Shown here: positions 1 to 64,000 of the stretch, piece by piece
How the letters are laid out: the number at the start of each line of letters is the position of its first letter
Position numbering within the stretch: the stretch's first letter is position 1
Source: Eledone cirrhosa
Lineage: Eukaryota
Direction: 5' to 3'
Assembly: GCA_964016885.1 (NCBI GenBank)
Contig: OZ024740.1
Span: 105,400,001-105,464,000, forward strand
Length of the DNA: 64,000 nucleotides
Position numbers and translations under genes: made by a program
The notes under the pieces: generated by a model
Databases searched by the model: none
Told to the model about the DNA's origin: nothing
Seen by the model: the letters and a program-made list of their open reading frames with translations, nothing else

Positions 1-330
1 TAAGTTCTCTTAACAAATAATCAATAAGCATATCAAATAATAATGAATACAATACGATGTTATATTATTTATAGTTTTAATAGATAAAATTTCCGTTTGC
101 AATATTGCATAAATGAATATTAACACTGTTTAGGAATAATAAGCTCTATTTAGAAAAGTTGTTGTTAAAAAACTATTTACTACTGAAATTATTGTTTTGA
201 AATGAAATTTTGTAATTAGATGTCACATCTATCAAACATACAATTACACATACTTACACTGACACATACATACGTGCACACACACACACACACACACACA
301 CATGTATATATAAATATGTATATATGTATG

Positions 331-545
331 TGAAGGTGCATGTCTTTGTGGCTAAGGTATTCGGCTCACAATCGTAAGGTCATGAGTTCGATTGCCGGCA
401 GCGCGTTGTCTCCTTGCACAAGACAATTTATTTCAGGTCGTTCCAGTTTACTTAGCTGGCAAAAATGAGTTGTACCTGTCACGTTTGGTGTTACGCTGGA
501 TCTCCCTGAGAACTATGTTAATTCCACGAGCAGGCTGTTCTGCTG
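331..545 (+). mobile_element. tRNA-derived SINE, family B (CORE-like body)
   Basis: Pol III A/B-box-like motifs (gtggctaagg...gagttcgatt) then 'ccttgcacaagacaatttatttc...ccagtttacttagctggcaaaaatgagt'; homologous to 11990-12146(-) and 20800-20945(+). Confidence 0.7.
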
Positions 546-572
546 ATCGGATAAAAAATATATGCATGCATG

Positions 573-925
573 TGTAGTGACCTACATTCCGCGGGCTCAC
601 ATACATTCTCTGTGCGTGATTTGGCTCAGCTCAGCCAATCAGCACCAGTAGAAGAGGATGTATCCCTACGCGTCCTGAGGTAGAAATTCACCGCGAAGAT
701 TTGAAGAATCTTCCTCTCGAACCAGCAACACGTACATGTGACGGTGAGATTTTGCACCTTGGCCTGCCGGCGCAATGGCACATTCCCTTTTGTAACCTCA
801 TTGTATGTGTAACTTCAACCATACAAGTTAACCAACATTATTTGTGCTACAACAAAAATAAACATACATTTCATCTCTAATTTCTGCTGTTGACGTCATT
901 ATTATGTTACTCGTGTCTCAATAAC
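573..925 (+). mobile_element. possible solo LTR
   Basis: TG...CA ends, CCAAT box (cagccaatcag), AATAAA near 857; no clear target-site duplication. Confidence 0.3.
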
Positions 926-1078
926 ATTTATAATCCATGCTGCTAAACATGTATGTATGTAAGTTCTGGTTTTATTATTTTATAAATTTTCACCAATAGC
1001 GAGAGCCAGTTTCTAACATAGACAATACTTTTTCATTGGAATTTAGACATCAACTAGATAAATACGTATGCATGTCTG

Positions 1079-1126
<48 letters not shown>

Positions 1127-1977
1127 CATACATACGTATTTATCTAGTTAATACGTATGTATGTCTGTATATATATATGCGCGCGCGCGTGTGTTATTGT
1201 ATGTGTGGGTCTGCATATTTTGAGTTATATGTGTGCACCAATTTTCTTATAAACCCGTCAAATATTATATATTTCTGACATCAGTTTCGAAAATGTTATA
1301 TTATTAGCGTCAAAAATTCTAATTTCTGTCAACTACGTATTTCATGTTTCAGAATATCTGTATAATCAATTATATTATTTAACTATATAATTCTTTAATT
1401 TCTTCGATTGCATGTGAAAACGACTTATAGCGCTGGCGTGTATATAAAATATACAATACGTACGTACATATATATACATCGCTATTTCAGAGCTCCAATA
1501 CAAATGCCCCCCCCCCCCCCCCCCATATTAGCAATAGTTAATTTTCCGAAAGTTAAATCTTTGCTGCTCCCACCTCATAATCCTGTTTCAATCAACAAAA
1601 AGGGGTGTGGAGAATTTCAGCGCAATCAACAACTGTTAGGCGACCCTCAAACGCCTTGAATTTGGAACATAGTATACGCAACGATTAATTCTGTTCAAAA
1701 GTGGTATACTGTTCCCTATCTCGACCTTTTCTTTTTTCTTAGAGAAATTTATATGGACATATCCAGGCAACCCCAGAAAATGTTTTAAAACGTTCTGAAT
1801 CAAATTTACCAATAGTTAATTTGAAAAATTGTTGAAATAACATGCAAAACTTAAGAAATATTAGGTTTTCTTAATAAAGCACACAACTTCTGTAAGAGAA
1901 ACGCATTTTTATTTACAACAATAATTTCTATAGAATCAAAAACGTAATGTGAACACTGAACACCGAATATTGAACAT

Positions 1978-2260
1978 TGGATTGGCAGTATCGGTAGAGG
2001 GTCGGACACCATGCTTTGCAGCAAAGAGTTACGGCCCTTTATGGTCTGAGTTCTAATCCCGCCGAGGTTAACTTTGCTTTTCATCCTTATAGGGTCGATA
2101 AAATAAAGTGCACTGGTATAATTGCTGGCCTTGTGCCAAAAATAGAAACAATTATTTTTGCATAAGAGAGTTCAAATCCCGCCGAGGTTAACTTTAAGTA
2201 CCAGTAAGTAATACACTAGGATAATTGCTGGCCTTGTGCCAAAAGTAGAAACAATTATTT
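1978..2260 (+). mobile_element. tRNA-derived SINE, family A, with tandemly duplicated 3' half
   Basis: tggcagtatcggtagagggtcggac...gagttc(a/t)aatcccgccgaggttaactttgc...ggccttgtgccaaaagtagaaacaattatt; about 10 copies in the window. Confidence 0.9.
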
Positions 2261-2280
2261 TTGCATAAGAGAGGATTTAG

Positions 2281-2663
2281 TGGCAGTTGGGAATGTTTTA
2301 CGGTTTTCGGTAACGATCTGTAAAACAAATTGTTTCTCAGTTTCATCTTTGTGAGAATGTTATTGTAACCCTAAATGAATTTGACACCTCTTTCTGCAAC
2401 ATCAACTTCTCAAGTTTTTCAGTCCGTTTTTGTAACCAGGATCATCCTTCCATGTTAAAGGGCCTTTGTCGAGGAAATCGGTGCTGATAGAAAATCTCGC
2501 GCAGAAAGTTATTGTACCAGGAGTCAGAAAAGACGAAAACTCCATGTTTGTAAAGGAAGAAAAAGTCATTTTGGTGCAGAATGTACCTCTTCAGTCGATT
2601 TTTTTCTTCTTCCTCTTATTCACCTTTGTCTGCTTCCAGCATAACTTGAGCAATATTTGCCTT
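2281..2663 (-). pseudogene. DNA transposase C-terminal remnant (Sola2-like)
   Basis: Manual minus-strand translation: FLDKGPLTWKDDPGYKNG...DVAERGVKFI*GYNNILTKDETEKQFVLQIVTENRKTFP, with stops and frameshifts; superfamily assignment is from memory. Confidence 0.55.
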
Positions 2664-2664
2664 A

Positions 2665-3138
2665 ACCACTTCTTGCTCTCCTTGCTCTCCTTTTCTCATT
2701 GTTCTCATTGCTCTCCTTTTATGCATTCTCTCCTTGCTCTCCTTTTCTCCTTGCTTCCTTTCCTCATTGCTCTCTTTGCTCTCCATGCTCTCCTTTTCTC
2801 ATTGCACTCCTTGCTCTCCTTGCTGTCCTTGTTCTCCTTTTCTCATTACTCCACTTGCTCTCACTTTATCCTTGCTCTCCTTGTTCTCCCCTTTTCTCAT
2901 TGCTCTCATTGCTCTCCTTTCTCATTGCTCTCCTTTTCTCCTTGTCCTCCTTGCTCTCCTTTTCTCTTTACTCTACTTTTCGTTGCTTCACCATCTTTGT
3001 TTGTTTACACTCTCGTGTCCCTTTTATTTACGTGTCCCAACGACTTTTTTTTAGCCGTTGCTCGCACCAACCGGAGGTATATGGTCTTTAAAGCGATGAA
3101 ATACCAATGATGGTTGGAAGATCACTGATAAAGGACTA

Positions 3139-3182
<44 letters not shown>

Positions 3183-3292
3183 GTGTGTGTGTGTGTGAAT
3201 ATGAAAATAAGGCGTGCTGCGTGGTTGCAAATGGGTTACATATGAATAAATTTAGTCCTTCATCACTGATGAAGGACTAAATTTATTCATAT
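2665..3292 (+). mobile_element. non-coding PLE-like/retrozyme family X (diverged copy plus inverted 3' fragment)
   Basis: CT-rich tract, then 2990-3143 homologous to the minus strand of the 51443-52876 array; ends in (TA)n; 3205-3265 is an inverted 3'-end copy. Confidence 0.75.
3067..3136 (+). ncRNA. pseudoknotted (reordered-strand) hammerhead ribozyme, family X, G8A variant
   Basis: ggta-TA-tggtctt...GAAA-tacc...aagatca-CTGATAA; stem III ggta/tacc, stem I tggtctt/aagatca. Confidence 0.6.
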
Positions 3293-3339
3293 ATATATAT
3301 AAATATATGCGTCGATACTGCTAACCCTTCAGAATTAAT

Positions 3340-3522
3340 CGTTTCTACTTTTGGCACAAGGCCAACAATTTCCAGTGCATTACTGGTACTTTATTTTATC
3401 GACCTGGATGAAAGGCAAACTTAACCTCGGTGGGATTTGAACTCAGAATGGAAAGGGCCGTAACTCTATTCGTCAAAGCATGGCGTCCGACCTTCTACCG
3501 ATACAGCCAAATCCACCGCTTT
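3340..3522 (-). mobile_element. SINE family A
   Basis: reverse complement of the family A consensus. Confidence 0.9.
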
Positions 3523-4207
3523 CAGAAGTAATCAGTTTTGTTTATTGAAGAATATAAAAACATGTAAGAACAAGGTTGAGATTGACCAATAGTAAAAATA
3601 GGAAGGGGCAATATAGATAATTAAGTTGATAGTAGTAGATGAATAAATTAGCAGTCAAGGATTGAGGTATCGAATGACCTTTAAGAAAAGAAAGATGTGA
3701 GTGTAAAGGAATTTAGACAGATTGTATAGAAAAGTGTGGACGGTCAAGGAATATTAAAGTTGGAGGAAAAGGGGTGCAGATATCAGTATGTTATATCTAG
3801 TAGAATAGTATAGAACAATCCTAAATATTTGTTATTTCTTTGTTCAAGAGGAATAATAAAGTAGAGGAATATAGATGGAACCAAAGGAGTGTAAAATTTA
3901 GATAAAAAAATATATAGGTAAGAAAATAATAAAATTTGTGTAAGTATTATATTGTGTTAGAGTGGTCAGAATGAAGTTTTACCTGTAGGGAATTTTATTT
4001 TCGAATAAGAAATGGCATTAATAATCTGATTTTCTTAATAGGTTTAAATGCATGTTTGTTAAAGTTTTGTTAAAGTGTTGAATATAATGTAATATATAGT
4101 GCTCATTAATAGTTAATTATTTAAAACAGTTATAGGGATGAGATATAGGATTGAATCTATGGATTAATTCTAATAGCAAAAAATATATATATACACACAT
4201 ACACACA

Positions 4208-4245
<38 letters not shown>

Positions 4246-4589
4246 TCACTGATTTTTCGTTTTATTTATAAAATATATATATATATATGGATATATATAT
4301 GTATATATGTATATATATATTACTCAATACCGACTACTTATTTCTCTCAGCTGTCAACCACATACGGATATATGTATATAGCTAATTTTCTGAAAGTTAA
4401 AAGTTTGCTGCTCCCACAGCGAGAAATAAGTGTTTGCCCTATACCTGCGCTCTGGTCTAGCTTTGCAAGTTACCTTCCCAATTATATTTATTGTCACTTA
4501 TCCTTCTAATACCAAGAATAAGTCTGAACAAGTTTTTAATTTTAGAGAAAATTATATAAGAGATAAACAAATTTTATCTGAAAAAATGA

Positions 4590-6050
4590 CCAACGGGGCA
4601 AGGATGGTGTCTAAATATTCAGAAATTATCTCGCCGGGCCAGTTGCACGCTAAAACGCTAGGACGGCCGGGATTATTTTGTTTGCGTATTTTGGGGAGGA
4701 AGTAGATGGTGGGTGTGCGAGGGGTGCGTACAATAAGATTGGTCGCTGTGGGGAGTAGGAGAGAGGAGGAGATGAGCTCAAGGATGGTGGAGGACACGGG
4801 TTGTTGGTAGCCAGGAGTGGGGTAGGAGGATAAAGGGCGGTAAAAAAGGGTATTGTGAAGCTGATGGAGATCCTCAGCCCTATAGAGGTCAGCGCTCCAA
4901 ATCACCACAGCGCCACCTTTGTCAGCGGGTTTGATGACAATGTCATCGCGACGCCGAAGGTTGCGAAGAGCGGAGAGCTCAGTCCTCGTGATGTTACAGC
5001 GACGAGAATACTGGTGGAAACGGAACCGATTCATAGTACGAGTCGAGGGTGCTGAACTGGCCAGAGCTCGGCGTCCAATGTGATTGCCGGTGACTGAGAC
5101 GAGTGAAATCATCCGTCTGTGTCGATGATGGCGTGTCGTGAGAAAAAGCTTTCAGCTTTAATCGACGGAAGAACCCTTCAATATCGGCACGTGTGCGGAA
5201 CTGGTAGCAGGTAGATGTGGTTGGTATAAAATACAAACCACGGGCGAGGAGGGAGCGCTCAGCTTCGGAGAATGGAAGGTCCTGGGGTATGGTGACTACA
5301 GTGGAGGGACGTGAGGGAGTGAAAGAGGCGGAGGGGTTAAGGTGGTTGGGCAAAGCGTATGCAGATTCAGTAGTGGGGAGAGAAAAGGGTTGGTAGGTGA
5401 CGGGATAGAGGGGTTAGGGTTGGAGGTGATATGAGTATGGGTGGTGACGGCAGGCGCGGAGCGGAGAGAGTCGAGTTTGAGGTTTTTTATGGAAGTGAGG
5501 AAATTGAAAAGGATGTGGTTGAGGTAAAGGATGAATTGGATAAGGGATTGGGCGAGGAAAGGGTGGCAAGTAGAGGAGAGATGGAGGTAGGCCCTGGGGA
5601 GATCTCGGTCGAGAGAACGGATTTGGGCGAGTGTTAATCGAATGGTCGCCCGCATGAGCTGGCGAGAGGAGCGTGTAAGGATGGGCTCAGTGGTGGGAAC
5701 AGAGTAAGAGGTGGGGTGGAACTTGAGGCGAAAACCGCGGGGAATGAAGTGGTCGTGGAGACAGCGACTTAAAAATGTGATGAGACTATTGTATCGTGTT
5801 TTGGTGAAGATGCGGTTGGAGAGATGCAGGGAGGATTGGATGCATAATAGGGGGGAGGGGAGGCTGGAGGAAGCGCTTGAGAGTAGAATGGAGCTGGCGG
5901 AGAAAAGATTTGAGATTGGGCATATTGAATGTACTAGGGTGGGAGTGAAAAATAGATGGATGAGAAGAAGGTGGTGTAAGAAGATTGTAGTAGTAGTGGT
6001 AGAGAGTTGTGGAATATTTAAATGCAAGAAGCAAAGAAAATTTCAATGAT
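4590..6050 (-). pseudogene. Neptune-type Penelope-like element ORF (N-terminal half up to the start of RT), frameshifted and 3'-truncated
   Basis: FLSRCLHDHFIPRGFRLK; ERSLLARGLYFIPT; DDIVIKPADKGGAVVIW; IYFLPKIRKQNNPGRP. Confidence 0.85.
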
Positions 6051-6169
6051 ACGAAAGATTTCCTGGTGGAAGTTCAGGTGTACCCCGGGTTGGTATCCAG
6101 TTTCGGGGTGAAAATCCAATTAGAAAATCCAACGAATTTTGAGAGGTCCTCGTAAGCATTGATATATAT

Positions 6170-6523
6170 ATATGTATGTAAAAGGCAAACAGAAATAACA
6201 CAATCGGTACAGTATATGGAAAGGATATATTAGGTTAACGCTTGGTATAGCAGGAAGAGGGTCTTAACGTTTCGGACGCTAGTCCTTCATCAGAAGAAAG
6301 AATGATAAATAAGATAGATTGAGGGGACGGGCGGGTTGGAATTGGAAAAAATGTCTTTAGATAAAAATAACAGGTCCATTCATGTTGACATCTCTTGCAA
6401 AACTGTTGGTGCTGGCGTTTTGTGTATGATTTATTTTTTAGAAAAGTGGATGATGAAGCGCGTCTACCTGAAATGGAAAAAAAAACGTTTTGTAAAAAGA
6501 GCTATACTTGTGCACGTGCGTAA

Positions 6524-6578
<55 letters not shown>

Positions 6579-6738
6579 CAATATCGGAGAAAGCTTTTTA
6601 GCGATACTCCGGCCAAATTCCAACTCACTCAACAAACATTAGGAAATAAGTGATTATATTCCCAATTATGTGTTCGGGGTGCTAACTAAAAGTATTGCGT
6701 GGAAAATTGGCTGTATTATTTCAAATGAGACATATCTA

Positions 6739-6773
<35 letters not shown>

Positions 6774-6895
6774 ATTATACGTCCGTATGAAGCTAAGAAA
6801 TGTGTGTGTATATGTGAGTAAAAGAGTGTGTGTGCATGTAAGTACGAAGCTATGAGCAAAAGTATGTTAATATAAGGGTGTGTATGTGTGTATAC
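6170..6895 (-). mobile_element. Neptune-type pseudo-LTR, interrupted by (TA)n and an insertion
   Basis: homologous to 33640-34097(+) and 47360-47435(-); contains a hammerhead. Confidence 0.8.
6262..6297 (-). ncRNA. minimal type I hammerhead ribozyme
   Basis: tt-CTGATGA-a-ggac-tagc-gtcc-GAAA-cgt-TA-aga; palindromic stem III typical of PLE hammerheads. Confidence 0.85.
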
Positions 6896-6898
6896 TGG

Positions 6899-7098
6899 GC
6901 AAGGTCGGCTGAAAAGTTCCTTGGCTGGCGAAGATACTCTCATGGAATGACCAAACGAGGTTTACTTTTCAACATAGTCCCTGACAAGAAACAATGCAGT
7001 TATTAGTAAAAAGAGTTGAAATTAATGCATGCAAGATTTCACAAGTCTAGCATCAATAATTCATAATTCAGCCTATGAAATGTTCAGCCCACCCTCAT
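6899..7098. mobile_element. Tc1/mariner-type MITE
   Basis: TIR consensus (tacg)agggtcggctgaaaagttc...ttcagcc(g)accctc(g)ta; four copies in the window. Confidence 0.75.
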
Positions 7099-7289
7099 AT
7101 ATCTATAATGATGTTTTATATATATAGTGGAAGCTGCTTATTATAATCTCACATTTTGTTACCAACCAGATATTGTTATCAAAATTAGTGGACAACACAT
7201 TCATTATTTGCTTCATGTTACCAGTCGATTAATATTATGGAAAAAATCTGAGTCTCAAAGGGATTAGAATGAGCGATTTATATTATATA

Positions 7290-10200
7290 TGAAGGTCGTC
7301 TGCTCTATCCAAAGCTTGACCACTTCTTGCACTTTATGTCTATTTCTATTCCTTTCTGGCATGAAATCTCAAATGGCTTTTGAGTCCTAAAAGCCTGTGA
7401 AAGACCTGTCCCAAAATAGTACAATCATGTCTCATTTCGTTCTTGTTTCCACATTGGGTTTGCATATGTTCAGACGTCGCTTCAGTCCACCACTTGATTT
7501 GCAAATTTTCCGATAAAAATGGCACTGGAACTGATTCGCTGCAACGAAGTTTGAATAACCAGCTTGAACTTTACCATCATGTGCTCGTTGATGTGACTTC
7601 AAGTCAGCGCTTTAAATGCGCACCTTAGGGCACACAAGCATTTAAAAACCAACACTGTCGGTCCCATACTTTCACTCTTTTCTTTTCAGTTCTGCATGTT
7701 TTACCCTCTTCATTTCAAATGCTTTAATTCCATTCCAAATGACATTTCTCCAGGCTACTCTATCTACTGCACATGATTCAAGATTTTTGTAGGATATTTT
7801 AAGGCATTTTAAGTTCACTTTAAGAGAGTTTCTGTATTTATCCTTTTGCTCAGCTTGATTCCGCCATAAAACATTTTCTTGGGGATGCGCCCATCACCAA
7901 TAAGAATCAGGTGACCTGTCCATCTTAACTGATTCCTAATAAGCCTAGCTTGAGTAGATGTAACTTTTGCCTTAGCAAGAATTTCAGTGTCTAGATCGAA
8001 TGTGTTCCAACTTATTTTGAGTATATACCGGAGGCATTTTTAGTGAAACTGTTCCAACATATTAACATGTGTGTACAACATCCATGTCTCTGATGAATAC
8101 AATAGTACGAAGAGTACAAAAGAGACGTATGCAGCAATCTTAGTCTCTAATTTAATGTCACGCTGTGACCAGACTTTAATTTCTAGTCCTCCAAAGGCTT
8201 TTGCTGCCTTTTGTATATAAGATATGATTACAGTATACAATTTGCTATCAGTTTGTATCATACTACCAAGATATTCAAAAGAAGTCACCTTTAACATTGT
8301 TCCATTAACAAAGTGTCGATGTGCAGTTGTCTGCTTCCCAGTAACAGGTTGATGCATTACAACAGTCCTTTTCAGATTAATTACAAGCAGCATTACATAT
8401 CACAAGCAGCATCGAAATCCATGCTCTGGTTTTGCAAGCCCTCCTCAGTGTGACTTATTAGGTCGCAGTCATCTGCATATAGAAGATCACGGATCAAAAA
8501 GGTGAAGACAGAGTTGAATCTCCTTCTTGAAGAGCGATATCGGGTAAAGACTCCGACTGTTGATGTTGCAAAGGAATTTGACAGCATCGCAGAAAAATAG
8601 ATAGTGAAGAGTATTGGTACTTGAAGGTGACCCCGACGTACTCCATGTTCTAGTGAGAACGGCTCTGAAAGAATTCCACCAAAATTAATACGGGCCTTCA
8701 TATCCTTATGGAGGGCTTTAATCAGATTCACAAACTTTTCAGGACAGCTAAATCTGTTCAGCACCAACTACAATGCAGCCCTGTTAAGAGTGTCAACCGC
8801 TTTGCTAAGGTCTACAAAGCAGTGATATAACCCTACGTTTTGTTCCATGCATCTTTCTTGTAGCTGGCATATAGTGAAAATCCTGTCAACTGTCGCGCGA
8901 GAGGGGTGAAAACCACACTGTGATTCTGACACTGCCCTTGTAACAATAAATTTATGAAGATGCTTTGAATGAATACACGAGAGTACCTTTCCAATAACAG
9001 ATAATAAAGATATGCCACGAAAGTTACCATATAAATCTTTAGGAGCAGATTTAAAAAGTGATATTAAAATTGCATCGACCCAGCCCTGTAGTACTTCATC
9101 TGCTCTCTAACAATACAAAAGTAGTGAGTGAAGCATTCTGATCATCCTTTGTCCACCAAAATTTGATATTTCTGAACTGATATCATCGATACCGGGTGAT
9201 TTATTATTATTTGACTTTTTTACAGCTACGGTGATGTCATTTGACAGCTCAGAAGACATTTCCTCGATGGCTGGAAGATTTTTCCATTGTCTCAATTGTG
9301 TCCGTATTCATATTTGATGGTCTATTAAGCAGATCAGAGTAGTGTCGCATCAAGTGGTTCTGTATGGATATGACATACGTAAAGATATGTTGTCCATCAA
9401 CAGATCTCACAGGGAATATGGCTGTTGCTCTTGGATTAAATGCCTCTTTCATATATAAAAAGAAGGCCTTACAGTTTTTGCGGCTGCAGCTGCTTGTGCT
9501 TCATTGGCTTTCTGGTGCCACTTATTTTCCATCATTTGCCGAAAACTGCTCTGAAGTTTTGATTTCATAGCCTTAAACTTACTGTTTTTGTTGGGATTTT
9601 CGGACTTTCCTAGAATGTGTTTGCTTATCTCTTGTTTTCCACGCAGAAGTCTGGACACTTCCAAGTAATTATCAGCAAACCAATCAGTCACCTTCTTGGA
9701 TTTAAAACCAAAAGTACTTGATGCAACTTCATAGACTTAAAATTTTAAACTCTCCCATAGGTTATTTCCATCAAGAATAATGCTCATAAGTCTATCTTGA
9801 AAACTTTTCAACAGCATAGGGGATTTGAAGCTTGCAGTGTATTTTATACCCCCGCCTTTTTGATTTTTTGCCTGATTGAGAAGTTGAATTTACCCCTAAT
9901 AAGCCTTCCACCTCTCTCATTACTCGGACACTAGTGACGTCATTCAGAGTTGCTTCGCGAACTAATTTATAGATTAAAATGTACCAGCGCTTAGACGTAG
10001 GGTGCATCCTATGCTTTTATACTTTTAATTTTGCTTGGAGAAAGTATTTGAGATATACAGCTGGTGTTCGGTACAAAATGTGAGAAGAGATAGTCCATTT
10101 TCGTTGCATTTTCCAGTGCCATGCTTCCCCAAAACAGGCCGTGTTACATGATCTACTCTCAATCTAGCATTAAAGTCACCCATGATGACTAGCTTCTCTT

Positions 10201-11050
10201 TCCTTGGAACTTTTCGCACCAGATTCCTAAGATCCTAACAAAATGTTTCAATGCTTTCAATGGAATGTGAAATTGACGGTACGTAAGCACTAACCATTGT
10301 CAGGAATCAATCTTAGCTGGAACCGAAAAGGTATTCGTTCAGATACACTGCTTGGAAATTCTTGGATACAGTCTAGGATTGAGTTTTTAATTACAAAACG
10401 AACATCCGAATCTATCCTTTGTCATTTCCAAAAGAAAATGTAACCTAATGCCTTTTCAGTAAGTTCTCTATCTCCAGGAAGACGTGTCTCAGATAATGCA
10501 ACGACGTCCAGATCATATTTACCAATTTCTTTTGCAATTAATGCTGTGTGACTCTCTGCCCCATCGGACTTATTATTATCTAAGAGAGTACGAACATTCT
10601 AACAAGCAAACTTCATACTGACCCTAAGTTTATTTTAGAGTTGATTATTTGTGTTTGTCACAGTAGCAGGATGGTGACCGGGCTCAGGCTGTGGCACCTT
10701 AAGGTGCTGACCGTACCAGAGCTGTTCACCAGAAGATCCAAAACCCGTTGTGCCATTTACTGACTTTGTGTGGCACATTTCAATTAAAATTATGGATGCA
10801 TTTTTAGATTACTGTCAACTCCTCGTTACGATCTTAAATAAGGAAGAAAGTGTACATGAAGTACTTTTGTGAAATATTTTTTAAGTGGATGTTGCTTCAC
10901 AGCATTACCTCCACTTTTTGGTGCATGAAGTTGCTATTCAATGTGACAAATAGTATGACAAGACTGAGTACTTCATTAACCTCAGGTTTTACATTGGAAT
11001 TTTCCTTCTATATAGATCACTAAACAAGATTACAGAGTTACTACTCCCCC
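7290..11050 (-). mobile_element. RTE-clade LINE, near full length but decayed (APE endonuclease, RT, C-terminal C2H2 fingers); pseudo-ORF about 10616 to 7346
   Basis: MKFAC*NVRTLLD, VIMGDFNAR, KSPGIDDI, LLYADD, FEYLGS, LLYSSETW, C2H2-like motifs. Confidence 0.9.
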
Positions 11051-11159
11051 ACTCCAAAGTTAAATATTAAAAGATAAAAAAGATTAAAATGTATTAAAAA
11101 TAAAAAAATATATACACAGATAAATATATATAAAATACAAAAGTATATACATATGTACA

Positions 11160-11358
11160 TATTTGATTGGTAGGCCGTTGATTCTTTTGAGTGCCTCCGC
11201 CGTAGTTCTGGTTTTGTTTTTCGTCCCGCGAGGCCTCCAAATCACACTTCTCACCAAACAATCTTGGAGAGGTTGCCGGTTTAGTCACTGATGACACGGC
11301 CGGGTAGCAGGTTGTACTGGATTACATGTTACAAGTAGCACACTAAAGCGACCTGACA
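11160..11358 (+). repeat. RTE 5'-end-like segment A
   Basis: homologous to 13876-14023 and 46110-46250. Confidence 0.6.
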
Positions 11359-11989
11359 CACACACACACACACACACACATACATATTTCAATATTATTA
11401 ATATTGTAAACTTCCGGTGGATAGCCGGCATCCAAATTGTAAGTTGAACTTTTTACTCTGTTTATTATAGATTAATTGTTTGCAATTATGTTTTGTTTTA
11501 TATATGAAAATCTGGTTGAGTGCTTCATGGCCCATTTTCACTCTTTCATTTTTTAATACGTGCCATCGTGTTAACCGTGAATAAGCAGAACTAGCTTACC
11601 CCCACTTCACTGTCACGTGACACTGAAGATCGAGTTTACTATTGCAATGGCTAAATTACACCAGGGCACTCGGTTGGTAACTGATCTGTTCCGGAGGGGA
11701 TAATACTTCGACGATGAAGCTGCTCTTAGCCAATTACGTAATGATTAATAGCAGTACCTAATTTCTGTGCACGGCAGTTCCATTTGACTGTGGCCAACTG
11801 AGGGTGCAGCAGAAACTAATGCATGAGTTAGAATGCATTAGATAGAAAATCAAATTTTCTATCCACACTATTTTACGTGTTAATGTGTATATAGAGATTT
11901 TGCACTTAGAAAGTTCCTCTCCGAGTCTTAAGACCGGGTAAAATGTCTTTGTGGGGGGCCAGCTGTTACCTTTCAATACTCACTCTCAT

Positions 11990-12146
11990 TTCCATGTGTT
12001 GAATAACTACTTGTATAGCTCAGTGAACTGGAGAAATGGGAAATAAAGATTCTTGGTCAAGAACACCACGCATCGCTCGGTCCAGGAATCGAACTCACAA
12101 CCTCAGGATTGTGAATCCAACTCTCTAACCACGAAATCACGTGCCT
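11990..12146 (-). mobile_element. SINE family B
   Basis: gtggttagag...gagttcgattcc boxes plus family B body on the minus strand. Confidence 0.65.
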
Positions 12147-12267
12147 ATATACGTATGTATGTATATATTTAGAAAGCATCGTAAAGCAGAGATTCAATTG
12201 ATTTGTTTCAATAGAGATTTAGAGTGATACTGTAAATAAACTAACTAAAAAAACAACAACCCTAAGG

Positions 12268-12299
<32 letters not shown>

Positions 12300-12566
12300 T
12301 TAATATAAACCAATATTACACAAGGGCACAATTGTATTTCTGTAAACTAGCTGCGTAAATAATGACAAAGATAGAAATGTTGTCAGCATGAAGAATTAAA
12401 TAAATCAGAATTCCCCCTGCATATAAGCTTTCGCAACAAAAAGTGTGCGGCTGCGAGTTGACGAAATACGATTGACACCTCACAGAATTCAAATCACATC
12501 TATTTATGTGTTGAATAATTACTTTAACATTCGTCAGCAAGTACAACTTGAATCCTTTTGGGACCT

Positions 12567-12784
12567 AACAAGGGTCGACTGAAATGTTTATGGGCTGAAA
12601 AGTTCATCGGCTGACCAACATACTCTGATGGAATGACCAAATGAGGTTTATTTTTCAACCTAGTCCCTGGAAAGATACAATGCATTTATTAATAAGAAAA
12701 GTTGAAAGTAATGCATGCAGGATTTCACAGCCCTAGCATCACTCCTTCATAGTCAGCCTAGGAACTTTTCAGTCAACCCTCGTA
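12567..12784. mobile_element. Tc1/mariner-type MITE
   Basis: same family as 6899-7098; right end ...gtcaaccctcgta. Confidence 0.75.
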
Positions 12785-12947
12785 TTTTTCAAAGTACACC
12801 AAAAAATCCTCATCATTTGTGCAAATCTGAGTTTCTCCTGTCATCTCCACAGGCTATAGAGATGTAACGTAGAACATTACCCTTCATTTGATTGGTTGTT
12901 ACTGACAACGTTTGTAAAAAACAACCATATAACGGTATGGTATAGGG

Positions 12948-13093
12948 CAGTCATGGCCAAACTGCGGCCCGTTTGGCTTTCTAAATAGCAGGCCTTATTT
13001 CAAAATTGCCTTGAATATTTTAGTAGTGTGGCCCGCCTTATGATGAGTCACATCCTATGCGGTCCACTACTCTAAAAATATTGCCCATGCCTG
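12948..13093. mobile_element. hAT (Charlie-like) MITE
   Basis: ends cagtcatggccaa / ttgcccatgcctg; internal gcggccc subterminal motifs. Confidence 0.6.
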
Positions 13094-13429
13094 ATATGGG
13101 TTATTGGATGGTGGATGTTTATAGGAGAATCTGAAGGATGAGAGGAAGAAGAGAGAGGAAAGGATAAGTAAAGTAAAAGGAGGAGAAAAGGAAAATATAG
13201 AATTTGAGAAAGAGAAACACCGAAAAGACAAAGAATAGAAAAATGACTTGTTTATAGAATGTTGGTTAACTTTAGGTATAGAAATAGTGAAGGGGGAATT
13301 GTTTGAGGGAAAAATAGACTATAGAACCAAATATGGAATGGAATATAGTGGGCTAGAAGTATGTAAGACGATTGTAAATTATTGTATCAGCATAATTTTG
13401 TATAAACGTATATAAATGAAAATACATAT

Positions 13430-14023
13430 GGCGGCTGCTAACTCATTTTCGAGTACGGCCACTATTTTATATCCATGTAGGAGAACCCCCACCGATGCGC
13501 TGAACGAGTGTGACTTTTTAGTTCAGCCAGCGACTTGAAAACTCTGGTACAAACACTACACTTGTAACAATTATTGACACATAGTGCTGGGCCCATGGTA
13601 CCATGTGACGACAAGTGCAGAGAGATCTCCAGATATAAAGCAATGCCTGTGCCATGAAGCTTTTATAGTGAGCAAAGGCACTGCCCAAAGCCAGTCCCAC
13701 TCTCTTAACCAAGATGATATTTACCAAAAAGAAGAACAAGTCAACATCATTGGATACCATCAGGGTTGCAGGTGTTATATCAGAGTTTTCCTTCTCCTAG
13801 AATTCTGCCTTGACAAAGGCTAAGGGGTGATTTTGGATGGCCATTGACTCTTAAGAGCTCCTTTGCCCTTTGACAGGTTTTGTTTTTAGTCCTGCAGGAT
13901 GTCCAAAGTCACCCTCCTCACCAAGAAACCTTGGTGGGGTTGCCAGTTTAGTCGCCAACGACCCGACCATGGCACAGGTTGTACTGGAATACATGTTACC
14001 AGTAGCACCAACTGGTGACCTGA
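13430..14023 (-). mobile_element. non-autonomous bipartite RTE derivative with inverted 5' segment
   Basis: near-identical to 46110-46708, but segment A is inverted. Confidence 0.8.
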
Positions 14024-14354
14024 CATACATAAATAAAAATACATATAGCGTCGATGTTACAATATATAGGGCAAGAAATATTATTTGTGTATTTTTTGTA
14101 AACGTGAGTGTAATATAATTAAATTGTTACCAGTGTAATGTTTCAGTTTATATGAATTTCTCTCTCTGCAAATATTTATCACTTCTAAATTTGTATTGAA
14201 GATATTCCCAGAGATTATCCTATTTTTTGGCTATTTCTTAGATTTGTTCCTAATTTCTGGCGTATTTTAAACTCTTCTAAAATGTCATGGATATTGGTGT
14301 GTTTATCTCACAAATATCTTGACAAAGTGGTGTTTGCTTGTATTTCTGGTTTAG

Positions 14355-14533
14355 GGGAGGGAAAGTTGATTAAATCTATCCCAGTGCATTACTGGTACTT
14401 TATTTTATCGACTCCATAAGGATGAAAGGTAAAGCTATGCTAGGTATGATTTGAACTCAGAATGTAAAGTGACGTAACTATATGCTACAAAGCATGTTGT
14501 CCGACACTCTACCGATACTGCCAATCCACCGCC
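14355..14533 (-). mobile_element. SINE family A variant
   Basis: reverse-complement match to family A. Confidence 0.8.
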
Positions 14534-14640
14534 TTTTACACCAGCATAATAGACTACGAAACTTGCGAGAAAGTCATCGTTTAAGAGATTTCAGATAAGA
14601 ATTATGCAATTATTTCGTTGAGTAATTTTGGGATATATTA

Positions 14641-14993
14641 CACTGGTCAACAAAAGTTTGCTTTTTTTTCTGCTGACCTAAGTTCTTGAGTAATTTAGGA
14701 CTGTTGAATTTAAAAATGACAATACTTGTATTCTATCTGTTCTTGAGTAATTTGGAGCTCCTGAGTTTAAAAATGACAATACATTTTTTCTGTCACGTCA
14801 AGTTTTCCTATGGCCTACAAGAAGGGTATACAAAATATCCGTGTTTCCTGTGTTTATAGGATAGCCGAGCGAAAGACAAACATGAAAACCTGATGTGTTA
14901 TGAAAAAATGGATACCATATTTGAAATCAGCACCTCAATATTAACTAAAAACAACAACAAAATCTAAGTCATCAAAACCAGTGTCGACCAATA
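14641..14993. mobile_element. decayed non-autonomous DNA transposon
   Basis: left end cactggtcaaca, degenerate right end tgtcgaccaata; internal duplication. Confidence 0.4.
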
Positions 14994-15265
14994 ACTTTTC
15001 GATTAGGACTCGTCAAAGTTATTTACAGTGGAAGTATCGACTATATTAGTTTTATGATTAAATATACTACAATACTTTTGATCACGGGGCAAGTGAATAA
15101 TTACTACATTTAGAATTTTTCTGGCGATATAGATGTACCTTCACGGTAAAAAGTAGCATTATACCATAGTATTATTTCTGTTTTTTTTTTTTTTTTTTTT
15201 TTTTAGCCTCTAGGTATTATTATTGTTGTTTCTGAGGCTATTCTGTGATAGAACCTCATTATAAT

Positions 15266-15435
15266 CGGTAGAGGGTCGGACGCCATGCTTTCCAGCATAG
15301 TTACGTCCCTTTGCGGTCTGAGTTCAAATCCCACCGAGGTTAACTTTGCCTTTCATCCTTACGGGGTCGATAAAATAAAGTACCAGTAATGCACTGGATA
15401 TTTGGTGACCTTGTGCCAAAAGTAGGAACAATTAT
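15266..15435 (+). mobile_element. SINE family A
   Basis: consensus match. Confidence 0.9.
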
Positions 15436-16217
15436 AATAATTTGCTATATCATTAAATGAATTTTCGTAATAAGAAATGCTAGATAAGCGAAGCCGAATA
15501 TTTTTGAATAATTCTTTTAGTGATAGTGTACGGATCACGCGATAAACTGTAAAGTTTCATAAAACCTCCGATAGGAGGGTCATAAGCAAGTGTTTGGTTT
15601 AATCTTACATGAAGAAAGTGAACTACTTATAATTAGATTTCACTACGATTTTTAGTTGAAATCTTGAAATAAAATAACGAGATTTTCCGTTACTATGTTT
15701 TTTTTTTTTATGTTGCGAAATATTAACAGATCACCATCAAGGTACAATTCATATGGTAAAAAATTAAATTTAGTATGATCAGGTGTATTATAGAAAGACA
15801 GGTGAACTGACATATGCTAGGAAATTCCCTTGTCCATATGCTGATACTAAAGAAAGAATTACCATTTTTCTATACACACGAATATCGTTATCAAAACATA
15901 TTGATTTTCATCCATAGATAATTATTTTAATTACTATTGATCTTATTGAACCACTTTGAACTGAAATGCAATATATTAGATATAAACTGGTTCAATAACA
16001 TCGATAGTAAATAATATAGATTCCCCTAGATTGATATTATAGATTAATACCCTTCAATTAACTGAATATCGCCACAAAAACCATTAAATTTCATCAGAAA
16101 CCACATTCCCACCAGTAAATCAGAAATTAAAATAATTATACATAGAAGAAAAATCGATATTATCCTTATATATATATATATATACGCACACACACACACA
16201 CCCTCACACACACACAC

Positions 16218-16267
<50 letters not shown>

Positions 16268-16292
16268 GTATGTATATATGTATGTATATATG

Positions 16293-16328
<36 letters not shown>

Positions 16329-16899
16329 CGCGTGTGTGTGTGTATGTATATTTATATATAATATACATATACATACACTATTATATTTGTATATATATGT
16401 ATATACTCACTTGCATACTTGTATTTATGTATATGTATGTACATATATATATAAACTTGGACACCTGTATATATGTATTTGTATGTATGCATATATACAC
16501 TTGCATACATGTATATGTTAGAATATGTAGATATAGCTACAATGCCGCCCCCCCCCCATACATACACATGATAAGCGTGGTTTACATAGTCACAAGCTGA
16601 TAACAGAGAATGTATCAGTTTCACGTGTCTCTGTATAGATTATTATATTCCTATCATATGATTAAATTCATATCAGAATAAATACTAGAAATGAAGCAGG
16701 GGTAGGAATATACCCCCCCCCACACACACTCGCACACACATATCCACACACTCGCTCATACACACACACTCACGTATCCACACACTCATACACATACCCT
16801 CCCCTCACACACACTTAAACACACTCGCACACACGCACAGCCACTCTACCGCTCGTGCTCTCTCTCTCTCTCACACACACACATACACACACACATACA

Positions 16900-17510
16900 C
16901 ACGCAAAGACTCACATTAGAAGCAGAAACTTCTTGAATCGTATTCGACGAGCACAAAGGACTCTTCAAGGCAGAATAAACTGGCTAAGAGCTGCATTTTC
17001 ATATGATCCATCGAAGAATTATAGAAATGATCCTAAAGTGGCGATTGGTAGCATGGATATTACACTTGGCATGTGTTGCTTAGGAGGAACTGATAGAGGA
17101 CCCTCCAGCTTTTATCCATATACTGCTTACAGACCGTACTAACGAAGATTAACACTTCAGAAGCAATGTTATGCGGTGTATTGCTGCGTTTCAGATGACG
17201 TCCTTTGGAGCTGAAAAAGATCATACTGACTATGGTTATTTCACAACATTTAAAATCCAAGGCCAATGCTACCATTTAATCGGCAGTTTACTCCCACAGC
17301 CCAATGAAGAAGTTTTATGATTGTTGTTTTTTTATCTCTGTCTCACTCCCCCCCCCTCTCTCTCAAACAGACACAGACACACACACACACACACACACAC
17401 ATTACGGTCTCACCTCATACTGTAAACCAGACAACACATCCAATACAGTTTTCTCTTTTATCCGTCTTCTGTTAATTGTTCTTCCGGGCGAACCCGGGTA
17501 ACCCGGCTAG
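16900..17510 (+). mobile_element. Helitron, internally deleted, with RepHel N-terminal remnant
   Basis: RAAFSYDPSKNY...LGMCCLGG; AAFQMTSFGAEK...TFKIQGQCYHLIGSLLP; 3' hairpin ccgggcgaacccgg and terminal CTAG at 17507-17510; 5' end not located. Confidence 0.85.
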
Positions 17511-17514
17511 TGTA

Positions 17515-17563
<49 letters not shown>

Positions 17564-17615
17564 GTATATATATGCATTATATACGTATACATATCCATAT
17601 ATATGTGTATATATA

Positions 17616-17656
<41 letters not shown>

Positions 17657-17918
17657 GTATATATATACACACACACATATATATACATATGCATATATAT
17701 ACACATATATATGGATATGTATACGTATATAATGCATATATATATATTTATATATGAATATATATACGTATATATATGCACACAACCACACACACACACA
17801 CATATATATATAATATGCAGATAACCGTATCGTGTTGGGGAGGGGGGAGGGGGTAAACACAGCTAAAAAAATACTCAATGCATTCGTTGAGTATAGACAT
17901 CATTATTATTATATATAA

Positions 17919-18110
17919 GGGCGGTGAATTGGCAGTATCGGTAGAGGGTTGGACGTCATGCTTTCTAGCATAGTTACGTCCCTTTATGGTCTGAGTTCAA
18001 ATCCCGTCGAGGTTAACTTTACCTTTCATCCTTACGGGGTCGATAAAATAAAGTACCAGTAATGTACTGGGTAATTGCTGGCCTTGTGCCTAAAGTAGAA
18101 ACAATTATTA
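17919..18110 (+). mobile_element. SINE family A (full length)
   Basis: ggcggtgaattggcagtatcgg...gaaacaattattatt. Confidence 0.9.
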
Positions 18111-18273
18111 TTATATATATAGAGAAATTACTTCTACAGGACTAGAACAGTTTCATTCGCCTGAAATCATTAGAGCATTCATGTAGAAGCTATCTATCTC
18201 TTTCTCTCTGTATATATATATATATATATATTTGTGTGTGTGTGTGTGTGTGAATAATATATATATATATATA

Positions 18274-18778
18274 CTAGCAGTGGTACTCGGCGTTGCACGG
18301 GATAAGGTATTTTGGAACGCGGGCCGCCAACAGACCTAATCGTGGAAAAACTGCATGCCTGGACAATATGTAAAGAAAATAAAACGAATACTCTGATGGC
18401 TGGATAATCTTTAAGATTTTCCTCGACGAAGCAGGAAAAATGCAGGTTTTCTCCTAATGCAGGCCCTAGGGGATCAAGAAAATGAATTTTTTTTATGTGT
18501 ACAATATGCTTTGAAATTTCGGGAAAATCGGCTACACGTAACGCCTCAAAAAAGCCCTAAAAAGCTGAAAAAATTAAGTTTTTCAGCTAATGAAGATAAA
18601 AAAAATAGAATTTTATGTGCATAACACTCCCTGAAACATAAGTAATACACATGTAAAGTTTGAAAAAAATCGGTTGGGAACTTCTCGAGTTTTAGGGATT
18701 CAAACTCACAGACACACACACACACACGCACACGCACACACACACTCACACATACATCCTCAGTTTTATATATATAGA
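18274..18778 (-). mobile_element. non-autonomous Helitron
   Basis: 5' TC(tatatatataaa), 3' hairpin then CTAG, inserted between A and T. Confidence 0.85.
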
Positions 18779-19099
18779 TAATATATGGATGCACGCATGC
18801 ACGAGGCCTTCAGGGCTAGTTGGTTCTATATTGATTTTGCCAAAATAGAAATAAATATAAAGAAAAACGAAAAACGAATATCAAAATGATATCTATTAGA
18901 GAACAGTATTGGATTTTCTCTTTGAATGACAGGATTAGCTAAGTGATGACGTAGGAAAATATCTCAGTTTACAAACGGCTGTCGCGCTATGATGTAATAT
19001 AAAGCTGACACAGGTGTATTCAGAGGTGAAAACAAATATGATTACTTAGTGACTTTCACAAAATAATAAACAAATAAATAAGTAAATAAATAACTTGGT

Positions 19100-19252
19100 G
19101 CAATCTGGGCTGTGTAGTTAAGAGGATGTCTCTGTAATCACGTGGTTCTGTGTTCGAACCCACTGCGCAAGGCATCGGTTAAATAAGCATCGGTTTCTAT
19201 AGCCTCGGGTTTCATCCATACATTTTCATTGAAATTTAGTAGACAGAAACTC
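19100..19252 (+). mobile_element. tRNA-derived SINE, family C
   Basis: gtgtagttaag...gttcgaaccc...ctatagcc...gtagacagaaact; related copies at 20520-20660, 27645-27800 and 38625-38790. Confidence 0.6.
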
Positions 19253-20364
19253 TGTCTGTCTGCCTGCCTGTCGGTCTTCTCTGTCTGTATGCATATATAA
19301 CCAAGTTATGCAACCAAGTTATGCAACCAAGTATGCTAATAATCAAGGTATATATCTTAAGTTATAATTCAGGTATATTATTTACCGATTTCTCATTAGT
19401 TCACCATAGACGTTTTGTCATTAAACATTATGTGACTGTCTATACAGACTGTATCCAACTACTATCTGGTTTGTTGTGCAAACATTTTACAGAAATTTTC
19501 GACAGTTCGACAGAAATGTTCAACTAGTAATATTTAACATTACGGGCGTGTAAGCTTTCTACATTATAAATTCTTATTTTTTGACTTTCAAGACTATCAT
19601 TTCTGCGGATTGCTTTGTATGGTGTTTTAGGCACTACATTATACCCCATAGGCAGATAGCATTGCGTCTTCAAATTTAATTACATTATCTATATCGGTAG
19701 TCATATGTAGATGTTTTATTTGTATCTCTGTTTCTTTTGTGCACTAGATATTTTGATGTTAAAATATTGCTAAAACATATCCTTCAAAGTGAAAGAATTA
19801 ATATAATGGCCGTTGTTTGTTGGTTCGGTATAAACTACTTTAGTTACGTATGTTATTACTCCTTTGATCTTTTCTGACAACAGAGCCATACACGAGCTTC
19901 TAATGAGAAAGTGAAAGCATTTCATATGATGTTTTTTTACGGTAGAGCTGTGTAACTTCCCTTGGCTTAATTCACTGATGTACTTTGGTGATCTACTTAG
20001 TAGACACTGTCGAGTGGATCCACAAAATGTTGAAAGTCTGTTTGAATCAATGTTAAGCATCAGTTTCCAGGATTTAATTTTAGGTAGAGGCTGTCGGTAT
20101 CATTATTGATGCAGGAATTTCTAGTGATAGTTAATAGCTTTCGGATTATCAATGGACCAGATCTCATCTTGTCCCGTTTAGAATGGCCCAAATGCTTGTT
20201 TAGTAAACACACCATGAGATACTAATTTATTATATACAGAAACCTCCGAGGACCATATTTTTATCTTGTTATATTCGTTAGTTACGCGTTCCTCGTAACT
20301 GCTACTTGAACTTTATTTATTCTGACGTTCTACTGTCTCTTGTTTGGTCGTCCAATACCATATC

Positions 20365-20456
20365 CACCCGGATTTGAACTCAGGATGTAAAGGGCCGTAA
20401 CTATGCGCCTAAAAGCTTGTTGTTCAACGCTCTACCGATACTGCCAATCTACTGCC
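20365..20456 (-). mobile_element. SINE family A head fragment
   Basis: ggatttgaactcag...ctaccgatactgccaat. Confidence 0.7.
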
Positions 20457-20799
20457 ATACATATATTTGTAATACTACATGTCTGAGTGGCTCAGAAGAT
20501 CCCCATGTACTCAAGAGACTCTGGGTTCGATCCTACATCAAGAGGCTTTGGGTTCGGTCCTACAGCATAGCATCTTCGGCAAGTGCATTTCACTATAGAC
20601 TCGAGTCAAACGAAACCTGAGAGTGAAGTTGGTTAGACAAACAGTGGAAGCTCGTCGATTGGCATGCAACCGTAATTCAAAAGACCTGACTTGCTGATTC
20701 TGTCTAAGTGTTAATTTAAAGATACACGTGTCTGTTGAATACTTAACCACTAACACATCAATTTAATGAGCTGACCGTTCGATTTGTGAAACCACACGG

Positions 20800-20945
20800 C
20801 TTATTTGTTATGATGTTGGTCTCGAAAGAGCGTAGATTGATCCCCAGTCCGAGAGTGCGGTGGTTTTTAAGCAAGGCACTTCATTCACGCTGCTCCAGTC
20901 CATTCAGCTGAAAATGAGCAGCAACAGCTGGAAGTTAGCCCTACG
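20800..20945 (+). mobile_element. SINE family B
   Basis: gcaaggcacttcattcacgctgctccagtccattcagctgaaaatgag. Confidence 0.55.
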
Positions 20946-21418
20946 ATGGGCTCTCAAACGCAACGTGAAAGCAAGATAAGCTCCGGCCTGATCAACCTCT
21001 AGGCTTAAGAAAGTCTTTAATTTTAATTTAATATGATAAATGTTGAATACTTGACCACTTCTACTCCAATTTAACGAGTTGGTTGCACAGTTATTCGAAC
21101 AACTATATGTTCATCGTCGAAGGAGGTAGTGGATCCATTTATTAAAACAAGTACCAACAATAACCCACCCCACCCCATACCTCACTGGCAGTGAACCAAA
21201 TTTACTAATTTCTGGTTGACAGAACATAACGTTGCTAATATGTATGTCCGTTAGACATTGTGAATGGTGCAACAACATTTTTGCAGCCCCACCTCACTCT
21301 CTTCCTTCCACTTCTCTCCCTCCCTCTCCAATAAACTTTCTTGTCACAAGAAATCAATACAGCAAATATAATGATTATATAACAGCACATTTAACGAGGT
21401 TTGTGTTTTGCTGGTGGA

Positions 21419-21465
<47 letters not shown>

Positions 21466-21853
21466 AAGATCGGAATTAAAGTATTCCGCAGTTCACAGTA
21501 ATAATAATATTAGCTCGAAGAAAAACAGAGAATTTTCATCTGAGCTCAAAGACAAATATATTACATTAGGTTAGATGTGTCGTGAACAACACCTATAATT
21601 GCTGACTGAGGATCCTATGGGCTGTTATACCGCACATTTCTGTGGTGAAACGAACTAAATTCGTATCAGCACGCTTATAGTTATAAGGTTTGTAATTTAA
21701 AACTCTACTTCAGAGATTTGATTCTGACTTAGTTTTTCTATTTAATTGCTAAACTGTAGATATTGTTCTCCATACAGTAACGGTTAAACTCACATGTAAT
21801 AATTTTTTACACACTTCTCACTGTGTAGCACACTTCTCTCTGTGTAATATATT

Positions 21854-21913
<60 letters not shown>

Positions 21914-22407
21914 GTATAATAAACAATACAATATAATTACCTCATTACCAGAAGTTTCCCGAATAAGACGAATACGAAAACGTCCTCATTCGTTCGTCGG
22001 ACAAGGCAATTTAAAACATAGTGAAATATTTGGAAAGTCTCCTCAAGAAATGCAAGAGTTTAACGGGCAAAAAATATATAAATAAAAGTAATGCAAGAGA
22101 TATATAAAAAAATAAGGAAATATAGTAAGGGTATGTGTATATGTATGTATATACACTCACAAATGTACATATGTGTGTATGTACAAATGCATGTGTATGG
22201 TGAAAATATGTGCGTAAGTACATATATGAGGGCAAGTATATTTGTGTATATGTGACCACAAATACGTATATAATATGAGTTGAAAAAGAAATTGTAAGAT
22301 AATATAGTCAACACGCATCCAGATACAGGTATTAAATACACATACGAGTATGAAAGCACGCGTATAAACACACTGAGGAGACTTTCCAAATATTTCACTA
22401 TGTTTTA

Positions 22408-22485
22408 AATTGCCATGTCCGACGAACGAATGAGGACGTTTTTCGTATTCGTCTTATTCGGGAAACCTCTGGTAATGAGGTAATT
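22408..22485 (+). ncRNA. type I hammerhead variant (CCGACGA core); copies at 26069-26146(+) and 21935-22012(-)
   Basis: stem I aattgcc(a/t)tgt/atgaggtaatt; stem II cgaatgaggacg/cgtcttattcg; GAAA-cc-tct-gg-TA. Confidence 0.75.
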
Positions 22486-22704
22486 ATATTGTATTGTTTA
22501 TTATACATTAAATTTTGCTCTGGTACTTACATAGAGCACTCTTCAATGCTATGACTTTTTCAAATTTCAACGGAAACTTCAATACTTATACAGCTCCCAA
22601 GGGAATGATCGTAGCATATTCTACATTCTTATGAGATTGGCACCTTCCAGCCGTTTTAAAGTCGAGCACTCTTCAGTCAATAGGATTTTAAACCAATACT
22701 GAAC

Positions 22705-24825
22705 ATGGATAAATATCCTTTGGATTACTCTATCAAGAATATCCCAACACCTTCTAACACTTCCTACACGAAAATGCTGATAGACAAAGTAGAGAAAGTT
22801 GTTAAAAGAATGAGATGGAAAGCTTTGATTCTCGATGGACACTTTAACACGGACTCTACGGAACATTTTGATATCAAAACTCATAAATACCCGCAAAGAG
22901 TAAAAGATATGACCGCTTTTGAACTAGACTTACTTAATCTAATCAACAATATCAATTTTCGTAAGTACTCTAACCCTTTTCAATCTAAACTATCTAATGA
23001 TATTTCAATATTCAAATCTTCTAAAAATAAGTCCATTTTCTCCGACAAAACTAAAAACTTATACGAAGTTAATAATAATTTACATGACCAACTCCTAATT
23101 GATAACATCACCTCTAAATACAAAATAGCTAATATAAACACGTATAATAATATAAATAAGGAAGCTAAAGAATTAGCTAGTTCTCTGAAAATAGAGGACA
23201 GAAAAACTTGCTAAACGTAATGCATATATCACCCTTAAAGATCACAAACCTGACTTTATTAATCGTCCTAGTTGTAGATTAATCAACCCTGCTAAGACTG
23301 ATATCGGTCTTGCCAACAAAAACAATTAAAATAATATAAACACACAGATTAGAAGTAAATCTGAATTACTCCAATGGATAAATAGCTCTTCCGTAGTACA
23401 TTGGTTTAATAATATTAAAGATAAAAATAGTTCTAGATTCACCCAATTTGACATTGTAGATTTCTATCCGTCTCTCACTCAGACTCTTTTAGCGAAAGTC
23501 TTAAATTTCGCTAGAAAGTTTACCAATATTTCTGATATTGAAGAGAATGTCATCTTGCATGCTAGAAACACTCTACTCTTGACTGATAATGACACTTGGG
23601 TAAAAATATCTAACCCAAAGAACCCATTCGATGTCTCAATGGGTTCTTTTGACAGTGCTGATGTTTGTGATTTAGTCGGCCTATTCCCCCTACACACACT
23701 TAAAGAAAAATTCCCTAACCATATTTTTGGGCTTTATCGCGACGATGGTCTAATACTTTCCCATACCACCATAGGCCATAACTTAGATAGATTAAGGAAA
23801 GACTTAATAAAACCTTCGCTAGTTTTAATCTTAAAATTACTATTGTTAATTTTAATTTTCTAGATATAAACCTAGATCTGCCTACTGCTTCTTATAAACC
23901 ATACCATAAACCTAATGAAAATTTAAAATATATAAAGAAAGGCTCTTGCCATACTCCTATAGTTTTTAAAAACCTTATCCCTAATATTAGCCGTAGGATC
24001 TCCAACCTCTCTTCCTCAGAAGCTATTTTCAATAAGGCACCCCCCTACTATAATAAAGCCCTTCAAAATAGCGGATTTAGCGAACCGATTAAGTACATAC
24101 CCAACAATACTAACTCTTTTAAACATAATAATATGAAAAGAAAAATAATCTGGTTCACACCCCCCTACTCTCTAGCAGTTAAAAATAATGTAGGCAAAAA
24201 ATTCCTAGAGCTCTTAGATAAACATTTCCCTAGAACACATAGATACTATAAGATCTTCAATAGAAACTGTGTCAAAATTAGCTACTCCTGCGGTCCCCCT
24301 ATTAAATCTTATATCATCAATAAGAAGTCACCCAGAGAACATCAAAATTGCTCCTGTAGAGTCAAAAGTGAATGCCCATTACAAGGTAATTGCAACACCA
24401 ACGCCATTGTATATGCGGCTAAAGTGACAACCATCAGCAACAACCAACCAGCCACCAGCGAAAGATATGTGGGTATGACACAAGACAAATTCAAAACGCG
24501 TTATTACTCACATGTCGCATCTTTCCGACATCCAGAAAAAAGATTCACAACAGCTTTGGCTAGCAGAATATGGGATTTGAAAGATCAAGGTATCCAATAT
24601 AAATTGGATTGGTCAATTTTGAACCAATCTAAAGAATATGCAAGAGGAACAAGAAGATGCACACTCTGCATAAGTGAAAAATATTGGATTTTACAGAACC
24701 TTAAATCACCAAAAACCTGCCTAAATAGAAAAACAGAAATTTTCACCAGTTGCCCACACATGAAATCACACTTGCTTTCCAGCTCATATAAACTTAACTC
24801 ACTTTCAGATACTTATCCTCCATAA
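22705..24825 (+). pseudogene. Naiad RT + GIY-YIG polyprotein, frameshifted
   Basis: YSIKNIP, KRMRWKA, TLKDHK..F, FDIVDFYPS, MGSFD, GLYRDDG, IIWFTPPY, CSCRVKSECPLQGNC, IVY...YVG. Confidence 0.92.
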
Positions 24826-26535
24826 ACCCTTATTCTTCACTTTCCTTAAATTATCCTCTTTACAGACTTCTCTTTCTGATTTACTTTCATTTTTAACTTT
24901 ATTTTTAATTTTATTTTTATTTTTACTTCACATCCACCATCTTTTCGATTCACTTACCTAATATCTTCACATTCCACATTTCACTCCCCATTTTCTTTCA
25001 CTACTTGATATCACATGTCACTTGCGTTTTCCAGCCCAGATATACTCTGTTGTTTCGCAGCCGATTTTATATTTGTAGTCATTTATTCATACGGCTGGTT
25101 TATAATCTGTATCTATGTGTGTGAGTGTGCTTATGTGTGTATACGTTCTGTATATATATGTGTGTATACGTTCTGTATATATATGTGTGCGTGCGTACGT
25201 ATATATATGTGTGTGTATGTGTGTTTTTATATCTATGTTTTTTTATATCTATGGTTTTTACATACTTATTTATACGTGTGCGTGTATGCGGGTGAATGTA
25301 TGTGTATGTATATGTATGTATATGTATATGTATGTATGGGTGTGTATGTATAAATGTATATATATATATAGTCGCGTACGTACGTGTGATTGGATATACA
25401 AGTGGCGATATATATATATATATATACGTGTCTCGTGTGTACGTATGTACGCATGCATGCGCTTTTGTCTGTATGTATTTGTGTGTATAAATATTTATAT
25501 ATATATATATGTGTGTGTACGTGCGCACTATGTTTGTTTTCTTTTCTCTAGTGTTAATTGATTACTTTCTCTTTGATTTAAAAACATTTTTCATTCTCAT
25601 ATATTGTTTCATTTTTATACATATATCGAGATTGACACTTCTTCATACTATTACACTCCCTTCCCTCTTTATCTTCCGCATATAAGTGACCGCGCGTGTG
25701 TGTGTGTGTGTGTTTATACGCGTGCTTTCATACTCGTATGTGTATTTAATACCTGTATCTGGATGCGTGTTGACTATATTATCTTACAATTTCTTTTTCA
25801 ACTCATATTATATACGCATTTGTTGTCACATATACACAAATATACTTGCCCTCATATATGTACTTACTCACACATTTTCACCATACACATGCATTTGTAC
25901 ATACACACATATGTACATTTGTGAGTGTATATACATACATATACACATACCTAACTATATTTCCTTATTTTTTTATATATCTCTTGCATTACTTTTATTT
26001 ATATATTTTTTGCCCGTTAAACTCTTGCATTTCTTGAGGAGACTTTCCAAATATTTCACTATGTTTTAAATTGCCTTGTCCGACGAACGAATGAGGACGT
26101 TTTTCGAATTCGTCTTATTCGGGAAACCTCTGGTAATGAGGTAATTATATTGTATTGTTTATTATACATTAAATTTTGCTCTGGTACTTACATAGAGCAC
26201 TCTTCACTGCTATGACTTTTTCAATTTTCAATCATATTTTATTTGTTTGACCCGAATTACTTGGTCGTTTCTATGGCTGTGCGGATAATGGTTTAACCAT
26301 CGTCTCAGTGTGTTTTGCCTGTTAACTTATGTTGTAGCTCTAATTCACTAGCTTCTATGGAGCGCTTGCCACACATCTCGGAAGTTGTTTTTCGCTAATT
26401 TCCAATAGCCGAAATACGATTCTCGCTAATATATATTTGTATATATATATATATATATATATAATACATTAACAGTGAAAGCTTTAAGTGATACGCTGAC
26501 CAACTCCATCTCACTCAATAAACATATATATATAA

Positions 26536-26644
<109 letters not shown>

Positions 26645-26739
26645 CTCTCGCACACGCACACACGCACACATATATATATATATACATGCTCATCCACATG
26701 TACATCATGTAAATCTGTTTTCCTTGCTAGAAAGGGTTC

Positions 26740-27095
26740 GACGTATACACATACGAGTATGAAAGCACGCGTATAAACACACACACACACGCGCGGTCAC
26801 TTATATGCGGAAGATAAAGAGGGAAGGGAGTGTAATAGTATGAAGAAGTGTCATTCTCGATATATGTATAAAAATGAAACAATATATGAGAATGAAAAAT
26901 GTTTTTAAATCAAAGAGAAAGTAATCAATTAACACTAGAGAAAAGAAAACAAACATAGTGCGCACGTACACACATATATATATATATATATATAAATATT
27001 TATACACACAAATACGTACAGACAAAAGCGCATGCATGCGTACATACGTACACACGAGACACGTATATATATATATATATATCGCCACTTGTATA
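26740..27095 (-). repeat. inverted fragment of the Naiad-1 3' UTR
   Basis: reverse complement of about 25395-25745. Confidence 0.85.
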
Positions 27096-27186
27096 TATAT
27101 ATATATAAGTATTATTATATATATATATATATACAAGTATTTGTGTGTGCAAACACACAAGCAGATACACACACATACACACTGAC

Positions 27187-27218
<32 letters not shown>

Positions 27219-27262
27219 ATGTATATATATATAATGTTTTGAACCAATAAACCATGGCTATT

Positions 27263-27309
<47 letters not shown>

Positions 27310-28329
27310 TATATATATATATATGAATATGAGTGACGCTTATACGCATATCTTGGTGGATATCTCTAGTGTGTATGTGTGCATATGACCATGTTAAAGA
27401 CAGGCTATATTTATAGAATAAAGGCAGGGTAGAGAGGCAGTTGTTATGTATAGATAATGGAAATGATATCACACATCAGTTGGTTGCTGTCGCAATTAAA
27501 AATCTTTATTAGACTTGAGTCAATAGAACTGCAACTGCTGTGATTTACAGACACAACTAATCAGTAATTTGTAAAAAGCAACTGATGAAGCTCGAGGAAG
27601 TCAAAACTGTTATTGATGTCATACAGACGAATCGATTTGAGTGCATGCATGGCTTTGCAGTTAAGAATTTTGCTTCGCAAAACGGGATTTCTGGTTCGAT
27701 ACTACTTCCTGGCACATTGGGAAAACATCTTTTATCATATCTCCTGTCACCCAAAGTCTTTTAAAGTGAATTCTGGTAGACTGAAATTGTATGGAAGGCT
27801 CATCGATAGGATTATTCATATTCTTGGGTGGACTGAAACTGTCGCCCAGTTTAACACTATACCATGACCCTTGTGTGAATTTAGCTGATTACACTTTGTT
27901 GAAAAGATTCAAGCCTAGTCTCCAGACATGGAATAGTTACTCCACTTTCCACCACCAATCTTTTAGGATCTGAAAAAAGGACCTTAAGCGTTTTTGAAAA
28001 TTATTTTAAGAATCTATTTCTGTTACAAAAACAAGGTTGCTAATGTCAAAATAAATATTACAAAATTCATCCTTATACGACAGATGAACACCGGATAGTC
28101 AAGAACAATCCAATATTGCATATATATATATAAATATGTATGCATCTTTATTGTATATAGAAGTGATTTGTACAGGACTAGATCTGTTTCATTCGAATGA
28201 AAAATCCTCACGAATGAACCAGTTCTAGTCATGTAGAAGTCACTTCTATATACGTATACTAAAGATACCTAAAAAAACAGTATATATTGTTTTTTCCCGC
28301 CTATTGTATAACAGTAAGGTATGATTGAA

Positions 28330-28990
28330 GGCATGTTCGGTCACCCACTTCATTGATGACCTTCTGGAGCTTGGAATCATAGATAATGAAAAAGAAGTGG
28401 GCCCAGCACACTGCCTTGTGGAACGCCACTACTGACTTTGGCCGAGCTTGATTGTACACCTTCGACTACAATATGTTGGGCTCTGTTTGTCAGGAAACAC
28501 TTGATCCATTGCAGTAACTTTCCAGAGACACCAATGCTAGATAGTTTTTTTTCAGTAGAATATTGTGATCACCCTGCCAAAGCCTTGCTGAAATCAAGGT
28601 TGATGACATCAGTGTTGGAGCTCTCTCCCAAAGCTCTTAAAATGTCATCAAAGTGATGTACGAGCTGCGTTAGGAAGTCCCTTCCATTACGAAACCCATC
28701 CTGGCTGGATTTCAGCAAATTGTTGCTTTCAATAAAGTGGGGAATTCGTGATCTCACCACCCTCTCAAATACCTTGATGATATGAGAAGTGAATGAGATC
28801 GGACGGTAATTCACTGCAAGGGACACGTTTCTCTTTTTGAAAGCTGAGACAACAAACAGAAAGTTTTCAAGTATATAGCCAGCGTCCAGTGAGTTCCTCC
28901 TCAAATTAGCTAGAGGAGATGAAAGTTGGTGTCGACACACCTTCAAGACACTAGAAGGGAACATATAGGGGTATACTGCTGAGTTTAGTT
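28330..28990 (-). pseudogene. CR1-group LINE RT fragment
   Basis: NYRPISFTSHIIKVFER, DVINLDFSKA, SVVSGVPQGSVLGP. Confidence 0.85.
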
Positions 28991-29335
28991 TATTGCCGCT
29001 AGGACATCAGGGGCACCAAACGTTATGTCCGATATAATATGTTGGGGATTAACATCACTGATGCAGCCCAGATCAACCCATGGTTTTAGCATTGTCTTTG
29101 GAGACTGCTATTTTTATCAATCAGAGGGCCAAGAGTGGAGACAGCAACTTTCCACTGTAATATTATGTATAGTGTTAGTGTGATTTACTAAACACTAGGC
29201 CCAACTTTTTTTGTTGATATCCTGTTGGTGTAAGGATAGGTTGGGACAAGAAAAACTCACCCATAAAGTCGAGAAGTGACTCTACTGCTGCTTTGTCAGC
29301 GGTTGAGGTGGGAGGGTCTGGTTTCAAATTGTTTA

Positions 29336-29527
29336 TACGAGGTTCGGTTGAAAAGTTCAGACTGACTATAAAAGTATGATACTTGAGTTGTGAGATCTTG
29401 CGCGCATTAATTTCAACTCTACTTATTCATTGTTTCTTTCCAGGGAATATGTTGAAAAATAAGGTGCATTTGGTCATTCTGTGAGAGTATCTTGGTCAGC
29501 CTATGAACGCTCCAGCCGACCCTCATA
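29336..29527. mobile_element. Tc1/mariner-type MITE
   Basis: tacgaggttcggttgaaaagtt...cagccgaccctcata. Confidence 0.75.
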
Positions 29528-29600
29528 TATATATATATATATATCACGATTTCTCCCGAATGAAACAGTTCTAGTCTTGTAGAAGCAATTTCTATATTAA

Positions 29601-29736
<136 letters not shown>

Positions 29737-30293
29737 ATGAAATGGCTTTATTATATTTACTCAACTTAGCCATTAGAGTTCAATTTCTGGGCTTTGTTAT
29801 GGGGCATTTTTACATGGTTCGGTGATGGCCTAGTCCCAGGCTGGCCTGGTATAAGATGTCCAACTGATAATAGTCCAGTACTAATATTGATCTAGTTGAC
29901 CACAATATCTACCACTAATTAGTCAGTAACATGTGTTTTAAATGTAATACCCATCTAAATACACTACTTTTTTTAAAATGAAAGATTTATACAGCTTGGT
30001 TGAAGCAATTCACAAAAGAAGTCGGCCATATTGACAGACAGTTAACGATTCGTTGTTATTTCATAACTATTTAATATTACATGTCGTTTCCTATGAAAAG
30101 CTGTAAGTTTAAGCAATCATTATTCATTGTTTCAGGAAGTAATTAAAAGATACAGCATAATGAATACATAAATACATGCAAAACTATTATTTTAAAATTC
30201 TTCTAATTCTAATTTGGAATTTGCAAGTGTGTGAAGTTACGAATATATATATATATATATATACTATTTTATTCTTTTTATTGTTACACACAC

Positions 30294-30327
<34 letters not shown>

Positions 30328-30447
30328 AAAAGGTAAAAGAGTACACACACACACACATATATATATATATGTGTGTGTGTGTGTGTAACAGGTAAAAGAG
30401 TACATATATATATTATATATATACTATATATATGTATGCGTGTTTGT

Positions 30448-30483
<36 letters not shown>

Positions 30484-30774
30484 TTAAGTGCAGGCTGTCA
30501 TATTTCAGTTGGTGAGCCAACACAATTTTTAATTAATTGCAATTATAACGCGATGAGAAGAAAAGCCATTAACATTAATTAAAATGACACTATTTCGAAC
30601 AGATTGAGCGATCGCATAGAGCCTTGCTTGTTGGCTTATTGTAGAGGCTTGTGGTGTTAAATTGAATTTCTCATCTACCTGCATCTTATATAACTAGACT
30701 AGAAAATAGTAGCCTCATTTTTATTTTAGCCTACATTATTCATTTTCTGACAAAAACTGATGGAACTCTGAATA

Positions 30775-30960
30775 TACGAGGGTCAACTGAAAAATTCCTA
30801 GGTTAACTATGAAGTAGTGATAGTAAAATTGTGGAATCTTGCATGCATTAATTTCAACCCTTCTTTCCAAGGACTATGCAGAAAAATAAGCCTCATTTGG
30901 TCATTCCCCTGAAGTATGTTGGTCAGCCTATGAACCTTTTAGTCTTAGAATTTTTCAGCC
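30775..30960. mobile_element. Tc1/mariner-type MITE
   Basis: tacgagggtcaactgaaaaatt; same family. Confidence 0.7.
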
Positions 30961-31089
30961 TTTGAATTTTTGGTTTCTGTTCTACTGTTTCTGTCCAGAG
31001 TTACATCACATGTTCTAAGTGATCCCCATTTGAATCCATATGTAATTTGAGGCGCATGGTGAAGTTTAGAATAAGGTTTTTACAAACAA

Positions 31090-31606
31090 AACTTAACAGT
31101 TACAGTAATTTTTTGTTTAGTCTGTATTCTGTGGAGGTACTTCTTAATATCTTTTTTGACAAAGCTTCTGTAAGTTTCTGTGAAGGGATCTAAGGATTCG
31201 CTTCTCCTGCGCAGCGATCGTTTTGGGCTCTGTTCAACAGACTCTTGCACCATGTTAATAACTTCCTGTGTACGTTTCCTGGATCATCCAATATGGGTAT
31301 GTCGGTCTTCAGATATTATATTGAGATTCTTCACTGCCTCATAGTCAAACGTCTTCACGCAGTTCTGTATGGATTTGAAGGGAGTTTGTTTGTTCCAAAA
31401 AATGCATGACATTGCTCCTGGACCTGTTTGTACGAACTATACTTATAGTAGTGTTTCACACAACATCAAGAGCTGGAGCTACCATTGTTGTCTTTGCAAA
31501 CGTTGTATCTGCCATATCCTGAAATTTAAGGTTGATCGGTTAGAAAATGAATATAAAATGACACAAAACGTATGCTGGGCCAGTTATCATTTTTAGTCAC
31601 CTTGTA
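31090..31606 (-). pseudogene. Tc1/mariner transposase N-terminal (HTH) remnant with one TIR
   Basis: RKRTQEVINMVQESVEQSPKRSLRRRS...VKKDIKKYLHRIQTKQK; end tacaaggtgactaaaa. Confidence 0.65.
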
Positions 31607-32321
31607 TCATATCAGAAGAATTGTGGAATCAAAGAGTAGCTTTCGAAATAGTTCATTAGATCACATGTGGACGGTTGTAGAGTTACAGAAGCTCTCTTAA
31701 CTGATATTATATTACATTAAACTTAGAGGGTTTTACAGATACAGGAGCTATTTTGATAGGCGTTACGTTAAGGAGCTCTCTTGACGAATAGAACAACAAA
31801 ACCTTGAAAAAATTCCCATATTAAGCTTTATAAATTTTCCTTATGGGGAAAACATCGTATAAATCTCATAACTTGGAAGATAATGCTAGTAACTGACGTG
31901 ATGATTTACTTTAAATAATGTGAAAGATTCCTAATAAAATCTAAATTTAAATTTGAACTATAAACCAAACAATGAAACTCATATGAGTGATACATTCCAA
32001 AAAGATGGAGTATTTATAGTTGGAAGAAATATCAATATAAGGACACATATTAATAGTTCTTCCGCTATTGACAATATTCAATAATGATAGAAACACAGAG
32101 CGTTCTTCAACAGAGTCAAAATAGATATTTATTAGAAATAGCTATCATGTGTTAAAAAAATAAAGACTAAGAAATACAAACATAGATAGATGGCACGAGA
32201 GAGAAAGGGCAAAGCGAAAGACATTTTAATTCTACAAGACGTATACACACACATACACATATGCATGTCTACACACACGACTCATCCCCCCCATATATAT
32301 ATATATATATCTACACACACA

Positions 32322-32423
<102 letters not shown>

Positions 32424-32930
32424 CATATATATATATATACACACGCATTTCACACGTAGCGTTGTATAGCGTGGTTGTTATGACAGTTTAACTGCATTTT
32501 ATATTTATTTATTTCAACTTTAGCTGACCACCTTGAAGTTCAGTTTTGTTTTTATTTTCATGAACATATACATATTTGTCACTAATAATTTCTTTTCTAT
32601 TTAATATATACACAGACAGACCTATACTCATACACAATAATAACACAATCCGATACACTTAGACACCACCACGAACAATATATAGACTATCCCACCAATA
32701 TTTAAGGTGATACACACAAAATTAAAAACAATACACGCACACACTTTCAAATTACCCATTATTGAATTTTTTTATCATATAACTTATCTACTTGTACTCT
32801 CCTCACGAAGGACTAACGGCCGATATCTTGAGCTTCTTTTCTGACTCATCCAAAACTTGAAGCTATAACACTAATTATTTTTAAATCTCTGTGTTTGTCA
32901 TTTTTTAAAGTTATATATATATATATATAT

Positions 32931-33268
32931 TGGTAAACGGAAAAGAAAATGCTGACAAATTGTTCACAGTGAAAAATAGTTTAATTAGGAATAAGTGAGA
33001 ATTAGTAATAGTATTGGTTAGTATTCAGTTTTGGTTTTAAGTTTTACCGGTTGCGCATTTCTAATGCTTTTCAAAAATAATTTTGAGATAGAGCGTTCGT
33101 GATGTTTGCTCTATCTCAAAATTATTTTTGAAAAGCATTAGAAATGCGCAACCGGTAAAACTTAAAACCAAAACTGAATACTAACCAATACTATTACTAA
33201 TTCTCACTTATTCCTAATTAAACTATTTTTCACTGTGAACAATTTGTCAGCATTTTCTTTTCCGTTTA

Positions 33269-33271
<3 letters not shown>
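32931..33271. repeat. perfect fold-back palindrome (164-bp arms, 13-nt spacer) between (TA)n tracts
   Basis: 32931-33094 is the reverse complement of 33108-33271. Confidence 0.95.
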
Positions 33272-33307
<36 letters not shown>

Positions 33308-33309
<2 letters not shown>

Positions 33310-34097
33310 CCCGTCATTTCCATTCCCCAGGTCACTCTTCCCTACATGTCTCAGTCGTTGGTTTCCTTTTACATCACGGATCACAGGCCTCACGCTCCAG
33401 GACTGAAGAGAGTTTGATTTTCCGCCTTGGGTCCTGTTTCTCCAATGAACTCAACTCCCTCCCCTCTCTAATTTCTTTAATATTACACATATACGTTTCT
33501 GCTTACTTCTCTATCCTTTGCCATCGTCACTTTACCCCGTCCGTTGTCACACACGCACTTGTACATTCACCTCTAGATTCCTAAGACTCTCTTATGGTCA
33601 CAAACATATACTCTTACAGCTGATACAGAACAACTAAATAGGCACACACACCTCTAAGTTTCCCTTCACAGCTCTGTACACACACACACACACACACACA
33701 CACTTATATTAATATACTTTTGCTCACAGCTTCGTACTTACAAGCACACACACATATCCACTTAGCTTCGTACGCGCACACTTATAGCTCTATATACAAA
33801 ACGGATTTTTCCTTTTCAGATAGACGCGCTCCATCATCCACTTTTCTTAAAACTCAAAACGAGAGCATCAACAGTTTTCCAAGAGATGGCAACATGAATG
33901 GACCTGTTATTTTTCTCTAAAAAGCTTTTTCCGATTCCACCTTGCTCGTCCCTTCAATCTTTCTTATTTCTCATTATTTCTTCTGATGAATGACTAGCGT
34001 CCGAAACGTTAAGACCCTCTTCCTGCTATTTCAAGCGTTAAACTAATATATTCCTTCCATATACTGTACCGTTTGTGTTGTTATTTCTGTTTACCTT
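33308..34097 (+). mobile_element. Neptune-type PLE 3' end (GIY-YIG C-terminus plus pLTR)
   Basis: HFHSPGHSSLHVSVVG...EESLIFRLGSCFSNELNS; pLTR homologous to 6170-6895; flanked by (TA)n. Confidence 0.85.
33979..34014 (+). ncRNA. minimal type I hammerhead
   Basis: CTGATGA-atgactagcgtcc-GAAA-cgt-TA; one stem II mismatch relative to the 6262 copy. Confidence 0.75.
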
Positions 34098-34629
34098 ATA
34101 TATATATATATATGTGTGTGTGGGTGTGGGTGAGGGAGGCGTGTGTGTGTCTCTATGAGTCTATGTGTGTGTGTCTGAGTCTATGTGTGTGTGTCTGAGT
34201 CTATGTGTGTGTGTGTATAAAAAATAAACAGAAATATAAAAAATAACAAATCAAACGGCACAGTATTTATACGTTTCGCCCCTCCCCCACACACATAAAT
34301 TGCTAGTTTAAATGTCAAATTGTATATTTAATATTTTTATCTGGCTTTCCACCAATTATTTTAACTTGTGACAAAAACTGTAATCTGGAATATGCAACAA
34401 TATAGCATATGTTGCTATTACTATACAATAACTGTCATAATAGAACCATCGCTTTAATTCCTGCCTCACTGTCTTCTTTCCTTCTATCCTTCATCTATCC
34501 ATTGTCTTTCTATCACTTGTTCATCCATCCATTCATTCATAAACTTATAATGATTGCTTCTGGGTTCACACTAAGAAAACATTAAGGATGGCACAAGTGT
34601 GTGTGTATGTATGTATGTATGTGTCGCAT

Positions 34630-36010
34630 ACAAACACCACACACATACCACACACACCACACACACATCACCACGCACACACATCTCACGCATCACACAC
34701 CCATCACCACGCACACACATCTCACGCATCACACACCATTCACACACAATACCACACCACCACACACTACATCACACAACAAACAATCACACCCCACACA
34801 CCACTGCACCACTAAAACTCACACAACACACACTACAACATACCACACACACTACAGCACACCACACACGGACTACATCACACACCATACCATACACACT
34901 ACACCACTTACCACATACACACACAAAACACACACACCATACACACACTCACCCATACACACCATACGCACATACAAACCCCACACAACACACACAACAC
35001 ATACAAACAACACACACAATTATCACATACACACACCACACAGGCACACCCCTCACACACACATACTACACACCACACATCATATACAACACACCATTCA
35101 TATATACCACACCACAAATACTCACATCACACACACCACACATATACCACACACACACTACACCACACCACAAACACTCAGCACACACACACACACACAC
35201 ACCACCAAAAGCACTCACCACACACACACCACACACACACACCACACACACACACCACACACTACACCACACACACACACCACATACACTGTAGTGTATG
35301 TGGTGTGTGTGTGGTGAGTGCTTTTGGTGGTGTGTGTGTGTGCTGAGTGTTTGTGGTGTAGTGTGTGTGTGGTGTATGTGTGGTGTGTGTGATGTGAGTA
35401 TTTGTGGTGTGGTATATATGAATGGTGTGTTGTATATGACGTGTGGTGTGTAGTATGTGTGTGTGAGATGTGTGCCTATGTGTTTATGGTGTGTATGGGT
35501 GAGTGTGTGTATGGTGTGTGTGTTTTGTGTGTGTGTATGTGGTAAGTGGTGTAGTGTGTATGGTATGGTGTGTGATGTAGTGCGTGTGTGGTGTGATGTA
35601 GTGCGTGTGTGGTGTGCATCATATACAACACACCATTCATATATACCACACCACAAATACTCACATCACACACACACACTACACCATACACCACACACAC
35701 ACACCACACATACACCACACGTACACCATACCACACACCACACATACACCACACCACACACCACACATACACCACACACACACCACAGCACACATACACC
35801 ACACATACACCACACATGCACCACACATGCACCACACATACACCACACGACACACACCACACGACACATACACCACACCACACATACACCACACATACAC
35901 CACACATACACGACACCACACCACACATACACCACACCATACATACACCACACCACACATACACCATACATACACCACACCATACACTACGCCACTCACA
36001 ACACGACCAC
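34630..36010. repeat. CA-rich low-complexity tract with an internal inversion
   Basis: strand composition flips at about 35291 and 35617. Confidence 0.9.
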
Positions 36011-36057
36011 AAACTCCCATAATATCGACTACGGACATACAAACAGTAGCTAATCTA

Positions 36058-36245
36058 TCGTGAATTGGCAGTATCAGTAGAGGGTCGGACGCCATGCTTT
36101 CCAGCATAGTTACGTCCCTTTGCGATCTGAGTTCAAATCCTGCCGAGGTTAACTTTGCCTTTCATCCTTATGGGGTCGATAAAATAAAGTACCAGTAATG
36201 TACTGGGTAATTGCTGGCCTTGTGCCTAAAGTAGAAACAATTATT
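36058..36245 (+). mobile_element. SINE family A
   Basis: consensus match. Confidence 0.9.
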
Positions 36246-36411
36246 ACACTGCTCCAATACATATTACAAATAAACATTTCCCATACGTCACTAGTATTCC
36301 GATAGTTTTCAAATGGATTTTAAAAACATGAATACAACAAATACAACAAATATTCTCTTTCCTGTTTTATTTTTTATTCTTTTTAATTGTTGTTGCTGTT
36401 GTTGTTGTTAT

Positions 36412-36420
36412 AATAGTAGC

Positions 36421-36457
<37 letters not shown>

Positions 36458-36483
36458 ATAGTAGTAGCAGTACTACTAGTAGC

Positions 36484-36514
<31 letters not shown>

Positions 36515-36546
36515 ATAGTAGTAGTAATAGTAGTAGCAGTACTACT

Positions 36547-36578
<32 letters not shown>

Positions 36579-38212
36579 AAGTAGTAGTAGCAGCAGCAGT
36601 AGTAGTAGTACTGGTGGTGGTGGTGCTGCTGCTACTACTACTGGTGGTGGTACTACTACTACTACTACTAGTAGTAGTAGCAGCAGCACTACTACTAGTA
36701 GTAGCAGTAGTAGTAGTAGCAGCACTACTACTAGTAGTAGCAGTAGTAGTAGTAGCAGCACCACCACCAGTAGTAGTAGTAGTAGTAGTAGCACCACCAG
36801 TAGTAGTAGTAGCAGCACTACTACTAGTAGTAGTAGTAGCAGCACTACTACTACTAGTAGTAGTAGTAGTAGTAGCAGCACTACTACTACTAGTAGTAGT
36901 AGTAGTAGTAGCAGCACTACTACTACTAGTAGCAGTAGTAGTAGTAGCAGCACCACCACCAGTAGTAGTAGTAGTAGTAGTAGTAGCAGCACTACTACTA
37001 GTAGTAGCAGTAGTAGTAGTAGTAGCAGCACTACTAGTAGTAGTAGTAGTAGTAGTAGTAGCAGCAGCACTACTACTAGTAGTAGTAGTAGTAGTAGTAG
37101 CAGCAGCACTACTACTAGTAGTAGTAGTAGTAGTAGCAGCACTACTACTAGTAGTAGTAGTAGTAGCAGCACTACTACTAGTAGTAGTAGTAGTAGTAGC
37201 AGCACTACTACTAGTAGTAGTAGTAGTAGCAGCACTACTACTAGTAGTAGTAGTAGCAGCACCAGTAGTAGTAGTAGCAGCACTACTACTAGTAGTAGTA
37301 GTAGTAGTAGTAGTAGCAGCACTACTACTAGTAGTAGTAGTAGTAGTAGTAGTAGTAGCAGCACTACTACTAGTAGTAGTAGTAGTAGCAGCACTACTAC
37401 TAGTAGTAGCAGTAGTAGTAGTAGCAGCACTACTACTAGTAGTAGCAGCAGTAGTAGTAGTAGCAGCACTACTACTAGTAGTAGTAGTAGTAGCAGCACT
37501 ACTACTAGTAGTAGCAGCAGTAGTAGTAGTAGCAGCACTACTACTAGTAGTAGTAGTAGTAGCAGCACTACTACTAGTAGTAGCAGCAGTAGTAGTAGTA
37601 GCAGCACTACTACTAGTAGTAGTAGTAGTAGCAGCACTACTACTAGTAGTAGTAGTAGTAGTAGCAGCACTACTACTAGTAGTAGTAGTAGTAGCAGCAC
37701 TACTACTAGTAGTAGTAGTAGCAGCACCAGTAGTAGTAGTAGCAGCACTACTACTAGTAGTAGTAGTAGTAGTAGTAGTAGCAGCACTACTACTAGTAGT
37801 AGTAGTAGTAGTAGTAGTAGTAGCAGCACTACTACTAGTAGTAGTAGTAGTAGCAGCACTACTACTAGTAGTAGCAGTAGTAGTAGTAGCAGCACCACCA
37901 CCAGTAGTAGTAGTAGTAGCAGCACCACCACCACCAGTAGTAGTAGTAGTAGTAGCACCACCAGTAGTAGTAGTAGCAGCACTACTACTACTAGTAGTAG
38001 TAGTAGTAGCAGCACTACTACTAGTAGTAGTAGTAGTAGTAGTAGCAGCACTACTACTAGTAGTAGCAGTAGTAGTAGTAGCAGCACTACTACTAGTAGT
38101 AGCAGTAGTAGTAGTAGCAGCACCACCACCAGTAGTAGTAGTAGTAGTAGCATAACCAGTAGTAGTAGTAGCAGCACCAGTAGTAGTAGTAGCAGCACTA
38201 CTACTAGTAGTA
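36412..38212. repeat. compound trinucleotide satellite (AGC)2(ACT)3(AGT)n
   Basis: direct reading; higher-order unit of about 27-40 nt. Confidence 0.95.
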
Positions 38213-38325
38213 TTGATTATAGCAGAAGTAGTGATTGTTGCTGTTGTTGTAGCCTTAAAAATATCTCCATAGAAACCACAATAAATGGAATATAGCCCTC
38301 GTGCATTTTTACCGATGAAGATCAC

Positions 38326-38358
<33 letters not shown>

Positions 38359-39659
38359 AACGACGATGATGATGTTGATGGTGATCATGGGTATGATGAT
38401 AATGATGATGATGATGATTATATAGTGATGGAGATGATGATGGTGATGAGGATGGTGATATGATGTTGGAGATGACGACGACAATGATGACGATGATAAT
38501 GGCGATGCTGATGGTAATGCTGATGGTGATTGGGGGGGGGGGGGTAATGCTGATTAGTATTAGATCGTTGTTAGTGTATTTTTTTTTATCTTATCGATTA
38601 CAATTACACCCATTTCATGAGCCAACGGCATGGATGGTATGGGTGTGTGGTTGAGAACTTCGCTTCGCAAATATGATTTGGAATTGGATCGTACCATGTG
38701 ACATCTTGTGATAGATCTCTTCTATAATAGCCTTAAGTCGATCAAAATCTTATGAGTGGAATTTGATTTGAAACTGTGGAGATCTGACGAAGGTACCCTT
38801 CATGATGTTGATTGATAGACATACTAGTTAATCGCCCTGTTTAACACAACCCTTTTCTCCTTGAGTTCTTTTAGTGGAATCCACTCTGTTGCAATTGTAA
38901 TAATTGGTATATTGGCAGGAATGTTAGGCTCTATGTGTTCCTAGTTCAAATCCCACTTCCTCTTCTCTGGGAAATGACGATTAGCGTTACAACACTCAAG
39001 AGATCTCTTGAGACGCAGCTTCATAGGAAAGCGGCTAAACGTACGCAGATGTGAACCGTACGAACAATAATTATCTCTAGATTAGGCCCATGAGTTGCAA
39101 TTTGGGGAAAGCGAAAATCAATTAAATCGACAGATATTTGACTGGTACGTTATTTTAGTGAAACCGAGAGGATGAAAGCCAAAATTGACTTCTAATCATT
39201 TTCTCCAACATTCTAATGATTCTGCCAATCCACCACCTTCGGTGTAACAACAACAAACTCTGTTATAAGCATTCGGGTAAAACTTTATTTGAAATACTAG
39301 TCTTAGTAGCTTTCAGACAAAACAAAAATAATAAAATAAGCTGTGTTATGACAGCAGAAGGCACTCTGTGTGGCAACGAAGCGGGGCAATAGCTGCCGAT
39401 ATATATACAGAATACCATCAACAATTTTCTATATGGGTAGTAGAATGAACTCTATAGATAATGAACACAACCACAAGGATGTGGTCCGAACGTGGAAGAG
39501 CCGAACTCCAACTGTCATCGCCTCCGTCTCTCTCGCCCTCTCCATCTCTCTGTATGATGAGCAAATGGGGTCCCACATGCTGGCCTCCCCACAGCCCAAC
39601 TTGAGCCTGAGGATAACTTTCTCTATTCTTTCTAGACTGCTTGTCTAAATGTATAACAT

Positions 39660-39847
39660 TGGTGGAGTGGCAGTATCGGTAGAGAGTCGGACGCCATGCT
39701 TTCCAGCATAATTACGTCCCTTTACGGTCTGAGTTCAAATCCCGCCGAGGTTAACTTTGCCTTTCATCCTTACGGGGTCGATAAAATAAAGTACCAGTAA
39801 TGTACAGGGTAATTGCTGGCCTTGTGCCAAAAGTAGAAACAATTATT
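39660..39847 (+). mobile_element. SINE family A
   Basis: consensus match. Confidence 0.9.
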
Positions 39848-40630
39848 TTGATATGTTCGAATCTGTTTTTCTGAGTTCAAATCCGGTCAGAGTCCACTTT
39901 ACTTTTCACCCTTCTACGTTGTAACTAAAAACAGTAGTCGGGTAACTCACAAGACATATTTTAGATAATGTTGTTTTACATAACCTTAAAAAGACAAATA
40001 ATCTTTGTTCTTTCTCTCCTTTTCTTCTCATAGCTTTCCATTACTACTCTCTTTTTCTATACCTTTGACTGAATATTAAATTCTTTATCATTTTTATGTA
40101 ATTTTAACCTAGAAATATATTTTTGAAATAAAATAATTCATGTCAAAAGATAAACTGATCATATGTCTTCCCAGAGTTCATCTGGAGCTAAGCTAATCCA
40201 TAACAACAAATACCTAGATGGATGTTAACTGATCAACAACGTTGTATTATAAAAGACAACTTTGTAAGCTTCCAGGGCTGATTTCAACACTTCTGGAGAA
40301 AAAATTATTTACGAGAGACCAGTATCGTATCCTGGGGAATATATATTTTCCGTTAGTTTACCATTATCGAAACCGAAGATAAACATCGGTCTTATCGATC
40401 CACATGATTCTGATGAAAGGATTAGCTAAGTAACTAAAGAAGTTATGGCGCATGGAATAGCATTTGGCTGCGTTTTTATAAATATTTTCAGTTCAAAATA
40501 TATTATCATGGGTAATATGTTTACCAAATGAAATCTTAGTGGCAGAAACTCAGTGTGCTCCCCTTTCCGAAAAGAGAAAAAATGCGTGTTTATTATAAAT
40601 ATGTACCATGTATTAAAGAAAGACTAAGAA

Positions 40631-40680
<50 letters not shown>

Positions 40681-40683
<3 letters not shown>

Positions 40684-42149
40684 TTTCTTTATTAGCCACA
40701 GGGGCACAAAAGAAGGGGACAAATACAAAGGGGTACGGAGAGTTTGTACCCCTTTCCTCTCTTCCTCTTTTCCCCTCAACCTAAAGGCTGATATAGAGAG
40801 AAGGCCCATTCACTTGGGCCATTCTCGCCACTTTCACCCACCTTTCATAAAACTTGCTTTCTCTCCATCCTGATTCTACTTCCAAAGTGGTATTTGAAAA
40901 AAAGAATCAGTTGTTGGCCGGAGAGAAAGGTGTCTGACCTCATCCCTTTTAACCTCGTCCACCATACAACCTCTTTCGCCATAGCTATCACACAAAGGAA
41001 AACCGCCTCTCCTTCATTTTTGAAGGAGGGTGGCGGTTTGATCTACGTAGCCCCACAGGTCGATAACGCCCGGGCAGTGTATGAATGCGTGCGCGACGGT
41101 ATCTTGGTCTCGCACGCATCTCGGACAGATCTTTTTCGAAGGGTCCCTGCCCGGGCGCCTATGTCTGTAGAGCTTGTCTCGAACTGGTAGAGCTCCTCGG
41201 TAGCACTGCCAGGCCAGGGACTTTTGGAAGTTGTCCTACCGAACAGACTGGCCAGTTCGTCTTCCTCTACGCCTAGAGTTTCTCCGAGCGCGTCGTTACA
41301 CTTGCTGCGGATCAGCTCTCTATGGAATGACGAAGTGGAGTCTCCACTGATCGCCGGGTCCGCCTGCCAGAGGGCTGTGGGCGCCTGAGTACATTCGATG
41401 TGCCAGTCGCCCATTTTCCTTGGTCTTTGCTTGACCCAGGATTGCAGCTCGGTCAGCGAGACGAGTCGTGGGAAGGCTCCTTTCACGAACGGGGCCCACA
41501 CCGGTTGTCCGGTGAGGAATACGTAGAGATGCCGCAGCCTGGAAGGGTGTTGGAAGGGTGTTGGCAGCAGATGTATCTTCTCATCAAAGGAGCCCGCTTC
41601 TTCCAAAGGAATTGGAAGAGCATGCGCTCCATTTTGGTGAGCGTTTTGGCAGGACAAGGCACGACGGTCAAGCAGTAGTAGATGACGGACGCTATAAAAG
41701 TGTTCGCCACCTCCGCTCGACCTTTTAAGGATAGTTTGCACTCGGCCCACTTCCGGGTGAGTGCAAACACCTTGGCCGTCACCTCGTTCCAGTTCTTCTC
41801 CACCTGGAGGTCCGTACCAAACCAGACCCCGAGCAGCTTTCCCAGTCCTTCCGTCCAGCGTCCGACGACGCCATCGGAAGGCATCGGTTTGCCTCTACAC
41901 GATCCGAGTTGCAAACCGATGTACTTGTTCCGGTTCAGCTTCACTCCTGTGAACATTTCGTATTCCTTCAGTAGAGTGCCAACTTCCTTGATTTGAGAGG
42001 TGCTCGAGACCATTACTGTGAAGTCGTCGGCGTAGGCCGACGCAGCTTTCCGCAGTCCCAGTTCCAGAGGGATGCCCTGCAATAGCTCCAACTTCCGCAG
42101 TAGTGGTTCGAGAGTCAGTACGCACAGAAGGGAGGAGAGAGGGCATCCC
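40681..42149 (-). mobile_element. Tx1-clade (L1 group) LINE, 5'-truncated and decayed
   Basis: GCPLSPLL...EPLLRKL, SAYADD, KLLGVWFG, LSLKGRAEVAN; 3' end aataaagaaac then microsatellite. Confidence 0.88.
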
Positions 42150-42316
42150 TATATATATATCTCTATATATATATCTATATATAGATAGATAGGTAGATAG
42201 CGATAGATAGGTAGATAGATAAATAGATAGATAGATAGAGAGAAAGAGATGAATAGATTGATAGATAGATAAATAGATAGACATACATGCAGACAAACAT
42301 ACATACATACATACAT

Positions 42317-42349
<33 letters not shown>

Positions 42350-43378
42350 TAGATAGAGTGAGACAGTGTGAAATAGCTATCTAGGTAGATATAGATAGAG
42401 ATACATAGAAGAATACAGAGTTAGTTATCTGTATATGAGAGAAAGAGAAAAAGAGAAGAGGAAAGAGAAACGTTGTCTGTAAATCTTCTACGCTATACTA
42501 ACGACTCCACAAATGCGCCATTAGTTGATTATGAGTTTCTTCAATAATCAAGTCAGAAGACTCCGTTATTATCCGTAACCGAAGTCTTATCGGAACTGGA
42601 GAGAGGTTACACACATTAAACACACACACTTGCATACAAATGCTTCCATACACGTACAAACACACATTCACATATACACACACACACACGCTCAGATATA
42701 CGCACACAGAGACACACATACAAACACGCACACTCTCATATATACGTACACACAGACACAAAAACACGCATGTATACATATGCAAACTCACACATGCACA
42801 CACATACATATGCACACGCAAACATTTGCATAGAAGCGTTTACAAACAGACATGCGCATGCATATGCAATTACATAGCATACAAACATATGAACTCACAC
42901 ATATTCAAACAGAGGTGCATGCATACACACACACACACACATATGCGTACATGTAAAATCACATGTACACAAATATGCATCCATATATACGTACACTCAC
43001 AGAATCTCAAACACATGCAGTGACGGAGGTACATGCACACATGCATGGAAATGCGTGCACACTAACATTTACACACAAACAACTGCATGTACACCTGAAA
43101 ATAAAAGCAAGCAAATAGAAACAAACACATACAAATACGCTAACACATTTGCACACACATGTACACATATACGGAAATGTACAATCTAATGCATGTGCAC
43201 ACGCATCCATACACACATACGAGCATGCACACCCGCACAAACAAATTACATACATATACACAAAATACATACAAAACACACAAATACAGACATACACAGA
43301 TACGCATACGCATGCATACACAGGAAAGGAGAAACCTGCACACACATGCACTGACACATATTCACACAAAGGTATATG

Positions 43379-43409
<31 letters not shown>

Positions 43410-43977
43410 ATACACATTCATACACGCACAAACACATGTACACATTCACACATATATTCTCACACATGCGCGCTGGCACACGCACACACTTGCGCACGGG
43501 CGTGAGGCATGCATGCACACGGTGAGAGAAAAATGTACTCACATAGATGCACTGACATATATACACACGCAGACGTATGAACACATACGTACACATGCGC
43601 AAACGCATATTTACAAAGCTACAAAGGAACACTCACACATCCACGGACAAAACAGCCATATGCAGGCACATGCAAATAACAAGAAGCACACAGACACACG
43701 CATGTACAAATTCGTACATGCACATACTGATTAGATACAGCAACAGTTATAATATGAAACAGAATCATTGACTCTATACTGTCATATTGGAATTTGCGAA
43801 GAGAATTTTTGAAATGCTAAAAATAGTCGTTCGTTGCACTTATTGACATTTTAATTTTACTATATTTCTGCAATGTGTTGTGGGTGCGTATGTCTGAGTG
43901 TAATCAAATTTTCATGTTTTTATCCGTTCATTTATCTTCAAATATATATACAATATATATCTATATATATAGATATA

Positions 43978-44612
43978 TTTCTTTATTTACTACAAGGGAC
44001 CACAAGAAAAGGGGACAAAACAAGGACACATGCCGGGGATTTTACATACAATCATGTAAAAATATTGAAATAAACAAATTTAACAATCGAAATCCCCAAT
44101 AGGGGGGGAGGCGCCACAAATGGGTTGTTTAATACCCCATCGATAGAACAACCCTCAACTTCAGGAGCGTGTTGTGCAAGTGCTCCTTTCTTCCTTTTGC
44201 TCTCTTCTTCAACCTACAGGTTTATATACAGAGAAGGCCCAATCACTCGGGCAATATTTGCTACATTCACCCACCTTTCAGTAAACTTACTCGGGTGCAG
44301 TGCCTTTCTCTCCACTCTGATTCTCCTTCTAAAGTGGTACCTAAAGGAGGGAATGAGTTGTTGTCCGGAGAGAAAGGATTCTGTCCTCAGTCCTCTCAAT
44401 CTCGTCCACCATATAAGTTCTTTCACCATAGCCACTATACAGAGGAAAACAACCTCTCTTTCGTTTTTGAAAGAAGTTGGCGGTTTGATCCTTACTATGG
44501 ACTCGGCAGTCAACTGGATTTGTCCCATACGCGACAGCAGTTGTTTTGCGTAGTTCCACAGGTCGATTACCCGGGGGCAATTGTACAATTGAAAAACTAT
44601 AGGGAGGTGTGT
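43978..44612 (-). mobile_element. Tx1-clade LINE 3' end
   Basis: VFLCIVAMVKELIWWTRL...RIRVERK..FTERWV; homologous to 40681-41080. Confidence 0.82.
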
Positions 44613-44955
44613 AGGATACATACATCTATCTATAATATTATAAAGTTGAGTGTCGTGTGTATGTATTATGTATGTATCCTACACACCACCCTATAGTTTC
44701 TTAGCTTTACTCTCTCCGTCGCTCTTCCCTCTCGCTATAATAGATCATTCCCTCTCTCTATAATTTAACTGCTTTACTCTCTCTGTCGCTCTTCACTCTC
44801 AAATATTATAAAGCTGAGCGTCGTCTCTCTCTCTCTCTCACTCTCTCTCTTTCACCCTCTCTATAATTTAACTGCTTTACTCTCTGTCTCTCTTCACTCT
44901 CTATATGACAACACTCTTTTACTTTCCGTATCTACCTTCAATATATCAATATATG

Positions 44956-45280
44956 CCCAGGTTCTGCTGCACATCGGGCTGAGGGGGCCAAACTCCTGAA
45001 ATACCGGTCGCTCTCCGACAGGTTTGCGGTGGTACCCCTGGCAGTGGAGACTTCTGGTGTCCTCGGCCCCAGGGCTACCTCCTTACTCACCACCATAGGC
45101 GCTGAGCTGGCCAGCCGCATGTGTGAGTCCCGCGAGTTGGAGTGGCTTTTCCAACGCGTCTCCCTTGCCGTCCTCCGAGGAAACACCTTCTCCATTCTGT
45201 GCACCGGGGCTGTGGGTTGGCCCCATCGCGTACCGTTGTAGTTGTTGTATACAGATATTAACTCATCAATCCCATTATTT
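44956..45280 (+). mobile_element. CRE-clade non-LTR retrotransposon 3' end (restriction-like endonuclease)
   Basis: AAHRAEGAKLLKY...VPLAVETSGVLGP...LFQRVSLAVLRGN. Confidence 0.82.
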
Positions 45281-45454
45281 ATATCATACATCAACATAGA
45301 GATGAGCGTCGTATGTATGTTTATTTCAAAAGGATAACCTCCTTCAAATTCGGTCAACACACAAACAGGTAATACATACATCAAAAGGCAACCCTCTTAG
45401 AGAGACAGAGAGTGAAAGAGACAGATTAGGAAAACTACACACGCACACACATCT

Positions 45455-45521
<67 letters not shown>

Positions 45522-45594
45522 AAGAGAAACAGAGGGATGGGCAAGCAAGTAATAAATACATCTAAAATCATTTGGATACAAATATCATAATATA

Positions 45595-45782
45595 ATTGTT
45601 TCTACTTTTGGCACAAGGCCAGCAATTACCCAGTACATTACTGGTACTTTATTTTATCGACCCCGTAAGGATAAAAGGCAAAGTTAACCTTGGCGGGATT
45701 TGAACTCAGAATGGCAAGGGCCGTAACTCTATGCGTCAAAGCATGGTGTCCGACCTTCTACCAATACTGCCAATCCACCGCC
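45595..45782 (-). mobile_element. SINE family A
   Basis: reverse-complement consensus match. Confidence 0.9.
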
Positions 45783-46068
45783 CTAAATATCATAATATAA
45801 TGGTTGCAGAACGAAAATACAGACAAATATAATAATGTATGTATCCCACACACTTTTTCTGCCGTCGCTCGCATAAGTAACACACACACACACACACACA
45901 CACATACACACACACACACACACAAATACACATACTTTCACACCTGATTTCGCCAATTGCCGGATTACATTAAACAAAACACACAGACACACACTTGCAC
46001 ATACACACATACACAAAAACACACATACACATGCACAAACACACACACACACACACATATCTATACTT

Positions 46069-46100
<32 letters not shown>

Positions 46101-46109
46101 TGTATGTAT

Positions 46110-46708
46110 GTTTTTAGTCCTATAGGATGTCCAAAGTCACCCTCCTCACCAAGAAACCTTGGTGGGGTTGCCAGTTTAGTCGCCAACGACCCGACCATGG
46201 GACAGGTTGTACTGGAATACATGTTACCAGTAGCCCCAACTGGTGACCTGTCAAAGGGCAAAGGAGCTCTTAAGAGTCAATGGCCATCCAAAATCACCGG
46301 GAGAGATGACCCCTTAGCCTTTGTCATGGCAGAATTCTAGGAGAAGGACAACTCTGATATAACACCTGCAACCATGATGGTATCCAATGATGTTGACTTG
46401 TATTTCTTTTTGGTAAATATCATCTTGGTTAAGAGAGTGGGACTGGCTTTGTGCAGTGCCTTTGCTCACTATAAAAGCTTCACGGCACAGGCATTGCTTT
46501 ATATCTGGAGATCTCTCTGCACTTGTCGTCACATGGTACCAAGGGCCCAGCACTATGTGTCAATAATTGTCACAAGTGTAGTGTTTGTACCAGAGTTTTC
46601 AAGTCGCTGGCTGGACTAAAAAGTCACACTCGTTCAGCACATCGGTAGGGGTTCTCCTACATGGATATAAAGTAGTGGCCGTACTCGAAAACGAGTTGGC
46701 AGCCACAA
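46110..46708 (+). mobile_element. non-autonomous bipartite RTE derivative (5' UTR plus 3' end) in (TATG)n
   Basis: RTE 5'-UTR-like ctaggagaaggacaactctg; terminal HKCSVCTRVFKSLAGLKSHTRSAH*. Confidence 0.8.
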
Positions 46709-46822
46709 TGTATGTATGTATGTAAGATCATTCCCCCTCTCTATAATTTAACTGCTTTACTCTCTCTGTCTCTCTTCACTCTCTATATGACAACACTGTT
46801 TTAGTTTCCGTATCTCCTTTCA

Positions 46823-46877
<55 letters not shown>

Positions 46878-46995
46878 TATATTATGTGTATTAGAAATTG
46901 AGTTTTTTTTACAAAATGAAAATTAACCGAGGTGTCCTACACGATTGAAAGTATAAAGAAAAAAAGATGAAATCGAAAATGCAACTGGAGTTTAA

Positions 46996-47059
<64 letters not shown>

Positions 47060-47185
47060 TTTAGAGAAAGATTAGGAAAACTACACACACACATCTACAC
47101 AGAGACACAGAAAAACAGAGGGAGGGGAAAAGAGAGAGATGGGCCGTTAGACAGAGAGATATACAATTAAAGTGTTAGTTATTCA

Positions 47186-47216
<31 letters not shown>

Positions 47217-47893
47217 TCGGAAGGACAATGTGACACGGGAGAGTGTGTGGTATCTTTGCAGTGGAGTAGTGGGGACAGGTATACCTAGCCTGGCGCCAGC
47301 CGGACAGGCTAGCTAGTAATACATACACACGACATTCAGCTTTATAATATTATAGATATATATGTATGTAAAAGGTAAACAGAAATAACAACACAATCGG
47401 TACAGTATATGGAAGGTATATATTAGGTTAACGCTAGATTAGGAAGGGGGTATATGTATGGACACGAATTCCTGATGAAGTCGTAAGGGTAAGAAAGACA
47501 AGAACGTATTATAATCTAGAGGATATAAAGGTGACATTAGTTATATCCTTCAATCATCACCGCCACACATCAACAATATATGACGTAATATTATCGGATA
47601 TTCCGTTGTAAATAATGATATACTTGACGTCGGTTTTGTTCCATCGACCTGCTCATTCAGATACATGATACCGTTGCGGGATTAGTTTCACGACGAAAGA
47701 CCTTTGACCGAAATGTTGCACATTTTCCTATGTTCTTTCCACTCCCTCGTTTGTGTTCTTTTTTCGTTCCTGAGAAGTAATGTAGCAAGTATGTATGTAT
47801 GTATGTATGTATGTATGTATGTATGTATGTATGTATGTATGTATGTATGTATGTATGTATGTATGTACGCATGCATGTATGTATGTATGTATG

Positions 47894-47968
<75 letters not shown>

Positions 47969-47970
<2 letters not shown>

Positions 47971-48572
47971 CATGTGCCGTGGTGGCCTCTTTGTCAGCAA
48001 TATTTGCCGCACGTTTTTACCACCGTCGTAAAAAAGCCCTTCTGGATTATCTCCCTTTCCCTTCTCCTCACTTTTGGTTGCCCGTGTATCTTTCTCACTT
48101 CCTCCTGTCTATGCGGGAGGTAGCACGATTATACCAGCTCTGAGTTCATACCTGACCACCAGGCTAAAGTCTCCCAGGCTGGCCACAACTTACTTTGCCT
48201 ATTTTTCGACGGTTACTTTTTTGCATGTTTCTTTCACCTGTGTCTTCCCACGATGGGATCTGCACACTTTTTTCTTCTATTCCTTTCCTATTTTCCCCTT
48301 CTTCCTCTCTCCTCACCCCCCCCTGTTCTTCCTCCTTTTCCTCTCTTTCCTTTTCTCTCTCCTTTTCCACCTGGCCTTTTGATTAATAAAAGGCCTCGGG
48401 CGCACCCGAACAACACCGATGTCCTGTAATTCAGCGCCGAAACATCGGTTCGGGATACATTTACAGCTGACGATGGAAACTCCTTTCTTCCTTTCTCCCC
48501 CTGTTACGCCCCAACCACCATCCTAAACCTTGTTTTTAGAAACCACACAGCTCCTTTAGTTTCATAACTTTT

Positions 48573-48573
<1 letters not shown>
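47969..48573 (+). mobile_element. non-coding PLE-like/retrozyme family Y between (TA)n tracts
   Basis: CT-rich tract followed by a hammerhead motif about 150 nt before the 3' end. Confidence 0.65.
48405..48476 (+). ncRNA. pseudoknotted (reordered-strand) hammerhead ribozyme, family Y
   Basis: accgatg-TC-ctgtaa...cc-GAAA-catcggt...ttacag-CTGACGA-t-gg; predicted cut after C48423. Confidence 0.75.
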
Positions 48574-48628
<55 letters not shown>

Positions 48629-48715
48629 CATATATATATATATATGTGTGTGTGTGTATATATATAGAGAGATTCTGAAATCTATAACTCTTTCCTACAA
48701 TCAGACCTTGATACA

Positions 48716-49380
48716 ATGCAGCAAGACCTTTGTTAGCCGCTCTCCAGCCATCTATTTAAAGCTGTATACAGCTATGGTACGACCAAACTTGGAATTCGCA
48801 TCATCAGTCTGGAACCCCTATCTTGCTCAGAATATTGACCTCCTGGAAACTGTTCAGAGACGTGCAACCAAGCACATACCCTCCATCAGACACCTACCAT
48901 ACTCTGAACGCCTTGGCTCCCTGGGCATGGATTCATTGAAGCTCCGACGTCTGGCAATGGACTTGGTAAACACCCACAAAGTTATTAACCATCACGCCAA
49001 CAACAACCCCGAGCACCTTTTTTGATCTCCATGTGTCTAACACACGTGGACATGCCCACAAACTCAGAAAACAGCACAGCTCCCATGACTTTCGGAAACA
49101 TTTTTCACGTTTAGATTTGATGAAGCATGGAACAAACTGCCTGCATCAGTTGTTAGCTGCCGAGACACTGCATCCTTTAAAATCTTCATGCTTCCCGAAA
49201 TTCGCTAAAACTACACCTGATGTCCCCCTTCCATACACATGCACACATGTGTATATCATGACTCATGCACTGTTCATTTTCCTGACGTTTGTACATTACG
49301 CTATGTACTATACTTACACTTTTGATGAGTTGTAGTGTACCTGAGCACTGTCCACAATATTTTCATTATTATTATTATTA
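48716..49380 (+). mobile_element. CR1-group LINE 3' end
   Basis: LYTAMVRPNLEFASSVWNPY...LETVQRRATK...YSERL; (TTA)n tail. Confidence 0.88.
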
Positions 49381-49470
49381 TATACAAATATACACGTATG
49401 CGTGGTACTTATCTACACACGCAATCACACACAAATACATCAAAGTGCATGCTATCTCTCTATATATATA

Positions 49471-49770
49471 TAAGGAAAAAAGATGAAATCGAAAATGCAA
49501 CTGGAGTCTTTAAAAAAAAAACATATTTATTTGGTTCCTTTACCGGTTTCGCAGTTCTTCTGCTTTTCAAAAGTAGAATTAAGATGGAGGGTTTGTGGTT
49601 TTTCTCAATATATATATATTCTAAAATGTGAGAAAAACCACAAACTCTCCATCTCAATTCTACTTTTGAAAAGCAGACGAACTGCGAAACCGGTAAAGGA
49701 AGCAAATAAATATATATTTAAAAAAGAAAAAGACTCCAGTTGCATTTTCGATTTCATCTTTTTTCCTTTA
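49471..49770. repeat. imperfect fold-back palindrome of a PLE 3' end with a TTGAAAA-core hammerhead variant at 49661-49700
   Basis: arms 49471-49607 and 49629-49770. Confidence 0.9.
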
Positions 49771-49826
49771 ATCTCTCTCTCTCTATATATATTAAACGGC
49801 TTGTAATTCTTCCATTAATTATTTTG

Positions 49827-49869
<43 letters not shown>

Positions 49870-49875
<6 letters not shown>

Positions 49876-51176
49876 AAAGACGTAAAATAAGAAAATTATA
49901 GTAATTAACTTACTTAAATTTCACTCTAACTAATTAGTTTCTGAAAGGGGATATACATAGTCTTCAAATGGAGACCATGGAGAATCCTTTCTTCATCAGG
50001 GAGACATTCTCGGCTAAGATTCATGGCAATACGCGGACACAGGGAACTTATACAAAACTAATTCAGTGGATGGAAAAAAGCAAGCGTGGACTAAATTCCA
50101 AGACATTGAAAATTTCACTGCTTTCCTGGTCAGTGGCAAATTCAAAAGAATCAATCACGTGATATCGAGGTTAATCAGTGAGGAGTGGGGTGTTAAAAAG
50201 ACAGTAGCCAAACTAATACTATGAACCATAGTAGTAATTCAGGCAAATTTTTGCTCAACAAAATAATTTGGAGATAATTATAAAGAATTAGTATATCTAC
50301 CAACATAGTTATACAGATGTATACTTACGCTAGCAAAGATATAGGTTTTGACTTAGTAACTTTGTGGTTCAATACAAAAAGATGTAGAACAATTATATAA
50401 AAGACGTAAAATAAGAAAATTATAGTAATTAACTTACTTACTTAAATTTCACTCCAACTAATTAGTTTCTGAAAGGGGATATACATAGTCTTCAAATGGA
50501 GACAATGGAGAATCCTTTCTTCATCAGGGAAACATTCGCGGCTATGATTCCTGGCAATACACGGACACAGGGAACTTATACAAAAATAATTCAGTGGATG
50601 GAAAAAAGCAAGCACGGACTAAATTCCAAGACATTGAAAATTTCACTGCCTTCCTGGTCAGTGGCAAATTCAAAAGAATCAATCACGTGACATCGAGGTT
50701 AATCAGTGAGGAGTGGGGGGTTAAAAAGACAGTAGCCAAACTAATACTATGAACCATAGTAGTAATTCAGGCACATTTTTGCTCAACAAAATAATTTGGA
50801 GATAATTATAAAGAATTAGTGTAGCTACCAACATATTTATACAGATGTATACTTACGCTAGCAAAGATTTAGGTTTCGTCTTAGTAACATTGTGGTTCAA
50901 TACAAAAAGATGTAGAACAATTATATAAAAGACGTAAAATAAGAAAATTATAGTAATTAACTTACTTAGACTATGTATATCCCCTTTCAGAAACTAATTA
51001 GTTGGGGTGAAATTTAAGTAAGTAAGTTAATTACTATAATTTTCTTATTTTACGTTTTTCATATAATTGTTCTACATCTTTTTGCATTGAACCACAAAGT
51101 TACTAAGACAAAACCTATATCTTTGCTAGCGTAAGTATACATCTGTATAAATATGTTGGTAGATATACTAATTCTT

Positions 51177-51178
<2 letters not shown>
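49870..51178 (-). mobile_element. tandem ~528-bp non-coding pLTR/retrozyme units plus inverted terminal segment (50969-51178)
   Basis: direct repeats 49870-50395 and 50396-50925; (TA)n flanks; one hammerhead per unit. Confidence 0.85.
49923..50004 (-). ncRNA. type I hammerhead with enlarged loop II; second copy at 50451-50533
   Basis: tc(t)cc-CTGATGA-a-gaaagg...cctttc-a-GAAA-ctaattag-TT-(g/a)gag. Confidence 0.65.
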
Positions 51179-51271
<93 letters not shown>

Positions 51272-51396
51272 TATTATATATCGGCCTGCCCGCCCAGCCA
51301 ATGGGGTGGCGTTATCTTATGGCTAAAACAGCACGACGTACTGTGGCCAGCGGCGCCGATTGGCGCGCGACAGACTGGTCGGTCAAGGCGATCAAG

Positions 51397-51442
<46 letters not shown>

Positions 51443-51446
<4 letters not shown>

Positions 51447-51835
51447 AATAATGGAGCTGCGCCTTGCAAATGGGATACATATGAAAAAGTAAGTCCTTCA
51501 TCAGTGACCCTCCAACCGTCCCAGGCATTTCATCGCTTTAAGGGCCATATGCCTCAGGTTGGTGCGAACAACGGCTAAAAAAAGTCGTTGGGACACGTAA
51601 ATAAAGGGGACGTTAGGGTGAACAAACAAAATGGTTTAAGCAACAGAAAGTGAGAAGAAAGAGACAAGTCCCAGATGTCTATGAATATAAACTCGGTGAA
51701 ATCGTGAACAAGAGACAAAAGACCATCAAACCTGGTTGAAATGTGAACAAGGAAGGAATTTCGCACAGGTCTAACGGGGGGAAGAAGAAGGGGTCTGGTC
51801 TGCGAATCCGGTAAACATAAGTTCTGTGAAGTCGC

Positions 51836-51889
<54 letters not shown>

Positions 51890-52876
51890 AAAAATTCATA
51901 CCGGCTTGGCCAAGAACGCGCGAGAAAAGAAATCGGACAGGTCAAGCGGGAAGAAAGAGGAGGAAAGAGGAGGAGGAGGAGAAGTAGTGACAGAGAATGA
52001 GTGAGTGAAAGTTGAGGAGGAGGCTAACAGAGAGAGAGACTGCTAGAAAGGGTAAAGATACAAAGAACGAAACAGACGGGTGGCAGCAGAGGAAAAAATA
52101 TGTGTAAATATGATAATAATGGAGCTGCGCGTTGCAAATGGGATACATATGAAAAAGTAAGTCCTTCATCAGTGACCCTCCAACCGTCCCAGGCATTTCA
52201 TCGCTTTAAGGGCCATATGCCTCAGGTTGGTGTGAACAACGGCTAAAAAAAGTCGTTGGGACACGTAATTAAAGGGGACGTTAGGGTGAACAAACAAAAT
52301 GGTTTAAGCAACAGAAAGTGAGAAGAAAGAGACAAGTCCCAGATGTCTATGAATATAAACTCGGTGAAATCGTGAACAAGAGTCAAAAGACCATCAAACC
52401 TGGTTGAAATGTGAGCAAGGAAGGAATTTCGCACAGGTCTAACGGGGGGAAGAAGAAGGGTTCTGGTCTGCGAATCCGGTAAACATAAGTTTTGTGAAGT
52501 CGCAGACGAGAGAGAGAGAGAAAAAAAATTCATACCGGCTTGGCCAAGAACGCGCGAGAAAAGAAATCGGACAGGTCAAGCGGGAAGAAAGAGGAGGAAA
52601 GAGGAGGAGGAGGAGAAGTAGTGACAGAGAATGAGTGAGTGAAAGTTGAGGAGGAGGCTAACAGAGAGAGAGACTGCTAGAAAGGGTAAAGATACAAAGA
52701 ACGAAACAGACGGGTAGCAGCAGAGGAAAAAATATGTGTAAATATGATAATAATGGAGCTGCGCGTTGCAAATGGGATACATATGAAAAAGTAAGTCCTT
52801 CATCAGTGACCCTCCAACCGTCCCAGGCATTTCATCGCTTTAAGGGCCATATGCTTCAGGTTGGTGCGAACAAGGC
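51443..52876 (-). mobile_element. family X tandem array (668 + 634 + ~132 bp) in (TA)n
   Basis: units start at 51443, 52111 and 52745; length difference lies mainly in (GA)n. Confidence 0.92.
51493..51562 (-). ncRNA. pseudoknotted hammerhead, family X copy 1 (also 52161-52230 and 52795-52864)
   Basis: ccaacc-tga-ggca-TA-tggccct-taaagcgat-GAAA-tgcc-tggga-c-ggttgg-agggtca-CTGATGA-aggac. Confidence 0.72.
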
Positions 52877-52915
52877 TATATATATATGTGTGTGTGTGTA
52901 TATATATATTTATAT

Positions 52916-52954
<39 letters not shown>

Positions 52955-52955
<1 letters not shown>

Positions 52956-53230
52956 TCTTTTACTCTTTTACCTGTTCCAGCCATCCGACTGAGGCCATGC
53001 TGGTCACCGCGCTAGTTGCGACACATTTTATCTCCAGCTTGTATTGGTTTGCCACTGGTGTAAGAGGGATTTTGTTGCTGCTGCCCTTAGGTTTACCTCG
53101 TGCCTTGCTGTGGGCTCATCCGGGATCCTGGATAGCAAGGTGTCGAGATGTTTCTTGAAGACATCCACCTCCACACCATGTAGATCTCTCAGATCCCTTA
53201 GTAGCTTGTTGAAGAGTTGAATCCCAGGCG
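52955..53230 (-). mobile_element. CR1-group LINE 3' end
   Basis: GIQLFNKLLRDLRDLHGVEVDVFKKHLDTLLSRIPDEP; tail (gtaaaaga)n. Confidence 0.75.
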
Positions 53231-53255
53231 AATATATATATATAAATACATATAA

Positions 53256-53330
<75 letters not shown>

Positions 53331-54439
53331 TATATTTAGAAGTTAAACAAGGATCAATGAATACATCAAAGTATGAGTTTTACAATATATTGGAAGCACT
53401 CAACAGTATAAGGTTCTCCAGAGTTATTAATATTAATTCAAAATATTAGGACTCATGTAGTTCTGACTTATATGTGTATAGTGTATATCAACTAATTGAA
53501 AATAATTGATATAAAACATTAATTTTTTAACAATATTTTTTAACAATATCTTTTAACTATATATATTTTGTGAACAATATTTTCAGTAACTTATTTACTA
53601 TATTATATTATTGTATTATATATATTTGAAAGGTTTCACCTCTATTATAAACAAATAATAAACTATAATCCTTGTACATTTTTTGATCAACACATATATA
53701 TATAATTAAAAATTCAGACTTCTTTAAGTTTAGTTATAAGGCCGCTTGATCCTTTAGGCACTCAAGCTATTTAACAATAAATTCTTTAATAATTATAACT
53801 CGAATTATTTTATGAATTGTATTATATAAACTGTTGCCAATATTATAAATAATTAAGATTACCTTCGTGAGTGTATAAAAGCATTATATATTTTCTTTCT
53901 CGTGTTTCGTAAATCCTTTAAATTATTTTTCATAAAATTTGAATTTTAAAAATTAAACATAATTATAATATTAATACAAATACCTATTAACTTTTAAAAC
54001 CTAAAATATTATTCATTACACTGAAATAACTTAGATTAAATATTTTGAATATTAACGGCCAACTATATTAATTTGGGTATATGGAAAATTGTTTATAAAC
54101 TTGAACATAAATTACTCCCCTTTGTCTCTCTCTCTCTTTAATCATCTTACATTTGATTTTTCGAGCCACCTATTAAATATATTATCACATCAGCTGTTTC
54201 TTCCTCTATGCTTTCCTTTCCCTCCTCTTTCTTCAATAGTTTAAAAATATGTTTTTGTAACTGTTATATTGATGCCATGTATTTTTTAAGCTGTATTACA
54301 CGCACCCTCTCTATTGTTTGTTTTATGTTATCTCATGTTCTCAATATTAGGGTATAAATATTGGGTTTTGTCATAAGTTAATCACTACCATGACTGAATC
54401 TTAACCATCTACTAAGTCAGGGTATGTCATGCATCATCC

Positions 54440-54506
54440 TATTTTATCTGATGAGGACGTACTGTTAAACTTAACTCAGTACCTCTGAAATATGTATAAT
54501 AAAATA
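54440..54506 (+). ncRNA. type I hammerhead; copies at 58876-58942(+) and 59090-59156(-)
   Basis: tattttat-CTGATGA...gtactg/cagtac...GAAA-tatgta-TA-ataaaata. Confidence 0.75.
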
Positions 54507-54711
54507 TAATTGATCACAAGAATATTTATTTTGTTAATATTTTGAATTAATATTAATAACTCTGGAAAACCTTTTCACTGTTGAGTGCTTCCAATCTATT
54601 GTAAAACTCATTCTTTGATGTATTCATTGAACCTTGTTTAACTTTTAAATATATATAGCTCCCAGCATGTTGAGCGCTTTTCTCTACAATAGATTGCATA
54701 TTTAATTAATT

Positions 54712-56961
54712 ATGGAATTCTTAACCTTCCCGACATCCCTCAAGGATATACCTATACCATCTAGTGAGGAATACATGGGGAAAATTATTGAACAAACAAA
54801 CTCTTTTATAAGAAGAGTGAGATGGTGAGCATTTCATTTCGATAATAAAGAAGCTAAAAGAAAAACCAAGAGCAATTATTTCGAAACTCTATTTAAATCC
54901 AGAAAGAATCCTCCATACAACAAACTCCTGGAGGATTTTGAAACTGAAATGCTCAATATACTTAAGAAAATTAAATTCAGGAAAAACTCATATATAGGTC
55001 ACCAATACCTTAAACTTTAAAAGAAAAAATCTCGGAAATAAAAAAGTTAATAAAATATTGGTGAAATCAGACAAAACAAATAATTTATATGGGATAAATA
55101 AAGAAGAATATAATGATTTAATTTTAAAAGAACTAAGGAAAACTTATAAAAAAGCCCCAGCTGAAGATCTTACAGACATCAATAATGATGCATATAAATT
55201 AATTGCAAAGTTAGGAATTGAAGGAAGAACCGAGCCTGTTATACCTAGACAGCCGAGGATCAATTTTAAAGATCACAAAAGAAACTTTGAGGAAGACCTG
55301 CCAGTTAGACTGATTGCTCCATCCAAATCGGATATTGGAGTAATCAGTAAAAATGTTATTGATAGAATTCTACGTATTTTGAAATTGAGGTCTAAATTGA
55401 GCTTGTGGAAGGATACAAATGAAGTGATTGAATGGTATAAAAATATAGATGATAAGAAAAACCATAAATTCATCCAGATGGACATAACAAGCTATTACTC
55501 TTCCATTACGCCTAACCTACTAAATAAGGCTTTATCCTACGCTTACAAACATACAGATCTAACTACGGATGAAATGGATATCATATTAACTGCTAGAAGA
55601 ACTCTAATTAACTTCAACAATGAGTATTGGACCCGCTCAGATAGAAATAGAAACTTCGACATTACCATGGGATCATCTGACTCAGTGCAAGTCACGGATC
55701 TTCTGGGGATTTTCATCTTAAATATGATAATAGAAAACTGCCGGAGATTACCGGTGGTTTATATAGGGACGATATTTTATTTACGGTTGTTAAACACAAC
55801 AATATAGAACTAAATAGGGTAAAGAAAAGTATAATTGGATTCTTTACAATTACGACCTTAAACTAGAGGTAGAACGTGGTACCAAAATAGTTAATTTCCT
55901 TGATGTTACCCTTAACTTAAACTCTGGTTTTTATTACCCTTTCCATAAGCCCAATGAAAACTTAAATTACGTTAGTTATTACTCTAATCACCCTAAATCT
56001 GTGAAAAACGCAATTGTAAAAAGTGTACAAAAACGCATAACTAGAATATCTGCTAATAAATCAATATTTGATGAAAAAGCAGGATATTACAATGATGCGC
56101 TAAGAAAGGCAGTTATAAAAATAATATAGAATATATAGACAATAATAATCCGAGTCTTAATCCTGATAAAAATAATGGCATATATAAACGAAATTATAAA
56201 TATTCTAATAATTATAATTCAAACACCTATACTGTGAATAAATCGGGAAAAAGAACCAGAACTAAATCAGTTATATGGTTTGCCCCCCCCCCCCTGCTTC
56301 TGTAGCAGTAAGAACGCCAATAGCTAATCTATTTTTTTAAAGCTTTAGATAGTTCCTTCCCTAGTCAACATAAATACCACTCCATATTTAATAGACACAC
56401 AATTATTCTACAACTATGAATATGGCCCAAAACATCGCTAAACTAAATAGTATAATTCTAAACCAAAATCAACATATTGCTATTAATAATAGTGTTAATA
56501 TAAATAATAATAAATCGAAATGTAATTGTAGAAATAAACCAGATTGCCCTCTGCAAAATAATTGTCTGGATAGAAATCTGGTGTATAAATGCACCGCAAA
56601 AACAAATAACACATACAACTACATAGGAGCAACTTCTTCGACATTTAAATTGAGATTTGCGAATCACAAATGCTAATTTTCGAATTTTAATAGGAAGTCT
56701 TCGACTTCTTTATCACAACTTATATGGTCATTAAAAGACAAAAATTTAAAATACTCGATCTTTTGGATGAAGCTTTGTAATAGTAAAATATATACGAACT
56801 CATCTATATCAACTAGCTGCAACCTCTGCACAAAGGAGACCCTATTAATAATTACTAATTATGAAAACTTAATTAACAAAAAAAGTGAATTATTCTCAAA
56901 CTGCCTTCATAAAGCTTTGTCTACATTCCAAGCCTCGCAAAAAATCAGGAAAAAACACTAA
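54712..56961 (+). pseudogene. Naiad RT + GIY-YIG polyprotein, decayed
   Basis: SLKDIPIP, RRVRW*A, KSDKTNNLY, FKDHKRNF, MDITSYYSSI, GLYRDD, CNCRNKPDCPLQNNC, LVY...YIG. Confidence 0.92.
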
Positions 56962-58980
56962 ACAATCAGGCCTTAATCTTTGACGTCTCTTATCAACTGT
57001 TGGGCCTAAAAAGTCATAACGGTTTATAAAACTTTAATAATGCTTTATCTTCTAACCATTTATGATAGAATTAATGTTAGAATGAATGATACTCTTTTGA
57101 TAACTTGTTTACTTGATATGCATACCTTATGGTTTTCTTGGATATTTATAATTTTGATTCAGATCTTTATTTATCTGTCTCTGTTTTAAATATATAATTT
57201 GGATATTTAACTTGTAAATTTACTGATTATAATGGAACTGTAGATCATTCATGCGTTTACATATTTTACATATTTTACTCATTTTGAGTATGTTTTGGGG
57301 GTCTCAGAAAGTTAGATTTGCATTTTTATATATATCTAGGTATAAATGTATCAAACCATAACAGTCGACAAATATTGGTCTCTCTCTCCACTGAACTGGA
57401 GGTAAAACTACAATTGTAGCATTACAAATAATGATTATAATTATTTATTTATTAAATGTATACCGTTTCATTAATACCTATAATAATATCTCTATAAAGT
57501 TGTACAAATATATTTATCTAGTGTAATAACATACTCGTAGTTACATTTATAAAATATTTTAGACACTCAAATGAATCTATATTGTTATAAGTGTTTGATA
57601 TTCCCTGGAAGTTCGAATTTATATAATGATTTTTACTTAATATAATATAATTTAATTTAACTTATTTTATTTTAATTGAATTTAGATTACCTTCGGCTTT
57701 TTCAAATACTTAGCTCCTCTTCCTATCACATTCGCTAAAATATTTTAGAAGTATCTTTTGTCTACTATATTAAAACCCTATTACATTTATAATATATTTT
57801 TAATATTGGGCATATTTAAGTTTCGCAAACAATTCATTATCTTTTATTTGTATATTTACTTTGTATCTAGCCCATATCATTAGGACTCATGTAGTTTTGA
57901 CTTATATGTGTATAGTGTATATCAACTAAATGAAAATAATTGATATAAAACATTAATTTTTTAACAATATCTTTTAACAATATTTTTTAACTATATATAT
58001 TTTGTGAACAATATTTTCAGTAACTTATTTACTATATTATATTATTGTATTATATATATTTGAAAGGTTTCACCTCTATTATAAACAAATAATAAACTAT
58101 AATCCTTGTACATTTTTTGATCAACACATATATAATTAAAAATTCAGACTTCTTTAAGTTTAGTTATAAGGCCGGTTGATCCTTTAGGCACTCAAACTAT
58201 TTAACAATAAATTCTTTAATAATTATAACTAGAATTATTTTATGAATTGTATTATATAAACTGTTGTCAATATTATAAATAATTTTGGTAAAGATTACCT
58301 TCGTGAGGGTATAAAAGCATTATATATTTTCTTTCTCGTGTTTCGTAAATCCTTTAAATTTGTTTTCATATAATTTGAATTTAAAAAATTAAACATAATT
58401 ATAATATTAATACAAATACCTATTAACTTTTAAAACCTAAAATATTATTCATTACTCTGAAATAAATTAGATAAAATATTTTGAATATTAACGGCCAACT
58501 ATATTAATTTGGGCATATGGAAAATTGTATATAAACTTGAACATAAATTACTCCCCTTTGTCTTTCTCTCGCTTTAATCATCTTTCATTTGTTTTTTCGA
58601 GCCACCTATTAAATATATTATCACATCAGCTGTTTCTTCCTCTATGCTTTCCTTTCCCTCCTCTTTCTTCAATAGTTTAAAAATATGTTTTTGTAACTGT
58701 TATATTGATGTCATGTATTTTTTAAGCTGTACTACACGCACCCTCTCTTTTGTTTGTATTGTGTTATCTCATGTTCTCAATATTAGGGTATAAATATTGG
58801 GTTTTGTCATATGTTAATCACTACCATGACTGAATCTTAACCATCTACTATGTCAGGGTATGTCATGCATCATCCTATTTTATCTGATGAGAACGTACTG
58901 TTAAACTTAACTCAGTACCTCTGAAATATGTATAATAAAATATAATTGATCACAAGAATATCTATTCTGTTAATATTTTG

Positions 58981-62118
<3,138 letters not shown>

Positions 62119-62826
62119 ATAATAGAATAATCGAGTATCGGAAAATCAGCTCACGAATTAACGATAAACAAATCCGATATGAGTGGCAGAGGGCTCAATA
62201 ATTTGGATAAATCAGAGCTATAACTATCGTTAAATTACCAACACATAAAGATTATGCCTAAAATCACCCGCGCAGCCGAAAAAGAACGACCAGGAGGATT
62301 CGGGTCACTCAAATAAAATATCAATAAATCAATATTTTAATGAATGTAAAAAACTTACCCGCTAGAAGGGTGTTAAATCTAGCTTCTTGGGTTTCTGCAA
62401 ATCCTTAATCCGTTCACTATCAGCCCACATAAAAATATATAAGACTTCTAGGGAAGGACGGGACCGGAAGAGCTTTATCAACGGGTTGCGTCCGAAAATA
62501 AAGAAGTGACCTTTAGCCAGACACGCACATGGTGCCCAGCAAGGGAGATAACCTCTATATTAGCGAAAAACTTTCGCTAATGTAGAAATCATGTGGGGGT
62601 ACAAAATATCACATATCGAATCAGAGTGCTCAATAGACATGTTAAAATAAACAGGAGCTATTCATCATTCAATAGAATCGACAAAAAAAATTATCAATAA
62701 AATTAACTGGTCTAGAGCTAAATATAATAGAATAATCGAGTATCGGAAAATCAGCTCACGAATTAACGATAAACAAATCCGATATGAGTGGCAGAGGGCT
62801 CAATAATTTGGATAAATCAGAGCTAT
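62119..62826 (+). mobile_element. 605-bp unit with ~100-bp terminal redundancy in (TA)n (retrozyme-like)
   Basis: 62121-62221 = 62726-62826; orientation uncertain. Confidence 0.65.
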
Positions 62827-62879
<53 letters not shown>

Positions 62880-63035
62880 AGGAGGTTATAGTTCACTTGA
62901 AGCATTGTGTAATGAGGTATAAACGTTTGAATATGTGTAATAAGGCCAAGACAATGCAGGTATGGACATAGAAAAAAGAATGCAATAGTGAAAGATATTG
63001 ATGTGAATTCGTCTTTCACCTTGAATTTATTTAAA

Positions 63036-63076
63036 TGTCCTAAATTTTCGAGATAATATCTCTTCTTCGGAGGCAA
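63036..63076 (-). ncRNA. minimal type I hammerhead variant (CCGAAGA core) in a PLE 3' pLTR
   Basis: CCGAAGA-a-gagata-t-tatctc-GAAA-att-TA-gg. Confidence 0.6.
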
Positions 63077-63485
63077 GTAAAGGTCTCAAACCAGCGTCTT
63101 TAAATCTCTAGCCAAGCCATGCTGACCGGAAATAGTATAGGGTATCTGTTCTAACTCTAATATCAAAGAATTAAAATTAGGTGGATAAAGAGTAGTCTCC
63201 CTTTAAGAGGGGTTTGTTTAGGTTTTTTTTTTTTTTTTTTTTTAAATTAATTTTATATACGTGCCTGTATATGTGTGTGGGAGAATGCATGAAGGTGTAG
63301 GTATGTGGGTGTGTGTGTGTGAGTGTGGGAAGATAGGTCTAATCGTAAAAGTGGGGGGTAGGTGTTATCTGGTGTTAGAACTGGTTTTGTGTGTGTATGT
63401 GTGAGAGAGAATAAGTGGAGGTGTAAGCGTGTGTGTGTGCGCGTGCGTGTGTGTGGGGTGTGTAAAAATGGGGCTAGAGGCCCTA

Positions 63486-64000
63486 TCAGGTTATAAATTG
63501 GGTGTTGAGCTCTAGTCTATTATTGATTGGCGGATGTGTTCTATCTATAATAAGTGCTTCCTTAATTCTAAGATTGCCGAGGTTTCTTTCCTTAGTTTCT
63601 ATCCTAACTGTTATGTTTTTATCGGTGTTTTTGCATTTAACTATGTGTTTCTTAAATGAGGAAGCGTTAGTATTGAGCTGTTCTTTTATTCTTATGTGGA
63701 GTGGTCTGGTGGTGCTACCTACGTAGAAGTTGTTGCATTTGTCACACTCTAGTCTGTATACTACGTAAGCCTGGTGGCATAGGTCTGTGTCGTTGATGGG
63801 GCAGTTGGCTAGTCTGCAGCAGTTGTCATGTCTGGTGGAGTGTCTCTTGGCCAGCCGTCCGCGCAGAGAAGGACCCGAGTGGGCCAGTTGGATATCCAGT
63901 CCCTCTCGTCTGATGGCTCTGCGGATGGCTGTTGTTGTTTCTTCACTGAAGTGTGGGAGCTTCAGGAAGCAAGTGTTAGTGCCTCGGGTGTGGTGTCCTC
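63486..64000 (-). CDS. Penelope-like element C-terminal GIY-YIG endonuclease (Nematis/Neptune-like), partial; runs off the window
   Basis: open frame: CRLANCPINDTDLC, VVYRLECDKCNNFYVGSTTRPLHIRIKE, LRIKEALII...PPINNRLE*; 3' UTR/pLTR extends to about 62876. Confidence 0.88.
   Translation of the reverse strand, partial: GHHTRGTNTCFLKLPHFSEETTTAIRRAIRREGLDIQLAHSGPSLRGRLAKRHSTRHDNCCRLANCPINDTDLCHQAYVVYRLECDKCNNFYVGSTTRPLHIRIKEQLNTNASSFKKHIVKCKNTDKNITVRIETKERNLGNLRIKEALIIDRTHPPINNRLELNTQFIT

Follow-up and report, generated by a model that had tools for sequence, protein, structure and literature searches.

A predicted split-core S-G-C hammerhead in a retrozyme-like repeat family of Eledone cirrhosa, with a likely inactive copy

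The stretch at position 3067 of the DNA analyzed here (64,000 nucleotides of Eledone cirrhosa, contig OZ024740.1 of assembly GCA_964016885.1; hereafter the window) is, we conclude with good confidence, a copy, likely inactivated by a G8A change, of a likely self-cleaving hammerhead with S-G-C block order and a split core, carried by a ~633-nt non-coding repeat. In all likelihood this repeat, family X, derives from an element of the Naiad kind and is non-autonomous and retrozyme-like. Judging from published sequences, what appears to be the same fold recurs as a motif in the 3′ UTR of Naiad Penelope-like elements.

Results

The locus contains a family X copy with a G8A change

The locus (2975-3295) consists of a 5′-truncated family X copy, a (TA)n stretch, an inverted tail and a second tail, in that order. 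The truncated copy (plus strand, 2975..3143) belongs to subfamily B; it represents the last ~170 nt of the ~633-nt non-coding unit and ends in (TA)n. The (TA)n target microsatellite at its 3′ end (plus strand, 3143..3180) is followed by an inverted family X tail fragment (minus strand, 3192..3270) and a second tail fragment (plus strand, 3262..3295), both of which lack an S and a G block. A preliminary description of this DNA had noted G8A in the first copy (CUGAUAA, position 3130) and an intact CUGAUGA at 3266-3272 in the neighboring fragment, and both are seen. The 3262-3295 fragment retains four of seven bases of stem I and sits within a 59-nt palindrome (3237-3295) formed by the inverted fragment and the second tail; it is an inversion-junction tail only, not a ribozyme. 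Rescue of the 3067 copy by the 3266-3272 fragment was rejected as unlikely on this anatomy, i.e. no S or G block, a partial stem I and a palindrome.

In hammerhead chemistry, G8 serves as the general acid. The core signature CUGANGA/GAAA/NUH, in register with stems I and III, is found in family X, and the 3067 copy departs from it at G8. This is the sole private change in its core, a G being present in all 29 of the nearest siblings fetched. C3 is unchanged in the 3067 copy, and with A8 opposite it the C3-G8 pair is lost. Hammerheads have a C3-G8 pair with a natural U3-A8 covariation, and natural A8 variants carry U3 (PMC4209133). We predict that the 3067 copy is most likely dead.

The family X motif is predicted to fold as an S-G-C hammerhead with an opened core

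The motif starts at 3034 and spans 3034-3136, all on the plus strand; the extent first assigned to it (3067..3136) was too short. The 5′ strand of helix Q, GUCC (3034..3037), pairs with 3133-3136 and closes the domain; 97.5% of its alignment cells are paired, it is present in the MFE fold, and its bases are changed in families W, Y and V and in the coral-type loci described below. Hairpin H (CAACGAC/GCCGUUG, 3038..3060), likewise in the MFE fold, changes on both sides in 3 of its 7 pairs across subfamilies. The '10' strand of stem II, UCGC (3062..3065; 95.8% of cells paired), is supplied from upstream instead of from after CUGAUGA, a register backed by W, Y, V and the coral-type loci. It is followed by CCAACC (3067..3072), the 5′ strand of a helix bracing stems I and II (PK; 93.1% paired, double changes in 3 of 6 pairs), and by the unbulged strand of a predicted kink-turn (3n, G2n, A1n; 3073..3075). 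Block S provides the stem III strand GGUA, U16.1 and A17 (3076..3081), with a predicted cut at 3081/3082 after the triplet AUA, positioned by analogy to hammerheads, and runs into the '1' strand of stem I, UGGUCUU (3082..3088; 96.7% paired, double changes in 4 of 7 pairs). Past the linker UAAA, the '11' strand of stem II, GCGA, and U11.1 (3089..3097), block G holds G12-A13-A14-A15.1 and the stem III strand UACC (3098..3105). The bulged strand of the predicted kink-turn (bulge AAU, then G1b, A2b, U3b; 3106..3111) leads to the 3′ strand of the brace, GGUUGG (3112..3117), which pairs with CCAACC, and then to block C, made up of the stem I strand AAGAUCA and the core CUGAU[A]A (3118..3131), in which the bracketed base is the G8A change. 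The motif ends with an extra A, which may pair with U11.1 and is missing from one tandem subfamily, and the 3′ strand of helix Q, GGAC (3132..3136).

The blocks follow one another as stem III-UA-stem I, GAAA-stem III and stem I-CUGAUGA, or S-G-C. None of the circular orders C-G-S, G-S-C and S-C-G (hammerhead types I, II and III) is found in family X. We predict that the motif is a hammerhead in this non-circular order, the chain being opened at A9/10.1 by a four-way junction. In a model of the arrangement, the core would stack on stem II and H on Q, the brace would connect stems I and II at their distal ends, and the kink-turn would bend stem III toward the brace. The fold as first drawn missed stem II, with its upstream strand at 3062-3065, as well as helices Q and H, which complete the predicted four-way junction.

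The consensus for kink-turns of the box C/D type is a 3-nt bulge, then tandem G-A and A-G pairs, between two helices. The sequence between stem III and the brace fits this pattern in family X, where a kink-turn is predicted: G2n, A1n, G1b and A2b are kept in 60, 57, 60 and 59 of 60 copies, while the bulge and the 3b/3n pair vary. The pattern is absent from family V and the coral-type loci.

Across the alignment of 60 family X copies, 94.6% of the 2,040 cells of the 34-pair model are paired, and double changes occur in 13 of the 34 pairs. None of 500 shuffles scored as high and slid registers reached 27-51%; since the 60 rows are related and were hand-picked from 113 distinct full-length X-type sequences to cover the subfamilies, the shuffle result overstates significance and yields no P-value, and the conservation of the core within X is partly built into the selection of rows. 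Stem II of family X has 4 Watson-Crick pairs only, with no double change; the double changes in this stem come from other families. A canonical stem II following CUGAUGA was rejected: its five-pair register is paired in 40% of cells, no better than slid controls, and a stem of at least 3 bp in this position is present in 1/213 X hits, 3/24 Y hits and 0/28 coral-type hits. A stem II stacked on the A9/G12 core is obtained only via the upstream strand, with 11.1 being C in V and the coral-type loci, and U in X and Y.

Some observations count against these assignments. There is a competing register (GUUGCU/AGCGAU), which would break H, multi-copy subfamilies carry mismatches in the brace (CCAACC with GGCUGG or AGUUGG), and family X, with its U11.1, lacks a G10.1-C11.1 pair. 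Folding without constraints returned Q, H, the brace and stem III, but with weak nested MFE z-scores in X and Y (-1.0 to -1.7); the score for V was -2.9. No Rfam family matched the window at its gathering score.

Compensatory changes mark a subfamily

We compared the stems of the 3067 copy with those of the three minus-strand family X copies at 51.4-52.9 kb. As had been described, stem I UGGCCCU/AGGGUCA has become UGGUCUU/AAGAUCA (3082-3088 with 3118-3124), through two C-G to U-A changes, and stem III GGCA/UGCC has become GGUA/UACC (3076-3079 with 3102-3105), through one double change; the UA, GAAA, linker and CCAACC/GGUUGG are unchanged, in agreement with the same account. The six stem changes fall into three complete pairs; the probability of this, calculated post hoc, is 0.002 if 11 pairs are considered and 0.0005 if 17 are. 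They had been ascribed to a diverged copy; instead they mark a large subfamily, all 40 scored genomic matches to the 3067 stretch (of 797 candidates) being 98-100% identical to it. Wobble intermediates are found as subfamilies (GGUA/UGCC and UGGCCUU/AAGGCCA). The sequences support a scenario in which compensation passed through such intermediates in the master lineages, which is its usual path. The idea that a pseudoknotted hammerhead is under selection gains support from the 60-copy alignment and from unrelated families, but this selection would have acted on the master lineages of subfamilies, not on the 3067 copy.

Sequence-unrelated families keep the same helices

Family Y was found via a chance neighbor. 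The strand preceding its GAAA (AGCGUU) pairs with an upstream AACGCU, and the bases following its CUGAUGA pair still further upstream; family X is arranged alike (UCGC/GCGA and GUCC/GGAC), with a hairpin in between. A strand-order descriptor derived from X and Y gave 5 hits in the window, four to family X and one to family V, compared to 1 core hit and no full hit in 60 dinucleotide shuffles, 7.7 Mb in all. The family V copy (plus strand, 48364..48479) has every helix changed relative to X, has G10.1-C11.1 and a GUC site, and would be cut at 48423/48424. Family V has 954 candidates, of which the 40 scored were all 98-100% identical.

Apart from short simple stretches, no similarity in sequence could be detected among families X, Y and V. 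Covariation is also seen in copy W (L247), and W, Y and V keep stems I and III and the upstream stem II with different bases. Read across eight lineages, pairing holds in 48/48 cells of stem I, 32/32 of stem III and 37/40 of stem II, the three misses all falling at 11.1 in X, which may pair with the base following CUGAUGA. All families retain U16.1, H17 (A or C), GAAA and CUGANGA against a background of changing stems. In the family Y variants L235, L246 and L252, U11.1 is changed to A and its upstream partner A is deleted together with it, consistent with the upstream register.

Family X is an abundant non-coding repeat with Penelope-like insertions

About 7,900 copies of family X are present in the genome as ~633-nt non-coding tandem units in (AT)n. 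A pattern for the 3′ half of the motif had 7,941 genomic matches and a pattern for the full span 6,434, with none for the reversed controls. Units of subfamily B measure 632-635 nt; those of subfamily A, in which simple repeats have expanded, are mostly 690-770 nt long. Contigs from one sample also contain the repeat and its variants. No coding signal was detected in the units, whose longest ATG ORFs are 45-96 aa, and no match to a Penelope-like element protein was found within them. All 40 scored copies of subfamily A are 100% identical and spread over different chromosomes, indicating that this subfamily is young. It forms a tandem array on the minus strand of the window (51430..52878), with units of 634 and 668 nt, whole motifs at ~51493-51594 and ~52161-52262, and a third copy that is 5′-truncated. 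Mosaic copies of the family also exist. One tandem subfamily (L201, L210-L219, L224-L230) has lost the extra A after CUGAUGA, yet is present on many chromosomes.

Family X copies are 5′-truncated, tandem, often inverted head-to-head, and end in (AT)n. They show the insertion pattern of Penelope-like elements, i.e. 5′ truncation, inverted and tandem copies and (TA)n targets. Among 108 copies, the 3′ end lies 60-69 nt past the predicted cut in 33 and 100-124 nt past it in 44; 26 run on and 5 end otherwise.

The window is rich in (AT)n and Penelope-like elements. A decayed Penelope-like element with RT-like ORF pieces occupies 4552-6300 on the minus strand, with a related piece at 33766-34113. 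It has a conventional minimal type I hammerhead at 6293, with an extra A after CUGAUGA, a palindromic stem III and a first 12 nt that match block C of family X. On the plus strand, 22684-24825 holds a broken Penelope-like ORF in which a GIY-YIG-like end comes after the RT; a pair of 465-nt inverted repeats (21910-22373/25708-26171) precedes it. Three copies of a very AT-rich 1.1-kb repeat (53445-60153, one inverted) each contain CUGAUGA (54448, 58884, 59142), possibly as part of a hammerhead with a long stem II, and lie beside a Penelope-like RT fragment (54998-55807). In a ~525-nt tandem unit (49870-50968, minus strand), AGAAA comes immediately after CUGAUGA, and a GAAUC located upstream has the potential to pair with the bases after CUGAUGA; this is possibly a collapsed hammerhead and fits neither descriptor. 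Very long simple repeats are found at 36414-38212 and 61207-62121, with about 600 (TAG)n and about 460 (AT)n units, respectively.

Naiad elements and coral-type loci carry a similar motif

In the portions of Craig et al. 2021 considered here (PMC8557442), Naiads are reported to lack a canonical hammerhead and are marked 'HHR_core' or 'HHR_half_core' only, with 8 'half cores' flagged, Naiad_Ovul included. We judged by eye places 1-58 of the 62 CTGATGA occurrences in the corresponding supplement, for the CTGATGA spelling only. In this part of the published sequences, the 3′ ends of 9 Naiads fit the split wiring (including Naiad_Obim and Naiad_Ovul; one has two stem I pairs only and one is degenerate), 2 fit type CSG with block C intact and 1 is unclear (PMC8557442). 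Places 34 and 35, in the nematode part of the portion viewed, look like clean type CSG by eye, with a brace helix and a short I-II linker; type CSG is known so far from two metagenome sequences. The linkers of the family X motif resemble the published Octopus Naiad consensus.

A coral-type consensus motif (3′ half only) fetched at least 120 metagenome loci. They fall into two subfamilies that keep the helices and covary in Q, stem I and the brace. At one locus (L322), the motif lies ~0.3 kb behind the end of an ORF that is 65% identical to the C-terminus of P0028. P0028 has 953 aa. Its N-terminus holds a GIY-YIG (E 7e-4, which falls short of the Pfam cut-off), followed by CxC and DKA, and the RT is C-terminal; this order is described as diagnostic of Naiads in the sections of PMC8557442 consulted. 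An autonomous Naiad would have an ORF upstream of the motif; family X has none, and the coral-type loci have an ORF end only, at L322.

As far as the published Naiad descriptions considered here go, family X and Naiads are alike in their (TA)n targets, 5′ truncation, tandem and inverted insertions, and the fold at their 3′ ends. They differ in that family X has no detectable protein and no Naiad partner was found for it in the E. cirrhosa genome. There, the Naiad_Obim motif pattern had no match, none of 140 scored hits corresponded to the 86-aa ORF end, and GIY-YIG hits with long ORFs have the endonuclease after the RT motif wherever it can be placed. Naiad-like RT remnants in the genome, mostly with stops, have no descriptor hit within 1.5 kb, no Naiad ORF was found beside the motif, and the unit sequences meet Naiad-like RT loci only as separate insertions. 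Subfamily A is thus young, yet only decayed Naiad-like RT remnants were found in the genome. No element that mobilizes family X was identified in this search; it may belong to another Penelope clade.

Copy ends as an indirect record of possible cleavage

The 5′ ends of copies are indirect evidence that cleavage may occur in vivo, the signal being strong in the coral-type loci, weak in X and absent in Y. Of the 120 coral-type loci listed, 99 have at least 60 nt of upstream sequence; 36 of these run through or have indels and 63 are truncated, 61 after removal of duplicate flanks. Of the 61, 42 start 3′ of the predicted cut and 16 at the cut or up to 2 nt before it (9 exactly), 58 in all, and the other 3 within the next 41 nt, in both subfamilies. 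Assembly is biased toward short coral-type copies, which does not explain the position of the edge.

The family X junctions were drawn from the first 100 of 476 matches, giving 98 loci after merging. Among the matches listed, 8 of 18 inverted junctions and 9 of 33 non-AT flanks (P about 0.017) fall at the cut or 1 nt before it. The site reads AUAUA and has microhomology with (AT)n targets, and AT flanks are therefore uninformative. In family Y there is no pile-up at the cut, with 1 of 12 ends between the cut and cut+2, and 7 beyond. Two of the 8 inverted junctions of family X, the head-to-head inversions L092 and L165, have both arms readable as ending at U1.1, joined directly or via a 14-nt insert.

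Stalling of RT at a structure is unlikely to cause the 5′ pile-up, as we infer that the 3′ partner strands would already have been copied by the time RT reached the site. A transcription start at nucleotide 1.1 is a formal alternative source of the 5′ edge.

Discussion

A model for family X amplification

We propose that tandem copies would be transcribed and that intact siblings would cut after A17 by standard hammerhead chemistry, with G12 as the base and G8 as the acid. A Penelope-like RT/endonuclease borrowed in trans would nick (AT)n and prime on the AT-rich tail, 60-125 nt past the cut. When copying the linear 3′ product, RT would run off at nucleotide 1.1, yielding mini-copies that start at the cut, while a re-ligated circle or an uncut multimer would permit read-through and give long and tandem copies. 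Cervera and de la Pena have put forward read-through on a circle or multimer for the hammerheads of Penelope elements. The cut-to-cut monomer would hold both halves of the fold at its ends and could re-ligate without forming a dimer.

The main challenge to this model is that the fold derives from a hammerhead, but that family X cuts poorly or never and keeps it for its structure, such as to offer the borrowed protein a site to bind, with cleavage confined to families that have G10.1-C11.1. The U11.1 of X in place of C11.1, the brace mismatches in subfamilies that nonetheless spread, the spread of the subfamily lacking the extra A, and the missing pile-up in Y, which also has U11.1, would all fit this view, as would the finding that 8 of 9 predicted Xenopus retrozyme dimers failed to cut in vitro. 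It is harder to reconcile with the retention of U16.1, H17, GAAA and CUGANGA in all families despite the turnover of the stems, and with the pile-up of X inverted junctions at the cut, and we consider it unlikely. A plain type SGC, with block C intact, a one-pair stem II (A-U11.1) and the upstream helices as accessories, is less probable still. The base after CUGAUGA can indeed pair with 11.1 in 57/60 rows and covaries once (A-U to U-A in W). The rest of a canonical stem II is unpaired, however; in Y, V and the coral-type loci, 11.1 pairs upstream within a helix of 5-6 bp, and the upstream strand runs straight into the brace, as does the '10' strand in the published SGC-1. The X chain may open one pair later (10.1/10.2), which would still split block C.

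The last explanation to consider dispenses with a selected fold altogether, the paired changes resulting from transition bias, gene conversion or chance among thousands of copies. All three changes are transitions, mosaic copies exist and the structure was chosen after seeing the sequences. The unrelated families X, Y, V and coral-type nevertheless keep all helices in the same order, the stems pair almost without exception over the eight lineages (48/48, 32/32 and 37/40 cells for stems I, III and II), and no full descriptor hit arose in 7.7 Mb of shuffles. This explanation is largely refuted, and we give it hardly any weight. A hammerhead with a split core, likely self-cleaving in intact copies, remains our preferred reading of family X.

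Wider implications

A broader proposal, which we regard as rather probable, is that the Naiad clade and its parasites natively use hammerheads with a non-circular permutation. Nematodes would have type CSG, and cnidarians, cephalopods and other invertebrates a seventh permutation with an opened core, its A9-10.1 link replaced by a four-way junction and its stem III sometimes braced by a kink-turn. The ribozyme would cut in vivo and set the 5′ end of the retrotransposition template, and the monomer would circularize without a dimer partner.

If true, this would overturn the printed statement that Naiads lack hammerheads, and the printed view that the CUGAUGA block stays with its stem II strand. 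Non-circular permutations of an RNA, for which environmental sequence and a single doubtful case in bacteria are the only known sources, would be present in many thousands of copies in animal genomes, missed by every current descriptor. The sharp 5′-end edge at the predicted cut would make the role of Penelope ribozymes in retrotransposition directly testable. A hammerhead that is monomeric, clamped at several points and entered at its core by a free helix would also offer a new scaffold for structure work and RNA switches.

Comparison with known hammerheads and retrozymes

We found type SGC only in Eckert et al. 2023, and no permuted hammerhead in Naiads, retrozymes or cephalopods, in a literature search that covered the text of freely available papers and some supplements. 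Forgia et al. 2023 (PMC10162972) is cited in PMC13725137 for extra-helix or permuted hammerheads; the word 'helix' is absent from its main text, and its figures and supplements could hold a precedent, as could a further reference cited there.

According to the sections of Eckert et al. 2023 considered (PMC10085705), type SGC (HRIMA-1 and variants) cleaves in vitro, at rates of 0.007-0.13 per min, and has not been found in the genomes of known organisms. A linker of 3 nt is typical of it, and in SGC-1 the '10' strand runs straight into the brace. The search pattern used in that study, as far as it is described there, requires CGAAA and CUGAUGA(U)G together with a contiguous stem II, and would therefore miss the family X fold. 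Family X shares with type SGC, as presented in those sections, the S-G-C order, the pseudoknotted stems, the short I-II linker, the I-II brace and the core. In family X, unlike in type SGC, the '10' strand of stem II and the brace strand precede block S, Q and H enter at A9/10.1, a kink-turn is predicted, and the sequence is animal genomic DNA. Block C, which is uninterrupted in type SGC, is split in family X, whereas Eckert et al. assume in the same sections that blocks are uninterruptible (PMC10085705).

Minimal Penelope-like hammerheads come from the same class of element as family X, likewise have an extra nucleotide after A9, and share the proposed role in cleavage and circularization. 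They differ in being C-G-S, with almost no stem III and a need for dimers, whereas in family X stem III is full and a monomer is predicted to suffice for the fold. Animal non-LTR retrozymes, in the parts of the two sources covered, are non-coding tandem units of a few hundred nt with one hammerhead each, derived from and mobilized by Penelope-like elements (bioRxiv 10.64898/2026.07.22.740005; PMC6765202). The main text of the former defines and searches for them by type I hammerheads only, with no mention in that text of a permuted form, a pseudoknot or a cephalopod. Family X resembles these retrozymes in its tandem non-coding unit with a single hammerhead, and differs from them in that this hammerhead is not of type I.

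What the first reader, a model, noticed from the sequence alone, without database searches (positions are those of the whole stretch)
48405..48476. Second, sequence-unrelated family with the same C-B-A hammerhead and a canonical GUC site
Seen: cccga-acaac-accgaug-UC-cuguaa-uucagcg-cc-GAAA-caucggu-ucggg-auacau-uuacag-CUGACGA-u-gg. It has a perfect 7-bp stem III plus a 5-bp extension beyond a 5-nt bulge, a 6-bp stem I, a 2-bp G-C stem II and a complete core. The helices share no sequence with family X, but the strand order, the upstream CT-rich tract and the (TA)n context are the same, which argues against chance. An alternative pairing, ucagc (48431-48435) with gcuga (48466-48470), would sequester the core and could act as a switch (inference).
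Basis: partly seen in the sequence, partly recalled or inferred. Interest (0 to 1): 0.93.

Follow-up and report, generated by a model that had tools for sequence, protein, structure and literature searches.

The report
Rewired hammerhead ribozyme in animal retroelements
A small mobile DNA repeat in this animal genome carries a self-cutting "hammerhead" RNA whose strands come in a scrambled, knotted order, and the same fold appears to sit unrecognised in Naiad jumping genes, which were reported to lack such an RNA; cutting has not yet been tested.

Summary
The motif is real. It has a full hammerhead core in the non-circular order site-GAAA-CUGAnGA ("type SGC", Eckert 2023, not found there in any cellular genome). 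It lies in a 788-nt non-coding repeat that inserts in (TA)n with Penelope-like signatures. The lineage has 559 exact core copies in G000, and 10,960 with relatives.

Stem II's 5' strand comes from upstream (48399-48403). The bases after CUGACGA pair further upstream (helix IV), beside an 8-bp hairpin. The chain therefore enters and leaves the core between A9 and G10.1, a topology I found in no searched paper.

Family X is linked to this family through intermediates, so it is not unrelated, and the proposed switch is not conserved. By eye, 9 of 54 published Naiad consensi carry this fold and 6 carry type CSG, although Naiads are reported to lack canonical hammerheads.

Cleavage, expression and the mobilising reverse transcriptase are not shown. 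Verdict: new variant of a known kind, high interest.

The parts
47970..48575 (+). 5'-truncated copy (unit positions ~160-788 plus the T-rich end) of a 788-nt non-coding repeat unit ('family Y'), inserted between (TA)n tracts
   Evidence: longest Met-ORF on the sense strand of the unit is 69 aa
48364..48369 (+). Helix IV, 5' strand (UUUCCA); pairs with 48474-48479 and closes the ribozyme between A9 and G10.1
   Evidence: found by RNAfold unaided; first pair A-U in 2 and U-A in 11 of 14 Y/Y2 copies, outer two pairs kept in only 3-4 of 14; G-C to U-A change in X/Z
48373..48395 (+). Hairpin V, 8 bp (48373-48380 with 48388-48395)
   Evidence: 97.3% of cells paired in Y/Y2; 4 of 7 pairs with two-sided change in X/Z
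48399..48403 (+). Stem II 5' strand (GGCGC), supplied from upstream; G48399 would be G10.1
48405..48411 (+).
   Evidence: 4 of 6 pairs with two-sided change in X/Z; same place and single-A linker as the 'I' helix of HRIMA-1
48415..48429 (+). Block S: stem III 3' strand 48415-48421, U16.1 = 48422, predicted cleavage after C17 = 48423 (GUC), stem I 3' strand 48424-48429
48434..48454 (+). Block G: stem II 3' strand GCGCC 48434-48438, GAAA 48439-48442, stem III 5' strand 48443-48449, bridging-helix 3' strand 48450-48454
48461..48473 (+). Block C: stem I 5' strand 48461-48466 and core CUGACGA 48467-48473 (C3 to A9)
   Evidence: 559 exact G+C block matches in G000, control 0
48474..48479 (+).
48480..48575 (+). 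3' tail; copies end in two classes about 40-45 nt apart and run into (TA)n or into the next unit
51430..52878 (-). Family X: one partial and two full head-to-tail units with three ribozyme copies of the same layout (cores start at 52806, 52172, 51504)
2959..3143 (+). Truncated family X copy with a damaged core, ending in (TA)n

Best explanation
The stretch is the self-cleaving ribozyme of a non-autonomous Penelope-like element (a non-LTR retrozyme), probably derived from the 3' UTR of a Naiad. SHOWN (sequence and covariation): a six-helix fold is under selection. Strand order is IV - hairpin V - stem II 5' strand - bridging helix - S - G - C - IV. This is the type-SGC ring of Eckert 2023 opened at a new place, between A9 and G10.1, where other hammerheads tolerate one bulged base; helix IV and hairpin V are inserted there and carry the RNA's 5' and 3' ends. 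SHOWN: fixed 3' ends in two classes, scattered 5' ends, partial-plus-full tandems, inverted 5' pieces, (TA)n targets, no protein. INFERRED: the fold builds the normal hammerhead core in one molecule and cuts after C48423. Tandem copies would release a ~790-nt unit RNA, linear or circularised. A PLE reverse transcriptase-endonuclease supplied in trans nicks (TA)n, starts about 100-150 nt downstream of the cut site, and copies round the circle or along an uncut multimer.
For: Order and core. Covariation in 14 X/Z relatives: 96.3% of cells paired, 13 of 21 pairs with two-sided change, 0 of 500 shuffles as high, slid controls 29-49%; with IV and V, 93.9% and 18 of 33, slid controls 24-49%. RNAfold finds IV and V unaided, z -2.26. 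Of 117 pattern matches in G000 loci, 99 have stems I and III in SGC order, against 0 of 118 chance matches in metagenomes. HRIMA-1 rows show the same modules: a UUCA linker, a 5-nt stem II strand, one purine, then the bridging helix. By eye, 9 of 54 Naiad consensi (6 distinct families) have all six helices in different sequence, and in 5 of the 6 the bases after the core cannot pair with C11.1 while the upstream G can. An S-G-C motif lies in the shared 3' UTR of decayed Naiad-like copies in G000, 82 of 96 cells paired. Element behaviour: of 116 Y segments, 100 reach the 3' end, 69 then enter TA and 28 the next unit; the two end classes match the PLE 'tail' (PMC11167929 passages).
Against: No cleavage data and no RNA evidence. 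Within Y/Y2 alone covariation is thin: 1 of 17 and 2 of 31 pairs, and helix IV is 6 bp only in the young Y subfamily, 66.7% of cells. Three of the four upstream stem II pairs never vary in X/Z, were part of my search pattern and hold a CG step, so one position carries the test there. The X/Z rows were chosen by me for diversity and are related, which inflates shuffle tests. The flexible tests for IV and V are often met by chance (62 and 30 of 118). 5' ends show no pile-up at the cut site, 2 of 79 within 638-648; this fits a circle but equally an uncut RNA. No open reading frame was linked to X or Y in 40 loci fetched for that purpose or in 50 GIY-YIG loci. The Naiad-like copies found in G000 are decayed, their motif differs in sequence from X/Y, and an HMM of X or Y did not hit them. 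The Naiad consensi were read by eye, not scored.
Confidence: 0.7

Rival explanations
1. The fold is real and selected, but it cuts poorly or only in trans, in dimers or with a protein. Its main role is a recognition or packaging signal for the PLE protein, and tandems come from uncut multimeric RNA.
For: Metazoan PLE hammerheads show low activity and work as dimers (PMC4209133 passages). For one Poseidon element, cleavage was not needed for insertion in vitro and no reads began at the cut site (PMC11167929 passages). No 5'-end pile-up here. A strand break with two helices at 9/10.1 has not been tested in any paper I found.
Against: All core bases are kept across lineages whose helices have been rewritten, and the cut site stays N-U-H in nearly all copies. 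Stem III is 4-7 bp with no palindromic loop, unlike dimer-acting minimal hammerheads. The closest tested relatives, types SGC and CSG, cut in cis at 0.004-0.19 per min.
Confidence: 0.15
2. One reading: a plain type-SGC hammerhead whose 2-bp stem II is made by G48475-G48476 with C48437-C48438. The upstream helices would be an inactive alternative state that acts as a switch.
For: An extra base followed by GG is conserved after the core in X, Y and Z. It looks like the 'extra U, then G10.1' of HRIMA-1 and of PLE hammerheads. In X, one pair between position 11.1 and a base after the core is possible in most copies.
Against: 33% of cells paired and no covariation in X/Z. Duplex energy -0.5 against -8.4 kcal/mol. 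The same GG is explained by helix IV, which covaries. In 5 of 6 Naiad families the bases after the core cannot pair with C11.1 (by eye).
Confidence: 0.1
3. A chance arrangement multiplied by copying of a repeat, with no selection on RNA structure.
For: High copy number alone proves nothing, the young Y copies are 97-99% identical over the motif, and related sequences inflate shuffle controls.
Against: 0 SGC hits in 40 shuffled windows. Two-sided changes in every helix across subfamilies, with slid controls at half the pairing. 0 of 118 metagenome chance matches have the stems.
Confidence: 0.03

Closest known systems
Type-SGC hammerhead ribozymes (HRIMA-1 and variants; Eckert et al. 2023, PMC10085705)
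   Same: Order site - GAAA - CUGAnGA; full core; 3-4 nt linker from stem I to stem II (UUCA in both this copy and many HRIMA-1 rows); 5-nt stem II strand followed by one purine and a helix that bridges stems I and II; pseudoknotted core.
   Different: There the stem II 5' strand follows the core directly, which the paper assumes must hold ('block C'); here it comes from the 5' side and helices IV and V occupy the 9/10.1 junction. There none of the SGC RNAs was found in a genome of a known organism; here the fold is in about 11,000 copies of an animal retroelement. Those were shown to cleave; this has not been tested.
Non-LTR retrozymes of animals (Cervera and de la Pena 2020, PMC7229834; Li, Clavereau and Pollet 2026 preprint, 10.64898/2026.07.22.740005)
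   Same: Non-coding repeat with one hammerhead per unit, as monomers and short tandems, low GC, proposed to move with PLE machinery.
   Different: They are defined by a type I hammerhead and searched with type I descriptors, which cannot see this order. The unit here is 788 nt and C/T-rich; circular RNA is not shown.
Naiad Penelope-like elements (Craig et al. 2021, PMC8557442)
   Same: (TA)n targets, partial tandems, inverted 5' pieces, 30-40 bp tail. By eye, 9 of 54 consensi carry the same six-helix fold near the 3' end, and the region upstream of the core in Naiad_Ovul resembles X/Z in sequence.
   Different: This element has no ORF. The paper reports no canonical hammerhead in Naiads, only 'core' and 'half core' notes. 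No young Naiad was found in G000, so the present helper may be another PLE clade.
Canonical and minimal type I hammerheads of PLE pseudo-LTRs (Cervera and de la Pena 2014, PMC4209133)
   Same: Position near the 3' end of a PLE-type unit; an extra base after A9. One type I family in this genome has the same 14 bases from the core onward as family X.
   Different: Three-way junction without pseudoknots, short palindromic stem III, dimeric action. The C-terminal GIY-YIG elements of G000 that showed a motif nearby showed this canonical order.

Membership tests
Hammerhead ribozyme | Core CUGAnGA, GAAA and N-U-H | tested here: met
   CUGACGA 48467-48473, GAAA 48439-48442, GUC 48421-48423
Hammerhead ribozyme | Stems I, II and III abutting the core, supported by covariation | tested here: met
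   X/Z, strong; Y/Y2, weak alone; stem II only through the upstream strand
Hammerhead ribozyme | Site-specific self-cleavage | not testable with these tools
   needs a transcription assay
Hammerhead types I-III (Rfam) | Circularly permuted, pseudoknot-free core; Rfam gathering score | tested here: not met
   order S-G-C; 0 Rfam matches
Type-SGC hammerhead (Eckert 2023) | Block order S, G, C | tested here: met
Type-SGC hammerhead (Eckert 2023) | Helix bridging the free strands of stems I and II | tested here: met
   48405-48409 with 48450-48454; 4 of 6 pairs covary in X/Z
Type-SGC hammerhead (Eckert 2023) | Stem II 5' strand directly after CUGAnGA (intact block C) | tested here: not met
   33% paired, no covariation; upstream strand preferred. 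It works like type SGC but is not filed as a member.
Non-LTR retrozyme | Non-coding dispersed or tandem unit with one hammerhead per unit | tested here: met
Non-LTR retrozyme | Type I hammerhead | tested here: not met
Non-LTR retrozyme | Expressed as circular RNA | not testable with these tools
   no RNA holder listed
Penelope-like element (non-autonomous) | Fixed 3' end with optional tail, 5' truncation, partial tandems, inverted 5' pieces | tested here: met
Naiad clade | ORF with N-terminal GIY-YIG, CxC motif and RT, linked to this 3' end | tested here: inconclusive
   no linked ORF found; only decayed Naiad-like RT fragments in G000; link rests on the shared fold and a by-eye resemblance
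Naiad clade | (TA)n insertion preference | tested here: met
   69 of 100 3' ends enter a TA run; not unique to Naiads

The most novel reading that the evidence does not exclude
An active hammerhead of a new topology, in which the chain enters and leaves the catalytic core through a fourth helix between A9 and G10.1. It is one of several openings of a single 'reverse' ring: this form in cnidarian, ostracod and cephalopod Naiads, type CSG in nematode Naiads. Naiad retrotransposons then do not lack hammerheads; they carry non-circularly permuted ones across animal phyla. Their non-coding derivatives are an overlooked class of retrozymes with over ten thousand copies in one genome.
Probability: 0.6. 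Interest if true: 0.93.

Novelty: new variant of a known kind. Interest (0 to 1): 0.87.

Why it matters
Non-circular permutations of a ribozyme were known only from a few metatranscriptome RNAs and one bacterial candidate (PMC10085705). This would put them in animal genomes in large numbers and break the rule used to count the six possible permutations. It makes a stated puzzle directly testable: Naiads 'lack canonical hammerheads' yet proliferate (PMC8557442). Their published consensi appear to hold permuted ones that the descriptors could not match. Surveys of genomic ribozymes and retrozymes that use type I descriptors would be undercounting. A core that tolerates two helices at 9/10.1 would also be a new insertion point for ribozyme switch design.

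Tried and rejected
Parent search, no success. The top PF01541 hits in G000 (150 scored of 10,595 candidates; 30 loci plus 20 long-ORF regions read) were C-terminal GIY-YIG PLEs. SGC copies beside two of them (L127, L128) were separate (TA)n insertions. Forty loci round diverse X/Y/Z copies showed no linked ORF; the intact 1277-aa PLE in L200 has its own type I hammerhead and is separated from the Y2 copy by (TA)n and another element.

A 24-nt Naiad_Ovul motif and a GIPMGT pattern gave 0 matches in G000. HMMs of X and Y did not hit the 47 Naiad-remnant loci. Pfam gave 0 families for 7 window ORF fragments.

Sequencing runs: no RNA holder listed. The three runs laid were contigs of one sample and showed only family variation: three sites in 48399-48479 at 10% or more, at 48412, 48449 and 48456.

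The mixed X+Y MAFFT alignment put block S out of register by three columns, so it was not used for pair counts. The bridging helix was left out of the Y/Y2 counts because of indels. A canonical fold made from blocks of neighbouring tandem units was considered; it needs a loop of about 700 nt and does not explain the covarying bridging helix.

PMC4509812 (variant hammerheads) is not held and Lunse 2017 was seen only as a reference, so a precedent for extra helices in the core there cannot be excluded. Passages of PMC10162972 gave nothing relevant.

Full report
OBSERVATION. A scan of both strands for the three hammerhead blocks in any order gave one hit in the window at stems I>=4, II>=2, III>=4: this one. 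Forty shuffled windows gave 2 weaker hits, none in this order. Rfam finds nothing. That paper validated SGC and CSG ribozymes, and states that apart from one bacterial GCS candidate none was found in the genome of a known organism.

THE ELEMENT. The window lies in a 3.0-Gb genome, G000. Its repeats suggest an animal, probably a cephalopod mollusc (inference from Naiad-like fragments). The motif belongs to a 788-nt unit ('Y') with no sense-strand Met-ORF over 69 aa. Among 116 distinct segments in 90 loci, 100 reach the unit's 3' end; 69 of these run into (TA)n and 28 into the start of another unit. The 79 truncated 5' ends are scattered, with 2 within five bases of the predicted cut. These loci were the best-scoring hits of three searches, not a random sample. 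Inverted 5' pieces occur, for example in L016, L017, L022, L028 and L054. 3' ends fall in two classes about 40-45 nt apart, in Y (about 54-65 and 97-105 nt after the core) and in X (15-17 and 55-67). This matches the PLE 'tail', which arises from two internal reverse-transcription starts (PMC11167929, passages). The Y lineage has 559 exact matches to its G and C blocks. A pattern common to X and Y has 10,960 matches, control 0, mostly X.

X AND Y ARE PROBABLY KIN. Excluding typical X left 377 matches; of the 100 listed I counted 63 Y, 12 of an older Y2 subfamily, 2 intermediates ('Z') and 23 X variants. Pairwise BLAST links Y-Y2 (73-79%), Y2-Z (65%), Z-Z (67%), Z-X (64-73%) and X-X (some of these matches are C/T-rich). 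CGCACC, GCG, the core and a G after it are invariant in 16 representatives, though the first three were in the search pattern.

THE FOLD IS LARGER THAN REPORTED. The bases after the core, 48474-48479, pair with 48364-48369 (helix IV), and an 8-bp hairpin V lies between that strand and GGCGC. RNAfold finds IV and V unaided (z -2.26). In 14 X/Z sequences the four inner helices are 96.3% paired with two-sided changes at 13 of 21 pairs, 0 of 500 shuffles as high, slid controls 29-49%. With IV and V the figures are 93.9% and 18 of 33. Against this: within Y/Y2 alone only 1 of 17 and 2 of 31 pairs change on both sides, and IV is 6 bp only in young Y. The upstream stem II has one variable position in X/Z (U-A 12, A-U 1, G-C 1). 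I chose the rows for diversity and they are related. As a control, 99 of 117 pattern matches in G000 loci have stems I and III in SGC order against 0 of 118 metagenome chance matches; the loose tests for IV and V pass often by chance, 62 and 30 of 118. The proposed UCAGC/GCUGA switch is absent from Y2 and X.

WHAT THE TOPOLOGY IS. HRIMA-1 rows read: site, stem I strand, UUCA, 5-nt stem II strand, GAAA, stem III strand, bridging-helix strand, stem I strand, core, extra U, 5-nt stem II strand, one purine, bridging-helix strand. Y has the same modules, but the last three sit at the 5' end. It is the SGC ring opened between A9 and G10.1, with helices IV and V placed in the opening. One extra base at this junction is natural and tolerated in a viroid hammerhead (PMC3705267, passages) and common in PLE hammerheads (PMC4209133, passages), which makes slack here plausible. 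That two helices are tolerated is inference. Eckert et al. assumed that this junction cannot be interrupted.

LINK TO NAIADS. Craig et al. 2021 (PMC8557442; passages, supplement parts 1, 24, 25 and search hits) report that Naiads target (TA)n and lack canonical hammerheads; 10 carry a 'core' note and 8 a 'half core' note. I read by eye the passages round every CUGAUGA, CUGACGA and CUGAGGA in their Naiad file and only some CUGAAGA. Of 54 consensi, 9 show all six helices: Naiad_Obim and _Ovul; _Amil, _Aacu and _Anas; and four records near file parts 9, 12 (two) and 19, which I could not name with certainty. These are six distinct families with IV of 4-8 bp, V of 5-8 bp and stem II of 4-6 bp. In five of the six, C11.1 can pair only with the upstream G. 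Two more are weaker (the record near part 8, stem I 2 bp; Naiad_Esco). One near part 16 has SGC order with a hairpin before GAAA. Six, including Naiad-1, -2 and -3_Nbra, are clean type CSG, which is the same ring opened after stem III. In the other 36 I saw nothing I could parse; these were not scored by a program. In G000 itself, a Naiad-like RT motif led to 93 matches, most with stop codons. The shared 3' UTR of 8 such copies holds an S-G-C motif with 5-bp stem III and 7-bp stem I, 82 of 96 cells paired against 5-50 when slid. Its core is UUGAUAA in 2 of 8, which would be a U3-A8 swap of the C3-G8 pair (recalled), and decayed in the rest; 13 exact matches to its S and G blocks remain. It differs in sequence from X/Y, so it supports 'Naiad 3' UTRs use this order' and not direct parentage.

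THE HELPER IS NOT FOUND. No ORF was linked to X or Y. Intact PLEs of other clades exist in G000 and carry canonical type I motifs. One such family shares 14 bases from the core onward with X, a hint of origin by rearrangement or of shared host machinery, not tested.

MECHANISM. Shown: a conserved six-helix fold with an intact core, and PLE-type insertion anatomy. Inferred: cis cleavage after C48423; release of a unit-length RNA, perhaps circularised as for other animal retrozymes (PMC7229834, passages; preprint 10.64898/2026.07.22.740005, parts 1-2 of 5); internal priming by a PLE enzyme at (TA)n; copying for more than one unit. The main rival is a fold that cuts weakly and serves as a protein-binding signal. 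PLE hammerheads are often slow, and cleavage was dispensable in vitro for one element.

NOVELTY. Eight paper searches returned no report of a non-circularly permuted hammerhead in a retroelement or animal genome, or of a core opened at 9/10.1. The library lacks most subscription papers, PMC4509812 was not held, and the 2026 preprint's supplements were not looked at. A 2026 paper still cites only Eckert 2023 and two others for unusual variants (PMC13725137, passages and references). PMC3088659 (passages) lists single-base core insertions and stem I-II pseudoknots. The scan's own notes held nothing on this sequence or genome; one search gave leads in other genomes that I did not check. Verdict: a real, selected structure; a new variant of a known kind; interest 0.87; confidence in the full model 0.7.

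Noticed in passing
File S5 of PMC8557442: Six Naiad consensi, three named from Nippostrongylus, hold clean type-CSG hammerheads (stems I 4-6, II 5, III 5-11 bp). Only two natural CSG sequences were reported by Eckert 2023.
   Followed up: partly
L219:1005-1100 and homologues (alignment A6): Decayed Naiad-like 3' UTR with an S-G-C motif, a hairpin before GAAA and a core reading UUGAUAA in 2 of 8 copies; 13 exact S+G block matches in G000.
   Followed up: partly
L200:1619-5449 (-): Apparently intact 1277-aa PLE ORF (DKS motif, C-terminal GIY-YIG, Asn-rich insert) with pseudo-LTRs and its own type I hammerhead; a candidate active helper.
   Followed up: partly
window 22684-24825 (+) and 54998-56129 (+): Broken PLE ORFs (DKT/DKT-like motif; the first ends in a C-terminal GIY-YIG-like region), resembling the Hydra clade; the second lies within inverted repeats 53445-54553 / 57879-58990 / 59043-60153.
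   Followed up: no
window 4552-6042 (-) and about 6150-6330 (-): PLE ORF fragments, and nearby a canonical type I hammerhead family whose 14 bases from the core onward equal those of family X.
   Followed up: partly
window 49870-50968 (-): Two tandem ~525-nt units with a type I-order hammerhead-like motif (10-bp stem III from a palindrome); relatives in L004, L017, L020.
   Followed up: no
window 21602-21690 (+): A weak type I-order hammerhead-like hit (score 10), possibly chance.
   Followed up: no
window 48676-49200 (+): Fragment resembling the C-terminal part of a CR1/L2 LINE ORF2 (recalled resemblance; no Pfam hit), next to the element but not part of it.
   Followed up: no
window 36414-38212: 1.8-kb (TAG)n-type trinucleotide array, about 600 copies.
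   Followed up: no
G000:C1:43918139-43924210: Nine head-to-tail family X units about 750 nt apart, the longest array seen.
   Followed up: no
listing, e.g. G000:C1:52390701-52391489: A further Y-lineage subfamily with a different sequence after stem III, also in tandems; useful for more covariation.
   Followed up: no
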